Part shown: in pieces, positions 1 to 64,000 of the stretch
Numbering within the stretch: the first letter of the stretch is position 1
How the letters are laid out: each line of letters begins with the position of its first letter
Assembly (NCBI GenBank): GCA_965214705.1
Contig: CBDCCI010000002.1
Span: forward strand, 2,560,001-2,624,000
Direction: 5' to 3'
Origin: Alphaproteobacteria bacterium
GTDB lineage: Bacteria; Pseudomonadota; Alphaproteobacteria; UBA828
Length of the DNA stretch: 64,000 nucleotides
Program-made: the position numbers and the translations under genes
Notes under the pieces: model-generated
Seen by the model: the letters and a program-made list of their open reading frames with translations, nothing else
The model's database searches: none
What the model was told of the DNA's origin: nothing

Positions 1-100
1 CCGTGACCCTGGTGGGAAATGCGGGCTAGGGACGACGGGTTTGATTCGGCGCCGGCCGCTCTCTAGCCTAGCCGGCGAGGTCGAACGGGAGGCACGCGCC

Positions 101-1861
101 ATGGCGAACGTCGACCCCATCACCGTGCAGGTGATCGGCGGCGCCCTGCATACGATCGCGAAGGAGATGGGGCACATGCTTTACCGCATGTCCTACTCCA
201 CGATCATCCGAGAATCGGAAGATCTCGGCGCCGGGCTCTTCGACCGCAACTTCAACACGCTCTGCGAATCGGATTCGACGCCGATGCATATCGGCTCGAT
301 CCCCGGCTATCTGCGGGGCGCCGAGCGCACCATGCACGGCACGTGGCGGCCCGGCGATGTCGTGCTGCACAACCATCCCTATCGCGGCGCGAGCCATGTG
401 CCGGACATCTGCTGCATCGCACCGGTGTTTTACGAGGACGAGCTGGTCGGCTTCTCGGCCAACACGGCGCATCATGTCGACCTCGGCGCCGCGACCCCGG
501 GCATCGTCATCGACATCCCGGACGTGTTCGCCGAGGGCATGCTCTTCTCGGGCGTGAAGCTCTACGAGGAGGACAGGCTGAACCGCGCGCTCTGGCAGCA
601 CATCGAGACCAACACGCGCGTGCCGCGTGACGTGCTGGGCGATATCGAGGCGCAGGTCGCCTCCGCCCAGCTGGGAGTCCGCCGCTTCCAGGAGCTCTAC
701 GAAACCTACGGAAAGGCGACGCTTGAAGCTGCCACGGCCGAGCTGATGGACTATTCGGAGCGGATGCTGCGCCGGCGCATCCGGGAGATTCCCGACGGGG
801 ACTATGTCGCCGAAGGCTTTCTGGACGACGACGGCGTCAACCGGGAGGTACGCCTGCCGGTCAAGGTCACCGTGCGGATCAGGGACGATTCGGCGGTGGT
901 CGACACGACCGGCTCCGCGGCCCAGGTGGCGACCGCCTACAACGTCCCCTTCGAGGGTTCGACCAAGGTGACGTGCTATTTCGCGTTCCGCGCGCTCCTG
1001 CTCGATACGAGCACCACCACCGAATACATTCCCCAGAACCAGGGCTCCTTCCGCCCGATCGAGGTGGTCTCGCCCGAAGGCTCGATCTTCAACCCGAAGT
1101 TTCCGGCCGCCTGCCAATCGCGCTTCGCCCAGTGCCAGCGCCTGGTCGATCTCATCAGCAAGGCGCTCGCGCCGGCGATCCCGGACAAGGTGACGGCCGG
1201 CTGCGGCGCGACCCTCTCGGCCTTCGCCTATTCCGGCGTGCGGCCCAGCGGCGACTATTGGATACTGGTCGAGATCAATGAGTCCGCCTATGGCGGGCGT
1301 CCGGCGTCCGACGGTCCGGATTCGATCGACGAGTTGATGCGCAACACCCGCAACAACCCGATCGAGGATCTCGGCATGCACCTGCCTCTGATCTGCGACC
1401 GCTACGAGCTTCGAGACGATGTGGCGCCGGGCGCCGGGCGCCATCGCGGCGGGCTCGGCATCGTCAAGGTGCAGCGCTTCCTCACGCCGGGCTACGTCGT
1501 CCACGAGGCGGACCGGCACGAGGATGTGCCCTGGGGCTTCCGGGGCGGTGCGCCCGGCACCGTCGGCAGGCTCGAGAAATGGAACGCCGCGGCGCCGGAC
1601 GAGGTGGAGAGCTGGCCGGCCAAGGTGCCGGCGACGCCGACCGAGGCCGGCGACTGCATCGCCGTCTACACGCCGGGCGGCGGCGGCTACGGCGACCCGC
1701 TCGATCGCTCGGCCGCGCTGGTGTGCGACGACGTAGCCGACGGCTTCTACACGGCTGCCGAGGCGCGCGAGAGCTACGGCGTGGTCCTGGACGACTCGCT
1801 GACCGTCGACGAGGCAGCGACCGTGGCGCTCCGCGCCACGCTTCGCCGCGCGAAGGCTTGA
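101..1861 (+). CDS. Hydantoinase B/5-oxoprolinase family protein
   Basis: VDPITVQVI...EMG...SxIIRESED, NHPYRGASHVPD, HHVDLG and TPGGGGYGDP motifs; ATG at 101 preceded by GGGAGG. Confidence 0.9.
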   Translation: MANVDPITVQVIGGALHTIAKEMGHMLYRMSYSTIIRESEDLGAGLFDRNFNTLCESDSTPMHIGSIPGYLRGAERTMHGTWRPGDVVLHNHPYRGASHVPDICCIAPVFYEDELVGFSANTAHHVDLGAATPGIVIDIPDVFAEGMLFSGVKLYEEDRLNRALWQHIETNTRVPRDVLGDIEAQVASAQLGVRRFQELYETYGKATLEAATAELMDYSERMLRRRIREIPDGDYVAEGFLDDDGVNREVRLPVKVTVRIRDDSAVVDTTGSAAQVATAYNVPFEGSTKVTCYFAFRALLLDTSTTTEYIPQNQGSFRPIEVVSPEGSIFNPKFPAACQSRFAQCQRLVDLISKALAPAIPDKVTAGCGATLSAFAYSGVRPSGDYWILVEINESAYGGRPASDGPDSIDELMRNTRNNPIEDLGMHLPLICDRYELRDDVAPGAGRHRGGLGIVKVQRFLTPGYVVHEADRHEDVPWGFRGGAPGTVGRLEKWNAAAPDEVESWPAKVPATPTEAGDCIAVYTPGGGGYGDPLDRSAALVCDDVADGFYTAAEARESYGVVLDDSLTVDEAATVALRATLRRAKA

Positions 1862-2080
1862 GCGCGGTTGCGGCCGGCGCCTTCGGAGCGCGTGCGCGTC
1901 TTGCTTGGCGCGCGCCTCTGGGGAATACTTTCGTCAGTCGCGGTCGGGATCGCGCGTGGCGGTGCGAAGATGCCGCCGGAAAACAAGCGAAGCCGGCCGC
2001 GGGGAGGCGAGAGCGCGGCCGCGGGCCGTAGCGACCCGCAGGCGTCAGCGCCGCAGCACTAGCTGGCGGGAGACGACGCG

Positions 2081-3373
2081 ATGAAAAAATCACGTTCGAC
2101 GAAGCTTCTTCCATCCATTACCCGGCGTTCGGCCTTGAAGGGCGGCGCCGCGGCCGTTGCTGCAACGGCGCTTGGTGGTTTCCCCACCATCTGGGCGCAG
2201 GACATCGAGGACATCGAGATCCACATGCTGGGCTCCGCAGTGTCCCACATCAAGGAACTGGAGCTGATGGCCGAAGAGGCGCTCGGCTTCCAGATCCTGC
2301 AGACGGTGGTCGATTTCGCCACCCTGGGCCAGCGCGCGGCCACCCAGCCGCGCTCCTTCGACACGGTCGAGCCGGCTTATCAGCAGATCAACGCCATCTG
2401 GCCGACCGGGAACTTCCAGGCGGTCGACACCACCAAGCTCGCCTATTGGGATCAGGCGATCGGCCTCTACAAGAAGGAGGGCAAGATCTGGCCCGATGCC
2501 TGGTACGGGCAGGGGCAGCACCCGACCCAGGTGCAGTACACCTCCGCCATCGACAGCCGCGATTTCGTCGAGCCGGAGACCCAGTGGCTCACCATGATTC
2601 CGACCAACCACAATGCCGATACCCTCGGCATCCGGCCCGACCTGATTGGCCGGCCGATCACGTCATGGGCGGAATTCATCAACCCCGAGTTCGAGGGCCG
2701 GGCGGCGCTCCAGAACTTTCCGCAGATCGGACTCATGGACCTCGCCATGGCGATCGAGGCCCAGGGCATGATGACCTACGGCAACAAGGGCAACATGACC
2801 CGTGACGAGATCGATACGACCATCGATTTCCTGATCGAGCTCAAGCAGAAGGGCCACTTCCGCGCGTTCTGGGGGACCTTCAGCGAGTCGGTAAACCTGA
2901 TGCTCTCCGGTGAGGTCGTGATCCAGTCGATGTGGTCGCCGGCGGTGACGGCGGTCCGCTCCCAGGGCGTGCCCTGCATCTACAGCGACCTGGACGAGGG
3001 CTACCGCTCCTGGGGTATCGGCTTCCTGTTGTCGAAGTTCGTCGAAGGCAAGAAGCTGGGCGCAGTCTACGACTTCTTCGATTGGTACTACTCGGGACCC
3101 GCCGGCGCCTTCTTCGCGCGCCAGGGCTACTACATGCCCACACCCGAGCAGACCAGGCAGCACCTGCCGGCCGACGAATGGGATTTCTGGTTCGAAGGCA
3201 AGCCTGCCGTGAACGAGATCAAAGATCCCTTCGGCAACGTGATGGAGAAGCCGGGCGCCGTTCGCGACGGCGGCTCCTGGAAGAACCGCATGGGCCGGGT
3301 CGCCATCTGGAACTCGACGATGGCGGAGAATGCCTACGTCATCCAGCGCTGGAACGAGTTCCTGACGGCCTAG
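2081..3373 (+). CDS. ABC transporter substrate-binding protein, PotD/PotF-like, Tat-exported
   Basis: Twin-arginine signal TRRSALK; SGEVVIQSMWSPAV motif; followed by two permeases. Confidence 0.85.
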   Translation: MKKSRSTKLLPSITRRSALKGGAAAVAATALGGFPTIWAQDIEDIEIHMLGSAVSHIKELELMAEEALGFQILQTVVDFATLGQRAATQPRSFDTVEPAYQQINAIWPTGNFQAVDTTKLAYWDQAIGLYKKEGKIWPDAWYGQGQHPTQVQYTSAIDSRDFVEPETQWLTMIPTNHNADTLGIRPDLIGRPITSWAEFINPEFEGRAALQNFPQIGLMDLAMAIEAQGMMTYGNKGNMTRDEIDTTIDFLIELKQKGHFRAFWGTFSESVNLMLSGEVVIQSMWSPAVTAVRSQGVPCIYSDLDEGYRSWGIGFLLSKFVEGKKLGAVYDFFDWYYSGPAGAFFARQGYYMPTPEQTRQHLPADEWDFWFEGKPAVNEIKDPFGNVMEKPGAVRDGGSWKNRMGRVAIWNSTMAENAYVIQRWNEFLTA

Positions 3374-3540
3374 CGGTGCGCGATTCGGTCGCGACCGTGA
3401 GTACGTTTGATGACCTTGCCGCCCTCGCGATGCCGGCTCTTCGGCGCGTGGCGGGGGCGGCAGCGGGGGTGTCCGGGCGGAGCGGCGCGCAAGCGCGTGC
3501 TCCGTCCGGCTCCGCCGCCTGAGGCGGGTCCGCTCACGCG

Positions 3541-4419
3541 ATGAACGGTGCCGTTGCCGCGCTGACCCCTTACCTCAAGCGCTACAGCTCGGCGCTGCAG
3601 GTCACGCCGCTCAGCGTAGTGCTGCTTCTGTTCCTGGTCGGCCCGGTCATCGTCATCCTGATTTTCAGCTTCTACATTTTCAACGGGTTCTTCATGGAAC
3701 CCGGATTCGTTACCGACAACTACGAAGGCATTTTCACATCGTTCAATACGTTAGAAGCGTATTTGGCCACGTTCAAGATAGCGGCCATAACCTGGGCTGT
3801 TACTTTAGTATTCGGATTTATACTTAGCTACTACTTCGTCTTCGATATTATCGCGTTCCGCTGGAAGATTTTTCTCTTCCTGCTGAGCGTGGTGCCGTTC
3901 TGGACCTCCGGCGTGGTCCGCATGATCTCGTGGATCCCCTTCCTCGGTAAGGAAGGGCTGCTCAACCGTGCGTTGCAGGGCATCGGGGTGATCGACGATC
4001 CGCTCGAGTTCCTGCTGTTCTCCGAGTTCGCGGTGATTGTCTCCTACGTGCACATGTACACGCTGTTCATGGTGGCGCCGCTCTTCAACGTGATGGCGAA
4101 AATCGACCGCTCCTTGATCGAGGCAGCGCGCGATTCCGGCGCCTCCGCCATTCAAATCTTCTTCAACATCATCGTTCCGCTCTGCAAGCCGGGAATCGCG
4201 ATCGGCACGATCTTCGTGGTCGCGCTGGTGATGGGCGATTTCGTCTCGATCCGGGTGTTGAGCGGCGGCCAGGCCGGCACGGTGCTCATGTCCATGCGCA
4301 ATCAGGTGGACGTGCTGCAATATCCCTTCGCCTGCGCCAGCGCCGTGCTGCTGCTGATCGTGCTGTTGATGATCGTTGGCGGGATCATGAGCGTGGTCGA
4401 CGTGAGGAAGCAGCTATGA
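3541..4419 (+). CDS. ABC transporter permease (PotB-like)
   Basis: Hydrophobic helices, VPFWTS and EAA loop (LIEAARDSGA). Confidence 0.9.
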   Translation: MNGAVAALTPYLKRYSSALQVTPLSVVLLLFLVGPVIVILIFSFYIFNGFFMEPGFVTDNYEGIFTSFNTLEAYLATFKIAAITWAVTLVFGFILSYYFVFDIIAFRWKIFLFLLSVVPFWTSGVVRMISWIPFLGKEGLLNRALQGIGVIDDPLEFLLFSEFAVIVSYVHMYTLFMVAPLFNVMAKIDRSLIEAARDSGASAIQIFFNIIVPLCKPGIAIGTIFVVALVMGDFVSIRVLSGGQAGTVLMSMRNQVDVLQYPFACASAVLLLIVLLMIVGGIMSVVDVRKQL

Positions 4420-5291
4420 AGAGTGGCGAGAAGATCCGCCGTGCGCCGGGCTTCATTCCGCGCACGATCTTCTTTTGGCTGTTCATGCTGTTCCTCTACG
4501 GCCCGATTGCGGTGATCGCCATTCTCTCCTTCCAGGGGCCGCAGGGCGGGCTTACCTTCCCGATGACCGGATTCTCGCTCCATTGGTTCAAGGACGTCAT
4601 CGACCCCACCTATATCGGCGATTTCCGCTGGCCGTTCGGCCGCTCGGTAATTCTGGCGCTGATCGTGATGGCGCTGACGGTCCTCGTGTCGTTCCTTGCC
4701 GGCCTCGCCTATCGCAAAGGGTTCGTGGGCGGCACGGTGCTCTTCTATCTCGTGATCACCTGCCTGGTGGCGCCCTCCTTCCTGGTGAGCCTCGGCATCG
4801 GCCTCGGTTTCGCCAACCTGGAGATGCAGACGCAGTGGTGGTCCGGCGGGCTCGGCGCCCATCTGAGCTGGACCATCCCGATCGGGGTGCTGATCATGCT
4901 GGCGGTGTTCGCCCGCTTCGACCGCTCGCTGGAGGAGGCGGCACGCGACCTCGGCGCGACCGAGTGGCAGAACCTGCGCAACGTCGTCATTCCCATCATG
5001 GCGCCGGGCATGATCGCCGTCGGCCTCTTCGGCTTCACCCTCTCCTACGACGAATTCCCGCGCACCTCGCTGGTGACCGGGACCGCGAACACGCTGCCGG
5101 TCGAGATGGTCGCGGTCACCGGAACCGCAGCGACGCCCTCGCTCTACGCGGTCGGCACCATGACCACGGTGTTCTCGCTCGCCGTCATCGTCATCAGCTT
5201 CGTTGCGATCTACTTCGTGCAGGCGCGGCGCGCGGGCCGCGCCCGATCGGTGCAAGCGCGCTACGGGAAGAAACCCGACGAGTCAGACTGA
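4416..5291 (+). CDS. ABC transporter permease (PotC-like)
   Basis: LFLYGPI, EAA loop (LEEAARDLGA), FTLSYDEF; ATGA overlap with previous gene. Confidence 0.9.
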   Translation: MKSGEKIRRAPGFIPRTIFFWLFMLFLYGPIAVIAILSFQGPQGGLTFPMTGFSLHWFKDVIDPTYIGDFRWPFGRSVILALIVMALTVLVSFLAGLAYRKGFVGGTVLFYLVITCLVAPSFLVSLGIGLGFANLEMQTQWWSGGLGAHLSWTIPIGVLIMLAVFARFDRSLEEAARDLGATEWQNLRNVVIPIMAPGMIAVGLFGFTLSYDEFPRTSLVTGTANTLPVEMVAVTGTAATPSLYAVGTMTTVFSLAVIVISFVAIYFVQARRAGRARSVQARYGKKPDESD

Positions 5292-5522
5292 GCCCAGGCT
5301 CGCGAGATTTCACGGTCGCCCCGCTCGGCGCCAGACCGAAAAGCCCGAACAGTTCCGATAGGAGACTTTCAAAGGCAAAGTCGTGCTCGGCGAGAGGGAC
5401 AGGGAGAGGCGGGTAGGGCGGTGGCCGGCAACGCTGATGCCCGACGCGCGCTGCGATAGCACGGGCCGGCGTATCGGAGTATCACTGCCGGCGCGGGGGT
5501 TGCAGGCGGCGGAGTGAGGATC

Positions 5523-5957
5523 ATGAAGCGCGTCCACATCAACATCACGGTCACCGACCTCGACTGCTCGGTCGGGTTCTACACGACCCTCTTCGGCACC
5601 GGGCCGACTGTGCTGAAGCAGGACTACGCCAAGTGGATGCTGGAGGATCCCCGCCTCAACCTCTCGATCTCGACGCGCTGCGGCAACCCCGGCGTCGACC
5701 ATCTCGGCATCCAGACGGAGAGTGCTGACGAGCTGGACACGCTTGCCGGGCGGCTCAAGGCGGCGGGCGAGCGCCACGTCGATCAGGCGGACGCGAACTG
5801 CTGCTACGCGCGCGGTGACAAGACCTGGGTGTTCGATCCCGAAGGCGTGGCGTGGGAGACTTTCCACACCACCGGCGCCATCACGCACTACGGCGAGGAC
5901 CTGGGGCCCGAGACCGGCGCGGCGGACGAGCCGGCCCAGGACGAGCAGGCCGCGTAA
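5523..5957 (+). CDS. ArsI/CadI family VOC (glyoxalase-like) metalloenzyme
   Basis: MKRVHI...YAKWMLEDPRLN...DHLGIQ...CCYA...WVFDPEGVAWETF with vicinal CC. Confidence 0.85.
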   Translation: MKRVHINITVTDLDCSVGFYTTLFGTGPTVLKQDYAKWMLEDPRLNLSISTRCGNPGVDHLGIQTESADELDTLAGRLKAAGERHVDQADANCCYARGDKTWVFDPEGVAWETFHTTGAITHYGEDLGPETGAADEPAQDEQAA

Positions 5958-6011
5958 ACGGCAGCTCCCCTACCCCGAGCCTCGACGCACACATCGTTCA
6001 GGGAGTCTTCC

Positions 6012-7415
6012 ATGTCGTCATCCAATCCGGCGTTCCTCACCGCGACCGAAGCCAGCGAGGCGATCCAGGCCGGGCGGCTCAGTCCGGTGGAGCTCGTGGA
6101 CGCGCTGCTCGACCGGATCGACGCGCACGAGGAACGGCTGCACGCCTTCGCCGCGGTCTACCGCGACGAAGCGCGCGCCGCGGCCGAGGCCGCGCACAAG
6201 GCCATCCGCTCAGGGCACGGCATCGGCCCCTGGCACGGGGTGCCGATCGCGCTGAAGGACATCATCGACATCAAGGGCCGCGTCACCACCATCGGCAGCA
6301 GGCACTGGGCGGATCGCGTTTCACCCACGACCGCGACGCTCGCGCGGCGGCTGATCGAGGCTGGGATGATCGTCATCGGCAAGGCCAATACCGTGGAATT
6401 CGCCATGGGTGGCTGGGGCACCAACCGGCACATGGGGACGCCGCGCAATCCGTGGGATGCCGAGGTGCACCGCGCCCCCGGCGGCTCCAGCAGCGGCTCC
6501 GGCGTCTCGGTCGCCGCGCGTCTCGCGCCCTGGGCCATCGGCACGGACACCGGCGGCTCCGTGCGCATTCCGTCCGCCTGGTGCGGGCTCGCGGGCCTTA
6601 AGGTCACCATCGGCCAGGTCAGCGCCGCCGGCGTGGCGCCGCTCTCACACACCCTCGACACGCCCGGCCCCATGACGCGGACGGTGGAGGACGCGGCGCA
6701 CCTCTACACGGTGCTGCAGGGGCCCGATCCCGCCGATCCGGCGACGCGGCGCCACGTGCCCGACGATGTGTTCCCCACGCTGCGCCGGGGTGTCGCCGGG
6801 CTTCGCCTGGGCGTCATGGCCGAGGCCGAGCGGCACGGCGTGGATGCCGAGGTGCTCGCGGCCTTTGACGCCTCCGTGGAGGTGCTCGAGCAGGCCGGCG
6901 CGCGTTGCGAGACGCTGGCGCTGCCCCGCTCCGCCGCCGAGTACGGCAACAGCGTGGGCAAGCTGATCGGCACGGAGGGCTACTTCCACGTGGGCACACT
7001 GGTGGACGATGAATCACTCCCCATCGACGACGACGTGCGCCCGCGCATCCAGCTCGGCCGCGGCGTCTCCGCCGTCGAATACATGGCGATGATGCGTGCC
7101 CGCGACGAGGACAAACGGGCCGCGCTCGCGGCGATGGAGGGGTTCGACGCCCTGCTCACACCGGGCACGCTGACGCCGGCGCCGGCGGTCTCGGCCATCG
7201 ACCAGACCCAGACGCCCGCCCACTTCACGCGCATGGTCAATTGGCTCGAATTGTGCGCGCTCGTGGTGCCCAACGGCGCCACCGCGAACGGCCTGCCGAC
7301 CTCGCTGCACATCGTCTGCCGCGAACGGGACGAGGCGACGGCGCTCCGCATCGGCCAGGCCTACGAGCAGGCCACCGACTGGCACCTGCGCGTGCCGCCG
7401 GGTCTCGAGGGGTAG
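6012..7415 (+). CDS. Amidase signature (GatA-like) amidase
   Basis: GVPIALKD, GGSSSGS and GTDTGGSVRIP (Ser-cisSer-Lys triad motifs). Confidence 0.92.
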   Translation: MSSSNPAFLTATEASEAIQAGRLSPVELVDALLDRIDAHEERLHAFAAVYRDEARAAAEAAHKAIRSGHGIGPWHGVPIALKDIIDIKGRVTTIGSRHWADRVSPTTATLARRLIEAGMIVIGKANTVEFAMGGWGTNRHMGTPRNPWDAEVHRAPGGSSSGSGVSVAARLAPWAIGTDTGGSVRIPSAWCGLAGLKVTIGQVSAAGVAPLSHTLDTPGPMTRTVEDAAHLYTVLQGPDPADPATRRHVPDDVFPTLRRGVAGLRLGVMAEAERHGVDAEVLAAFDASVEVLEQAGARCETLALPRSAAEYGNSVGKLIGTEGYFHVGTLVDDESLPIDDDVRPRIQLGRGVSAVEYMAMMRARDEDKRAALAAMEGFDALLTPGTLTPAPAVSAIDQTQTPAHFTRMVNWLELCALVVPNGATANGLPTSLHIVCRERDEATALRIGQAYEQATDWHLRVPPGLEG

Positions 7416-7498
7416 CCGACCCTAACCCCGGACCATGGTGCGGTGCACGATGCCTGCCGTCCGCGCCAGACTCGCGCCATGCGAAACGAAGGTGAACA

Positions 7499-7513
7499 GG
7501 GCACCGCAGTTGC
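7499..7513 (+). promoter_or_regulatory. Possible sigma-54 (-24/-12) promoter
   Basis: GGGCAC-CGCAG-TTGC fits TGGCAC-N5-TTGC spacing with one mismatch, upstream of the deacetylase operon. Confidence 0.3.
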
Positions 7514-7574
7514 GGCAAGATAGCGCTTACCAGTCAAGTGGCCGCAGCCCGCGCAGGCCGCCGCTCGTCCCGAG

Positions 7575-7634
7575 GAATTCCACTCATCCCGCCTAATCCC
7601 ACTCAATTCCACTTAATCTCGGCAAATCCCACGT
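7575..7634. repeat. Degenerate 10-bp tandem repeat, 6 units
   Basis: GAATTCCACT CATCCCGCCT AATCCCACTC AATTCCACTT AATCTCGGCA AATCCCACGT. Confidence 0.6.
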
Positions 7635-7722
7635 CTCTTCCTGCGCCGCCGGATCGGCACCGGTTGTCAGGGCCCGCTGGCTTCCATAGTCTCCGCGCCA
7701 ATCAAGCCGAGAGGAGGTCGCG

Positions 7723-8625
7723 ATGGCCAAGAAGGAAATCTTCGTGGGGATCGGCGTGGACGTCGATTCGGTGGCAGGGCAAATCGGCTCCTATGCCGGC
7801 GGCGATTCGCCGAGCGACATCTCGCGGGGCGTGTTCGCCTCCGAGGTCGGAACCCCCCGCATGCTCAAGCTGTTCGACCGGGTGGGCATTCAGACCAGCT
7901 GGTTCATTCCCGGCCATTCGATCGAGACCTTCCCCAGGGAGATGAAGGCGGTCGCGGCGGCGGGGCACGAGATCGGGCTGCACGGCTACACCCACGAGAA
8001 CCCGATCGCCATGACGCCCGAGCAGGAGGCGGACGTCCTCGACAAGTCCCTGGATCTGGTTACCAAGCTCGCCGGCAAGGCGCCCACGGGCTATGTCGCG
8101 CCCTGGTGGGAGATGAGCGCGTATACGCCGCACCTGCTGATGGAGCGCGGCATCAAGTACGACCACAGCCAGATGCACAACGACTTCGAGCCCTACTGGA
8201 TGCGGATCAACGAGGAGTGGACGTTGATCGACTATTCCAAGCCGGCGAAGTCGTGGATGAAGCCGATGAAGAAGGGCACCACCTTCCCCATCGTGCAGAT
8301 CCCCGGCAGCTGGTACCTCGACGACCTGCCGCCGATGATGTTCATGAAGAAGGTGCCGAACTCCGGCGGCTGGACCAACCCGCGCGACATCGAGGAGTGG
8401 TGGCGCGATCAATTCGACTGGGTCTATCGCGAGATGGACTACGCGGTCTACACGCTCACCATCCACCCGGACATCTCGGGCCGGCCGCAGACGCTGCTGA
8501 TGCTGGAGCGGATCATCGCCCACATCGCCAACCATGAGGGGGTGATCTGGGCGACCTTCGACGAGATCGCCGACGATTTCATCAAGCGCCGGCCGTTCAA
8601 GGGCAAGCGGCAACGGAAGAAATAG
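7723..8625 (+). CDS. Polysaccharide deacetylase (CE4) family hydrolase, HP0310/PgdA/PuuE-like
   Basis: [33 protein letters not shown] motifs; SD GAGGAGG. Confidence 0.9.
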
Positions 8626-8639
8626 GCCGCTCGCCCGCG

Positions 8640-9002
8640 ATGTGCGCGCTTTGCGGCGTCCTCACCGACGGCCCGCACTGGACTGAGGCAGGCACCGATG
8701 CAGGCCGGAGCGACGCGGCGCCGACCGGCCGGGAGCGGCACCTGGAGCGCACGCGCCGCCTCGCGCTGCTGAACCGCGTGCTCGGCGCCTACGGCTGCAC
8801 CGCCGACGACTGGGCCGGCGCGCAATACATGTTGCACAGGCGGAGCGGTGGCGCGACCGAGATGGCGGCCGATCTGCCGACGCTCTGGGCCGCCGTCGAA
8901 GGGCTGGTCGGGTACGCGCCCGACCCGCTCGACCCCGCCCTGGTGGAGCAGCTCGAGGCAGCGCCGTCAGCCGGGGGCCGCGCTTCCCGGCGGCGGGCGT
9001 AG
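8640..9002 (+). CDS. Small hypothetical protein with N-terminal CxxC (MCALCG...HWTE...DW...DPLDP)
   Basis: Tightly packed between deacetylase and COG0523 genes; clear paralog at 36186-36539. Confidence 0.75.
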   Translation: MCALCGVLTDGPHWTEAGTDAGRSDAAPTGRERHLERTRRLALLNRVLGAYGCTADDWAGAQYMLHRRSGGATEMAADLPTLWAAVEGLVGYAPDPLDPALVEQLEAAPSAGGRASRRRA

Positions 9003-9007
9003 GGGCG

Positions 9008-10057
9008 ATGGCGACTTACACGCGGCTCACCCCGGTGATCGTCGTCACCGGCTTCCTCGGCAGCGGCAAGACGACGCTGCTCAACCACATGCTGCGCCAC
9101 CCTTCCCTCGCCGACGCCGCGGTGCTGGTGAACGAGTTCGGCGCCGTGGGGCTCGACCACTTCCTGGTCGAGGCGATGGACGAGAACACGGTGCTGCTGG
9201 AGAGCGGCTGCCTCTGCTGCACCATCAGGGGCGACCTCAAGGACGCGATCATCGACCTCAACAGCCGGCGCGCCCGCGGCGAGATTCCGCCCTACCGGCG
9301 GCTGATCGTCGAGACCACGGGGCTCGCGGACCCGGCGCCGATCCTGTTCACGCTGAGCGCGGACACGGTGCTGAAGCACCACTACCGCCTGGGCTCGGTG
9401 ATCACGACGGTGGATGGCGTGAACGGGCTCCGGCAGCTCAAGCGCCATCCGGAATCGGTGAAGCAGGCGACGGTGGCGGACCGGATCGTGCTGACCAAGC
9501 CCGACATCGCCGACGCCGACACGCTTGCCCGGCTGCGCGCCAAGCTCACGAGGCTCAACCGCTCGGCCGACCAGATCACCGCCGTGAACGGCGAGGTGAA
9601 TGTGCCGCGCGTGCTGCGCGCCGATGTCTACGATGCGCGCACCAAGGGCGCCGAGGTGCGCCGCTGGCTTGCCGACGAAGCGGCGAAGGACGCGGCGGCA
9701 GACCACGCCCACGGGCACGGCCGCGACGTCTCGCGCCACGACGAGCACATCCACTCCTTCACGCTGAGCTTCGAGGGCGCGCTGGACTGGACCGCCTTCG
9801 GCATCTGGCTGACCATGCTGCTGCACACCCACGGCGAGAAGGTGCTGCGCGTGAAGGGCATCCTCAACGTCGCAGGCACGGACGCGCCGGTGGTGGTCAA
9901 CGGCGTGCAGCACGTGGTCCACCCGCCGATCCATCTCCGCGCCTGGCCGAGCGGCGACCGCCGCTCGCACATCGTCTTCATCGTCGACGACCTCGCACAA
10001 GCGGACATCGAGCGCTCGCTCGCCGCCTTCAACAACATCGCCGCCGAGGCGGCCTGA
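9008..10057 (+). CDS. COG0523/CobW family metallochaperone GTPase
   Basis: GFLGSGKTT, NEFG, GCLCC metal motif, ETTGLADP, His-rich linker DHAHGHG, LRVKG. Confidence 0.93.
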   Translation: MATYTRLTPVIVVTGFLGSGKTTLLNHMLRHPSLADAAVLVNEFGAVGLDHFLVEAMDENTVLLESGCLCCTIRGDLKDAIIDLNSRRARGEIPPYRRLIVETTGLADPAPILFTLSADTVLKHHYRLGSVITTVDGVNGLRQLKRHPESVKQATVADRIVLTKPDIADADTLARLRAKLTRLNRSADQITAVNGEVNVPRVLRADVYDARTKGAEVRRWLADEAAKDAAADHAHGHGRDVSRHDEHIHSFTLSFEGALDWTAFGIWLTMLLHTHGEKVLRVKGILNVAGTDAPVVVNGVQHVVHPPIHLRAWPSGDRRSHIVFIVDDLAQADIERSLAAFNNIAAEAA

Positions 10058-10067
10058 GGAGAGCATC

Positions 10068-11012
10068 ATGTCGGACAAGATCGCGATGGTCGGCGCCGGC
10101 CTGGTCGGCAGCGCCTGGGCGATCGTCTTCGCCCGCGCGGGCCACCGGGTCGCCCTCTACGACGGGACCGAGGGCCAGTGCGAGGCCGCGCTCGCACGCA
10201 TCGAGACCAACCTCAAGGCCCTCCAAGGCCACGGGCTGATCGAGGATCCCGCGGCGGCGCGAGCGCGTATCTCCATCGCCGCGGGCCTCGCCGATGCCCT
10301 CGACGGCGCGGCCCACGCGCAGGAAAGCGTGTTCGAGCGCGCCGACGTGAAGCGCGCGGTGTACGAGCAGATCGACGGCGTCGCGGGGCCGGAACTGGTC
10401 GTGGCGTCCTCCTCCTCCGGCATTCCCGCCTCCACCTTCACGGAGGGGCTGGGGATCGGCCCGCGCTGCCTGATCGCGCATCCCATCAACCCGCCCTACG
10501 TGATCCCGCTCGTCGAAATCGTGCCGGCGCCCTGGACCGAGGAAGAGACGGTCACGCGTTGCTGGAAGTTGATGGAGGCGGCCGGCATGGAGCCGGTACG
10601 GCTCACGCGGGAGATCGACGGTTTCATCGCCAACCGGCTGCAGGCGGCACTCCTGTGGGAGGCCTTCCGCCTGCTGGAAGGCGGCTACGCCACGGCGAAG
10701 GACATCGACATGACGATCTCGGCCGGCCTCGGCCGCCGCTGGTCATTCATCGGGCCGTTCGAGACCATCGACCTGAACGCACCGGGCGGCCTTGCCGATT
10801 TCTGCGCGCGACTCGGCGAGGGCTTCTACGAGTTCGTGAAGCAAGGCGAGCCGGCCGAGCCCTGGTCGGACGCGGTGGTCGCTAAGGCGCACGAGGAGCG
10901 GCGCGGGCAGCTGCCGATGGCCGACCACACCGGGCGCCAGGCATGGCGCGACCGCCGCCTCATGGGCCTCGCCGCGCACCTCCGCGACGCCCGCCGCGAC
11001 GTCGGGGATTAG
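10068..11012 (+). CDS. 3-hydroxyacyl-CoA dehydrogenase family (L-gulonate/carnitine dehydrogenase-like)
   Basis: GAGLVG Rossmann motif, AHPINPP, GFIANRLQ, GPFETIDLN. Confidence 0.88.
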   Translation: MSDKIAMVGAGLVGSAWAIVFARAGHRVALYDGTEGQCEAALARIETNLKALQGHGLIEDPAAARARISIAAGLADALDGAAHAQESVFERADVKRAVYEQIDGVAGPELVVASSSSGIPASTFTEGLGIGPRCLIAHPINPPYVIPLVEIVPAPWTEEETVTRCWKLMEAAGMEPVRLTREIDGFIANRLQAALLWEAFRLLEGGYATAKDIDMTISAGLGRRWSFIGPFETIDLNAPGGLADFCARLGEGFYEFVKQGEPAEPWSDAVVAKAHEERRGQLPMADHTGRQAWRDRRLMGLAAHLRDARRDVGD

Positions 11013-11034
11013 GCGGGGCACTCCCGACAACCGG

Positions 11035-11883
11035 CTATCCGTAGTTATAGCCGGTGAGTTCCTCGCTCAGCTCCCACAAGCGCTGCCCGGTTTCCTCTTC
11101 GCGCGAGACGAGCGAGCTGGTGGTTTCGCGGCTCTTGTCGAAGTAGCGGCCCGACACGCCCTCGACATCGGCACCGGCCGCAACATGGACGCTGGTGCGC
11201 GCGCCGGCCTCCACGTCGATCGCGGAGAAGCGCATCAGGGTCTTCAGAAACGTGGAGAAGAGCCAGCCGTTGTTCTGGCCGAACTGGCTGGCGACGAAGC
11301 CAGGGTGCAGGCAATTCGTCGTGACGGGTGTCTCGGACAAAACGGCCGCGAGGCGATAGGTGAAGAGGATGTTGGCGAGCTTGCTCTGCTGATAGGCGCG
11401 CCAACCGCTGTAGCGCTTCATGCCCTGCGGGTCTTCCAGGTCCATCTGTCCGCCACGATGGGCCTCGGAGGCCACGTTGACGATGCGGGCCGCGGCGCTC
11501 GCCTTCAGATTCTCCAGCAAGAGCCCGGTCAGCAGGAAGTAGCCCAGATGGTTGAGGGCGAAGGTCATCTCGATCCCGTCGACGCTCTCGCGCCGGCGGT
11601 TGAATATGGCGCCGACGTTGTTCACCAGCACGTCGATGGCGGTGCCGCCCTCGGTGAGGCGCTTCGCCAACGCCCTGATCTCGGCCTGACTCGATAGGTC
11701 CGCCTGCTCGAAGCGCACGCGGTCGTTGCGGGACGAGCGGCGAATCGCCTTGCAGACCTCCGCGCCCTTGGCGGCGTTGCGCCCGACGAGCACGACCTCG
11801 GCTCCCCGTTCGGCCAGCGCCCGCGCAGTGACGCGGCCGATCCCGTCGGTCGCGCCGGTGACGATGCAGAGCTTGCCTTCCAT
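11035..11883 (-). CDS. SDR family oxidoreductase (retinol dehydrogenase-like)
   Basis: TGATDGIG, NNVG, FALNHLGYF, YQQSK; ATG at 11883 after GAGGAGGAG. Confidence 0.9.
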   Translation of the reverse strand: MEGKLCIVTGATDGIGRVTARALAERGAEVVLVGRNAAKGAEVCKAIRRSSRNDRVRFEQADLSSQAEIRALAKRLTEGGTAIDVLVNNVGAIFNRRRESVDGIEMTFALNHLGYFLLTGLLLENLKASAAARIVNVASEAHRGGQMDLEDPQGMKRYSGWRAYQQSKLANILFTYRLAAVLSETPVTTNCLHPGFVASQFGQNNGWLFSTFLKTLMRFSAIDVEAGARTSVHVAAGADVEGVSGRYFDKSRETTSSLVSREEETGQRLWELSEELTGYNYG

Positions 11884-12691
11884 CGCTCGTCTCCTCCTCG
11901 TCCGTCCCTGCTGTTTTCGCGTCAGCTTGGCAGCGGGAGGCGAAGGGTCAAGCGGCAAGCGCGGAAGCGGGGAAGGTCGTTCGACAAGTGTCGATCCAAC
12001 GAAATGTGCAGCAACCGAGGGAGCATTCCTGAAGGGTCACGATCAAGACCGGGTCGCGTTGTTTGTCGACGCCAGAGTGAATGCAATCGATCTGCCTTCC
12101 GGCAGAACCGCAGATGAACGTGCCGCGCAGGGAAGGTGCGCGAACGAGTTTCGCACCCCTCACCGTCGCGAGGTTTCCGCTTCGACCAGCTGTCGGGTGA
12201 GAGTTAATCGGTCCCTGCACTTACAGACGTACCTGAAATTCCCTCAGGGTCCGAAGTCATCTCTTTTCGGAACCGCCTCCGGCCCGAGGTGCCACCACCT
12301 TGCCTGATGACCTTGCTCGATTTTGGAAGCAGGGTCATTAGAAAATCCAATATGGAATCAGTCTCTCAGCAAACACAGCTGATGCCTATCTCGATATAAC
12401 GAGTATTCCTCCTGATATGTTGCCGCTTTAATTATATCGAGACCGCAGCGAATTAGTAAGCGCTGCGAGCGCCCCACCTTACGGCTTTCTCTGTGATGAG
12501 GTTCGATGATCCTCTGGCTGTGGAGGATCATGCGATGGATGGTTTCGATATTCTGCGTGGGTCGGTTCCGCGACAAGCGAAGGAAGAGGTTGGCGACGAG
12601 GACGAGGCAAGCAAGGCCTCGGAGGGTTCGCAGGACGGCGCGCGTCAGCGAGAGTGGTCGGACGAAGAGAAGGCGTGGATCGTCCAAGGTT

Positions 12692-12733
12692 AAGGGTTGG
12701 GCAGGCTCTCTCTCGAGAGCCTGCCCAACCCTT
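12692..12733. repeat. Perfect 19-bp hairpin at the IS91-like end (oriIS-like)
   Basis: AAGGGTTGGGCAGGCTCTC-tctc-GAGAGCCTGCCCAACCCTT. Confidence 0.8.
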
Positions 12734-12995
12734 TTGAACGAAGCCGCGGGCCACGAGAGGCGAAGTTGAGCTATGTGGAAAGTGCGCTGATGTCAGCGTC
12801 AGGCGGCATCCACCGGCAGCAGAGTTGCGCATAAAATCGACGCTCGCGCCGGTCTTTCGGCAGGCATGCGGGCGCACGCTGCGAGGACTGAGCGGGGTGT
12901 GAGCCGAGGGCTGTCAGCCCGGCTCAAGCGGAGACAGGTTCGGTCGTGCGTCGGCGCTTTGGCGCCGTTGCGCGGGGCCGAAGCGAGCGGGCGTC

Positions 12996-14237
12996 TCACG
13001 GTTTCCCCCTGTGGGTCGGCGGCAGCGCCGGCGGGCCGCGCGTCGAGCGGGGCTCATGGCGGCGGCGGATTTCGCGGACGAGGCGCATGACGCCGCCGCA
13101 GTGGGGGCAGGCCACGGGCGCGGTGCCGATCTCGGGCTCTTCGTCGGGCTCGGCCCGAGCGCCGTCCACGCTTCCCTCGGGGGCGGCGCAGCCGAGGGCG
13201 CCGAGAGCCTGGCGTGCTCTCTCCAGCGTGCTGGCGCGGCAGCCGTTGGCGAGGATGCCGAAGTAGCGAATGCGGTGCATGCCGTCCGGCAGGACGTGCC
13301 TCAGGAAGCGGCGGATGAACTCGTCGGCGCTCACGGTGGCGATGCCGTAGCGCGGCTTTCTCTGCCCCGGCGCCTTGGGCTTTCGGTGGCGGAAGGAGAC
13401 CGTCTCGCCGTCGAAGGAGACGATGCGGCTGTCGGAGATGGCGATCCTGTGCGTGTAGTGCGAGAGGTACCGGAAGACCTGCTCAGGCCCGCGGAAGGGC
13501 CGCTTGGCGTAGACCACCCAGTCCCTGGCCCGGGCGGCGGCAAGCGTGGCGTGGAACTCGCCGGGATTGGCGAGGTGGGCGAGGGTGCCGTGGAACTCCA
13601 GGTCCCCCCGGCCGTGGGCGCGGGCGAGCTCCTTGAGGAAGAGGCGGCGGAACAGGCTGCCGAGGACCTTGACGGGGGCGAGGAAGGTGGTGCTCCCCGT
13701 CTTCCACTCGCCACTGTCTACGTCGAAGCCCGCGTTGGGCACGACCACGTGCAGGTGCGGGTGGAAGCGGAGCTTCTGATCCCAGGTATGGAGGACCGCG
13801 GTGCCGCCGATGCGCATGCCGCCGTGGCGGGGATCGGCGGCGATGGTGCGCAGGGTCTCGGCGACGGCCCGGAAGAGGATGTCGAACACCACCCTGCGGT
13901 TGCAGAAGGCAATGGCGGCAACCTCCTTGGGCAGGGTGAAGACCACATGGAAGTAGGGCACCGGCAGGATGTCCCCGGCGCGCTCCTCGCTCCAGAGGTT
14001 GGCGGCGAGACCCTGGCAGGTGGGGCAGTGGCGGTTGCGGCAGGAGTTGAAGAGCGGATGCTCGCGCCCGCAGCCCTCGCAGGCGTACATGTGGCCGCCG
14101 AGCACGGCGGTGCGGCACGCCTCGATGGCGCCCATGACCTTGAGCCGGGCGGCGTCGATGCGCCCTTTGTGGCGCTCACGGAAAGCGGCGCCGGCGCGGC
14201 GGAAGATCTCCGCCACGCCCGCGCGTTCGGCCTCCAC
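12996..14237 (-). CDS. IS91 family (HUH/Y2) transposase
   Basis: Zn-binding CRT..CEGC..SCRNRHCPTC, HUH motif HPHLH, YxxxY motif YLSHY. Confidence 0.93.
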   Translation of the reverse strand: MEAERAGVAEIFRRAGAAFRERHKGRIDAARLKVMGAIEACRTAVLGGHMYACEGCGREHPLFNSCRNRHCPTCQGLAANLWSEERAGDILPVPYFHVVFTLPKEVAAIAFCNRRVVFDILFRAVAETLRTIAADPRHGGMRIGGTAVLHTWDQKLRFHPHLHVVVPNAGFDVDSGEWKTGSTTFLAPVKVLGSLFRRLFLKELARAHGRGDLEFHGTLAHLANPGEFHATLAAARARDWVVYAKRPFRGPEQVFRYLSHYTHRIAISDSRIVSFDGETVSFRHRKPKAPGQRKPRYGIATVSADEFIRRFLRHVLPDGMHRIRYFGILANGCRASTLERARQALGALGCAAPEGSVDGARAEPDEEPEIGTAPVACPHCGGVMRLVREIRRRHEPRSTRGPPALPPTHRGKP

Positions 14238-14243
14238 GCGCCG

Positions 14244-15122
14244 TCAGTTGCGCAACGCTGCGAAGCCTGAGATCGGGTGGTCGAGGCCCTCGAACATCTT
14301 GCCGGTGACGCGGGCGTAGTGACGGGTCGTGTTCGCGCTTCGATGGCCGAGCATGTCCCGGATCACCTCGATATCGCCGCCGCGCTCGAGGAGATGGGTC
14401 GCCGCCGAATGGCGCAGGCAATGGAAGGTGTAGCTGCGGTCGAGCTCGGCAATGTCGCGCGCCCTCCTGAAGGCGGCCTGCAAGGTCTCCGTTGCGATGG
14501 GCCTGTCGAGCGAGACGCCGTAGAAGAGCCAGTTCGTCGGACGCGGCCAGATGTTCCTGTAGTAGACGCGCAAGTAGTGGATGACGATGTCCGGCAACGG
14601 TGCCATTCTCTCGGTGCCGCCTTTGCCGGAGGGGATGTGCAGCAGCTTCTTCTCCGACAGGATGTCGCCGACCTTGATGGCCAAGGTCTCGGAGATGCGG
14701 AGCCCGCCGCCATAGCCGGTGACAATGGCAGCACGGTGGCGGAGGTCGGGTGTCGCAAGGATGAGGTGCTCGACCTCCTGCTCCGACATGTAGCGCGGCA
14801 GCTTGCCGGGCTTCTTGCGGGAGCGCAGGCCGGCGACATGGTCAGGCCAGCCGAGTGTGTCGATGTAGAGGAAGTTCAGCGCGGCGAAGGAGACGTTGGT
14901 CGTGCCCGGACTGAGCCCCTTGTCGATCCGCCCCAGGTACCACTGGCGCACCTGCTCGGCGTCGAGCTCGTCCGGCGAGGCGTCGTAGTACCTGGCCAGG
15001 TTCTTGATCTCGCAGATGTAGGCCTTGGACGTGCTCGCGGCCAGATTGGCGATGCGGAGCTGCTCCTCCATGCGCTGGCGAAGAGGGGTGACGGTGTTCG
15101 TGTCGCACGCGGTCCCGGTCAT
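14244..15122 (-). CDS. Tyrosine recombinase/integrase
   Basis: GLRISE, HCLRHS, LGH and TRHY catalytic motifs; ATG at 15122 after GGGAGA. Confidence 0.92.
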   Translation of the reverse strand: MTGTACDTNTVTPLRQRMEEQLRIANLAASTSKAYICEIKNLARYYDASPDELDAEQVRQWYLGRIDKGLSPGTTNVSFAALNFLYIDTLGWPDHVAGLRSRKKPGKLPRYMSEQEVEHLILATPDLRHRAAIVTGYGGGLRISETLAIKVGDILSEKKLLHIPSGKGGTERMAPLPDIVIHYLRVYYRNIWPRPTNWLFYGVSLDRPIATETLQAAFRRARDIAELDRSYTFHCLRHSAATHLLERGGDIEVIRDMLGHRSANTTRHYARVTGKMFEGLDHPISGFAALRN

Positions 15123-15637
15123 TATCGATCTCCCTGGATCGCGACGGCGCGCCGCCGGACCGATCCGGCGACGGTCCGTCGCAGGGGTCGATGCTAACCA
15201 CTGGTGATCGGGAGGCTGCTGGGGATCCGCCACCCGACGGGCGGAGCGCCACTGACGCAACCGGGAAGCGAACGCACAGAACAAACGGCACCCGCGACGC
15301 CTCGGAAATGAATGAACTCTACGCCGCTAACTCCGCGTAGCGGCTTCGTTCAAGAGAGTTTTGAGCGGGGGACGACCGTAGAGGAGGTGGCCGAGCGCCA
15401 CGGGGTACCCCCTCGTCGGCTTTCGTACTGGCGCAAGCTGGCTCGCAAGGGCGAGCTCGTGGTTCCCCCGGCGGCGCCGAGCGAGGGACCGTTTGCCACC
15501 GTTGAGGTGGAGTCTGCCCCCGCACCTGCCCATGTGGGCTCGGTCTCGATCGAGGCACGCGGCGTGACGGTACGCCTCGACGGCGACGTGAGCACGGTGC
15601 GCATCACGTCGATCGCCTCGGCGTTGCGAGCGCTTCG

Positions 15638-15991
15638 ATGATCGTTCCGGGCTCCGGCCTGCGGATCGTGGTGGCGACGCGGCCGGTTGATTTCAGGAAG
15701 CAGCACGACGGGCTTGCTGCGATCGTCGCGAGCGATCTCGGTCTGGACCCCTATTCGGGGCTTGTCGTGGTGTTTCGCTGCAAGCGCGCGGACCGGATCA
15801 AGGTGCTGTGGTGGGACGGCACGGGCTTGGTGTTGGCGCACAAGCGTCTGGAGGAGAGCCGCTTTGCCTGGCCCACGGTTCGCGACGGCACGATGCGTCT
15901 GTCGCGCGCGCAATTCGAGGCGCTGTTCGAGGGCCTGGACTGGCGCCGGGTGTGGAGCCGGCGGGCGCGCAAGCCGCTTGCGGCGGCGTGA
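15638..15991 (+). CDS. tnpB: IS66 accessory protein TnpB
   Basis: PVDFRK..DGL, KRADRIKVLWWDGTG, KRLE motifs. Confidence 0.93.
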   Translation: MIVPGSGLRIVVATRPVDFRKQHDGLAAIVASDLGLDPYSGLVVVFRCKRADRIKVLWWDGTGLVLAHKRLEESRFAWPTVRDGTMRLSRAQFEALFEGLDWRRVWSRRARKPLAAA

Positions 15992-16065
15992 TGCAGGGGC
16001 GGCACAGCCCACTTTTGCGCTCTCTCTTCTTTACTAAGTAGCTGATTCCGTGATAGTATTCTGCG

Positions 16066-17721
16066 ATGGAGACGGGCACCGGCAACGTCGATCTCGGCGC
16101 GCTCGCACGCCCCTACCGGGCGCTGTTCGAGGCGCAGCAGGCGGCTCTTGAGGCGCTTCGCGCCGAGAATGCGGCGCTGAGCGCTCGCAACCGCCGTCTC
16201 GAGGAGCAAGACCCGGAAGCGGCGGTCGAGACCCTGCGCGCCAAGGTCGCCTCGCTCACCGAGCAGAACCAGCGTCTTGAACATCTGCTCAACGAGTTGC
16301 GCCGGGCGATGTTCGGGAAGAAGTCCGAGAAGCTCCATCCCGACCAGCTCCTGCTCGCCTTCGAGGAGCTCGAAGGCGCGCTTGCCGAGGCCGAGGAAGA
16401 GACCCCGGCGAGCACGACGCGGCCGCCGCGCGCGAAGCGCCCCGCTGCGGAACGCAACATCGGTCATCTGCCGGCCCACTTGCCGCGCACCTACGAGGTT
16501 GTCGAGCCCGAGAGCAGGCTGTGCCCGTGCGGCTGCGGTGAGATGGTGAAGATCGGCGAGGACCGCACCGAGCGGCTCAACATCGTTCCGGCGCAACTTC
16601 AGGTCATCGTCACGATCCGGCCGAAGTACGCCTGCCGCAGTTGCGAGGAAGGCGTCACCCAGGCGCCGGCGCCGGCGCACCTCATCGAGGGCGGGCTGCC
16701 CACCGAGGGCATGCTCGCCCACGTGCTGGTGTCGAAGTTCGCGGACCACCTCCCGCTGTACCGGCAATCGCAGATCTACGCCCGCTCGGGCATCGAGCTG
16801 CACCGTTCGACGCTGGCCGAGTGGGTCGGCAAGGCGTCGTTCCACCTGCGGCCCGTGTTCGACTGCCTGAAGGGGGAGTTGAAGACGTCGAGCAACCTCG
16901 GCCTGGACGAGACCACGGTTCGGGTTCTCGACCCGGGCCGGGGCAAGACCAAGACCGGCTACATGTGGACGATGGCGCGCGACGAGCGGGCATGGTGCGG
17001 GGCCGATCCGCCGGGCGTGGTGTACGATTATGCGCCCAGCCGCAGCGGCAAGCATGGCGAGAAGCTGCTCGCGGGCTTCAAGGGAACGGTGCAGGTCGAC
17101 GGCTATTCCGGCCACAACCGGCTGCGCCGGCCGGATCGATCCGGAGGAGCACTGACGCTCGCGGCGTGCTGGGTCCACGCCAGGCGCGGCCTCAAGGAGG
17201 TGTTCGACAGCAACGCCTCGCCGATCGCCAAGGCCGGTCTGGAGCGCATCGCTCAGCTCTACAGGATCGAAGATAAGATCCGGGGCGAGCCGCCGGCGAC
17301 GCGCCAGTTCGTTCGATGGACCGAGTCCGCGCCGCTGGTGAACGCCTTCGGCGTCTGGCTCGACGAGCAGCGCTCGCTGGTCTCGCCGCGCTCGCGCCTC
17401 GGCGAGAAGCTGACCTACATCGCCAACCAGTGGGAGGGGTTGCTGGAGTTCCTGTACGACGGGCGCGTCGAGATGGACAGCAACTTCGTCGAGAACCGAA
17501 TCCGTCCGATCAAACTCACGGCCAAGAACGCGTTGTTCGCCGGCCACGACGAAGGCGCTATCTCTTGGGGCCGGATCGCTTCGCTGATCGAGACCTGCAA
17601 GATGAATGGGGTCGAGCCCTACGCCTGGCTCAAGAGCACGCTGGAGAAGATCGCCGCCGGCCACCCCCAATCCAAAATCGACGAACTCCTGCCCTGGAAC
17701 TTCGACCCGGCGTCAAGCTGA
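16066..17721 (+). CDS. tnpC: IS66 transposase TnpC
   Basis: FGKKSE, CPCG, SKFADHLPLYRQ, DET, VDGY, CWVHARR, DSNFVENRIR, LLPWN. Confidence 0.95.
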   Translation: METGTGNVDLGALARPYRALFEAQQAALEALRAENAALSARNRRLEEQDPEAAVETLRAKVASLTEQNQRLEHLLNELRRAMFGKKSEKLHPDQLLLAFEELEGALAEAEEETPASTTRPPRAKRPAAERNIGHLPAHLPRTYEVVEPESRLCPCGCGEMVKIGEDRTERLNIVPAQLQVIVTIRPKYACRSCEEGVTQAPAPAHLIEGGLPTEGMLAHVLVSKFADHLPLYRQSQIYARSGIELHRSTLAEWVGKASFHLRPVFDCLKGELKTSSNLGLDETTVRVLDPGRGKTKTGYMWTMARDERAWCGADPPGVVYDYAPSRSGKHGEKLLAGFKGTVQVDGYSGHNRLRRPDRSGGALTLAACWVHARRGLKEVFDSNASPIAKAGLERIAQLYRIEDKIRGEPPATRQFVRWTESAPLVNAFGVWLDEQRSLVSPRSRLGEKLTYIANQWEGLLEFLYDGRVEMDSNFVENRIRPIKLTAKNALFAGHDEGAISWGRIASLIETCKMNGVEPYAWLKSTLEKIAAGHPQSKIDELLPWNFDPASS

Positions 17722-17789
17722 AAAGCAGGGTGGGGCGCTCGCAGCGCTTACGCGAATTATTGCCATTTGGACTCCAAGAGTATACCACA

Positions 17790-18716
17790 ATGGACATGAG
17801 TCGCCGCGGGCCATACCGGATTCCGCCGACGAGTGCTCTGATCGCTTTCGAGAGCGCCGCGCGGCACGGCAATTTCTCGCGTGCCGCTCGGGAGCTGCGC
17901 ACGTCCCAATCCGCCATCAGCCGCCACATTGCGAGCCTGGAGCGGCAACTTTCCACTCGACTGTTCCATCGGTCGCGGACCGGGGTGAGCCTGACCGACG
18001 CCGGCAGCCGCTATCGTGACGCCGTCGCCATCGGCCTCGGCGCCATCCATGCGGGTGCTGCCGAAGTCGCCGAACTATCGTCTGTCGAGCAAGTGGAGCT
18101 GGTGATCGCCTGCTCCGACGAGATATCGCACCTTTTCGTGATGCCGCGATACGACGCGCTCCAAAAGGCGCTCGGCGATCAGGTTCGAATTCGGATTCTG
18201 ACTTACCAACATAACATTCGATACTTGCCACCAACGCCGGTCGCGGATGTCCTCTTGTCGTGGGATCCGGCAACCAACACCCCCGAGGACTGTGCGGTCA
18301 TACTGCAGGAAAAGGTGAGCCCCCTTTGCTCGCCGGGCTACGCCGCGCTTCATGCCGAAACACTCAGGCAGCCCGTAACCGATTGGAGCAAGTTGACGTT
18401 TCTCGATATTGCGCGGCCCAATGAGGGGTGGGCGTCGTGGGACGATTGGTTCGACGTCGTCGGGCGCCCCGGCTCCGAACCCAGGTACGCGAATTATGAC
18501 AACTACACGTACGTGCTGGAGGCCGCCGCTGCGGGGCAGGGCATTGCACTGGGCTGGCGTCATTTCATCGAGCGTTATCTTGAGTCCGGAGCGTTGATTA
18601 CTCTCGATGACAAATTTCTGGAGACCGACAATCGATTTTGTGCCGTGGTTACAAAGAAGGGGCGACAACGGCCCCTCGCTCGCAAATGCCTGAACTTTTT
18701 TGAAAAATGCATTTAG
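17790..18716 (+). CDS. LysR family regulator (GcvA-like)
   Basis: IPPTSALIAFESAARHGNFSRAAREL..SQSAISRHI HTH; AAAAGQGIALG. Confidence 0.9.
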   Translation: MDMSRRGPYRIPPTSALIAFESAARHGNFSRAARELRTSQSAISRHIASLERQLSTRLFHRSRTGVSLTDAGSRYRDAVAIGLGAIHAGAAEVAELSSVEQVELVIACSDEISHLFVMPRYDALQKALGDQVRIRILTYQHNIRYLPPTPVADVLLSWDPATNTPEDCAVILQEKVSPLCSPGYAALHAETLRQPVTDWSKLTFLDIARPNEGWASWDDWFDVVGRPGSEPRYANYDNYTYVLEAAAAGQGIALGWRHFIERYLESGALITLDDKFLETDNRFCAVVTKKGRQRPLARKCLNFFEKCI

Positions 18717-19437
18717 CGCTAATGTTGGAGTTTCAAATCGACCCAATCAGTTAACTCGTGCCCGAGAGAAAACGTTACAGACTTCGTCATCGTTTTACCA
18801 GATTCATGCCCGCATGCGGCCGATTCAGGAGAACTCTTCATTCCGGACAGACCCGACTTGGTAGTCGCAAATATTGATCCCACGATAGCGCTTTAGGCGG
18901 GGTCGAAAGCATCGGAGACTCCGAGGCATGACGAACCCGAAGGGTTGTAAAGAGCACGAATAAATCCCAGGGACGGTTTAGGAATATCGCCCAATGCCCT
19001 TCTGCGGCTCGTGAATCCGAATTGGGTCCGCTGAGAGCATGCAAGACCATTGAATGAACGCGTTCCCCGTGCAGGCAGGTACGCCGGCATTCGGTTGCCC
19101 ACCGCGTTTGGGAGGGACTGCCCGGAGAGGCGATCGACGACGAGAAGGAGGATCAAGTTTACTCTATCTGGGGATGACACACGTTAATTCTTGAGCAGAG
19201 ACTCGCCGCCTCGTCAGAATGCAGGTTGCCAACCGAGTGCCGGATAGGGTTAGGCTCGCCTTTGTGCGGCAGATAAGGCCGTACGCTCGCGCACCATCAA
19301 GATGTCAAGCCGATGCACGCTAATTCGCACGCACCAAAGCGCTTACTCGTGAGCGGCCGACGACGGCGCCCGCATCGGCAACGCAAACCTTACAGTTCGA
19401 ATCGCGCCGGTTGACGTGACCCGACGCGGTACTTTGG

Positions 19438-19863
19438 TTAGCTTGGCGAGGCGCCGTGGATGCGACCGAGCAACGGGCTTTGATGCCAGCAGACCTGAAG
19501 CCACTTGCCGTCCACGTGGTACCAAGTCTGGGTGAAGCCCATGAAGCGCTGCCGAAAGCCCGCGTCGCGCGGCTTGCCGCGGAAGGTCGAGAAGCCGCTG
19601 ACATGACCAGTCGTGCCCCAGACCCTGACGTTCAGCTCCCGCGGGATCCACTTGAAGTGCTCCCACAGCCCGGTGCCTCCGGCGTGAAAGTCGATATGGT
19701 CCTTGAACTCCTCCAGCGTCATCCGCCAGGGGTAATCCTCGTCCAGGATCTCGGCGCCGTCGTCGAAGGCACTCCAGAAGGCGTCGAGGTCGCCCTCGTT
19801 GAGCCCGCGCGCCCATGCGTGGAAGGCGGCTTCCAGCCCCGCCGCCGTGGCGTCCTGTGTCAT
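19438..19863 (-). CDS. NTF2/SnoaL-like (DUF4440-type) protein
   Basis: Short alpha+beta protein with GDLDAF...DGKWLQVCWHQS pattern; SD GGAGGAGG. Confidence 0.7.
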   Translation of the reverse strand: MTQDATAAGLEAAFHAWARGLNEGDLDAFWSAFDDGAEILDEDYPWRMTLEEFKDHIDFHAGGTGLWEHFKWIPRELNVRVWGTTGHVSGFSTFRGKPRDAGFRQRFMGFTQTWYHVDGKWLQVCWHQSPLLGRIHGASPS

Positions 19864-19976
19864 CGTTCCCCTCCTCCGGCCGTGCGTTGCGTTGCTGGAT
19901 GCACCTCACCACATGCACGCGCCAAACGCCAACGCCGGGAGCGGGGCGGCGCTCGGCCCGACGGCGGAGCGACCCG

Positions 19977-20579
19977 ATGACGGAAGCGTTAGTTCTGACC
20001 GTCGGGCACTCCAACCACCCGCTGGAGACCTTCGTCTCGCTCCTGCAGCAGCACGACGTCACGACACTCGCCGACGTTCGCTCGGCGCCCTACAGCCGCT
20101 TCAACCCGCAGTTCAACCGCAAGTCCCTCGACGCCGCGCTGCGGACGCACGGCATTGCGTACCGCTTCATGGGGCAGGCGCTCGGCGGGCGCCCCGAAGA
20201 CCGCTCCTGCTACGAGGACGGGCGCGTGCGCTACGATCGCATGGCGCGGACGTCTCTCTATCGCGAGGGGATCGATCGGGTGGTGGAGATGGCGGGGGTC
20301 GAGCGCCTGGCTCTGATGTGCGCGGAGAAGGAGCCGCTCGACTGCCACCGGACGCTGTTGGTCGGCCACAGCCTCGCCGGGCGCGGCGTCGCCGTCACCC
20401 ACATCCTCGCCGATGGAAGGCTGGAGCCCCACGACGACACGATGGACCGCCTGCTGGACTCCGTGAAGCTGCCCAGAGGCGACCTCCTGCACACGAAGGA
20501 GGAGCTGATCGAGCAGGCGCTGGCCCTGAAGGAGGGACGCATCGCCTACGCGGACAAGACATCGCGCAGCCGCCGATGA
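19977..20579 (+). CDS. DUF488 family protein
   Basis: TVGHSNH, DVRSAPYSR, LGGRP, LMCAEKEPLDCHR. Confidence 0.88.
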   Translation: MTEALVLTVGHSNHPLETFVSLLQQHDVTTLADVRSAPYSRFNPQFNRKSLDAALRTHGIAYRFMGQALGGRPEDRSCYEDGRVRYDRMARTSLYREGIDRVVEMAGVERLALMCAEKEPLDCHRTLLVGHSLAGRGVAVTHILADGRLEPHDDTMDRLLDSVKLPRGDLLHTKEELIEQALALKEGRIAYADKTSRSRR

Positions 20580-20653
20580 CGGACTGGGCGATCATGGTGC
20601 GGCCGCCGATCCGCTTGCGGGGGCCGCGGCGGGCCCCTATCCTTCCCGGTCGG

Positions 20654-20727
20654 GCGGGTGTAGCTCAATGGTAGAGCAGAAGCTTCCCAAGCTTACGACG
20701 AGGGTTCGATTCCCTTCACCCGCTCCA
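20654..20727 (+). tRNA. tRNA-Gly (anticodon CCC)
   Basis: Acceptor stem GCGGGTG/CACCCGC, D arm GCTCAATGGTAGAGC, anticodon loop TTCCCAA, GGTTCGATTCC, encoded CCA. Confidence 0.96.
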
Positions 20728-20838
20728 TTCCGCGCCCACCCAGTGTCGCGGAAGCGACCCGGCCCCCGGCACCGGAAGACCGGCCAAGGGTGAGACCCGC
20801 CGGGGCAGTCTCGCCGGTGCCCTGCGGCTGAGGACGCG

Positions 20839-22047
20839 ATGTCGGACCGCTCCCGCATACTCTTCATCAACGTTGGGCACGGGCTCGACCACCTGTTCCT
20901 GCTGCTCTACCCGACCGTGGTGCTCACCCTCGAAGGGGTGTTCGACCGTTCCTACGGCGAGCTGCTCTCGCTTGCCGTGCCCGGCTTCATCGCCTTCGCC
21001 GCCGGCACGCTGCCGGCCGGCTGGTTGGGGGACCGGTGGAGCAGGCCCGCGATGCTCGCGATCTTCTTCGTCGGCATCGGGGCCGCGTCCATTCTCACCG
21101 GCTTCGCCCGCACGCCCTTCGAGCTTGCGGTCGGGCTCACGCTGATCGGCCTCTTCGCCTCGATCTATCACCCGGTCGGCATCGCCATGCTCGTCGAGGG
21201 ACGCGAGAAGGTCGGCAAGCTGCTCGGGGTCAACGGAGTCGCGGGAAACTTCGGGCTGGCGGCGGCGGCGATCGTGGCTGCGTCGCTGAGCGATGCGATC
21301 AGCTGGCGTGCGGCGTTCTTCGTGCCGGGCGCGGGCTCGCTGGTCGTGGGGCTCTGGTTCATCGCGGTCTGCCGGCAGTGGCGCAACAGCGAGGCGGTTT
21401 CCTCCCGACCCTCCCTGGGCCGGGGGTGGGGCGGCCAGCCCTCGGGCACGCTGCTGCGGCTGGTGCTGGTGATCGGCATCGCGACGACGCTCACGGGGCT
21501 CACGTTCCAGACCACGACCATCGCGCTCCCCAAACTGTTCGACGAAGGGCTCACCGGGATAACCGACAGTGCCCTCGGTATCGGCGGGCTGGTCTCGGTG
21601 GTCATCGCCATCGCCGCCTTCGCCCAGATCGGAGTCGGCTGGCTGATCGACCGCTACCCGGCCAAGCCGGTCTGGATCGCGGTGCTGTTCGCCCAGGCGC
21701 CGCTGATCGCCGCCGCCGGTGTGCTCGCTGGCCACGGCCTGATCATCGTGGCGCTCGCGATGATGATGGTGGTGGTCGGCGAGATTCCGATCCAGGACGC
21801 GCTGGTCACGCGTTACACGAAGGAGAGCTGGCGGGCGCGGGTCTTTGGCGTCAAGTTCCTGCTGGGCCTCGGCGCGAGCGCGGTGGCGGCGCCGCTGGTC
21901 GCGGGCCTCCACGGTGTTTCCGGCGGCTTCCTCTGGCTCTTCGTCGGACTCGGCGGCTCGGCGGCGCTGGTCGCCATCATCGCCTTCTGGCTGCCGAGCA
22001 GCGACGGTGGCGCGCCGCAGCACGCGGTGGCCAAGGCCGGGGCCTGA
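20839..22047 (+). CDS. MFS transporter
   Basis: About 12 hydrophobic segments; GWLGDRWSR motif A; SIYHPVG. Confidence 0.88.
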   Translation: MSDRSRILFINVGHGLDHLFLLLYPTVVLTLEGVFDRSYGELLSLAVPGFIAFAAGTLPAGWLGDRWSRPAMLAIFFVGIGAASILTGFARTPFELAVGLTLIGLFASIYHPVGIAMLVEGREKVGKLLGVNGVAGNFGLAAAAIVAASLSDAISWRAAFFVPGAGSLVVGLWFIAVCRQWRNSEAVSSRPSLGRGWGGQPSGTLLRLVLVIGIATTLTGLTFQTTTIALPKLFDEGLTGITDSALGIGGLVSVVIAIAAFAQIGVGWLIDRYPAKPVWIAVLFAQAPLIAAAGVLAGHGLIIVALAMMMVVVGEIPIQDALVTRYTKESWRARVFGVKFLLGLGASAVAAPLVAGLHGVSGGFLWLFVGLGGSAALVAIIAFWLPSSDGGAPQHAVAKAGA

Positions 22048-22132
22048 GACGGCCTGCGCGTCGGCTCGTCGAGGCCGCGACATTTGGTTGACCACGCCCA
22101 CCGGTTTGTGTTTCATGCGCGCACAGGACGCG

Positions 22133-22211
22133 CTCATCCAGAGCGGTGGAGGGACAGGCCCTTCGAAGCCGCGGCAACCGCCAAGAGCGGTGCCAATGCC
22201 TGATCGATGAG
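22133..22211 (+). promoter_or_regulatory. SAM-I-like riboswitch lacking an evident P4 helix
   Basis: P1 CTCATC/GATGAG; ATCCAGAG; kink-turn P2 GCGGTGGAGGGACAGGCCCTTCGAAGCCGC; P3 GGCAACCG...CGGTGCC; TTGACC-N17-TTTCAT upstream (22088-22116). Confidence 0.85.
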
Positions 22212-22279
22212 TTAGCCGGAGGCGGAACTCCGCTCTCGGCGCTCGTAGAGCGCGTAGGAGACGAGAGGAGTACCGCCAG

Positions 22280-22345
22280 ATGATGACTCTGTGCGCCCAA
22301 CCATTCGCCCCTCCGGGGGCCGCGTCCTGTTGCGTCTGTACCTAG
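22280..22345 (+). CDS. Putative leader peptide MMTLCAQPFAPPGAASCCVCT
   Basis: SD AGAGGAG 9 nt upstream; 21 codons, 4 Cys and 2 Met; lies between riboswitch and osmC-like gene. Confidence 0.5.
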   Translation: MMTLCAQPFAPPGAASCCVCT

Positions 22346-22472
22346 GCTACCGCTCGTAGCCGATCCCACCGGGTGAGACCGATGGAGACCTCGCGGTCCT
22401 CCAGGCCTCTGGCATCGCCGCCGACCGGGGCGGTGTCAACGCCCGACAACCATGCCCACAAGGAGAAGATTC

Positions 22473-23036
22473 ATGTCCGATACCAGCGAAACTCCCGGCC
22501 TTAACGGTGTCAACGTCGAGCACCTGCTCGGCGCCCGCAATATCCTGGGCGACCAGCCCGAAGCCGGCCAGTTCACGTGGCGCGTTACCAACGAGTGGCT
22601 CCACGGCACCCACAGCAAGACGCAAGTGGAAGGCTATTTCGGCCTCGGCCAGGAGAACGACCACAAGGCGAGCTACTCGTTCGAGTCCGATCATCCCCTG
22701 GTGTTCGCGGCCGAGGACAACGCCGCCACGCCGGTGGAAATCGTGCTCACGGGCCTCGCGAGCTGCCTGACCGCGGGCGTCGCCGCGGTCGCACAGGTGC
22801 GGGAGATCCAGCTGCGTTCGGTCAAGGCCACGGTCGAAGGCGACATGGACATCGCCGGCATCCTGGGCGCCGATCCCGAAATCCGGAACGGGTTCAGCAA
22901 TGTCAAGGTCACCTACGATATCGACGCCGACGCCACGCCCGACGAGATCCAGGCGCTGGTCGCCCAGTCGCAAAAACGCTCGGCGGTCTACGATATCCTG
23001 ACCAACCCGACGAACGTCACCGTCGAGGTCAAGTAA
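22473..23036 (+). CDS. OsmC family protein
   Basis: NGVNVE, SDHPLVF..DNAATPVE..LASCLT, RSAVYDILTNPT; single Cys; SD AGGAG. Confidence 0.85.
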   Translation: MSDTSETPGLNGVNVEHLLGARNILGDQPEAGQFTWRVTNEWLHGTHSKTQVEGYFGLGQENDHKASYSFESDHPLVFAAEDNAATPVEIVLTGLASCLTAGVAAVAQVREIQLRSVKATVEGDMDIAGILGADPEIRNGFSNVKVTYDIDADATPDEIQALVAQSQKRSAVYDILTNPTNVTVEVK

Positions 23037-23044
23037 CCGCCGTC

Positions 23045-24292
23045 ATGCAGACGACGACCGTCGTGGTCGGGGCCGGTCATGCCGGCCTCGCCGTGAGCCA
23101 TTGCCTCGCCGCGCGCGGCATCGATCACGTGGTGATCGAGCGCGGCGAGGTGGCTCACACGTGGCGGACGGAGCGCTGGGAGTCGCTCCGCCTGCTGACG
23201 CCGAACTGGCAGACGCAGGTGCCCGGCCTCGCCTACGACGGCGACGATCCCGACGGCTTCATGACCATGGCCGAGGTGGTGGCGTTCATCGAGCGCTACG
23301 CCCGGCTCGTGGACCCGCCGCTCGAGACCGGCACCACCGTCGAAGCCCTGACCAAGAACGGCGCCGGCTACGAGGTGGCGACCGACCGGGGCGTCTGGCG
23401 CTGCGCATGCGTGGTGCTCGCCTCCGGCGGCTTCAACGTTCCGAAGATTCCGGCGGTCGGGGCGGCGCTCTCCGGCACCATCGAGTCGGTGACGCCGATG
23501 GACTACACGCGGCCCTCGGACTTGCCGGAGGGCGGCGTGCTGGTGGTCGGCGCGTCCGCCACCGGTGTCCAGATCGCGGACGAGGTGCACCGCTCGGGCC
23601 GCCCCGTGACGATCGCGGTGGGCGAGCACGTGCGCATGCCGCGCACCTATCGCGGCAAGGACATCCTGTGGTGGATGGATCGCACCGGGCTGCACGACGA
23701 GCGCTACGACGAGGTGGACGACATCGTGCGCGCGCGCCGGGTTCCCTCGCCGCAGCTCGTGGGCACGCCGGAACGCTCCACGCTGAATCTCAACGACCTC
23801 ACCGATCAGGGGGTGCGCCTGGTGGGCCTGCTGGCCGGGTTCTCGGACGGCAAGGCGCAGTTCTCGGGCTCGCTCCGCAACAAGTGCAACCTGGCGGACC
23901 TGAAGCAGGGCCGGCTGCTCGACACCATCGACGAATGGGTCGACGAGAACGGGCTCGATGACGAATTCGAGTCGCCGCATCGTTTCGAGCCGACGCGGGT
24001 GGAGGAGTCGCCGCCGCTCACCCTCGACCTCGCCCGCGAGGGGATTCGGACGGTGATCTGGGCGACCGGATACGAGCCCGACCATTCCTGGGTCGATCTT
24101 CCCGTGTTCGACCGCAAGGGGCGGCTGCGCCATGACGGCGGCGTGGTGACGGAGGCGCCGGGCGTCTACCGCATCGGCCTCAACTTCCTGCGCCGGCGCA
24201 AGTCAAGCTTCATCCACGGCACCGCCGACGATGCCCGCGATCTCACCGACCATTTGGCCGCTCAGATCGGCGCGGACTCGGCCCGCCACTGA
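23045..24292 (+). CDS. Flavin-containing monooxygenase-like FAD/NAD(P)-dependent oxidoreductase
   Basis: GAGHAG, WRTERWESLRLLTPNW, VVGASATGVQIA, VIWATGY. Confidence 0.88.
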   Translation: MQTTTVVVGAGHAGLAVSHCLAARGIDHVVIERGEVAHTWRTERWESLRLLTPNWQTQVPGLAYDGDDPDGFMTMAEVVAFIERYARLVDPPLETGTTVEALTKNGAGYEVATDRGVWRCACVVLASGGFNVPKIPAVGAALSGTIESVTPMDYTRPSDLPEGGVLVVGASATGVQIADEVHRSGRPVTIAVGEHVRMPRTYRGKDILWWMDRTGLHDERYDEVDDIVRARRVPSPQLVGTPERSTLNLNDLTDQGVRLVGLLAGFSDGKAQFSGSLRNKCNLADLKQGRLLDTIDEWVDENGLDDEFESPHRFEPTRVEESPPLTLDLAREGIRTVIWATGYEPDHSWVDLPVFDRKGRLRHDGGVVTEAPGVYRIGLNFLRRRKSSFIHGTADDARDLTDHLAAQIGADSARH

Positions 24293-24318
24293 CTCCGTCA
24301 CGCCGGGGCTTGCTTGAT

Positions 24319-25017
24319 CTAACGATTGGCCGCCTTTGTGCGCTCCAGGTGCTTGAGCGCCTCGCGCCGGCTCAGGTCCGAAAGTTCTGGATGAGCTTTG
24401 ACGAAGGCGCGCACCCAGGCCGGATCGGTCTTGGAGTACTCGCGCAACGCCCAGCCGATGCCCTTGCGCAGGAAGAACTCCGCCTCGCCGATGGACGGCC
24501 GGATCGCGTCGGCCAGCAGCTCCGTGTCCGTTGCCCGCTTGGCCCGGAGCTGGGCGAGTATCGCGGTCCGCCGCTTCCAGATGTTGTCGTCCTTCGCCCA
24601 TTCGCTCAGTACGGCCTTCATCGGGCGAGGATGAGCGGCGAGCATGATCCCTACTCCACGACCGGCAATCGCGTCCACGTAGTCCCACCAGGCGCCGGTG
24701 ACCACCAGCTCCTCGATTAACGGAACTCTCGCCGGCTCCAGCCAGCGCGAATAGCGCCCGAACAGCAGTAGCTCGACCGCCGCGTAGCGCTCCTCGCGGT
24801 GGGCGGCGTTGCGCCACAGGTCGAGAATCGCCGCCTCCCAGGCGCGGGCGTCGGGTAGCGGGCGTGCCCTGAACACAGAAGTGGCGAGACGCCGGCATTG
24901 CGGCACGCCCACGCCGAAATAGGGCATGTCCGACTTCATGTATGCCTGTTGCTGCGGGGCTCTCGCCGGGTCGGCGGCGTCGCGCAAGGCGGCAATGACA
25001 GAGTCTCGAATGCTCAT
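24319..25017 (-). CDS. DNA alkylation repair protein (AlkD-like)
   Basis: AYMKS, REERY, WWDYVD, WKRR, EFFLRKGIGWALREYSK. Confidence 0.88.
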   Translation of the reverse strand: MSIRDSVIAALRDAADPARAPQQQAYMKSDMPYFGVGVPQCRRLATSVFRARPLPDARAWEAAILDLWRNAAHREERYAAVELLLFGRYSRWLEPARVPLIEELVVTGAWWDYVDAIAGRGVGIMLAAHPRPMKAVLSEWAKDDNIWKRRTAILAQLRAKRATDTELLADAIRPSIGEAEFFLRKGIGWALREYSKTDPAWVRAFVKAHPELSDLSRREALKHLERTKAANR

Positions 25018-25204
25018 CGTGCGACCCTACTGATTCGGGGCGATTGTCGCTGTTCGGCGCCATCATGCCTCCGGCATCGCCTGCCCGACAGGTCCAACGA
25101 CCTGGCTCGAAGACCGCCATCCGCAGGCATGAGCTACCAGCGTCGGTCGCGCCCCAGCGGCCGCTGGGGCGACGACAGGCGGTGACATCGGCGCCGCTTG
25201 GAGG

Positions 25205-27407
25205 CAGGGCGAATTTGTCCAAGCCTGATTTTTGAGTTCTGCGCTACGAGTTGACCTTGGGTCTGGTCAGCGCGCGCCAACCCTGCTATGGATTGAGGCG
25301 ACTGGATTCGCGGTGTTCTGCTGCGGATCGGCTTCGAGCAGGGGGACGGTTTCTACGGTGGATCTTTCCGAGGTCGATGTCGCTGCTGTCCGGCCGGAGG
25401 ACGAGGCCCGGTTCCGCGCGCTGATGGAGGGGCATCACTACCTGGGTGCGTCTGCGAAGGTGGGGGCGACGGCGTGGTACGTCGCCCATCGGCGCGGCGA
25501 GTGGCTGGCGCTGGCCGTGTTTTCGGCTGCGGCGCGCAAGTGCCGGGCGCGGGACGAGTGGATCGGCTGGGACTTCCGCACGCAGCACGGGCGGCTGCAT
25601 CTGATCGCGAACAACGCGCGCTTCCTGATCCTGCCGGGACGGGGTGTTCCGAACCTCGGCTCGCGGGTGCTGGGGCTTTGCGCGCGGCGCTTGGCGCGCG
25701 ACTGGCCGGCCCGCTTCGGCCACCCCGTGCTGATGCTGGAAACATTCGTGGACGCGGCGAGGTTCCGGGGCACGGTCTACCGGGCGGCTGGATGGCTGGC
25801 GGTCGGCCAGACCCGCGGCTTCCGGCGCCACCGCTCGGGCTATGTCGCCGGCTCGACGCCGAAGCTTGTGCTGCTGCGCCCCCTGGTTCCCGACGCCTGC
25901 CGCCGGCTGTCCGCTGCCGGGCTGGATCGGGAGTTGTGGAAGAAAGGAGTTCCGAGAACCATGATCAGCGCCGCTCAGCAAGAGTCGCTCTACGCCTACT
26001 TCAAGGACATCGACGACCCCCGCACGCGCAAGGGACGGCGGCATTCGCTGCCCAGCGTGCTCGCGCTTGCGAGTGGCGCGACGCTCTGCGGCATGCGAGG
26101 CTGGAAGGCCATGTCCGAGTGGGTCGACGATCTCGGCGAGAAGGCGCTGGCCCGCTTCGGCGTGCGGCTGCGCGACGGGGTGCGCCGGCCGCCTTCGATG
26201 TCGACCATCCGCAATGTGGTGATCCGGGTGGACCCGGACCAGTTGGACGAGGCGTTGCGCAAGTGGCAGGAGGCCCACGGCTCAGGCGACGCGGCGCTTG
26301 CCATCGACGGCAAGACCCTGAGGGGGGCCATCGACGAGGACGGGACCCAGGCTCATGTCATGAGCGCGGTCGGGCACGAGACCAAGGCCACGCTCGCCCA
26401 AAAAAACTTCTCCTGAAAGTCGGGGCCGACGAGGAGACAAAGCGCACCAACGAGATCGGCACCGTGACGGCGCTGGTGGACCTGATCCCGAACATCGCGG
26501 GCAAGACGGTCACGACGGACGCGCTGCTAACCCAGCGCAAGTTCGCCCGCTACCTGCTCGACCGGGGCGCGCACTTCATGTTCATCGTGAAAGGGAACCA
26601 GAAGACCATGCGGGACGATGTGACGCTGCTCTTCGAAGAGGCGCCGGAGCGTGAGCCTGACTTCGAGGAGGAGGCCGCGCTGTCGCACGGACGCATCGAG
26701 CAGCGGGCAATCTGGACGAGCACGGAGTTGAACGGCTTTCTCGACTTCCCGGGCGTCGGCCAGGTCTTCATGATCGAGCGCTCCCGCCAGGACAAGAAGA
26801 CCGGCGAGACCGGCACCGAGACCGCCTACGGGATCTCCAGCCACACGCCCGGCACGGCCAACGCGCAGAGCCTGCTCGCCCTCAACCGCGGCCACTGGTG
26901 CATCGAGAACAGCTCGCACCACTGCCTCGACTGGACCTGGGACGAGGACCGCAGCCGCATACGCACAGGCTTCGGCCCCGAGAACATGACCCGCCTGCGG
27001 CGCTTCGCCATCGGCCTGATCAAGGGCCGGGGGCTCGAGGTCGCCTCGACCGTGCGCAGGCTCGCCCGCAACGTCCGCGCCGTCCTCGACTTCCTGAAAA
27101 TGACCGGGAACACCCAGCCGAGGACCGCAAAGCGCGCCGCGCCGGCCTGAACCCCGGCGCCCGGCAAGCCGGGCGCAAAGATCGTACCTGCCCTCGCTCC
27201 CGACCACGCCGGTGGCGCGATCCATCATGTCGGGGCACCGCCAAATCGCGACGGCACCGCCCGCACCGCCCACACGGTAATGCCAGAACCCTCTGACCGA
27301 ACCGGATGCTCGGCCAGACCCCGCCGCAAACCCCGCAACAAAGCCGATCCGCACAACCCGTGGCCAGAACTCAACTGCCTACCAGCCGCTTGGACAAATT
27401 TGCCCTG
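25205..27407 (+). mobile_element. ISAs1 family element
   Basis: TIRs CAGGGC(G/A)AATTTGTCCAAGC (19/20); 10-bp target duplication CGCTTGGAGG (25195-25204 / 27408-27417). Confidence 0.93.
25358..27150 (+). CDS. DUF4338 (DruA-like)-ISAs1 transposase fusion, -1 frameshift at about 26401-26407
   Basis: N-term HHYLG..RDEWIGW..NNARFLILP..ETFVD; then DPR..GRRH, AIDGKTLRG; second frame NEI, DALLTQ, VKGNQ, HGRIE, HWCIEN; slippery A-AAA-AAC. Confidence 0.85.
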
Positions 27408-27515
27408 CGCTTGGAGGATGCATGGCGTCGCGGGCACGTGGTATATAGTAGGGTACGGCGACAAACAGGTTCGACGGCACGGACCGCTCAATCGGAAGGA
27501 GCAAGGGAGGCTTCA

Positions 27516-29114
27516 ATGGGGATCAGGATCACGCGACGGCAGGCGCTGAAGACCGGCGCCGCAGGCCTAGTGCTCACCTCGCCGATCGGCATCGCACCCA
27601 AGTACATCCGTCCCGCGCGGGCGGCGGGCTTGGCGCCTGGGATGACCGGCGGCCCCACGGGCTTCCCGGGGGCCGAGCGCTATCAGTACAACGAGGACAT
27701 GCCCGAAGGGCGGGCCATCGAAGGCATCAAGAAGCTCAAGGCAGAGGGCAAGGCGCCTGAGAAGTTGAGCTTCCTGCTCTTCTCGGGAGCGATCGGCCAG
27801 TTCACCAAGCCCTTCCCGGAGGGCGCGCCGACCGTCCACGACGTGTGGAAGGAAGAGACCGGGATCGAGGTCGAGTTCAGCGGCTCTGGCGAAGTGGAGA
27901 TGGTGACCAAGGTTCTCCAGGACATCACCACCCAGGCCGGCGTCTACGACATCTATTCCGCGCTGTGGAGCAATGTCGGCGACCTCGTCGCCACCGGCGG
28001 CATCGTCAATCTGGACCCGTACGTCGAGCAGTATAAGCCCGACTGGAACGACCCCGAGCGCGGGGCACCGACTGCGGAGATCGCCGATCTTCTCTACAAG
28101 TATGCGGGCTCCTACTACACGATCTCCTTCGACGGGGACTTCCAGACCTGGGTCTACCGCAAGGACCTGTTCGAGGACCCCGAGAACGTGAAGGAGTTCA
28201 GCGACCGCTACGGCTGGGAGCTGGGCAAGCCGCAGACCTGGGAACACGCTGACAATATCGCCGAGTTCTTCGCCGAGAAGGGCATGAACGGAACCGTCAA
28301 TCTGTTCAGCCCGTTCTGGGGTCTGGGCACCTACTTCATGCGCTACGTGGGGCAGGACAATCCCAACTTCCAGTACTTCGACGACAACGGAAACCCGCTG
28401 CTCGAGACGGAGCTCGGCATCAAGACCGCCGAGGAGCACGTGAGAAGCCGGCAGTGGGCCAACAAGGATGCGCTCAGCTGGACCTGGTCCGAGGCTTACG
28501 GGAGCATGGCCCAAGGCACCGGCGTGATGATGAGCACCTATACCAACCTGCGGAAGTTCAACGACCGGATGAACGCCGACGGAACGCCCGCCACGCCTGC
28601 GTCGGGCAAGCTCGGCTCGTTCCTCCCGGTGGGCAATTGGTTCGGAGACGACCTGATCCGCCGCAGCGTGCTCTACCTCAACATCAACGCCGAGGTCTCG
28701 GCGCAGAGCGAGTATCCGGAGGCCGCCTATCTCTTCCTCCAGTGGGCGAGTTGCTCGCGCATCTTCAGCTGGATGTCGGGCAATCCGGCCGGCTACTTCG
28801 ATCCGTTCCAGAAGGCCAACTTCGACGATCCGTTGGTGCAGCAGACCTACCACAAGGACCACGTGGAGGTGATTCAGGAGACCATCAAGCGCTCCGCACC
28901 GACGATCAACTTCGCCGGCCAGTCCGCATTCGACAACGGCCTGGACGAGGAGTTGCAGCGCGCGCTGATCGGCGACATCACGCCCGAAGAGGCCATGAAG
29001 AACGCCTCCAAGAAATGGCGGAAGATCATCAAGAAGAAGGGCGAGGACAAGATGATCGAGGCCATCCGCGCGAGCAACAAGGCAGCCTGGCCGACCATCG
29101 TCGACAAGGCTTAG
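27516..29114 (+). CDS. Carbohydrate-type ABC substrate-binding protein, Tat-exported
   Basis: TRRQALK signal; YRKDLF..P.TW motif; SD GGGAGG. Confidence 0.85.
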   Translation: MGIRITRRQALKTGAAGLVLTSPIGIAPKYIRPARAAGLAPGMTGGPTGFPGAERYQYNEDMPEGRAIEGIKKLKAEGKAPEKLSFLLFSGAIGQFTKPFPEGAPTVHDVWKEETGIEVEFSGSGEVEMVTKVLQDITTQAGVYDIYSALWSNVGDLVATGGIVNLDPYVEQYKPDWNDPERGAPTAEIADLLYKYAGSYYTISFDGDFQTWVYRKDLFEDPENVKEFSDRYGWELGKPQTWEHADNIAEFFAEKGMNGTVNLFSPFWGLGTYFMRYVGQDNPNFQYFDDNGNPLLETELGIKTAEEHVRSRQWANKDALSWTWSEAYGSMAQGTGVMMSTYTNLRKFNDRMNADGTPATPASGKLGSFLPVGNWFGDDLIRRSVLYLNINAEVSAQSEYPEAAYLFLQWASCSRIFSWMSGNPAGYFDPFQKANFDDPLVQQTYHKDHVEVIQETIKRSAPTINFAGQSAFDNGLDEELQRALIGDITPEEAMKNASKKWRKIIKKKGEDKMIEAIRASNKAAWPTIVDKA

Positions 29115-29121
29115 AGCAGAC

Positions 29122-29160
29122 GGGCGACGGGCGGGCGCGCGCCGCCCGTCGCCCCTTTCT
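29122..29160. terminator. Intrinsic terminator-like hairpin between convergent genes
   Basis: 13-bp stem GGGCGACGGGCGG/CCGCCCGTCGCCC followed by CTTTCT. Confidence 0.65.
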
Positions 29161-29165
29161 CCGAA

Positions 29166-31574
29166 TCAGCGCGCGGCTCTTCCGCTCCGCCGGATCGCGG
29201 CCCAAATCCGATCCGGGCGGAGCGGTAGTTCGTCGATCTCCACACCGAAGGGCTGAAGCGCGTCCGAGACCGCGTTGGCGAGCGCCGCGGGCACCGGCCC
29301 CGGCAGCCCCTCGCCCGCACCGCGTGCGCCGAACGGGGTATAGGGGCAGGGAACGCCCGCGTGGGTCACGGTGATGGGCGGCACGTCGGGCGCGCGTGCG
29401 ATCTGGTAGGTCTCCAGGCTCGTGCTGAGCTGCTGCCCGTTCTCGTCGTAGACGAACTGCTCGAACATCGTGTTCGAGAGCCCCTGCACGACGGCGCCCT
29501 GCACCTGGCCCTCGATGATCTTGGGATTGATCACGACGCCGAAATCCTCCGACGTCACGTAGCGCTCGATGGTGAACTGGCCGGTCTCCGGATCGACCTC
29601 CACGATGGCGCCGTGGCAGGAGAAGCAAATCAGCGGCTTTTCTGCCTCGAAGAACGCCGTGTGCTCGAGGCCTCCGCTCTCATCCGGAGGCAGGTCTATG
29701 GGCCGCATGATGATCCGCTGCGTCATCTCCACGAATGAGCGCCGAATGTTGTCGTCCCTGGCGTAGACCACCTGCCCGTTCGCGAAGGTGAAATCTGCTG
29801 GCTCCGCGCCGACGAGGCTAAGATCGTGGATCATGAAGCGGCCGATCTTCTCCTTGAGGACTCGGCAAGCCACGGCGACGGCGCTCGCGGTGTAGGAGCC
29901 GGCGCGGGCGCCGATCGTGCCCGAGCCGAACGGGGTTTTTCCGGTGTCGCCGACGGTGACGACGATATCGTCGGGGTGGATGCCGAACTCGTTGGCGGCG
30001 ACCTGCGCCAGCATCGTCTCGTGGCCCTGACCGCCGGGCGCGTCGCCTTCGAACACGAATGCCTTGCCGTGCGGGTCGAGCCGCACAGTCGCCGCGCCAT
30101 AACCCGGCTGGTTCTCCATGGGGACCAGCACCTCGGACGCGACGCCCGAGGATTCGACGCCGACGCCGAAGCCGATTCCCAGATATTGTCCGCGTGCGCG
30201 CGCCGCGGCCTGCTCCTTGCGAAAGCCCTCCAGATCGAGCTGTTCCACGAGGTTCTCGAAGGTCTTGGCGAAATCGCCGCTGTCGTAATGCACGCCGGTG
30301 CAGATGACGTGGGGGAAGCGGCGCACGAAGTTGCGGCGCCGCACCTCCGCCGGCTCCATCCCGAGCGCCCGCGCAACCAGGTCGATGCACCGTTCCATGA
30401 CGAAGCGGGTCGGGAAGCGGCCGAAGGCACGTGCCGGAGAGAGCGAGGACTTGTTGGTCACAGCCACCCGGATGCTGATGTCGCAGGTCGGCAGATCATA
30501 CGCGTTGGGCAGATAGGCGGCACCCGTGAGCGGCATGACGTAGCCCCAGTAGACGCCGGAACACCCGTCGCCGGCATCTCCGAGCGCACGGTCGCGCACC
30601 GCCGTGATCCGCCCGTCGGCGGTGGCTGCGACCTCGATGTCGTGGGTCTGGTCGCGCTCCTGGCTCACGGCCATGAGGTGCTCCTCGCGCGACTCGATCC
30701 AGCGCACCGGGCGGGCGAGCATCCGCGCCATGTGACAGACCAGCGTTGGCTCCCGATAGAAGGGCGCCTTGACGCCGAACGCGCCGCCTTGATCGCGCGG
30801 CGCAATGACGCGAATTCGATGTGATGGGATGCGGAGCTGATCTGCCAGGGCCAGACGATCGATGTGCGGACGCTGGGTCGTGATCCACGCCGTGAGGTCG
30901 CCGTCGGGATCCCAGACCGCGAGCGCGCCACGAGTCTCGAGCGGTGTCACGCCGGTGCGGTGGACACGAAAGCGCCGCCGCACAACGACATCGGCTGCGT
31001 CGATCAGCCGCTGGACCTCCGCAGCGTTGCGCGCCTGGTCGGCCGGGTCATCGCCGCCCGTCAGCGTGCCGCCGAACATCAGGTTGTCGTCCCAGTCCTC
31101 GTGTACGAGAGGCGTGTCGGGCCCGAGCGCGGCCTCGGCGTCGACGACAGCCGGAAGCGGCTCGTACTCGATCTCGACCAGTTCGGCGGCGTCCTCCGCA
31201 ACGTAAGCGTCCCTCGCGACGATGGCAGCGACCGGCTCGCCGTGGAACTTCACCTTGTCGATGGCAAGCGGCCAGAAGGTCGGATAGCGGGCCGGGAACG
31301 CCGGCAGGACGACCGGCAGCGGCAACGGACGGATTTCGTCCTTGATGTCCTCGCCGGTGACCACCGCCACGACACCGGGCACGGCGCGGGCCTTGCTGAC
31401 GTCAATTGACAGGAGCCGGGCGTGGGCGTGCGCGCTGCGCACGAAGGCAAGGTGGAGCGTGCCCGGCACAGCCAGATCGGCGATGTAGCGGCCGCCGCCG
31501 GTGGTCAGACGAAAATCTTCTTTGCGCTCCAGGGGGTAACCCAGCCAGGGAGACTCGGTCCGGCTCTCGGACAT
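29166..31574 (-). CDS. Xanthine dehydrogenase/CoxL-like molybdopterin-binding subunit (stand-alone)
   Basis: RKED.RL.TG.G.Y, GGAFG.K, GQGHET, INPKIIEGQVQG, RGAGE; SD AGAGGAGG. Confidence 0.9.
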   Translation of the reverse strand: MSESRTESPWLGYPLERKEDFRLTTGGGRYIADLAVPGTLHLAFVRSAHAHARLLSIDVSKARAVPGVVAVVTGEDIKDEIRPLPLPVVLPAFPARYPTFWPLAIDKVKFHGEPVAAIVARDAYVAEDAAELVEIEYEPLPAVVDAEAALGPDTPLVHEDWDDNLMFGGTLTGGDDPADQARNAAEVQRLIDAADVVVRRRFRVHRTGVTPLETRGALAVWDPDGDLTAWITTQRPHIDRLALADQLRIPSHRIRVIAPRDQGGAFGVKAPFYREPTLVCHMARMLARPVRWIESREEHLMAVSQERDQTHDIEVAATADGRITAVRDRALGDAGDGCSGVYWGYVMPLTGAAYLPNAYDLPTCDISIRVAVTNKSSLSPARAFGRFPTRFVMERCIDLVARALGMEPAEVRRRNFVRRFPHVICTGVHYDSGDFAKTFENLVEQLDLEGFRKEQAAARARGQYLGIGFGVGVESSGVASEVLVPMENQPGYGAATVRLDPHGKAFVFEGDAPGGQGHETMLAQVAANEFGIHPDDIVVTVGDTGKTPFGSGTIGARAGSYTASAVAVACRVLKEKIGRFMIHDLSLVGAEPADFTFANGQVVYARDDNIRRSFVEMTQRIIMRPIDLPPDESGGLEHTAFFEAEKPLICFSCHGAIVEVDPETGQFTIERYVTSEDFGVVINPKIIEGQVQGAVVQGLSNTMFEQFVYDENGQQLSTSLETYQIARAPDVPPITVTHAGVPCPYTPFGARGAGEGLPGPVPAALANAVSDALQPFGVEIDELPLRPDRIWAAIRRSGRAAR

Positions 31575-31629
31575 GGCGCCCCTCCTCTGGATTTGCGATA
31601 ATGCACGCGACACCACGGTGAGCGTTTGG

Positions 31630-32496
31630 ATGCCCTTGTCGAATCGCTTCGTGTACGAAGGGCTACGCTATCTTGCCATACTCTTTGCGATCGTAATCGC
31701 GCTGATACCGATCGCCTGGATGGCAACGATGGCGTTCAAGCCGGTGGCGGAGTGGACGACCGCCATCGCCGACGTCACGTGGCTGCCCAAGAATCCCACG
31801 CTCGGCAATTTCGAGTACATCTTCACCGGCGAGACGGAAGAGGTCATCGTCACGCTGGACCGCATCGCGATCCGCCCGATTCTGTCGAGCCTGCTGATCG
31901 CGTCGTTCGGAACGCTGATCGCGGTCTTCGCCGGCACGCTCGGCGCCTACGGGGTGTCGCGCTTTGCGGTCGGCCGCAACCTGCCTCTCGGCGTCCTTCA
32001 GCTCCGCCTGTTCCCGCCCATCGCCGTCGTGATCCCGGTGATGGTCATGTGGACGTTCCTCGGCATGGTCGATACCTGGTGGGGACTGGCGCTGATCTAC
32101 GGCATCGTCACCCTGCCCTTCGCCTTCTGGCTGATGATGACGTTCTTCGACGAAGTGCCGCTTGAAATCGAGGAGGCCGCGCTGGTCGAAGGCTGCAGCC
32201 ACTGGCGCGTGTTCTACAGGGTGACTTTGCCCATGGTGAAGGCGCCGCTGGCGACGACGTGCCTGTTCGTCTTCATCCTGAACTGGAGCGACTACCTCAT
32301 CGCCCTGCTGCTGACCCGGAAGGATTGGGTGACCATCCCCGTCTACATGAGCGAGCTCAGCGTCGCAATGACCGGTCCGATGTACGGTGCCAAGGCGGCG
32401 TTAGGCTTGGTGGCTGCGATCCCGCCGGTCGTTCTCGGCATCATCATCCAGAAGCACCTGGTTCGCGGGCTCACCTTCGGGGCGCTGAAGCAATGA
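31630..32496 (+). CDS. Carbohydrate ABC permease (MalG-like)
   Basis: IEEAALVEG EAA loop, FILNWSDY, QKHLVRGLTFGALK. Confidence 0.9.
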   Translation: MPLSNRFVYEGLRYLAILFAIVIALIPIAWMATMAFKPVAEWTTAIADVTWLPKNPTLGNFEYIFTGETEEVIVTLDRIAIRPILSSLLIASFGTLIAVFAGTLGAYGVSRFAVGRNLPLGVLQLRLFPPIAVVIPVMVMWTFLGMVDTWWGLALIYGIVTLPFAFWLMMTFFDEVPLEIEEAALVEGCSHWRVFYRVTLPMVKAPLATTCLFVFILNWSDYLIALLLTRKDWVTIPVYMSELSVAMTGPMYGAKAALGLVAAIPPVVLGIIIQKHLVRGLTFGALKQ

Positions 32497-33458
32497 CGGA
32501 AGCAACGGCAGACTCCGGCCCACCGGTGCGGCGCGCCGGTTCGCTCTCGATCGAGCGACTGGGCAGGAGGCTCGGAATCAGGATGACGATTCCGGCGCAG
32601 CTTCTGCTGGTTTTCATCGTTACCTTCCCCGCGCTCATGCTGATTTATTTGAGCCTGACCTGGTGGGGTCCGCTCGACGGAACCACCTGGATTTACGCCT
32701 TCGAATCGCTCAACTGGTTCGACAATTACGTTGAGATTTTCCAGGATGGCCGCCTCTGGGGATCGGTCGGGCGAACCTTCCTGATCATGGCCGTCGTGGT
32801 CCCGATCGAGTTCCTTCTCGGCCTCGGTCTCGCAACTCTGTTCGTCGATCGGTTCCACGGCAAACGCATTTTCTACGTCATCCTGTTGATGCCGATGATG
32901 ATCGTGCCTTCCGTGGCCGGTTACATGTTCTTCATGCTTTTCCAGAGCAACGGCCCGATCAACCAGATCATCAGCGGCATCAGCGGCCTCGATTTCGATG
33001 TCGTCTGGCTGGGACACCCGATCCGATCGATGATCGCGATCATGGTTGCTGATATCTGGCAATGGACGCCGCTCATGTTCCTGATCCTGCTCGCCGGCAT
33101 CATCTCGGTGCCGGAGGATCAGTTGAAGGCGGCAACCCTGCTGGGCGCAAACTGGTTCCACAAGTTCTGGCGCATCGTCCTGCCCAGAATGAAGATTGTC
33201 ATGGTCATTGCCTTGGTTATCCGCTCGGTCGAGGCGTTCAAGCTGTTCGACATCATGTGGATCATGACCAAGGGTGGACCCGGATTCTCGACCGAGACCA
33301 TATCGGTCTACATATACAAGTTAACGTTTTTCGATCTCGAATGGGCCTATGTGTCGACGGCCGGCCTGGTCATCATGATCTTCCTCAGCCTGTTCGCGGT
33401 CGTCGGCTTGATCGCCATGGGTAGAGCCAAGCGCAAACGCTTGGCCAACCCGGGCTGA
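32493..33458 (+). CDS. Carbohydrate ABC permease (MalF-like)
   Basis: DIWQWTP, AFKLFD..MTKGGPG; ATGA overlap. Confidence 0.9.
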   Translation: MTEATADSGPPVRRAGSLSIERLGRRLGIRMTIPAQLLLVFIVTFPALMLIYLSLTWWGPLDGTTWIYAFESLNWFDNYVEIFQDGRLWGSVGRTFLIMAVVVPIEFLLGLGLATLFVDRFHGKRIFYVILLMPMMIVPSVAGYMFFMLFQSNGPINQIISGISGLDFDVVWLGHPIRSMIAIMVADIWQWTPLMFLILLAGIISVPEDQLKAATLLGANWFHKFWRIVLPRMKIVMVIALVIRSVEAFKLFDIMWIMTKGGPGFSTETISVYIYKLTFFDLEWAYVSTAGLVIMIFLSLFAVVGLIAMGRAKRKRLANPG

Positions 33459-33508
33459 GCGTTGGCACGAGAGTATGCCCGCGTAAGCGGGCCTGACCCC
33501 CAACCTCC

Positions 33509-34279
33509 GTGAGACTCGCCGGAAAGAACGCCGTCGTCACCGGCGCCGCGTCGGGCATCGGCCGCGAGACGGCGCTCCGCTTCGCCGAGGAGGGCGCGGC
33601 GGTCGTCTGCGCCGACCTGGACGCTGAGGGCGCCGCCGCCCTCGCTGCGTCGATCGTCGCGAACGGGGGCGCTGCGCATTCCGTCCGCGCCGACATCACC
33701 AGCGAGGCCGACGCGGCGCGGCTCGCCGAGGAGGCGCTGGCGGCGCTGGGCCGAATCGACGTGCTGGTGAACAACGCCGGAGTCACCATCCTGGGCGGCG
33801 TCGCAGAGCTCACGGAAGCTGACTGGCAGCGCGAGATCGACATCAACCTGAGCGGCGCCTACCGGGTCTCGAAGGCGTTCTGGCCGCACTTCGCCGAGGC
33901 CGGCGGCGGCGCGATCCTGAGCACCGCCTCGATCGCCGGCGTCGTCGCGGCGCGCCAGGATGCCGCTTACGTCGCCTCCAAGGCTGGGCTCATCATGCTC
34001 ACGCGCTGCATGGCACTGGACGGAGCGCCACACGGCATCCGCGCCAATTGCATCTGCCCCGGCTTCGTGGACACGCCGATGTTCGAGGGCTTCATCGCGG
34101 AGCAGCCGGATCCGGACGCCTCCCTCGCCCGCGCGGCGGGCCGCACGCCCTTGGGCCGCATCGGCACGCCGCGCGACATCGCCGACGGCTTTGTTTACCT
34201 CGCTTCCGACGACGCCCGCTGGATTACCGGGACATCGCTCGTCATCGACGGCGGCCTCACCATCGGCCTCCCGGAGTGA
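33509..34279 (+). CDS. SDR family oxidoreductase
   Basis: TGAASGIG, NNAG, YVASK, IDGG. Confidence 0.92.
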   Translation: MRLAGKNAVVTGAASGIGRETALRFAEEGAAVVCADLDAEGAAALAASIVANGGAAHSVRADITSEADAARLAEEALAALGRIDVLVNNAGVTILGGVAELTEADWQREIDINLSGAYRVSKAFWPHFAEAGGGAILSTASIAGVVAARQDAAYVASKAGLIMLTRCMALDGAPHGIRANCICPGFVDTPMFEGFIAEQPDPDASLARAAGRTPLGRIGTPRDIADGFVYLASDDARWITGTSLVIDGGLTIGLPE

Positions 34280-34291
34280 CGGGCGGCCTTC

Positions 34292-35218
34292 GTGAGCCGC
34301 ACCGTACAGAGCAGCGGGCACCTGGTGCCCCTCGCCATGCTGCTCTTCGGCGCCTCCAGCTACGCCATGACCTTCTCGCTCAACCGGATCGCCATTACCG
34401 AAGGCGTTCCGACCTTTCCCTTCGTCTTCTGGCAGGGCGTGACGGCAGGGGCGATCGCCCTGATCGCGGGCCTCGCGGTGGGTCAGCGTCCGAAGTTCAG
34501 CGGCGTCTACCTTCGCTTCTACTTCATCTTCGGCTTCATCGGCATCGCGCTCCCCTACACCCTGCTTGCGTTGGCCGCGCCCAGAGTGCCCGCCGGCGCG
34601 GTGGCGTTGACGCTGACGCTCTCGCCGATCCTGACCTACGCCTTCTCGATCCTGTTCAAGATCGACACCGTGCGGCTGCTGCGGGTCGTGGGCATCATGC
34701 TCGGCCTCGCGGGAATCCTGGTGGTGCTGGCGCCGGGAGCCAGCCTGCCGGAGCCCGGCATGGCGCCATGGCTGCTGTTGGCCTTCGGCTCGCCGGTTTG
34801 CTACGCCTTCGGCAGCGTCACGGTGGTGTTCCTTCGCCCGGCTGGCAGCCAGCCGATCCCTCTCACCTGCGGTATCGCCTTCGCGAGCGCGATCCTGATG
34901 CTGCCGGTGATGGCTGCCGCCGACAGCTGGTGGCTGTTCGACGGCACCATGACCGACGGCGACTGGTCGCTGATCGGCGGTGGCGCGCTCACCGCGTGCT
35001 TCTTCGTGCTCGGGCTGGAAATCATTCGTATGGTGGGGCCGGTCTTCTTCTCGACCAACGGCTACATCGGCCCGCTGTGCGGGATGGGCTGGGCCGCGCT
35101 TTATTTCGGCGAGGTGCCGAGCCCCTGGATCGGCCTCGCGGTCGCGCTGCTCTTCGCCGGCCTCTTCCTGGTGAACCGCAGCTCCCGGCCCATGATCCGG
35201 GCAGGGCCAGGGCCGTAG
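34292..35218 (+). CDS. DMT/EamA family transporter
   Basis: About 10 TM segments in two repeats; FGE.P near C-terminus. Confidence 0.8.
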   Translation: MSRTVQSSGHLVPLAMLLFGASSYAMTFSLNRIAITEGVPTFPFVFWQGVTAGAIALIAGLAVGQRPKFSGVYLRFYFIFGFIGIALPYTLLALAAPRVPAGAVALTLTLSPILTYAFSILFKIDTVRLLRVVGIMLGLAGILVVLAPGASLPEPGMAPWLLLAFGSPVCYAFGSVTVVFLRPAGSQPIPLTCGIAFASAILMLPVMAAADSWWLFDGTMTDGDWSLIGGGALTACFFVLGLEIIRMVGPVFFSTNGYIGPLCGMGWAALYFGEVPSPWIGLAVALLFAGLFLVNRSSRPMIRAGPGP

Positions 35219-35225
35219 CGCACCG

Positions 35226-36080
35226 ATGCTGCGCATCCTGACCTTCAATACCGGCCTCACCGAAATTCGCCTGTTCGTCGCCCCGCTCTACGAGGACGTG
35301 CCCTACGTGGTGGCCCGTGCCGCGCATCTCGCGCCCGCGTTGCGCGGCGTGGACGCCGATATCGTGCTGCTGCAGGAGCTGGTACCGCAACGCGTCAAGG
35401 TGAGGCTGGCGGCGGAGCTTCGCGATCTCTACCCGCACAGCGCCGGCGTCGCCGAGGACAGCCGCTTCTACGGCACCGGGCTGCTTACCCTCTCCCGCGA
35501 CGTAATGACGGACGCTTCGTGCACGTCCTTCGCGCAGCAGACGCTGGAGGAGGGTCTCTTCGGCCCGCGCGGGATGCTCGCCTGCACGGTACGGACGCCC
35601 GGCCTCGGCCCCATCCGCGTCATCAACCTCCATGCCACCGCCGGCGGCGCCTATCGGCGGAAGCGACGCCTGGGCGCGGCCGACCGGCGGAGCGCGCAGG
35701 TCGCCGAGGCGATCGAGGCCGCCGCTGCAGCGTTCGACGGCACGGTCGTGCTCGCCGGCGACTTCAACTGCGACCCGGCCGCAGACCCGACTGCCAGCGG
35801 GCTTCTGCAGGACGCGGGCTTCGAGGACGTGGCCGCCGATCTGCCGGACGAGGCGCAGCCCCAAGGCACGTGGGATCCGGCCAATCCACTCAACCGAGGC
35901 CGGGCCGCCGGTCCCGCCCGCCGGGTGGATCACATCTTCGTGCGGCCGGGCGGCGGCTACGGGGTCGCCGTGTCCGCCGTGCGCACCGTGCTTGACGAGC
36001 CGGTGGTGCCGCTCCCCGACGGAAAGCCGTTACCGGTTTCGGATCACTACGGTCTACTCGCCGAACTCGCGACGTCCTGA
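35226..36080 (+). CDS. Endonuclease/exonuclease/phosphatase family protein
   Basis: TFN, DIVLLQE, NLH, GDFN, VDHIF, SDHY. Confidence 0.88.
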   Translation: MLRILTFNTGLTEIRLFVAPLYEDVPYVVARAAHLAPALRGVDADIVLLQELVPQRVKVRLAAELRDLYPHSAGVAEDSRFYGTGLLTLSRDVMTDASCTSFAQQTLEEGLFGPRGMLACTVRTPGLGPIRVINLHATAGGAYRRKRRLGAADRRSAQVAEAIEAAAAAFDGTVVLAGDFNCDPAADPTASGLLQDAGFEDVAADLPDEAQPQGTWDPANPLNRGRAAGPARRVDHIFVRPGGGYGVAVSAVRTVLDEPVVPLPDGKPLPVSDHYGLLAELATS

Positions 36081-36185
36081 CGGCTGCTCGACGCTCTTTC
36101 CGCCTTCTCTGAAACCCGATGCCGCGCTACGTTCGTACGCACGGAAAGGTGGCGCGTGGCTGCGCATACCCAAGGAGGTGATGCT

Positions 36186-36539
36186 GTGTGTGCGTTCTGT
36201 ACGATGATGGCCGGCGGCACGCACTGGACCGAGGCCGGCACGGACGCGGGCCGCGCGGCCGAGCCTGAGACCGGGCGCGCCCGCTATCTCGGTCGCCTGA
36301 ATCGCGTCGCCCTGATCAATCGAATCCTGAACCACTACGGCTGCGCCGCGTCCGACTGGGCCTGCAACCAGTATGTCGTCAAGAGCCACGCGGGCCGCTC
36401 GGCCATGGTGGCGCACCTGCCCCAGATTTGGGTCGCGGCCGAGGAGATCGCTGGGCGGCCCCTCGACCCCCTGGACCCTGCCCTGCTCGACACGCTGCGC
36501 AGCACAGCGCCGAAAGAGACGGCGCCGGCGACGCACTAG
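36186..36539 (+). CDS. Small CxxC protein, paralog of 8640-9002
   Basis: GTG start after AAGGAGG; shares CxxC, HWTEAGTDAGR, YGC..DWA and DPLDPAL. Confidence 0.75.
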   Translation: MCAFCTMMAGGTHWTEAGTDAGRAAEPETGRARYLGRLNRVALINRILNHYGCAASDWACNQYVVKSHAGRSAMVAHLPQIWVAAEEIAGRPLDPLDPALLDTLRSTAPKETAPATH

Positions 36540-36684
36540 CCCATCCAAATTGAGAGCCGCGAGCCGTGATCGAGACGCATGATCGGGTCCAATGGCTACG
36601 TGACGAGCCGATGAGTTTAATTGTCAAGCCTTGACGGGCCCCCTACTCTGGTCGGCGGTCAAATCCAACAGGGAGGATAAGACC

Positions 36685-37185
36685 ATGATGAAGAAGCTCG
36701 TCTTGACAATGGCGGTACTTGTCGCGTCGGCCAGTGTGGCCAATGCCACCCAGTATCTTCAGGCATCGTCATCGGTGACCCAGTGCCCGGGCACGGCACC
36801 AACGCTGGTCGAAATGGATATCATCGACGCAGCGGAGGGCGTAATGCTCGCCAACAACCAGATCACCGTCGGCGAAGCCGGGCCTTATCTGATCGTCGCC
36901 GCTCCCCAGGTCGGCCGCGAAGGCGGCGGGCCCTACGGGTGCTTCGACCTGTGGCTGCGCATCAACGGTGCAGACGTCGCCAACTCCAACGTCCAGCTCT
37001 GCCAGGACGAAGGGAGCATGGCCAAGGACGTCATCATCTCCCAGGGAATCGTTCCCATGGAGGCGGGCGACATGCTGGAAGTGATGATGTCGGCCAGCAA
37101 TCCCGAGGCGAACATCTGCATCGAGGCGATTCAGCCGGCCGGCGAGCCGCTGGTGCCGGCGATCATCTTTTCCATGATCAAGTAA
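36685..37185 (+). CDS. Secreted beta-rich hypothetical protein, possibly C1q/TNF-like fold
   Basis: Sec signal MMKKLVL..ANA; ITVGEAGPYLI and DLWLRINGADVANS patterns; 4 Cys. Confidence 0.6.
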   Translation: MMKKLVLTMAVLVASASVANATQYLQASSSVTQCPGTAPTLVEMDIIDAAEGVMLANNQITVGEAGPYLIVAAPQVGREGGGPYGCFDLWLRINGADVANSNVQLCQDEGSMAKDVIISQGIVPMEAGDMLEVMMSASNPEANICIEAIQPAGEPLVPAIIFSMIK

Positions 37186-37405
37186 GCAGCCGAGGGGCGT
37201 GCTGAGCGCCTTCGGGCGGCGGCGCACCCCTCCCCTCGTCGTCTCGCGGCGGTGCCGCGAGACGGACGTGCGATGGACGGACGGGACCAGCCCTTCCGGT
37301 GTCTATGCGCGCGCAATCAAGACCGGGGCAGGCTTGCAAGGCCCGGTGCAAGCTGCCATGTAGCTCTTGCCCAACCGAATCCTCTCCAGCCGGGAGCATG
37401 CGGGT

Positions 37406-38311
37406 ATGGATACCCTCATTGGCCAGTCGGCCGGCGGCGCCGCGCAGCCGAAGGACGCGACGACCCAGAGCTTTGCCGCCGACGTGATCGAAGCGTCGCA
37501 ACAGACGCCGGTGATCGTCGATTTCTGGGCGCCCTGGTGCGGTCCGTGCAAGCAGCTCGCGCCGATTCTGGAGAAGACGGTCAGGGACGCCGGCGGCAAG
37601 GTGGCGCTGGTCAAGATCAACATCGACGAGAACCCGGAGATCGCGCAGCAGCTCCGCATCCAGTCGATTCCGGCCGTGTTCGCCTTCGACAAGGGGCAGC
37701 CGGTCGACGGCTTCATGGGCGCTCAGCCGGAAAGCCAGATCAAGCGCTTCGTGGAGCGGCTGGTGGGACCGATGGGCCCCTCGCCCCTGGAGCAGGCCCT
37801 GGAGCAGGCCAAGGACGCGCTGGACGGCGGGGACTTCGCCAGCGCGTCCAACATCTACGGCCAGATCCTGCGCCAGGTGCCGGGCGAGGCGGCAGCGATC
37901 GCAGGGCTGGTGCGCTGCCTCGTCGGTGCCGGCGACCTGCAGGAGGCCCGCGAGCTGGTGGACGGGCTCGACGACGATGCGCTGAAGAACGCCGACGTGG
38001 AGAGCGCGGTATCGGCCCTCGCGCTTGCGGAGCAGGCCGGCGAGGCCGATGGCGACACCGCCGAACTGCAGGCGCGGCTCGCCCAGGACCCCGGCGACCA
38101 CCAGGCCCGCTTCGACCTCGCCATGGCCCATCACGGCGCGGGGCGCAACGAGCAGGCCATCGATGAGCTGATCGAGATCATCCGGCGGGATCGGGAGTGG
38201 AACGAGGAGGCCGCGCGGCAGCAGCTGCTCAAGCTGTTCGAGGCCTTGGGCCATACCGACCCGCTCACGGTCGCGGGCCGGCGCAAGCTCTCTTCGATCC
38301 TGTTCTCCTGA
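37406..38311 (+). CDS. cnoX: Chaperedoxin (thioredoxin + TPR, CnoX/YbbN)
   Basis: DFWAPWCGPCK, TPR-like helices, C-terminal GRRKLSSILFS. Confidence 0.9.
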   Translation: MDTLIGQSAGGAAQPKDATTQSFAADVIEASQQTPVIVDFWAPWCGPCKQLAPILEKTVRDAGGKVALVKINIDENPEIAQQLRIQSIPAVFAFDKGQPVDGFMGAQPESQIKRFVERLVGPMGPSPLEQALEQAKDALDGGDFASASNIYGQILRQVPGEAAAIAGLVRCLVGAGDLQEARELVDGLDDDALKNADVESAVSALALAEQAGEADGDTAELQARLAQDPGDHQARFDLAMAHHGAGRNEQAIDELIEIIRRDREWNEEAARQQLLKLFEALGHTDPLTVAGRRKLSSILFS

Positions 38312-38319
38312 GGCATGCC

Positions 38320-38985
38320 GTGACCGCCGGCCCCGAACCGGGCGGCCTCGACGAGCTGCCGCGCGTCATCCCGATCTTCCCGTTGCCGGGGGTCCTGCTG
38401 CTGCCGCGCGGGCGGCTGCCGCTCAACATCTTCGAGCCTCGCTACCTGGAGATGACGCAGGACGCGATGGCCTCGCACAAGATGATCGGCATGATCCAGC
38501 CGGCCGACCCGCAGGCGAAGCTGGATGCGCCGGAGGTCTATCCGGTGGGCTGCGTGGGCCGCATCACGTCCTTCTCCGAGACGCCGGACAACCGCTTCCT
38601 GATCACGCTCACCGGCGTCTGCCGCTTCGCCATCGCGCGCGAGCTGGAGCAGGACGGCCTGATGTATCGGCGAGTCCGTGCCGACTACGGCCGCTTCGCC
38701 AGCGACCTGCCGGAACCGGCACCGCTCGCCGTCGACCGCGGCAGCCTGCTCCCGGCGCTCAGGGCCTACTTCGATCACCACGGGCTCACTGCCGACTGGG
38801 ACGCGATCGAGCGGGCCAGCGATGAGGCGCTGGTCACATGCCTCGCGATGGCCTGCCCCTTCGAGCCGAGCGAGAAGCAGGCGCTGCTCGAATGCTCGAG
38901 CGAGAGCCAGCGGGTGGCCATGATGCAGGCGCTGTTCGAGATGGCGGCCCACGGCGCAGCCGGGCCAAAGTCGCGGGTGCAGTGA
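38320..38985 (+). CDS. LON peptidase substrate-binding domain protein
   Basis: [23 protein letters not shown]; EKQALLE. Confidence 0.9.
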
Positions 38986-38999
38986 AGGAGGCCGCGCGG

Positions 39000-39200
39000 A
39001 TGGGAGAGGAACGGGCCACGGTCGACCCCAAGCTTCTGGAGATCCTAGTCTGCCCGCTGACCAAGGAGCCGCTGCGCTACGACGCCGAGCGGCAGGAGCT
39101 GATCAGCGACAAGGCGAAGCTGGCGTTCCCGATCCGGGACGGCATTCCGATTATGCTGCCGGACGAGGCTCGACCATTGGAGGAAGGCGAGGCCCGGTGA
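39000..39200 (+). CDS. Trm112/YcaR family protein
   Basis: [14 protein letters not shown]...[15 protein letters not shown]. Confidence 0.9.
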
Positions 39201-39568
39201 GCACGCCCTTCGAGGACCAGCCCTGGCCGGTCGAGCTTCGCTACAAGAGCGCCGAGAAGACGCTCGAAGTCGATTTCGACGACGACCTGCGGTGCAGCCT
39301 GCCGGCCGAGCTGCTGCGGGTGGAGAGCCCGTCCGCCGAGGTCAGGGGGCACGGCGAGGGCAAGACCATCGTGCCCGGCCGCCGCCATGTCGGCATCACT
39401 CTGATCGAGCCGGTCGGCAACTACGCCGTGCGCCTCCATTTCGACGACCTGCACACCACCGGCATCTATACGTGGTCCTACCTGCGCCACCTCGCGGAAC
39501 ACCGCGATGCGATCTGGCTTACCTACCTCGATGCACTGGAGGAACGGGGCCTCAGCCGGGATCCGTAG
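39197..39568 (+). CDS. DUF971 family protein
   Basis: [29 protein letters not shown]. Confidence 0.88.
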
Positions 39569-39617
39569 AGCGGCTCCGTTCGAGACGTTTCTATTCGAGT
39601 GCCCAGCGCCCCAAACT

Positions 39618-39692
39618 CGTCATGGCCGGGCTTGTCCCGGCCATCCACGTGTCCGGCGTGACTGGATGCCCGGATCAAGTCCGGGCATGACG
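39618..39692. repeat. Alphaproteobacterial REP-like palindromic element
   Basis: CGTCATGGCCGGGCTTGTCCCGGCCATCCA...TGGATGCCCGGATCAAGTCCGGGCATGACG, two inverted REP hairpins between convergent genes. Confidence 0.85.
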
Positions 39693-39746
39693 ACAAGTGA
39701 GAAAGGCTCGGTTAGCGAAGCCGGACGCCGGCCCAACCTGGGCCGG

Positions 39747-40613
39747 TCAGGCGGCCTTGCGGGCGCCGGTTCGCCGGTAGATGACGTCTTCCTGGTCCTC
39801 GGGGACATAGAAGTAGTCGCCCAGCCTCGGGTCGTGTCCGAGATCGCCCAGGAGCCTACGCTGACGCGGCGTGCATTCGTCCATGGCGCCGGCGATGGTG
39901 GGGAAGTCGTAGGGCTTCAGGAACATCTGCGCGTAGTTGTAGAGCAGTGTCTTGCGGCCCTTCCCGGAATGGTTCGGTGCCGGCCCGTGCCACAGCGCGT
40001 GGCTGAACAGATAGCAATCGCCCGCCTTGCCGCCCAGCTGGACGGCGCCCGGCGTGTGGGGAGTGGGGGCCGCGTCACTGTCGAACGGAATCTGCCGAAG
40101 ATGGCTGCCGGGAAAGACCGTGAAATTGCCGCTGTCCGTTCCTTCGACATCGGTAAGGAGGTAGAGCGCCTTCACCGCCAGCGGCCTGCTGGTCTCGGTC
40201 ACGCGAATCTGCCGGAGCGCTTGGCCGCCGTCGGTGTGGATGAAGCCGGGAAACTCGGTCGTGGATGCGCGGACGATGGCCTGCGACATGCTGAGCACGA
40301 TGTAGGGGCCCATGAGCTCGAGGATCGGATCGAAGACGTTGGGCCGGTCGATGAGATCCCGGAACGGCTCGGCGTAGCCCAGGATGTCCCGGCGGTCCAT
40401 GAAGGAGTCGAGGTCGTCCGCCGTCGCGTTGCGTTCCACCCAGGCGTAATGGCCGAAGGGCAGGCCCGGTTGCGGCTCCCATCCCGCCTGCGGACGCAGG
40501 GAGTCGATCAGCCCGCAGTAGAGCGAGACTTCCTGCGGCTCCAACGCGCCTTCCAGATGGATGTAGCCATCGACCGCCCATTGGCGGTGCTGCTCATCGG
40601 TCAAGGTCGGCAT
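39747..40613 (-). CDS. Phytanoyl-CoA dioxygenase (PhyH) family Fe(II)/2OG enzyme
   Basis: DGYIHL, HTD, FPGSH, LWHG..N...R. Confidence 0.85.
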   Translation of the reverse strand: MPTLTDEQHRQWAVDGYIHLEGALEPQEVSLYCGLIDSLRPQAGWEPQPGLPFGHYAWVERNATADDLDSFMDRRDILGYAEPFRDLIDRPNVFDPILELMGPYIVLSMSQAIVRASTTEFPGFIHTDGGQALRQIRVTETSRPLAVKALYLLTDVEGTDSGNFTVFPGSHLRQIPFDSDAAPTPHTPGAVQLGGKAGDCYLFSHALWHGPAPNHSGKGRKTLLYNYAQMFLKPYDFPTIAGAMDECTPRQRRLLGDLGHDPRLGDYFYVPEDQEDVIYRRTGARKAA

Positions 40614-40689
40614 GGCGGGGTCCTCGTCCGGTCCGGCGCGCGGGATGGGGGGATGATGCCATTCCTGACTCGGGCGGTATAGATCGACG

Positions 40690-41889
40690 TCAGGCGCGGG
40701 CAGACGGCCCGTAGGCGAGGTACATGGGATCGCCCTCGGCAAAGCGCGTGGGCCGGAGCGGGCGGATGTCGAACGGCGAGTCCGCGCCGAGTACGGCGGC
40801 GGCCACGCACTCGCCCACCGCAGGCGAGAGCTTGAGCCCGTGGCCCGAGAAGCCGGCGGCGAGATAGAGCCCGTCCAGCCCCGGCGCCCAGCCGAGGATC
40901 GGATGAAAGTCCGGCGTGATGTCGTAGGCGCCGGAGACCGTGCGCACGACCTGGGCATCGACGAAGTCCGGCAGCCGCTCGGCCAGCGCCTTGTCGAGCC
41001 GCGTGCGGTGGCCGGCTTCGTCTTCCACCGGCGCCGGCGCGGTGGGATCGGCGACCTCGGGCATCTCGTCGGGATAGGCGACCGCCAGCAGGTAGGGCCC
41101 CATGTCGGGGCGCATGACGACGTTGGAGTTGCCGTCAGTGATGCAGGTGCGGATCGTGGGCCGACCCGGCGGCTGTTCCAGATAGGCCATGTCGAGCCGG
41201 CGGCGCTCGATGGGCACGTCGACGCCGAAGGGCGTCAGCAGGTCGGTGATCCACGCACCGGTCGCGGCGATCACGGTGGGCGCCTCGATCTGACCCTGGG
41301 GCGTGTCCACGCCCACGACGCGGCCTTCTGCCGTGGCGATCCCCTCCACCCGGAGCCCGGAATGGAGCGTCGCGCCCGCCGCTTGCGCCGCGCCGAGCCA
41401 GCTCAGCACCATGCGGGTCACGTCGATGTAGCCGCCGTTGGGCTCCCAGGCGCCGCCGGCAAGATCGTCGGTGACGAGTGCGGGCTCCAGGGCCTTGATC
41501 TCGTCGGGGCTCGCGAAGCGGGTGTCGACGCCGAGCTGGCGGCCGAGCTCAACGTTGCGCCGGCAGGCCTCGACCTGCGCTTCGACGACCAGCAGCATGT
41601 AGCCGAGCTTGACGTAGCCGGGATCGCCGACGCCGACCTCCGTCTGCCAGTTGTTCAGCACCTCGAAGCCCCGGATCGCCATCTCGACCATGAGCGCGTT
41701 GGAGTAGTGCTGGCGAATCTGTCCGAAGGTGCGACCCGACATGCCGCCCACCGGAGGCCGCTCGTCGACCACCACGACCTTGCGGCCGGACCGCCGCGTG
41801 AGCTGAAAGGCGATGCTCGCCCCCATGATGCCGGCGCCGACCACCACGATGTCGGCGGCGCCCAGCCGCTCCCTGCCCTGCCCCGTCAT
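40690..41889 (-). CDS. FAD-dependent oxidoreductase (DAO/sarcosine oxidase beta-like)
   Basis: GAGIMG, YDITPD, GFSGHGLKLSP. Confidence 0.88.
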   Translation of the reverse strand: MTGQGRERLGAADIVVVGAGIMGASIAFQLTRRSGRKVVVVDERPPVGGMSGRTFGQIRQHYSNALMVEMAIRGFEVLNNWQTEVGVGDPGYVKLGYMLLVVEAQVEACRRNVELGRQLGVDTRFASPDEIKALEPALVTDDLAGGAWEPNGGYIDVTRMVLSWLGAAQAAGATLHSGLRVEGIATAEGRVVGVDTPQGQIEAPTVIAATGAWITDLLTPFGVDVPIERRRLDMAYLEQPPGRPTIRTCITDGNSNVVMRPDMGPYLLAVAYPDEMPEVADPTAPAPVEDEAGHRTRLDKALAERLPDFVDAQVVRTVSGAYDITPDFHPILGWAPGLDGLYLAAGFSGHGLKLSPAVGECVAAAVLGADSPFDIRPLRPTRFAEGDPMYLAYGPSARA

Positions 41890-41969
41890 CTCCGCCCCGC
41901 CGTCATTTTCGTCCTATGCTATCGACTGGGTGACGCTCAAATTGGACCGAAATCTCAACCGTCTACCAT

Positions 41970-42572
41970 TCACCCAATATGATTGAGAATAAGCTTGTAT
42001 CCGATATTGAAATCCGGCACGAGCACGCATCCGTAACTGCGAAGCTCCTCCGCTACATCCTCATCGTCGAAATCTTTGTCTCTATTGAGGAAGTAACCTA
42101 CTGACACTTGTTCTGCTCGGAGATGTGAGAGAACTGATGCATAAACTATTGCATCTTGAGGAGAAAAGCCGTGACGGCGCCGATACTCTGCGGCTTCTGT
42201 CAAGATGGAAGCATCTAGTGAAATTACCTCAGCAGACTGCAAGAATCGCGAGAACGCCACGCTCAAACGGCCGTCTTCGTCTTCCGTACTTCTGATTAGA
42301 AAACTCGTAAGTTCACGAAATTCCTTGACCTGATCTCCATAAAATTCAGTTCTGGCAATTTGCTTGAGCTCAGTTTCGACATCCTCCTGTACTTTCGTGC
42401 GCCGCTTTCGTTGACGTACGAGGGCTTCGTACGGTTCAGCCAGACAATAGCCAGGCAAAACTAGATGGACGCGATTTGCCTCGCAAAGCTTCACAATGTT
42501 ATCGCAACTCCTCCATTGCTCTTGGAGCAGTGCGAGCTCAAGGACAAAGTTGGACTCAACGTAGACTTGCAC
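41970..42572 (-). CDS. PIN domain-containing protein
   Basis: VYVESNF, LAEP, SPQDAIVYAS, FLNRDKDF acidic pattern; AT-richer than flanks. Confidence 0.7.
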   Translation of the reverse strand: MQVYVESNFVLELALLQEQWRSCDNIVKLCEANRVHLVLPGYCLAEPYEALVRQRKRRTKVQEDVETELKQIARTEFYGDQVKEFRELTSFLIRSTEDEDGRLSVAFSRFLQSAEVISLDASILTEAAEYRRRHGFSPQDAIVYASVLSHLRAEQVSVGYFLNRDKDFDDEDVAEELRSYGCVLVPDFNIGYKLILNHIG

Positions 42573-42581
42573 AAGGAGAAG

Positions 42582-43040
42582 TTATGCCACTTCTTTGAAT
42601 TTGATGCGGCTGTTCTTGATTGCAGTGCGAAACCCCAAGGTCGTCAGCCAGCTCTCGTTGTTGGAATTTTCTTCCGCTATCCCGGACGACCTAATAATAT
42701 CGCCAAGCCAAGTAGATACAAGAAGCTCGAACGCATGGCTGCTTACCAGGTGAGGTCCTACTCTCGCCCTCCTGAGATACGGCGCAAATATCGGTTCTGC
42801 ATCGGCTTCGTAAGTAGGTGGGGTTTCAACGGGATCAGCGCCGGGATCCTTCCATACGTACAGGCGGTCGGGCGTGACAAGAAGAAAGAAGTCGGCGCTG
42901 GAGAAGCCGCTATGAGCAAGAAGGTTTCGTCGGGTCTTGGCGGCCCATTCGCTTGACGTACCCAGCTTATTCTTGATCTCGACGATGGCAGTAGGCCGGC
43001 CGCCGGGATCGTAGAGGGTGAGGTCTGCGCTAGAGTGCAT
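42582..43040 (-). CDS. Hypothetical protein with PD-(D/E)XK-like motif
   Basis: ADLTLYD..G...IVEIK; co-oriented 9 bp upstream of PIN gene. Confidence 0.55.
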   Translation of the reverse strand: MHSSADLTLYDPGGRPTAIVEIKNKLGTSSEWAAKTRRNLLAHSGFSSADFFLLVTPDRLYVWKDPGADPVETPPTYEADAEPIFAPYLRRARVGPHLVSSHAFELLVSTWLGDIIRSSGIAEENSNNESWLTTLGFRTAIKNSRIKFKEVA

Positions 43041-43320
43041 CGGTGGTTCGGCGGCTCAAGTGACCCTGATGGGAACTATGGGTGCTGTCCACGGAAAGGT
43101 CAACGAAGACTGATACGCCGCCGATCAACAATGCGGTTGTGTGACCAACTCGGAATACCACAAGGAGCCCAATAAGGCGAGATTTCCGGGCTGGCCCACA
43201 CGGCGAAGCGGCGGTTAGGATCGCGGGGCATCGGGACAGGGCAGGTTCGAGGGCCGCAACGGTTGACTGATAACCGATCACCGACGAGCGGCGCCCCGGA
43301 CGCAGCATAGGGGCTGACCG

Positions 43321-44325
43321 GTGTCTCGTGCCTCTGGCCGCCGTCCCGTGCTCTCAGTCAGGGAGCTGCACACGCGGTTCCGCACCCAAGGCGGCGGGCT
43401 GGTGCACGCGGTCAACGGCATCAGCTTCGACCTGCACGAGGGCGTGGTGGGGGAGAGCGGCTCAGGCAAGAGCGTGACCATGCTCGCGCTGCTCAAGCTG
43501 CTGCCCATGCCGCCGGCGGAGATCGCCTCGGGCCAGGCGCTGCTCGACGGCGAGGACCTGCTCGCGCTCGACCCTGCGCGGCTGCGTCACGTGCGCGGCG
43601 CCAAGGTCGGGTTCATCTTCCAGGACCCGATGGCCTCGCTGAACCCGGTGCTGAGCGTCGGCTACCAGCTCACGGAGCCGCTGCGGCTTCATCTGGGCCT
43701 CGGCCGGCGCGCGGCGCGGCACCGGGCGGCGGCGCTGCTGGAAGGCGTCGGCATTCCCGCGGCGGAAAGCCGGCTCGGCGACTTTCCTCACCAGTTCTCG
43801 GGCGGGATGCGCCAGCGCGTAATGATCGCCATGGCGCTCGCCTGCGATCCCAAGGTGCTGATCGCCGACGAGCCGACCACCGCACTCGACGCCACCATCC
43901 AGGCGCAAATCCTGGACCTGCTGCAGCGGCTCAGGCAGGAGCGAGGCATGGCGATCGTCTGGATCACCCACGATCTCGGCGTGGTTGCGGGCCTCGCGGA
44001 CCGGGTGATGGTGATGTACGGCGGCCAGGTGGTGGAGCGGGCGGACGTGCGCTCGCTCTACGCCAGGCCGCAGCACCCCTACACGCGGAGCCTGCTGCGC
44101 GCATTGCCGAAGCTGGAGGGCGGCAGCAGCGGCGAGCGGCTCGCCAGCATTCCGGGTCAGCCGCCGACCCTGGTGCAGACGCCCGATGCCTGCTCCTTCG
44201 CGCCGCGCTGCGCCCACGCCTTCACCCGTTGCCGGGCGGAGAATCCGGCACTCGCCCCGGTGACGGAGGGCCACGAGGTCGCCTGCTGGTACGACGCCGA
44301 CGCCGGAGTGCCCCGTGCCGCCTAG
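43321..44325 (+). CDS. Oligopeptide/dipeptide ABC ATPase (DppD/OppD)
   Basis: [29 protein letters not shown], Cys-rich tail. Confidence 0.9.
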
Positions 44326-44590
44326 CCCGCATATTTCACCAGGGTCACGGCCTGCGTCGCGCCCAGGCGTTCGAGCCGCCAGGAGCGGGCCGAAAAGCGT
44401 ATCGGGGACTACGGTTGAGGCCCGCGACGCCGCGGGCGGGCGCCTGGGCGCGACCCGAAGGGCGGCGCTATCCGGCCGACAGCGAGCGTCACGTCGCTTG
44501 CCCGATGTCCCCGCATCGCGCTGCGCGCCGTTCCTACTCTGTCGGCCGGACAGCACCGCGCAGACCATGACCGTGGTGAGATATGCGGGC
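44325..44590. mobile_element. 266-bp MITE with TA target duplication
   Basis: 32-bp TIRs GCCCGCATATTTCACCAGGGTCACGGCCTGCG vs complement of 44559-44590 (4 mismatches); TA at 44323-44324 and 44591-44592; no transposase. Confidence 0.82.
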
Positions 44591-45566
44591 TAAACCGGAG
44601 CCCCTCGTCGCGGTCGAGAACCTGACCAAGCACTTCCCGATCCTGCGCGGGGTCCTCCGCCGCCAGGTGGGCAGCGTGCGCGCGGTGGACGGTCTCGACT
44701 TCGCGATCCATCCGCGCGAGACGCTGGGTCTCGTGGGCGAGAGCGGCTGCGGCAAGTCGACCGTCGGCCGCGTGATCCTGCGCCTCTACACGCCGACGGC
44801 GGGGCGGGTGAGGTTTCGCGGCGACGACATCACAGCGCTCCAGGGCGAGGCGCTGCGCCGGCTGCGCCCGCACATGCAGATGATCTTCCAGGACCCGCAG
44901 GACAGCCTGAACCCGCGCATGACCGTGGGCAGCATCGTGGGCGAGCCGCTGCGCGAGCACGGGGTGGCGGCGGGGGCGGCGCTGAGGGAGCGCGTGGAGG
45001 CGTTGCTGGATGCCGTGGGCCTCGACCCCGCCTTCGCCAACCGCTACCCGCACGAGTTCTCCGGCGGGCAGCGCCAGCGCATCGGCGTCGCCCGGGCGCT
45101 CGCGCTCAACCCCGAGTTCGTCGTCTGCGACGAGCCCATTGCGGCGCTCGACGTCTCGATCCAGGCGCAGGTGGTGAACCTGCTGAAGGAGCTTCAGGAG
45201 CGCCTCGGCCTCACCTATCTCTTCATCTCCCACGACCTGCGCATGGTGCGCCACGTCGCCGATCGTGTGGCGGTGATGTATCTCGGCAAGATCGTCGAGC
45301 TGGCTGCGAGCGATGCGCTCTACGAGGAGCCGCTGCACCCCTACACGCGCGCGCTGCTCTCGGCGGTGCCGACGCACGATCCCGAGCGCGAGGCCCGGCG
45401 GAAGCGCATCATCCTGGAGGGCGACGTGCCGAGCCCTGCCGCACCGCCGCCGGGCTGCCGCTTCAGCACCCGCTGCCCGGTGGCGGTGGCGGAATGCTCG
45501 GAGAGAGCGCCGGAGTGGCGGACGCTCCGCCCCGGCCACCAGGTTGCTTGTCACCTGGCGGAATGA
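44583..45566 (+). CDS. Oligopeptide/dipeptide ABC ATPase (DppF/OppF)
   Basis: [31 protein letters not shown]. Confidence 0.92.
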
Positions 45567-45631
45567 TGACAGATGATGCGGGGTGTGCCGACAGGCGCGC
45601 GCCCCTTCCCTCCCAACTGGAGGTCCGCGGC

Positions 45632-47344
45632 ATGATCGGAAGAAGCTTGTTCACACTGGCTATCGCGGCGCTCGCGGTAGCTACGCTCTCGACCTCGGCA
45701 TTGGCCGAGCGCGGCCGCGACGGCCAACTGAAAATCCTCTATTGGCAGGCGGTCTCGACCGTCAATCCTTACCTCTCCGGCGGCACCAAGGACATCGAGG
45801 CGGCATCGCTAGTGCTGGAGCCACTGGCCCGCTACGACGAGACGGGGACCATGACGCCTGCGCTCGCCGCCGACATTCCTACCGTGGAGAACGGCGGCGT
45901 GGCGGCCGACCTGATGTCCATCACCTGGCCGCTCAGGCAGGATATCGTGTGGTCCGACGGCACGCCGTTCACCGCCGCCGACGTGGTGTTCTCCGCCGCG
46001 TACTGTCTGAACGAGGAGATGGGCTGCAATCCCCTCTCCAGCTTCACCGATGTCACCAAGGTGGAGGCGTTGGACGACCACACCGTGCGCATCAACTTCG
46101 GCGTGGCCAAGCCCTTCCCCTATGGGCCGTTCGTGGGCTCCACCTCGCCCATTCTGCAGAAGGCGCAGTTCGAGAACTGCACCGGCGCCAAGGCGCAGAC
46201 CTGCACGGAGCAGAATTTCGGACCCATCGGCACCGGCCCCTTCAAGGTGGACGAGTTCCGCGCCAACGACGTCATTATCTTCTCGGCCAACGAGAACTAT
46301 CGCGAGCCCGACAAGCCCGCCTTCGCCACCGTCACCTTCAAGGGCGGCGGGGATGCCACCTCGGCCGCGCGCGCCGTGCTCTCCACCGGCGAGTTCGATT
46401 ACGCCTGGAACCTGCAGATCGAGCCCGAAGTGCTGGAGCAGATGGTGGCGAACGGCAAGGGCCAGGTGGTCGCCGGCTTCGGCACGATGGTGGAGCGTCT
46501 GGTGGTCAATCAGACCAACAACTCCCCCGACCTCGGCAAGGACAAGCGCTCACTCCACCTCGACGGCACCAACCCGCACCCCTTCCTCTCCGACCCGGCG
46601 GTAAGCCGCGCTTTGTCACTGGCCATCGACCGCCAGATCCTGGTCGACTTCGGCTACGGCGCGGCCGGTCAAGCCACCTGCAACGTCCTGCCCGCGCCGC
46701 CGGTCTACGCGTCGGACGCCAACGATGCCTGCACGACCCAGGATATCGAGGAGGCCAACCGCATCCTCGACGAGGCCGGCTGGCTGCCGGGCGATGACGG
46801 CGTGAGGGAGAGAGACGGCGTGCGCCTTTCAATCCTCTACCAGACCTCCACCAACTCGGTACGCCAGGGGACCCAGGCGCTGATCAAGCAGATGTGGGGG
46901 CAGATCGGGGTCGAGACGGAGCTGCGCAATATCGATGCGGCGGTGTTCTTCGGCGGCGACCCGGCGAGTCCCGATACCTACATGAAGTTCTACGCCGACA
47001 TCCAGATGTACACGAACAACTTCGACGGCGTGGATCCCGAGGCCTACATGGCCAACTGGCGGTGCTCGGAAATCCCCGGGCCCGAGAACCAGTGGCTCGG
47101 CGGCAACATCGCACGCGCCTGCAATGCGGAGTACGACGCCCTCGCTGCGGAGATGGCCGTGACGGCATCGCTGGACGAACGTGCCGACATCGGCAAGCGG
47201 ATGAACGACATCATCGTGCAGAACCAGTATGTGATCCCGCTGATCTGGCGGGCGAGGGTCTCGGCGCATGCGAACACGCTGAAGGGCGTACGCGTGAACC
47301 CCTGGGATTCGGAGCTGTGGAACATCGCGGACTGGCATCGCTGA
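45632..47344 (+). CDS. Peptide ABC substrate-binding protein
   Basis: Signal peptide; WSDGTPFTAADV; PIGTGPF; WNIADW. Confidence 0.92.
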   Translation: MIGRSLFTLAIAALAVATLSTSALAERGRDGQLKILYWQAVSTVNPYLSGGTKDIEAASLVLEPLARYDETGTMTPALAADIPTVENGGVAADLMSITWPLRQDIVWSDGTPFTAADVVFSAAYCLNEEMGCNPLSSFTDVTKVEALDDHTVRINFGVAKPFPYGPFVGSTSPILQKAQFENCTGAKAQTCTEQNFGPIGTGPFKVDEFRANDVIIFSANENYREPDKPAFATVTFKGGGDATSAARAVLSTGEFDYAWNLQIEPEVLEQMVANGKGQVVAGFGTMVERLVVNQTNNSPDLGKDKRSLHLDGTNPHPFLSDPAVSRALSLAIDRQILVDFGYGAAGQATCNVLPAPPVYASDANDACTTQDIEEANRILDEAGWLPGDDGVRERDGVRLSILYQTSTNSVRQGTQALIKQMWGQIGVETELRNIDAAVFFGGDPASPDTYMKFYADIQMYTNNFDGVDPEAYMANWRCSEIPGPENQWLGGNIARACNAEYDALAAEMAVTASLDERADIGKRMNDIIVQNQYVIPLIWRARVSAHANTLKGVRVNPWDSELWNIADWHR

Positions 47345-47450
47345 CGCGGTCAGCCGGCCGATCCAACGGCCCAAGGCCGTCGAGTTGGTAGGCGGTGCGC
47401 GGCAATCGACCGCGCGCCGCCTCGATGAATCAGGGTAACCGGCGCGGACG

Positions 47451-48464
47451 ATGAGCCACTACATCATTCGCCGCCTGCTCTTCGCAGTGCCGACGCTGAT
47501 CGCAATCAGCTTCATCCTCTTCGCCCTCCTCGACCTCGCGCCCAACGACCCCACCGGCCAGCTCCCGCTCACCATCCCGGCGGAAGCGCGCGAGCAGATT
47601 CGCGAATCGCTCGGGCTCGGGGAGGCCTTCCACATCCGCTACGCCAAGTGGATGGAGCAGTTCTTCGTCAACGAGCCGCTCAACCTCATCGAGCGGGCGT
47701 TTGGCGTGGAGATCGGCGCTTCCGAGGAGCGCTTGCGGGTGCGCTCCTGGGCGACGCGCAGCCCGGTCGTGGACCTCATCATCGAGCGGCTGCCGCAGAC
47801 GCTCTGGGTGGTCGGGCTCTCCTATCTGATCGGAATCCTCATCGCGATCCCGATCGGCATCATCTCGGCCTACCGGCAGTATTCGTGGTTCGACCAGCTC
47901 GGCACCTTCATCTCCATGATCGGCTTCTCGGTGCCGACCTTCTTTACTGGGCTGCTCGCGATCATCGTCTTCAGTGTCACCCTGCAATGGCTGCCATCGA
48001 TCTACGACACGACGCACCGGGTGACCGATCTCTCGAGCTTCTGGGTGCAGATCAAGCAGATGGCGATGCCGGTGATGGTGCTCGCGCTCTTCAACGCGGC
48101 CCAGATCAGCCGCTTCATACGCGCCGCCGTGCTGGACAACCTGACGCAGGACTACGTGCGCACCGCGCGCGCCAAGGGCCTGCGCGAGCGGGTCGTGCTG
48201 TTCATCCACGTGCTGCGCAACAGCCTGATCCCGGTGGTGACGCTGATCGCGCTTGGCATCCCCACCGTCTTCGGCGGCGCCATCATCACGGAGAAGATCT
48301 TTCGGGTGAACGGCATCGGCGAGCTCCTGATCACCGCGATCCAGGGCGCTGACATTCCCCTGGTGCAGACGCTCTCCTTTCTATTCGCGGTGCTGATCGT
48401 GATCTTCAACCTGATCGCGGATGTGCTGTACGGCATCCTCGATCCGCGCATCCGCTACGGCTGA
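47451..48464 (+). CDS. Peptide ABC permease (DppB/OppB)
   Basis: YIIRRLL, DYVRTARAKGL, LDPRIR. Confidence 0.92.
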   Translation: MSHYIIRRLLFAVPTLIAISFILFALLDLAPNDPTGQLPLTIPAEAREQIRESLGLGEAFHIRYAKWMEQFFVNEPLNLIERAFGVEIGASEERLRVRSWATRSPVVDLIIERLPQTLWVVGLSYLIGILIAIPIGIISAYRQYSWFDQLGTFISMIGFSVPTFFTGLLAIIVFSVTLQWLPSIYDTTHRVTDLSSFWVQIKQMAMPVMVLALFNAAQISRFIRAAVLDNLTQDYVRTARAKGLRERVVLFIHVLRNSLIPVVTLIALGIPTVFGGAIITEKIFRVNGIGELLITAIQGADIPLVQTLSFLFAVLIVIFNLIADVLYGILDPRIRYG

Positions 48465-48467
48465 ACG

Positions 48468-49397
48468 ATGCCGGCCGCGCAATCTTCCGACCTCACCGCC
48501 CCCTCGCGCGGGTTGCAGCGACACCGCTCGCTCTGGATGGACGTGTGGCTCGCCTTCCGCAACCACACGGGCGCGCTGGTGGGCGCAGGCGTATTCATCG
48601 CGATCTCGCTTGCGGTCGCCCTCGGCCCGCTGATCCACACCGTGGACCCGCACTATCTCGACATCCTGGCGAAGAACGAGGGACCCTCGCTCAAGCATCC
48701 GATGGGGACCGACAACCTCGGCCGCGACACGCTGGCCCAAGTGCTGGCGGGCGGGCGCATCTCGCTCGCCGTCGGCTTCACCGCGATGATGATCGCGCTG
48801 GTGCTCGGCACCCTGGTGGGCGTGCTCGCGGGCTACTTCAGGCAGATCGACGGCCTCCTGATGCGGCTCACCGACATGTTCCTGGCGCTGCCGCTGCTGC
48901 CGCTGCTGCTGGTGGTCATCATGCTGTTCCGCGACAGCCTGCGCGCCGCCTTCGGCCCGGAGACCGGGATCTTCCTGCTGGTGGTGTTCATCATCGGCAT
49001 CACCAGCTGGATGCAGACCGCGCGCATCGTCCGGGGCGACGTGCTGGCGCTCCGGGAGCGCGAGTTCGTGACCGCGGCGCGGAGCATCGGCACGCGCAGG
49101 CGGCGCATCATCACCCGCCACATCCTGCCCAACGTGCTGAGCCCGATCATGGTCTCGGCGACGCTCGGCATCGCCAACGCGATCATCACGGAATCGGCGC
49201 TCTCGTTCTTAGGCCTGGGTTTCCCGCCCGACTTCCCGACGTGGGGGCGGCTGCTCTTCGACGGCGCCAACTTCATCTCGGTCACGCCGGAGCGCGTGCT
49301 CTGGCCCGGACTGGCGATCTCGCTCACGGTGCTGAGCGTCAACTACATCGGCGACGGCCTGCGTGACGCGCTCGATCCGCGGCTCAGGGGTGCGTAG
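48468..49397 (+). CDS. Peptide ABC permease (DppC/OppC)
   Basis: HPMGTDNLGRD, HILPN, GDGLRDALDPR. Confidence 0.92.
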   Translation: MPAAQSSDLTAPSRGLQRHRSLWMDVWLAFRNHTGALVGAGVFIAISLAVALGPLIHTVDPHYLDILAKNEGPSLKHPMGTDNLGRDTLAQVLAGGRISLAVGFTAMMIALVLGTLVGVLAGYFRQIDGLLMRLTDMFLALPLLPLLLVVIMLFRDSLRAAFGPETGIFLLVVFIIGITSWMQTARIVRGDVLALREREFVTAARSIGTRRRRIITRHILPNVLSPIMVSATLGIANAIITESALSFLGLGFPPDFPTWGRLLFDGANFISVTPERVLWPGLAISLTVLSVNYIGDGLRDALDPRLRGA

Positions 49398-49412
49398 TGC
49401 GCACACACCCGA

Positions 49413-49652
49413 TTGTCAGGTCGTAACGACTACCACGTCAGGCTAATTCGCCCCGGCCTAACCGAGACGTTCGAGACACCGGACTATCTCGCCGAGGCGG
49501 GCGTCGAATATGCCGCCGACTACTTGATGGACGACCAGCCTTTCGGCATCCAGACCAAACACGGTACGCTCGCATCCATCCCCTATATGGTGGAGCCGAA
49601 CGACATCCCGATGACGCTCATCCGGCGCAATGGCGGGGAAACGCGCTCATGA
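49413..49652 (+). pseudogene. Internal fragment of a PuuE-like polysaccharide deacetylase
   Basis: PGLTETFETPDYLAEAGVEY..D...DDQP...IPY..E.ND core without N- or C-terminal parts. Confidence 0.65.
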
Positions 49653-50509
49653 AACCTGCTCCATTCGCCTACGTCAGGCCGGCAAGCCTCGAAGACGCCA
49701 TCGCCGTGCTGGACGAACACGGGGAAGACGCGAGAGTCCTCGCCGGCGGCCAGAGCCTGATGGCCACCCTCAACATGCGGCTCTCCGCGCCTGAGGTGCT
49801 GGTCGATATCGGCCGCGTGCCGGGCCTTGCGGGCATCGAGGAAACCGACGATGGGCTTCGGATCGGCGCCATGACCCGCCATGCGGAGGTGGAGGCCTCG
49901 GACCTCGTCGCCTCCCGCGCGCCGCTCATCGCCAGCGCCATGCCGCATATCGCCCATCCGGCGGTGCGCAATTGCGGCACATTCGGCGGCTCCATTGCGT
50001 TGGCCGACCCGGCGGCCGAGCTCCCGGCCTGCGCGGTTGCCCTCGGCGCGCGCATGACGATTGCGGGCAAGGGCGGCACCCGAACCGTGGCTGCGGACGC
50101 GTTCTTCCGGGGCCTCTACGAGACCGCGCTCGAGCCGGGCGAGGTGCTGACCGCAGTCGAGGTGCCGGACATCGGCGCGGGCTGGAAGTCGGGCTTCATG
50201 GAGCTGGCGCGGCGGCACGGCGACTACGCGATCATCGGCCTCGCCGCCCATTTCGAGATGAAGAACGGCAGGTTCGGCCAAGGCCGCCTCGTCTTCTTCG
50301 GGGTGGGCGAGCGGCCGGTCTCCGCCGTGCGGAGCGCGGCGCTGCTCGAAGGCGAGAGCTGGTCGGACGCCCTCGGCGACCGGCTCGCCGATGCGCTCAA
50401 GCAGGAGCTCGACCCGTTCGAGGACCTGAATGCGGATGCGGCGATGCGCCGCCATCTCGCCGGGGTGCTCGTCCAGCGGACCCTCGGTCCGCTTGCGGCG
50501 GCGGCCTGA
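49649..50509 (+). CDS. Molybdenum hydroxylase FAD subunit (CoxM-like)
   Basis: MKPAPFAY, AGGQSL, RN.GT.GGS..ADPAAE, RRHGDYA. Confidence 0.92.
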   Translation: MKPAPFAYVRPASLEDAIAVLDEHGEDARVLAGGQSLMATLNMRLSAPEVLVDIGRVPGLAGIEETDDGLRIGAMTRHAEVEASDLVASRAPLIASAMPHIAHPAVRNCGTFGGSIALADPAAELPACAVALGARMTIAGKGGTRTVAADAFFRGLYETALEPGEVLTAVEVPDIGAGWKSGFMELARRHGDYAIIGLAAHFEMKNGRFGQGRLVFFGVGERPVSAVRSAALLEGESWSDALGDRLADALKQELDPFEDLNADAAMRRHLAGVLVQRTLGPLAAAA

Positions 50510-50520
50510 GGGAGGGAGCG

Positions 50521-51003
50521 ATGGACCGGACTGTCGAAATCGGCCTGCGGGTCAACGGCGAACGGGCGAGCCGCCGCATCGAGGCGCGGATGAACCTGGT
50601 GGACTTCCTGCGCGAGGAGCTCGGCCTCACCGGCAGCCATGTCGGCTGCGAGCACGGCGTGTGCGGCGCCTGCACCGTGCGGGTGGACGGGCGCATCGTG
50701 CGCGGCTGCCTCATGCTGGCCGCGCAGGCGGACGGCGCCGATGTCTGGACCATCGAGGGGCTGAGCGATACCGGCGAGATCCGCGACCTCCAGGAGGCAT
50801 TCGTCGAGCGCAACGCGCTCCAGTGCGGCTACTGCACCCCCGGCATGCTGCTGACCTGCGCCGAGCTGAGGGAGCGCAATCCGGGCGCGAGTCGGCAGGA
50901 GATCCGCGAATTCATCTCCGGAAACTACTGCCGGTGTACGGGCTACGAGGCGATCGTGGATGCGTTCGAGATGGCCCGCGCGCGCCAAGGAGGCCCGTCA
51001 TGA
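50521..51003 (+). CDS. Molybdenum hydroxylase 2Fe-2S subunit (CoxS-like)
   Basis: GCEHGVCGAC, QCGYCTPG, CRCTGY. Confidence 0.93.
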   Translation: MDRTVEIGLRVNGERASRRIEARMNLVDFLREELGLTGSHVGCEHGVCGACTVRVDGRIVRGCLMLAAQADGADVWTIEGLSDTGEIRDLQEAFVERNALQCGYCTPGMLLTCAELRERNPGASRQEIREFISGNYCRCTGYEAIVDAFEMARARQGGPS

Positions 51004-53387
51004 CCGATCTCATCGCGGACCGCTGGCTGCTCGACCGCCCGAACTCCTATATCGGCCGGTCCGTTCCGCGCCCCAATGCGCCCCGCCTCGCGGAAGGGCG
51101 CGGCGCCTTCGTCGACGATATCGAGACCGGCGGGCGGACGGGGCACGCGGCCTTCGTGCGCTCGCCCCACGCCCATGCCCGCATCGGGTCCATCGACGCG
51201 GAGGCGGCCAGGGCGGCGCCGGGGGTGATCGCGGTCGTGAACGGACGGGAGCTCGCGGAGATCCACGACCCCTGGGTCGGCGTGCTGTCGCATCTCCAGG
51301 GCCTCAAGTCCGCGCCGCAATATGCGCTGCCGCTGGAGACGGCGACCTGGCAGGGCGAGGCGGTGGTCGCGGTGGTCGCCGAGAGCCGCGCCAAGGCCGA
51401 GGATGCGGCGGAGCTGGTGAAGATCGAGTGGGAGGTGCTGCCGGCCGTCACCGACGCCGAGACGGCGCTCGACCCCGCCACGACCGTCATCCACGAGAGC
51501 CTCGGCGACAATCTCGCCTGGCGGCGCAATGCGGACTTCGGCGATATCGAGGCCGCCTATGCGGAGGCCGACCACATCGTCGAGGAGACTTACGTCTTTG
51601 CCCGGCACACAGGGGTGTGCGTCGAGCCGCGCGCCATCCTCGCGGACTGGAACCCCGGAGAAGGACAGCTCACCGTGTGGCACAACAACCAGTGCCCGCA
51701 CATGGTGCAGAACATCCTCGCGACCCATTTCCGCCTGGACGAGCACCGGGTCCGCGTCATCGCGCGCGATGTCGGCGGCTCGTTCGGGATCAAGGTCCAC
51801 ACCTATGCGGACGAGCTCGCGACCGTCGGGCTCTCGATCCTGCTCAAGCGGCCGGTCAAGTTCGTGGCGGACAGGCTGGAGAGCTTCCTGTCCGACATCC
51901 ATGCGCGCGACCAGCGGGTCCTGGGCAAGGTCGCCGTCAAGGACGACGGTACCATTCTCGCGTTCGAGATCGACGCGCTCAGCGGCATCGGTCCCTATTC
52001 CATGTATCCGCGCACGAGCGGCATCGAGTCGAACCAGATCGTGAACCTGACGGGCGGCCCCTATGCCTTCGACCACTACCGGGCGCAGGCGACCGTTGTC
52101 TTCCAGAACAAGAACATGATGTGCCAGTACCGCGCGGTCGGACATCCGGTCAAATGCGCGGTAACCGAGGGGCTGGTGGATGCGGCGGCGCGTGCGACCG
52201 GGCTCGATCCGGCCGAGATTCGCCGGCGGAACCTGCGCGCGGACGACTCCTATCCTTGCAAGTCGGCGCAGGGGCTCCCGTTCGAGAACCTCTCGCACCA
52301 GGAGAGCCTCGCGAAGCTCCTGGACGCGATGGACTACGACGCCCTGAAGGCGGAGCGCGACGCGCTGCGCGCCGAGGGGGTCTATCGCGGCATCGGCCTG
52401 GCGAGCTTCATCGAGGTCACCAACCCGTCGGCGATGTTCTACGGCGTGGGCGGTGCGCGCATATCCGCCCAGGACGGGGCGACGATGCGCCTCGATGCCA
52501 AGGGGAACGTGTTCGTCGCGACGGGCGCGACCGAGCAGGGCCAGGGCATGGAAGCGGTGATCTCGCAGGTCGCCGCGACGGCCGTCGGCGTTCCTCCGGA
52601 ACGGCTCAAGATCGTCACCGGCGACACAGACCACACGCCCTATGGCGGCGGCACATGGGCCTCGCGCGCGGCCGGCATCGGCGGAGAGGCGGTGGCCCAG
52701 GCGGGCCGCGCGCTCAGGCAGCAGATCCTGCGCGCGGCGGCGGTCATGCTTCAGGAGGAGGCGGAGAACCTGGACATCCAGGGCGGGGTCGTGGTGGACA
52801 GGGCGAGCGGTGCGGAGCGTATCGGCCTCGATGAGGTCGGGCGCGTCTGCTACTACCGGCCCGACACCCTGCCGGACGGCTTCCAGTCGGAGCTGGTCGC
52901 GACCCGTCACTACGTCCCGCGCCAGTACCCCTTCGCCTTCACCAACGGCGCGCAGGCTTCTTATCTGGAGGTGGATGTCGAGACCGGCTTCATCTCCCTC
53001 CTGGATCACTGGTGTATCGAGGACTGCGGCACCGTCATCAACCCGCAGCTCGTGGACGAGCAGATCCGGGGCGGTATCGTACAGGGGCTGGGCGGCGCGC
53101 TCTGGGAGCAGTGCGTGTACGACAGCGACGGGCAGTTGCTGAACGCCACCATGGCGGACTATCTCGTGCCCATGGCGGCGGAGCTGCCCGACATGCGTTG
53201 CGGCCATGTGGTCTCGCCCACGTTCGAATCCGATCTCGGCGCCAAGGGGGTGGGTGAGGCCGGCACCTGCGGCGCGCCGGCCGCGGTGATGAACGCGCTC
53301 AACGACGCGCTCGCGCCCTTCGCCGCGCGGCTCACCGACATGCCCTTCACGCCCCAGAAGGTACTGCGCGCGCTCGGCAAGATTTGA
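51000..53387 (+). CDS. Molybdenum hydroxylase large subunit (CoxL/XdhA-like)
   Basis: GGSFG.K, QYRAVG loop, GQG, INPQLVDEQIRGG, KGVGEAG. Confidence 0.92.
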   Translation: MTDLIADRWLLDRPNSYIGRSVPRPNAPRLAEGRGAFVDDIETGGRTGHAAFVRSPHAHARIGSIDAEAARAAPGVIAVVNGRELAEIHDPWVGVLSHLQGLKSAPQYALPLETATWQGEAVVAVVAESRAKAEDAAELVKIEWEVLPAVTDAETALDPATTVIHESLGDNLAWRRNADFGDIEAAYAEADHIVEETYVFARHTGVCVEPRAILADWNPGEGQLTVWHNNQCPHMVQNILATHFRLDEHRVRVIARDVGGSFGIKVHTYADELATVGLSILLKRPVKFVADRLESFLSDIHARDQRVLGKVAVKDDGTILAFEIDALSGIGPYSMYPRTSGIESNQIVNLTGGPYAFDHYRAQATVVFQNKNMMCQYRAVGHPVKCAVTEGLVDAAARATGLDPAEIRRRNLRADDSYPCKSAQGLPFENLSHQESLAKLLDAMDYDALKAERDALRAEGVYRGIGLASFIEVTNPSAMFYGVGGARISAQDGATMRLDAKGNVFVATGATEQGQGMEAVISQVAATAVGVPPERLKIVTGDTDHTPYGGGTWASRAAGIGGEAVAQAGRALRQQILRAAAVMLQEEAENLDIQGGVVVDRASGAERIGLDEVGRVCYYRPDTLPDGFQSELVATRHYVPRQYPFAFTNGAQASYLEVDVETGFISLLDHWCIEDCGTVINPQLVDEQIRGGIVQGLGGALWEQCVYDSDGQLLNATMADYLVPMAAELPDMRCGHVVSPTFESDLGAKGVGEAGTCGAPAAVMNALNDALAPFAARLTDMPFTPQKVLRALGKI

Positions 53388-53572
53388 GTGTTTGTTCGGC
53401 GTTCGTTTTTGACCCCGCCGTATCACGCCGCTTCAACAGCTTATCGCGCCGGTGGACGCGCAACCCATGCGCCGAATAACAATCGAGAAAACGTGGTCTG
53501 GAGGTGACCGTGAGGCGAAGACCGTTTCTGCGTGGCTGATCTTCTTGCAACACGTCGGTAAAGGGGGCGGCT

Positions 53573-54706
53573 GTGGATAACCTGGAAAGACTCGATTCTC
53601 TTCTTCGAGAATTCGATGAGTTGAGTCAGCATTCTGTTGGCTATCCCTGCAATTTGGATTTCGACTACACGGCGCTGCTGCCCTTTATGCAGTACGCTCT
53701 CAACAACGTGGGCGATCCCTTCCACGACAGCAACTTCCAGAGCAACACCCACGAGATCGAGCGCGAGGTCATCGGCATCTTCGCTGATTTGATGCACATT
53801 TCGCGCGAAGACGTGTGGGGCTACGTCACGTCGGGCGGCACCGAGGGCAACATGTACGGCCTCTACCTGGGGCGGGAACTTTTTCCGAACGGGGTGGTCT
53901 ATTTCTCCCAGGACACCCACTACAGCGTGGTCAAGATCATGAGCGTGCTGAAGGTGCGCAACATCATGATAAGGAGCCAGGACAACGGAGAGATCGATTA
54001 CGACGACCTCCGCGAGACGATTCGCATCAACCGGGACGTGCCCGCAATCGTGATGGCGAACATCGGCACGACGATGAAGGGCGCGGTAGACGACGTGAGC
54101 AAGATCCGCGGCATCCTGAGCGACCTCGCGGTGACCAAGTCGTACATACACGCGGACGCAGCGCTCAGCGGCATGATCTTGCCGTTCGTGGAGGACCCGC
54201 AGCTCTACGGGTTCGACGCCGGGTTCGACAGCGTCTCCATCAGCGGACACAAGATGGTGGGCTCGCCACTGCCCTGCGGCGTCGCGCTGACCCGGCGCGA
54301 ATACGTCTCACGCATCGCCCGCGCTGTCGAATACGTGGGCGTGTTGGACACCACGCTGACGGGCTCACGCAACGCGCTGACACCGCTGATGATGTGGCAC
54401 GCGTTCGAGCAGAAAGGATTGGACGGCTTCAGGTGCATCGTGAATGGATGCCTCGAGACGGCGGAATATGCGGTCACGCGCTTCAACGACGGCGGCATCC
54501 CCGCGTGGCGCAACAGGAACTCGGTCACAGTCGTGTTTCCCAGGCCGCCAGCGGATGTCGTGCGCAAGTGGCAGCTCGCGCCCTACGAGGACATCGCGCA
54601 CCTCATCACGATGCCGCACGTAACGCGTGAGACCATCGACGCCGTGGTGGACGACTGCATGCGTGGAGCAACGGCACCAGGAGACGAAACGGGGACAACC
54701 GCATGA
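53573..54706 (+). CDS. PLP-dependent histidine decarboxylase-like enzyme (group II)
   Basis: GYPCN.DFDY, NNVGDPF, GGTEGN, HYSV, HADAA, SISGHK, GSRN. Confidence 0.85.
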   Translation: MDNLERLDSLLREFDELSQHSVGYPCNLDFDYTALLPFMQYALNNVGDPFHDSNFQSNTHEIEREVIGIFADLMHISREDVWGYVTSGGTEGNMYGLYLGRELFPNGVVYFSQDTHYSVVKIMSVLKVRNIMIRSQDNGEIDYDDLRETIRINRDVPAIVMANIGTTMKGAVDDVSKIRGILSDLAVTKSYIHADAALSGMILPFVEDPQLYGFDAGFDSVSISGHKMVGSPLPCGVALTRREYVSRIARAVEYVGVLDTTLTGSRNALTPLMMWHAFEQKGLDGFRCIVNGCLETAEYAVTRFNDGGIPAWRNRNSVTVVFPRPPADVVRKWQLAPYEDIAHLITMPHVTRETIDAVVDDCMRGATAPGDETGTTA

Positions 54707-55095
54707 CCAGGATCGTCGTCATTGCCAACAACGAGGCGGGCGTCATCGCCGACATCGCCGGAGCCTTGACCGAGCGCAACATCAATATCGAAACCATCAG
54801 CGCAGAGGCGCTGGGGGAGAAGGGTGCGATAACGCTCACCGCGGACGACCACGACGGCGCTCTGCGCGCGCTGACGGACGCGGGCTTCAAGACGGTATCC
54901 GACGAATCGCTGGTCCTGAGACTGCGCGACGAACCGGGCGCGCTGGCCAGACTGGCGGAGAGGTTCAAGCAGGCCGGCGTGAATATCCGGAGCCTGCACT
55001 TTCTGGACCGCCGAAACGGCTACGCCACGGTCGCGATATCCGCCGATGACCGCGCCAAGGCGGAGTCGCTGGTAGAGCCGGAGACGGCGGTGTAG
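54703..55095 (+). CDS. Tandem ACT domain protein
   Basis: NEAGVIADI..L...NINI and DEPGALARL..F..AGVNI; ATGA overlap with decarboxylase. Confidence 0.8.
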   Translation: MTRIVVIANNEAGVIADIAGALTERNINIETISAEALGEKGAITLTADDHDGALRALTDAGFKTVSDESLVLRLRDEPGALARLAERFKQAGVNIRSLHFLDRRNGYATVAISADDRAKAESLVEPETAV

Positions 55096-56468
55096 GAGGG
55101 AAGAGACGAGGCGTGTCTCGTATTACGGTGAAGCCGCCCGGATCGGCTCCCCCTACTCCCGGCTCTCCCTTATCCATCCGTTCTCGAACACCGGGCCGTC
55201 GCAGCCGCAGAAGCGGGCGATGCGGTCGAGTTCGCGCCCGATTCGCTCCAGCCGCCCCTTGCCGAGGCGCACGCCGTGCTCGGGCCAGAGCGCCCGCACG
55301 CTGAGGCGGCCCTCCCGGCGGCGCATGTCGATCCGCCCGACAAGCCGGTCGCCTTCCAGCAGCGGGAAGACGTAGTAGCCGTATTCGCGCTTCTTTTCCG
55401 GCACGTAGATCTCGATGCGGTAACGGAAGCCGAACAGCCATTCGGCGCGCTTGCGGTCGCGCAGCAGCGGGTCGAAGGGGCTGAGCACACGCACGCCGCC
55501 GGGCGGCTCCGGCGTCCGCTCGGTCCACTCGCATACGTCGGGACGCGCGAACAGGCGGCGGGCCTCGCCAGGCCGCGCGCCTTCCACCGCCACCTCGACC
55601 AGTTCGCCGGCGTCGCGGGCGGCACACCAGGACCGCGCCTCGTCGAGAGAGGCCGTGTCCCAGAAGGCCGCGATCTCTCGGGCGGATGCGAAGCCGAGCC
55701 GGTCGAGCGCGCTCGCGCATGCCCAAGCCAGCGTTTCCCGATCGTCCGGCACGGCAGCGCGGACGGGGGCCGGGATCACGCGGTCGGCCCACTGCTGTCC
55801 GGTTTAGCTTGGGTAGACAAGGTGCATGGCTTGGATTCAACTTGGTTTTTGCAAGACCTGTTGAATCGAAGCTCGCAATGGAGCCCAAGCCATGCCCTAC
55901 CAGGATACGGTTTTCGGCGAACTGATGAAGGCGTTTCCGCGCTGGCGCTTCGACAAGCTGGCAGAGCGCCACGGAGCGGACTACCGGGTCCGGCGCCTTT
56001 CGTCGTGGAGCCAGTTCCAGGCGATGGTGTTCGCCCAGCTGTCGGGCTCGCGCTCCTTGCGCGAGGCGGTCGGTGCGCTGGAACGCTTTCCGGGCGTCCA
56101 CGCCCATCTGGGTCTGGCGCCGGTGCGGCGGTCTACGCTCGCGGATGCCAACCGGGTACGTCCGGCGGCCCTGTTCGAGGACGTGCTGGAAGCCCTGGTC
56201 GCCCGGCTGGGCGCATCTGCGGGCCAGCGCGGGCGGGAGATGCTGCGCCTCGTCGATGCGACCCGGGTCCTGGTTGGCAAGCGGATCGAGAGCTGGGAGG
56301 CCGACGGTGCCGTCAAGCTGCACGTGGTCTACGACCCGGACGCAGATGCGCCTGTCTGCTTTGCCGTGACCTCGGCCAGGGTCAACGACATCACGCCGGC
56401 CAAGCGCCTCCCCATCGAGCCCGGCGCGACTTACGTCTTCGACAGAGGCTATTACGACTTCACCTTCT

Positions 56469-57637
56469 GGATTCCTCTGCGAAAGTGGGTTTGCGGATTG
56501 GTTGGCATGTGATTCGTTGCTGCAGCGATGGGGAGGTCGAGTCGATGAGCGGCACGGGTCAGCTGGGATTTGCAGAAGCATTCATGTCTCCGGGGCTGGG
56601 GTCGAACCGGAAGCTGGAGCGTCTGGACGCCTTGATCGACTGGGCTCCTCTCGAGCGTCTGGCCGCGCGCGTGCGCGAGGGGCGGCGGGGTCGTCCGCCG
56701 TATGCGCCTTTGGCGATGCTGAAGGCGCTCTATCTTCAGGCGCTTTACGACCTTTCGGACCCCGGCCTGGAGGAGACGCTGCTGGATCGTCTGTCGTTCC
56801 GGCGTTTCTGCGGCTTTGCGCTGGATGGGGGCACGCCGGACGAGACCACGATCTGCCGCTTTCGCGCGGACGCGGGCGCGGTTCTGGAGGCGGCGTTCGA
56901 GGAGATCAACCGCCAGCTGGACGCCGCCGGCCTGATCCTGCGTAAGGGCACGCTGATGGACGCGACGCTGGTGGCCTCGGCCTCGCGGCCTCCGCCCTAC
57001 AAGGCGGGCGCAGGTGCTGGGCACCCACGGGAGCCGGGCGCGGGCTGGACGCGGAAGAAGGGCCGCGGCTTCTTCGGCTACAAGGCGCATCTGGGGGTCG
57101 ACCAAGGCTCCGGGCTGATCCGGCGCGTGGCGCTGAGCTCGGCCAAGACTTACGAGAGCGAGGTGGCCGATCGGCTGATCTGCGGCGACGAGGGGGCGGT
57201 CTATGGCGATCGCGCCTACGAAAGCAAGCCGAGACGGGCGAGGCTCAGGGCTGCCGGCATCAAGGACCGCATCATGCACCGGCGCAACAAACACATGGCC
57301 TCGCTGCCGCCCTGGCAGCAGCGCCGCAACGATCTCATTGCGAGGCGCCGGGCGCCGGTGGAAGCGGTCTTTTCGGCGCTGAAGCGCCTCTACGGGCTGA
57401 GGCGAGCCAGGAGTTGCGTGTTCGAGAGGAACACCGCCCGCCTCTACGCCGCTGCCACCGCCTACAACCTGCGCCGCGCCAGCCTGATTGCGGGCTGCTG
57501 ACCGACCAGTGCGCCCGCAAACCGCCGTTTCAGACACAAGATCGTCCAACGACGGCGGCACACGCGCCTCCATCAACACCGCCCAATGCCAAAACCTTCC
57601 CAAAACATCCCGCTGAGCCGATTTCGCAGAGGAATCC
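56469..57637 (+). mobile_element. IS5 family element
   Basis: Perfect 16-bp TIRs GGATTCCTCTGCGAAA; TTCT duplication (boundary ambiguous by 1-2 bp). Confidence 0.9.
56545..57501 (+). CDS. IS5 family transposase
   Basis: GRPPY, LSDP.LEE, PDETTICRFR, DAT, FGYKAH, GDRAY, R..VE.VF..LK. Confidence 0.92.
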   Translation: MSGTGQLGFAEAFMSPGLGSNRKLERLDALIDWAPLERLAARVREGRRGRPPYAPLAMLKALYLQALYDLSDPGLEETLLDRLSFRRFCGFALDGGTPDETTICRFRADAGAVLEAAFEEINRQLDAAGLILRKGTLMDATLVASASRPPPYKAGAGAGHPREPGAGWTRKKGRGFFGYKAHLGVDQGSGLIRRVALSSAKTYESEVADRLICGDEGAVYGDRAYESKPRRARLRAAGIKDRIMHRRNKHMASLPPWQQRRNDLIARRRAPVEAVFSALKRLYGLRRARSCVFERNTARLYAAATAYNLRRASLIAGC

Positions 57638-58375
57638 TTCTGGGCAGACATCGACGCCAAGGGGAGCCGCTTCGTCACCCGCCTGAAGAAGAACTCGCCC
57701 ACAAGCCTGATCGAGACCCGCCCGGTCAAGCCGGACGGCCCGGTCGTGGCCGACCGCGTCGCCTTGCTGTCGAAGCGCCTGGCGGCGAGCCGCAAGAACC
57801 CCTTCGACAAGCCGGTGCGTCTGGTCGACGTGCGCATCGACAGCGGCAGGGAGATCACGCTGGTCAGCAACGACCTCAATGCCCCGGCCGAAGAGATCGC
57901 GGCGCTCTACAAGCAGCGCTGGCAGGTCGAGCTGTTCTTCAAGTGGATCAAGCAGAACCTCAAGATCAGACACTTCCTCGGCACCAGCGAAAATGCCGTG
58001 CGCATCCAGATCGTCACCGCGCTGATCGCCTACCTGCTGCTGCGGCTGGCGCAGATCGGAACCGGAACCGGGCTCGGCCTCCAGGCCATCGCCCGCCTCG
58101 TCGCCAAGACGACCTTCCAACGCCGGGCCCTCACCGACCTCTTCGAACCACCGCCTGACACACCGCAAGCCCATGACCAGCTCCAAATCCCCTTCGCCAA
58201 AATCTAAACCGGACAGCAATGCGGTCGGCCAGGTCGAAGACCTTCTGGAAGCCCTCGCGCCGGTCGATGGCGAGCGCGCCGGTACGCCAGAGGAATTCGA
58301 GCGCCGTCTTCGACGGATGCCAGTCCCACCAGGCGGACGCGTCACGCCGTCGGCTGCTGCCGAGCTCACGCGCCA

Positions 58376-58564
58376 ATCCTCGACGATCCCGGGACCTACG
58401 GCGTCCACCTCAAACGCGGGGAAGACGGCGTGGAACCCCTGGCCGACGCGGTGTCGCGAATGGACCGCCTCTCGCCGCAGCACCAGGCCCAGTCGCAAAG
58501 CCGCGACAGGGCGCTCGTGGAGCACGTCAGCGCTGTGGAGGAGAAGCTGCTGATCGGCGCGTAG
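58376..58564 (+). pseudogene. 3' fragment of an unidentified gene
   Basis: Start-less frame ILDDPGTYGVHLKRG...EEKLLIGA* with host-like codon usage, abutting truncated ycaQ-like gene. Confidence 0.45.
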
Positions 58565-58669
58565 ATTGGGTGCCGATTGGCGCCGTAACCTACTAATTTT
58601 GCTGCACAGTGGAGTGAGCCCCACAGGACTGTTGTTCGGCGTCTTTGGTTGGCGACTTATGATCTTTAC

Positions 58670-58698
58670 TTGACATTTTCGGCGGGAGCCCCTATATT
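58670..58698 (+). promoter_or_regulatory. Near-consensus sigma-70 promoter upstream of IS1595 transposase
   Basis: TTGACA-N17-TATATT; SD GGAGG before ATG 58725. Confidence 0.7.
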
Positions 58699-58724
58699 CC
58701 AGTCATCAGCAACGGAGGCTGGTT

Positions 58725-59702
58725 ATGGCGAAGAAGGCACCTGGGAAGAGCTACCGCGAGGGGATGATGCTGGTCGAGTTGATGGACATGTTCCCGACCG
58801 AGGAAGCCGCCACCGAGTGGTTTGACTCGGTCGTCTGGGAAGATGGTCGCCACTGCCCGAAGTGCGGTTCGACCGAGACCAAGGAAGTCCCGAACGCGAA
58901 GCCGATGCCCTACTGGTGCAGGGGTTGTCGGTCCTACTTCTCCGTCCGCACCGGAACGCCGATGGCGCGCTCGAATATCCCGCTCCGCAAGTGGGCCATC
59001 GCGATCTACCTGTGCCTGACCAGTTTGAAGTCGGTCTCCAGCATGAAACTGCATCGAGACATCGGCGTTTCGCAGCGCGCGGCGTGGTTCATGCTGCATC
59101 GTATCCGCGAAGCATGGGGCGAAGAAGATAGCGAAGACCCGTTTGACGGCCCGGTCGAAGTGGACGAGACCTACATTGGCGGCAAGCGCAAGAACATGTC
59201 GAACAAGAAGCGGAAGAAACTGGCCGGAACTGGCCGGGGCGCGGTTGGAAAGATGGCTGTGGTAGGCATGAAAGACCGGGACACGAATCAGGTTCGCGCA
59301 GAAGTTGTGATCGAGACAGACGGCGAGACGTTGCAGGATTTTGTGGAGGAGAACACCGAAGAAGACGCGACGGTCTATACTGACGAGGCAGCGGCCTACA
59401 ACGGCATCGAGCGGGAGCACGAGGCGGTCAAGCACTCCGTCTCCGAATACGTCCGCGGGCAGGCGCATACCAACGGGATCGAGTCCTTCTGGTCCATGTT
59501 GAAGCGGGCGCACGCTGGCACCTTCCACAAGATTTCCCCGAAGCATCTACAACGCTACGTCTCCGAGTTCGCCGGCAAGCACAACGTCCGGGAATCAGAT
59601 ACTATCGTCCAAATGCGTGACACCGTCGCCCGGCTCGTCGGTCGCAACCTCTTCTACCGCGACCTCATCGCCAGCAACGGGCTGTCGAACGCGGAGCGCT
59701 AG
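58725..59702 (+). CDS. IS1595 family transposase
   Basis: CPKC..YWCRGC zinc ribbon, VEVDETYIGG, VYTDE, HTNGIESFWS.LKR. Confidence 0.93.
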   Translation: MAKKAPGKSYREGMMLVELMDMFPTEEAATEWFDSVVWEDGRHCPKCGSTETKEVPNAKPMPYWCRGCRSYFSVRTGTPMARSNIPLRKWAIAIYLCLTSLKSVSSMKLHRDIGVSQRAAWFMLHRIREAWGEEDSEDPFDGPVEVDETYIGGKRKNMSNKKRKKLAGTGRGAVGKMAVVGMKDRDTNQVRAEVVIETDGETLQDFVEENTEEDATVYTDEAAAYNGIEREHEAVKHSVSEYVRGQAHTNGIESFWSMLKRAHAGTFHKISPKHLQRYVSEFAGKHNVRESDTIVQMRDTVARLVGRNLFYRDLIASNGLSNAER

Positions 59703-59760
59703 AGGCTCCGTCCGACGGAACAGGGCGCGGGCCAGCTTCTCAGGCGTCGCGCCCTTTAAG

Positions 59761-61852
59761 CCGAACTTCCGTTAGCATCTGATTGCCGATCTGGCCGGAT
59801 TTTGCCTGTTTCCGCCCTTTCTGCGCAGTTTAGCGCCCGGTTTGGCGCGAAATTCCCGAAATGATCGCCGAAACCGCCGCGATTCGGCGCTCCAGCGCTG
59901 GATCACGCCGTCCCGGCGCATCCACCAAAACCTGAATACTAGTCAGTAGATAGTTTTCTCGTTACGATAATTGCTCCGCATTCCCAAGCCTTTCCGATAT
60001 GATTGCCGCGATTCGCTAGGCAGATCGATATGCACATCGAAACCACCCGGTCCGGAAACTCCCGCTGCCACCTCCTCAGACAGTCCTACTGGCAGGACGG
60101 AAAACCCAAGAAGCGCACCCTGTGCAACCTCTCCGCCCTCCCGGAACACGCCATCGAAGCCCTCAAACGCGCCCTCAAGCGCGGACCCGCCCTCAATCCC
60201 GACAGCGCCGACGTCGAACTGCGCGCCAGCCGGGCGCACGGCGCCGTCAGCGCCGTTCTCGGCACCCTTCGCGACATCGGCCTCGACCGCGTCATCTTCC
60301 ACCGGCCCGATCGCCGCAGGGCCCTCGTCATCGCCATGATCGTCGCCCGCCTGATCCGGCCCGGCGCCAAGCTGCGCGTCGAGCGCGAACTGGGAGCGGC
60401 CGGCACAACCACCCTCGCCGCCCTGCTCGGCGTCGAAGGCGTCAGCGTCGACGAACTCTACGCCGCCATGGACTGGCTGGGCGCGCGACAGGGCGCGATC
60501 GAGCGCAAGCTCGCCCGGCGCCATCTCGGAGAGGACGATCTCGTCCTCTACGACGTGTCCTCGAGCTACATGGAGGGCAACGCCTGCCCCATGGCGAAGC
60601 GCGGCTATTCGAGGGATCGCCGGGGCGACCGCCCGCAGATCGTCTACGGCCTCCTCTGCACCCGCGATGGCTGTCCGGTCTCGATCGAGGCCTTCGCCGG
60701 CAACACCGGCGACCCGATGACTCTGGCCAGCCAGGTGCGCAAGGTCCGCGACAGCTTCGGCATCCGGCGGGTGGTGTTGGTGGGGGACCGCGGCATGATC
60801 GCGCAGACCCGCATCGACCGCGACCTCGCGCCCAACGGCATCGACTGGATCACGGCGCTGCGCGCATCCTCGATCCGCAAGCTCGTCGACCGGGGGCATG
60901 TCACGCCCGGCCTGTTCGACACCTGGGGCCTCGCGCGGGTGACCACGCCGGACTATCCCGGCGAGAGGCTGATCGTCTGCTACAACCCGGTTCTGGCGGC
61001 CGAGCGCAAGCGCAACCGCGACGGGCTGCTCAATGCGACCGAGACGGACGCGCGCGATTTCGCCGCGCGCCACGCCGCCGGCGACATCGACCGCGACGAG
61101 TTGAACCGTCGGCTGGGAACCTTGCGCCGCCGCAAGATGGCCAAGCACTTCCGCTTCGAATTCGACGAGGGCAGCGGCACCTTCAGTTGCGAACGCGACC
61201 GGGCGTCGATCGACGCCGAGGCCGCCCTCGACGGTCTCTACGTCATACGCACCAACGTGGACGAGGACGAGATCGAGGACGTCGAGGCGGTCCGCGTCTA
61301 CAAGAGCCTGTCACGCGTCGAGCGCGCCTTCCGCTCGCTCAAGACGGTGTCGTTGCGGATCCGCCCGATCTTCCACTGGCGCGACGACCGAGTACGGGCG
61401 CATCTTCTGATCTGCATGCTGGCTTGGTATGTCGAGTGGCACATGCGCCGCAGGCTGGCGCCGCTGCTGTTCGCCGAGGAGGACGGAGCGCCGCTGTCCG
61501 CGAACCCGGTGGCGCCGCCGGAACGCTCGGAAAAGGCCCGGCGCAAGGACAAGCGCCGAAAGACGGATGATGGACTTGCGGTGTGCGACTTCCGCGATCT
61601 CCTCGGCCATCTCGGCACGCTTGCTGCCACTGAGATCGCCACCGGAACCGACTTCGCCGTGCCCGCCCTGACCAAGCCGACCGAACTGCAGGAAAGGGCG
61701 TTCGCATTGCTCGGGCTGCGGCCCCATCCTGCGCCCGCGCTCACCGAAAAGGGGATGACCACCGCCAAACCTGTCCAGTAATCGTCGCTTCGAAACTCGC
61801 CGAAACCCCTGCCGCACAACGGTTCTTTGACTATCCCACACTGGAAGTTCGG
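59761..61852 (+). mobile_element. IS1634 family element
   Basis: TIRs CCGAACTTCC/GGAAGTTCGG; 6-bp duplication TTTAAG (59755-59760 / 61853-61858). Confidence 0.88.
60030..61781 (+). CDS. IS1634 family transposase
   Basis: LYDVSSSY.EG, GYSRD, F.GN..D, VGDRGM, DGLYVIRT, VERAFR.LK. Confidence 0.92.
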   Translation: MHIETTRSGNSRCHLLRQSYWQDGKPKKRTLCNLSALPEHAIEALKRALKRGPALNPDSADVELRASRAHGAVSAVLGTLRDIGLDRVIFHRPDRRRALVIAMIVARLIRPGAKLRVERELGAAGTTTLAALLGVEGVSVDELYAAMDWLGARQGAIERKLARRHLGEDDLVLYDVSSSYMEGNACPMAKRGYSRDRRGDRPQIVYGLLCTRDGCPVSIEAFAGNTGDPMTLASQVRKVRDSFGIRRVVLVGDRGMIAQTRIDRDLAPNGIDWITALRASSIRKLVDRGHVTPGLFDTWGLARVTTPDYPGERLIVCYNPVLAAERKRNRDGLLNATETDARDFAARHAAGDIDRDELNRRLGTLRRRKMAKHFRFEFDEGSGTFSCERDRASIDAEAALDGLYVIRTNVDEDEIEDVEAVRVYKSLSRVERAFRSLKTVSLRIRPIFHWRDDRVRAHLLICMLAWYVEWHMRRRLAPLLFAEEDGAPLSANPVAPPERSEKARRKDKRRKTDDGLAVCDFRDLLGHLGTLAATEIATGTDFAVPALTKPTELQERAFALLGLRPHPAPALTEKGMTTAKPVQ

Positions 61853-61892
61853 TTTAAGTGAACCTTCGGGTCGAGAACGGGAACGCCTCGGG

Positions 61893-62015
61893 TCATTGCG
61901 CAGCCCTCCATTCGGCCATCGTCTTGTTGCCCTTGCTCTGGTTGAAGCCCGAGCACAGCAGTTGAAAGTTGTCGCCCGTCCAAACCGTGCAGCTGTCGAA
62001 GTGGGCCGCGCTCAT
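61893..62015 (-). pseudogene. 40-aa remnant resembling a DNA methyltransferase N-terminus fused to an HNH C-terminus
   Basis: MSAAHFDSCTVWTGDN|FQLLCSGFNQSKGNKTMAEWRAAQ*. Confidence 0.5.
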
Positions 62016-62147
62016 GTCTGCGCATCATCCATTAATTCTTGCGCTATTGTCGGGATGTGGTTTTCACGCAGACAACGTTCCTAAAATAGGGAGTCCTCTG
62101 TTTTTTTGTTCATGACGAACCGCCTGCACCGACAATCATTGATAGAG

Positions 62148-63649
62148 GAGCCACTTGCAAAACTCCCAGGCGCGGTCTGCTTTTCCCGAGAGCCCGGCGT
62201 GAGGACATTGACGGTCGGAACGTAACATGAACTTCGGGACGAGCGGACGTCGCTGGCTGCCGCCGGGGCGCCGATTCGCCGCAAACCGATGCCCATGCGG
62301 GCGCATTTTGGACCCGCCGTCGCGATGCGGACATGGCTTTTTGCGCCTCCGCGGAGGGAGGCGTGCCGGCGTGACAGCGACGGAGGCGCCGCTCAGGCCA
62401 GGAGGCGCATCAGCTGGTCGACCGTCAGCACCAGGATGCCGAACATCAGGTGGCAATGAACCTTGGCATGGCCGCGCACGCGGACATGGCGGCCCCCGCA
62501 GTTGTCCTTCAGCCCACCGTTGATGCGCTCGATGTTCGAGCGCTCGTTGTAGCGCTCGTCCGCCGGGTGGCGGTGACCGACGCCTCTCTGCGCCCTGGCC
62601 TCGCGCGCCAGCTCCTCCTTGTACTCCTTGTCGCGAGGGTTGACGTCGATGATCGGGACGTGGCCCAGCAGGTAGCTGTGCCAGCCGATCTCGGGCGCGT
62701 CATAGGCTGAGTCCATGAGGTCGTACAGATTGGTGACGCGGTCGGCGGTCATACTCGCCAGCGGGATCGCGGCCTGGCTGTCGTGCAGCGAGGCGGACGT
62801 CAGGATGCAACTGATCGGAATGCCGCCATCGGCGGCGTCGATGTGCAGCTTGTAACCGATCCACGATGTGGTATGGCCCCTGGCGTTGCGCTTGGTGCCG
62901 ACGTCGCAGGCTTTCGGCAGGTCGTCGAGCATCTGGGGCAAGCTCATCGTGAGCTGGCGTTTCACGCGGCGCTCCTCCTTGGGCCGCTCCTCGCCCTTGC
63001 GCGGGCGGCCGCGCTTGCGCTTCGGCTTCTCCGCCTTGGGCTTGGGCTGAGGCTTCTCGCGCGCCTCGATCGCCGTCGAGTCGCGCGAGACGTGCCCGAC
63101 CAGATGGTCTCCGAGGGTCTGCTTGATCAGCGCCTCATGCACGCGAGCGGGCAACGCACTCTCGGAGAACTCCGCAAACGCCCGCGAAAACGTCGCCTCG
63201 CTCGGGATCTCTGCGGCATAGGTCCAGCCGCAGAGACGGCGTAGCGTCTTGTCGTTCTCAAGGCGCTCGATCAGGGCGCGCGTCGTGGGTACGTCGAACA
63301 CCGCCTTGGCGATGAAGGCGCGGGCCAAGGCCGCCCGATCCTCGACCGGCCGACCGGGCAGGCCATGGAAATGGGGAAGGAAGCTCTCGACCCGCGCAAG
63401 CTCAAGCACGGTGACGAAGCGCCGGTACCTCTCGCCGAGCGGCCCGAGCTCCTCCTCAAGCCACGGGAAAAGATCCGCTTGAATGTGATGCCAGAATCCG
63501 GATAGTGTCTGTCCCAGCGACATGGGGCCGCCCTCTCCGTCGACGTTGTCCGAAACCCGACAGGAACAGAGAGCGGTCCCGATTTCCAGGACAATCTGAC
63601 CGCCACGGCGGCAAAATCCCGCTCAAATGCGGAATTTTGCAAGTGGCTC
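62148..63649 (-). mobile_element. IS1182/IS5-like element
   Basis: TIRs GAGCCACTTGCAAAA(C/T)TCC (18/19); 4-bp duplication AGAG (62144-62147 / 63650-63653). Confidence 0.9.
62393..63523 (-). CDS. DDE transposase (IS1182/IS5-like)
   Basis: GRP, PSEATFSR, DSTAI, GYKLH, HDS, MDSAYD, R..IER.N..LKD. Confidence 0.88.
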   Translation of the reverse strand: MSLGQTLSGFWHHIQADLFPWLEEELGPLGERYRRFVTVLELARVESFLPHFHGLPGRPVEDRAALARAFIAKAVFDVPTTRALIERLENDKTLRRLCGWTYAAEIPSEATFSRAFAEFSESALPARVHEALIKQTLGDHLVGHVSRDSTAIEAREKPQPKPKAEKPKRKRGRPRKGEERPKEERRVKRQLTMSLPQMLDDLPKACDVGTKRNARGHTTSWIGYKLHIDAADGGIPISCILTSASLHDSQAAIPLASMTADRVTNLYDLMDSAYDAPEIGWHSYLLGHVPIIDVNPRDKEYKEELAREARAQRGVGHRHPADERYNERSNIERINGGLKDNCGGRHVRVRGHAKVHCHLMFGILVLTVDQLMRLLA

Positions 63650-64000
63650 AGAGTTCACCTGTTGTTTCTATGCCTTCTAGCTTGCACCGTTTCATCCAAT
63701 AGGCCACAAACACTCGTTCTTCCATGTAGCGATGCGGCTGCGCCATGAACGAATGATAGAGGTGATCTATCTTTCTCCTGCCCAGTGTCGGGGGCGCTCG
63801 CACAATAAGCCGCGAAACGGCATCCCCTTGCCCAGGGTTCTTCTCTACCGCTCGAAAATCGTCTCGCGGAGTGCGGTAGCTTTCCCCAGGAACACGCCTA
63901 GCACCGGACGGCTCCATCGCTCGACAGCGCGGCCAACGATTCGTTCCAGGAACCACCATCCCACGACTTCCATCCGCCCATCATGTGGATTTCCGGCGCG

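Follow-up and report, generated by a model that had tools for sequence, protein, structure and literature searches.

Several described systems approach parts of the locus reported here. The translational SAM-I riboswitch of Xanthomonas shares with it the aptamer core and an output that sequesters a Shine-Dalgarno sequence (SD), and it too integrates two signals, sensing uncharged initiator tRNA as well as SAM, according to the available part of that report (PMC7270179). There, however, P4 is present and the gene start is controlled directly, whereas in the DNA analysed here the SD predicted to be hidden serves a leader ORF, some 200 nt ahead of the first gene. Cys leaders described in actinobacteria (PMC1262725) and mycobacteria, such as Ms5788A (bioRxiv 10.1101/834739), also carry Cys codons late in a short ORF preceding sulfur-related genes, and ribosome occupancy is expected to lift repression there as here. 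As presented in the accessible portions of both sources these transcripts are leaderless and have no riboswitch, whereas our ORF is led by an SD, unlike those of the Ms5788A type, and lies behind a SAM switch; the Ms5788A Cys tract pairs with the SD of the next gene, whereas the helix described below does not involve the osmC SD. The SAM-II riboswitch of S. meliloti metA likewise controls an SD and AUG distinct from the gene start, but in the available text AUG1 shares the reading frame of the gene and goes unused, and no separate Cys-coding ORF appears (PMC9373788). Finally, osmC of SAR11 also lies downstream of SAM switches and is strongly induced by sulfur limitation, although in the part of the account at hand these are of the SAM-V and SAM-II classes and the neighbours are ordL and bhmT (PMC5069961).

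The window, the whole 64,000-nucleotide stretch of alphaproteobacterial DNA that was analysed, contains the following features.

22088..22116, + strand: candidate sigma-70-type promoter (-35 TTGACC at 22088-22093, 17-nt gap, weak -10 TTTCAT at 22111-22116)
22128..22255, + strand: predicted ON fold, in which the 5' strand 22128-22135 pairs with 22248-22255 and excludes P1 (constrained folding, pair tables)
22131..22213, + strand: SAM-I aptamer without P4 (Rfam RF00162, 68.9 bits; gathering score 44.4)
22133-22138/22206-22211, + strand: aptamer P1, part of the RF00162 match
22155-22158/22199-22202, + strand: aptamer L2-J3/4 pseudoknot (CAGG/CCUG complementarity read from the sequence)
22215-22225/22230-22240, + strand: predicted ON-fold hairpin holding the anti-SD (constrained folding, pair tables)
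22221..22277, + strand: predicted OFF fold, with stem 22221-22238/22262-22277 over the leader-ORF SD (folding)
22239-22244/22248-22253, + strand: predicted OFF-fold inner hairpin (folding)
22264..22270, + strand: leader-ORF SD, AGAGGAG (from the sequence; SD and ATG in the same place in 11 of 11 osmC leaders)
22280..22345, + strand: leader ORF of 21 codons ending CCVCT (computed ORF list; Cys cluster in codons 17-20, 22328-22339)
22346..22472, + strand: structured spacer of 127 nt (folding; no terminator-like site)
22460-22465, + strand: osmC SD, predicted to be mostly open
22473..23036, + strand: osmC, encoding an OsmC-fold protein of 187 aa with a single Cys98 (PDB 2opl, E 7.6e-38; fold match TM 0.79)
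23045..24292, + strand: gene for an FAD/NAD(P)H flavoprotein of 415 aa with an FMO-like fold (family and PDB matches, fold, complex prediction)

The promoter-like TTGACC-N17-TTTCAT, the AGAGGAG followed by a 21-codon ORF with CCVC before its stop, and the order of spacer, single-Cys osmC and FMO-like gene are all present as the preliminary description gave them. A strict consensus promoter scan yielded no match; the -35 is nevertheless supported by its conserved position, as TTGAC lies 47-51 nt upstream of the aptamer ATC in all 13 related SAM leaders, while the -10 is weak. The 5' end of the transcript would lie near 22123. The computed aptamer match recovers RF00162 consensus letters of the P1-P3 core in the cmscan alignment, and we take the core and pseudoknot positions to be those that act in ligand binding. 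The P4 columns are deleted, as had been described, so that the aptamer is filed as a variant. No SAM-IV or SAM-I/IV match is listed, overlapping clan matches being suppressed in favour of the best model, SAM-I. Identity as a SAM-I riboswitch is supported, with SAM binding and switching as predictions. Natural SAM-I variants that lack P4 can function, at lower affinity, and are typical of one group of Actinomycetota, according to the available part of PMC12714719.

Folding predictions suggest a point that the preliminary description overlooked, namely that the ribosome site hidden by the riboswitch belongs to the short ORF and not to osmC (opening cost 9.3 versus 3.9 kcal/mol, with 10 of 13 leaders behaving alike). 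Because its target would be the leader ORF's own ribosome site, the SAM layer and the leader layer would act in series. Under constrained folding the ON and OFF ensembles lie no more than 2.5 kcal/mol apart in 10 of 13 leaders (-73.6 and -75.3 kcal/mol respectively in the window), and in 10 of 13 the leader ribosome site is 1.2-5.4 kcal/mol costlier to open in the OFF fold. The ON helices are 88% paired across leaders, with a covariation score of 0.098 against 0.064 for shuffled alignments (reached in 0 of 500 shuffles), although the number of covarying pairs (2) is not above that of shuffles (121/500) and the anti-P1 helix displays no two-sided change. The folding predictions for L004, L016 and the L028 reverse leader are without gating. 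When folding is unconstrained, the ON fold is the minimum only in L005, L016, L055 and L079 among the 13 leaders, and the window leader folds OFF even without ligand; forcing P1 decreased the SD opening cost, instead of increasing it, in 6 of 13.

As a whole explanation we favour, with some reserve, a SAM-OFF translational riboswitch that acts via the leader ORF. When SAM is bound, P1 would keep the 5' end, and a stem masking both the SD of the leader ORF and its spacer would prevent ribosome loading; when SAM is absent the 5' end would pair with 22248-22255, a second hairpin would trap the anti-SD, and the leader ORF would be translated. Ribosomes on the leader would then allow expression of osmC and the FMO-like gene. 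How they might do so probably differs among copies. In some alphaproteobacterial relatives the output may be translational coupling: in L005 and L006 the stop codon of the leader and the start of osmC overlap, and an advancing ribosome is predicted to lower the cost of opening the osmC site to 0 kcal/mol in L006 (from 10.5) and to 3.7 in L012 (from 9.9). For the window, the predicted opening cost of the osmC site stays at 4.1-4.9 kcal/mol at every ribosome position, and no intrinsic terminator was found; SD-type attenuation of osmC was rejected here, as predicted access is independent of where the ribosome stands. Isolated folds of the window and L003 suggested a leader-spacer duplex, which was dropped because it was lost in context and in the two-sequence consensus. 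We infer that in the window ribosomes most likely shield the transcript from Rho or decay.

The genes so controlled appear to form one enzyme. The pair is kept in 81 of 82 related loci, and at least 580 OsmC matches were confirmed in GTDB species genomes. The OsmC protein has the fold of OsmC/Ohr peroxidases, including that of the OsmC-like GSU2788 (PDB 2opl, 37% likeness), and their first, peroxidatic Cys, but is a one-Cys protein in which Ser170 replaces the second, resolving Cys; C98 and Ser170 are each present in 61 of 61 aligned sequences, Ser170 presumably marking the site of the second Cys in two-Cys relatives, as assigned by motif. The flavoprotein carries two Rossmann motifs (GAGHAG, 9-14; GASATG, 169-174), with fold matches of TM 0.63-0.68 to 4usq, 4c5o and 8z17. 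It shares its fold with, and about 20% likeness to, the flavin monooxygenases 4usq, 4a9w and DiatB and the MSMEG_0569 family, yet falls below the curated TIGR04046 cut-off for the latter (357.1 versus 498.35 bits). FxGxxxHxxxY, which we take to be the class B / type II flavin monooxygenase fingerprint, is absent: residues 145-157 lack its F, G and H, and Y154 alone is kept. Distant FMO relatives (about 39%) adjoin RidA and DUF1028, without OsmC. An OsmC dimer with the flavoprotein is predicted as a complex at 0.86, against 0.00 for the best of three controls; 116 of 157 solved pairs reached the mark and so did 2 of 215 mismatched ones, although it is only roughly applicable to our own alignments and two copies. 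Contact agreement between runs is at least 96%, pLDDT of the partner is at least 90, and invariant positions make up 11 of the 22 interface residues of OsmC, compared with 55 of 187 overall. The flavoprotein is therefore predicted to be the partner of the OsmC dimer. None of the PDB matches listed is titled as such a complex, and Atlas searches returned generic names only.

That the pair is linked to sulfur is well supported. Besides the SAM-I switch, found in 10 of 82 loci, L036 has an NF042934 leader (33.7 bits against a cut-off of 27), CysB lies upstream of the pair in L069, and a metY-family gene occurs in 7 of 82 loci; this and a third FAD-dependent gene (13 of 82) are the only neighbours recurring across lineages. 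Organosulfur scavenging, as the preliminary description proposed, is a reasonable inference, in which a two-component OsmC2-flavoprotein enzyme would be induced by sulfur shortage. Our best guess at the chemistry, a doubtful one, is oxidation of an organosulfur compound, with the sulfur handed on via Cys98 towards Met/Cys synthesis. It is also possible, somewhat short of probable, that the pair is instead a thiol-independent peroxide or sulfoxide reductase, in which the flavoprotein recycles the one-Cys OsmC and which is induced as sulfur shortage drains thiol antioxidants. The OsmC/Ohr fold would suit such a role, as would the likeness of the flavoprotein, in fold and family, to the bacillithiol disulfide reductase YpdA, and a cluster containing MSMEG_0569 confers peroxide resistance (PMC6039565, available part). 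The nearest solved relatives of the flavoprotein are, however, monooxygenases. Cys281, present in 45 of 51 flavoprotein sequences and situated within the docking helix, speaks for this role, but is missing in the other 6, and neither it nor Cys98 is among the listed complex contacts. The related loci share no conserved transporter or substrate gene that would speak for or against either function.

A second regulatory layer is suggested among the relatives. Upstream of the pair, 11 of 82 loci carry a leader that has Cys codons and is uncatalogued; its 12-bp helix is conserved, two-sided changes occurring at 3 pairs. In 11 of 11 the helix, which closes after the stop, begins -2 to +4 nt relative to the last Cys codon. 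In folding predictions a ribosome placed on the last Cys disrupts the helix in 4 of 4 leaders tested, and with the ribosome at the stop it re-forms at least partly in 3 of 4. No model of Rfam 15 or NCBIfam 20 reaches its threshold against this 11-member element; among 13 leader peptides scanned with NCBIfam only that of L036 matched, in the correct frame, and a model search of 87 sources recovered only the 11 training leaders. Four Acidimicrobiia (L028, L040, L055 and L079) have both the SAM-I switch and the Cys leader, and theirs is credibly a serial SAM-plus-cysteine sensor. In this ancestral acidimicrobial form the ribosome would also have to stall at Cys (or Met) codons, blocking the helix, so that expression of the operon would require a shortage of SAM as well as of Cys-tRNA. 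In M. smegmatis, mutating the start codon fixes the Cys attenuator in the off state (bioRxiv 10.1101/834739, available part); a SAM-bound switch would impose the same state, which supports the serial model.

The window cassette is probably a horizontally transferred copy, nested among Acidimicrobiia. In the computed tree the window and five alphaproteobacteria (support 98) are sister to an Acidimicrobiia clade (98), and alphaproteobacterial monophyly is rejected (p-AU 1.8e-5; 40 of 83 rows). Such transfer would account for a SAM-I switch, unusual in a probable alphaproteobacterium, and the missing P4 fits it as well, given how typical P4-less SAM-I is of that group of Actinomycetota. The Rhodobacter and Novosphingobium copies adjoin unrelated regulators; an Rfam scan of 77 of the 82 loci placed no other riboswitch class upstream of the pair, and L011, L022, L031, L052 and L061 were checked solely by SAM-I pattern. 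After transfer the copy may have partly decayed, with the SAM layer intact and the Cys layer residual or rewired.

The tandem SAM and cysteine sensor of the preliminary description is thus complete in the four Acidimicrobiia, but cysteine sensing is not established for the window copy, where we consider it rather unlikely that the leader is the full sensor and that a CCVC stall under Cys shortage is needed after SAM release. The Cys cluster itself is improbable by chance (0.3-0.4%), in that three Cys in four codons occur in 0.27% of 145,987 stop-free ORF shuffles and in 11 of 2,701 start-led 20-codon stretches of the window, both for a pattern chosen post hoc. The R1 model of the Cys element aligns its Cys block to these codons at its best leader match (22318-22392, 5.3 bits, E 0.1), for a cysS leader of Rhodobacterales it has been proposed that two tandem Cys codons are enough (PMC8632094, available part), and a stalled ribosome means longer occupancy under any output. 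Against this, both strands of the helix are missing (nhmmer E 2.6), and ribosomes stalled at Cys or standing at the stop give no structural output difference in folding. The sister locus L003, which alone represents the closest relatives (87-98% OsmC identity) in the Cys-codon comparison, has QFDC in place of CCVC, and four other alphaproteobacterial copies, L004-L006 and L012, have no cluster. The window and L003 ORFs differ by 8 changes, 7 of them non-synonymous, and across 17 pooled leaders there are 37 in-frame Cys against 30 in the +1 frame. Codon 17 lies within a 10-nt complement to the transcript 5' end (22321-22330 versus 22123-22132) and may be kept for that pairing. Of a peptide said to be rich in Met and Cys, the Cys cluster stands; Met amounts to the two initial codons, the second missing in L003. 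The window peptide matches 0 NCBIfam families at E 10. With no helix in the window, no CC codons in the closest relative and no folding effect of ribosome position on the osmC site, a cysteine layer is doubtful for this copy, and its ORF is probably a remnant of the acidimicrobial Cys leader minus the helix.

It is improbable that the short ORF goes untranslated in its context, its SD being a standby site for osmC or the riboswitch affecting RNA stability. The peptide is poorly conserved in alphaproteobacterial copies, that of L016 being an ATG directly followed by a stop, and in S. meliloti metA the SD inside the SAM-II switch is needed while its AUG is unused and translation starts 74 nt downstream (PMC9373788, available part). 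However, a properly spaced ATG is present in 11 of 11 osmC leaders, SD and ATG lying within 42 nt past the invariant GAGCGCG of the platform, compared with 2-12% per shuffled sequence (the sequences are related, not independent); an in-frame Cys/Met block stands at constant distance from the helix in 11 relatives; and the stops of L005 and L006 overlap the osmC start. Finally, the suggestion that the peptide is a RiPP-like substrate modified by the two enzymes, prompted by a Cys-rich short ORF adjoining redox genes, is very improbable and not supported, as the near-universal pair has a Cys leader in a minority of loci (64 of 82 have neither SAM switch nor recognisable Cys leader), the peptides are unrelated in sequence (L036 type versus PGSRV type), and no protease or exporter is conserved.

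Normally one finds either a riboswitch or a ribosome-stalling attenuator; here the two appear to be arranged one after the other on a single transcript. We propose, tentatively and at a little under even confidence, that a metabolite riboswitch licenses initiation on a stalling attenuator, such that low SAM and low Cys-tRNA are both needed, that the two modules disappeared independently of each other within Acidimicrobiia and following transfer to alphaproteobacteria, and that they control a new OsmC2-flavoprotein sulfur-recovery enzyme of several phyla. We found no description of a serial two-input gate of this kind in the literature. Natural versions with both modules, the riboswitch only or the leader only make the logic open to direct reporter tests. 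The 11-member Cys leader also offers a handle on how Cys leaders without terminators work, a question that PMC1262725 left open. For the enzyme, as yet unassigned, the convergence of different sulfur regulators on the same pair, together with the confident complex prediction, provides a functional lead.

The elements listed in the preliminary description were all located in the window sequence, and the 21-codon leader ORF translates as given there:

22131-22213: SAM-I aptamer with P4 deleted
22264-22270: SD of the leader ORF
22280-22345: leader ORF, ending in CCVC plus one residue
22473-23036, + strand: osmC, encoding a one-Cys OsmC
23045-24292, + strand: FMO-like flavoprotein gene

Rfam bears out the SAM-I identity (68.9 bits against a cut-off of 44.4). 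The leader peptide matches no NCBIfam model and a strict promoter scan called no promoter; each of the 13 related leaders nevertheless has TTGAC 47-51 nt 5' of its aptamer. The Cys cluster arises in 0.27% of shuffles and occurs in 11 of 2,701 comparable stretches of the window. The feature is real, and consists of known parts in a new form. Cys attenuators, dual-input SAM switches and distance-acting SAM switches are on record in excerpts of earlier work (bioRxiv 10.1101/834739, PMC8632094, PMC1262725, PMC7270179, PMC9373788), and related literature, likewise in excerpt, includes PMC6039565 on the MSMEG_0569 cluster. A literature search covering few subscription papers turned up neither a riboswitch that gates a stalling leader nor work on the osmC-flavoprotein pair, which does not prove absence.

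An OsmC scan of GTDB gave 580 confirmed matches, the best 80 of which were retained and joined by two plasmid-collection records to make 82 loci (handles beginning with L). Among these best 80 of 580 plus two, osmC is followed by the flavoprotein gene in 81, the exception lying at a contig end, and a SAM-I pattern precedes the pair in 10. Rfam, run on 77 of the 82, verified all 10 switches, added two on the opposite strand (L028 and L040), and found no further riboswitch 5' of the pair in those 77. Neither RNA element, SAM-I or Cys leader, was detected in 64 of the 82. The flavoprotein gene is split in two in L025, L041 and L076 (frame change; ~1.6 kb insertion in L076).

Constrained folding provides insight into the target of the switch. 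A conserved platform, SD and ATG follow the aptamer in all 11 osmC leaders, the window counted. When P1 is forced, a stem forms over the SD and spacer of the leader ORF (OFF), and when the 5' end is forced to pair with the invariant GAGCGCG, this SD is released (ON). In 10 of 13 leaders the two ensembles lie no more than 2.5 kcal/mol apart. Opening the leader ribosome site takes 1.2-5.4 kcal/mol more with P1 formed than with the alternative pairing, for 10 of the 13 (window, 9.3 versus 3.9 kcal/mol). Scored on the window-derived structure, the ON helices reach 88% pairing and their covariation score exceeds all 500 shuffles; two-sided changes occur at two pairs only, and at none in the anti-P1 helix. 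Gating is absent from the predictions for L004, L016 and the L028 reverse leader, and unconstrained folding, like the rest an equilibrium prediction without pseudoknot or ligand, yields the ON fold for only four of the 13 leaders and OFF for the window. That the SAM switch works through the leader ORF is somewhat probable.

Within the leader ORF, 22321-22330 is a perfect 10-nt complement of 22123-22132, the inferred transcript 5' end, and could lock the OFF state; it is partly retained in L003, L006 and L012. In L016, the SAM switch is followed at 5927-5932 by an SD, ATG and immediate stop, overlapped by a GTG-started 14-codon ORF.

In eleven loci, chosen by reading upstream sequence, the Cys leader is a short ORF whose Met/Cys block (a single Cys in three) runs directly into a helix of 12 bp; three of its pairs show two-sided changes. 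In all 11, the distance from the last Cys codon to the helix start is -2 to +4 nt, and closure follows the stop by 11-18 nt. A simulated ribosome at the last Cys disrupts the helix in four of four leaders tested; with the ribosome at the stop, the helix returns at least partly in three of the four. No U-tract lies 3' of the helix in these leaders, and the osmC ribosome site is little altered by it. Three SAM-less leaders retain a remnant of the 3' half of the platform, pointing to aptamer loss. The proposed tandem SAM plus Cys sensor is credible for four complete acidimicrobial leaders with both elements (L028, L040, L055, L079), in which the Cys layer is likely to work. The window copy retains the Cys block and stop segment and neither helix strand. 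L028 (1490-1572, - strand) and L040 (5037-5118, - strand) each carry a second SAM-I switch, placed back to back with the first and preceding an osmC paralogue and metY; these divergent leaders have SD-led short ORFs with one Cys and one Met codon at the end.

A quick-method tree built from concatenated OsmC and flavoprotein sequences, with SH-aLRT as its only support measure, groups the window with five alphaproteobacterial loci (98). The sister group (98) consists of five Cys-leader loci, of which four are titled Acidimicrobiia, and both lie inside a mainly acidimicrobial group of 25 rows. Judged by these neighbours, the window itself is probably alphaproteobacterial. Forcing together 12 alphaproteobacterial rows, a group defined after the tree was seen, is rejected (p-AU 1.8e-5; 40 of 83 rows). 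P4-less SAM-I is reported as a trait of a group of Actinomycetota (PMC12714719, in excerpt). The Cys module appears to decay following the probable transfer: the Cys element model matches the window weakly (5.3 bits, E 0.1), L003 has QFDC at the cluster position, CC is missing in L004, and the SD-led frames of L005, L006 and L012 have no Cys cluster. The leader stop overlaps the osmC start in L005 and L006, and in simulations of L006 and L012 the osmC site opens as the ribosome advances, which would connect SAM to expression in a simple way. The window has no predicted equivalent: its osmC site costs 4.1-4.9 kcal/mol to open at all ribosome positions. The unpaired spacer of the window is rich in C (about 16, against 5-8 G), a composition that is compatible with a weak Rho site but proves nothing. 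A working Cys layer in the window is unlikely.

A tRNA gene and several ORFs that we take to be transposase- or integrase-like flank the region within ~10 kb (12996-17721, 20654-20724, 25232-27150), in keeping with a mobile neighbourhood. At 28648-28848 (- strand) an Rfam Cis90_sRNA match (87.2 bits), antisense inside a long solute-binding-protein-like ORF, may stem from coding similarity alone.

The window OsmC is similar to GSU2788, and Cys98 and Ser170 are invariant in 61 sequences. The flavoprotein has an FMO-like fold, falls under the MSMEG_0569 family cut-off, and lacks what we take to be the FMO fingerprint. Complex prediction for an OsmC dimer with one flavoprotein scores 0.86 (best of three controls, 0.00). 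Among solved pairs 116 of 157 attain the mark, as do 2 of 215 mismatched ones, a calibration that applies only roughly here; the runs share at least 96% of contacts, and partner pLDDT is 90 or more. This supports predicted binding. Invariant residues make up 11 of 22 interface positions on the OsmC side (55 of 187 overall) and, with weaker enrichment, 6 of 20 on the flavoprotein side (79 of 415).

Several motifs and neighbours accompany the pair. L007-L011, L013 and L014, in a clade that has lost both RNA elements, share a TGAYCG-N5-TCGG core 60-130 nt 5' of osmC that looks like a transcription-factor site, perhaps CymR-like. Repeated ATAAG/AATATG-rich words precede the osmC promoter in Betaproteobacteria (L034, L037, L057, L061, L069, L074), and are possibly CysB sites because a cysB gene lies directly 5' of the pair in L069. 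In 13 of 82 loci (L001, L019, L024-L026, L032, L052, L058, L063, L064, L070, L076, L080) a third FAD-dependent gene (FAD_binding_3) goes with the pair, joined in four by a MaoC-like gene. In L046, L067 and L081 a divergent upstream gene, whose N-terminus we take to be homoserine acetyltransferase-like, has metY close by.

A metY-family gene occurs in 7 of the 82 loci (best 80 of 580 plus two). A Cys-type leader of the NF042934 kind, unrelated to the Cys element, precedes osmC-FMO-metY in Saccharopolyspora rosea (L036, 5688-5774). In SAR11, osmC under SAM switches is induced, and its subfamily may differ (PMC5069961, in excerpt). These cases, with cysB in L069, give the pair a sulfur context independent of the SAM clade. 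On the other side stand the 64 of 82 loci without either RNA element and the two plasmid copies of the pair, which adjoin unrelated regulators. Scavenging by oxygenation is doubtful; a link of the pair to sulfur shortage is, in our judgement, from which the probabilities of all these verdicts derive, highly probable.
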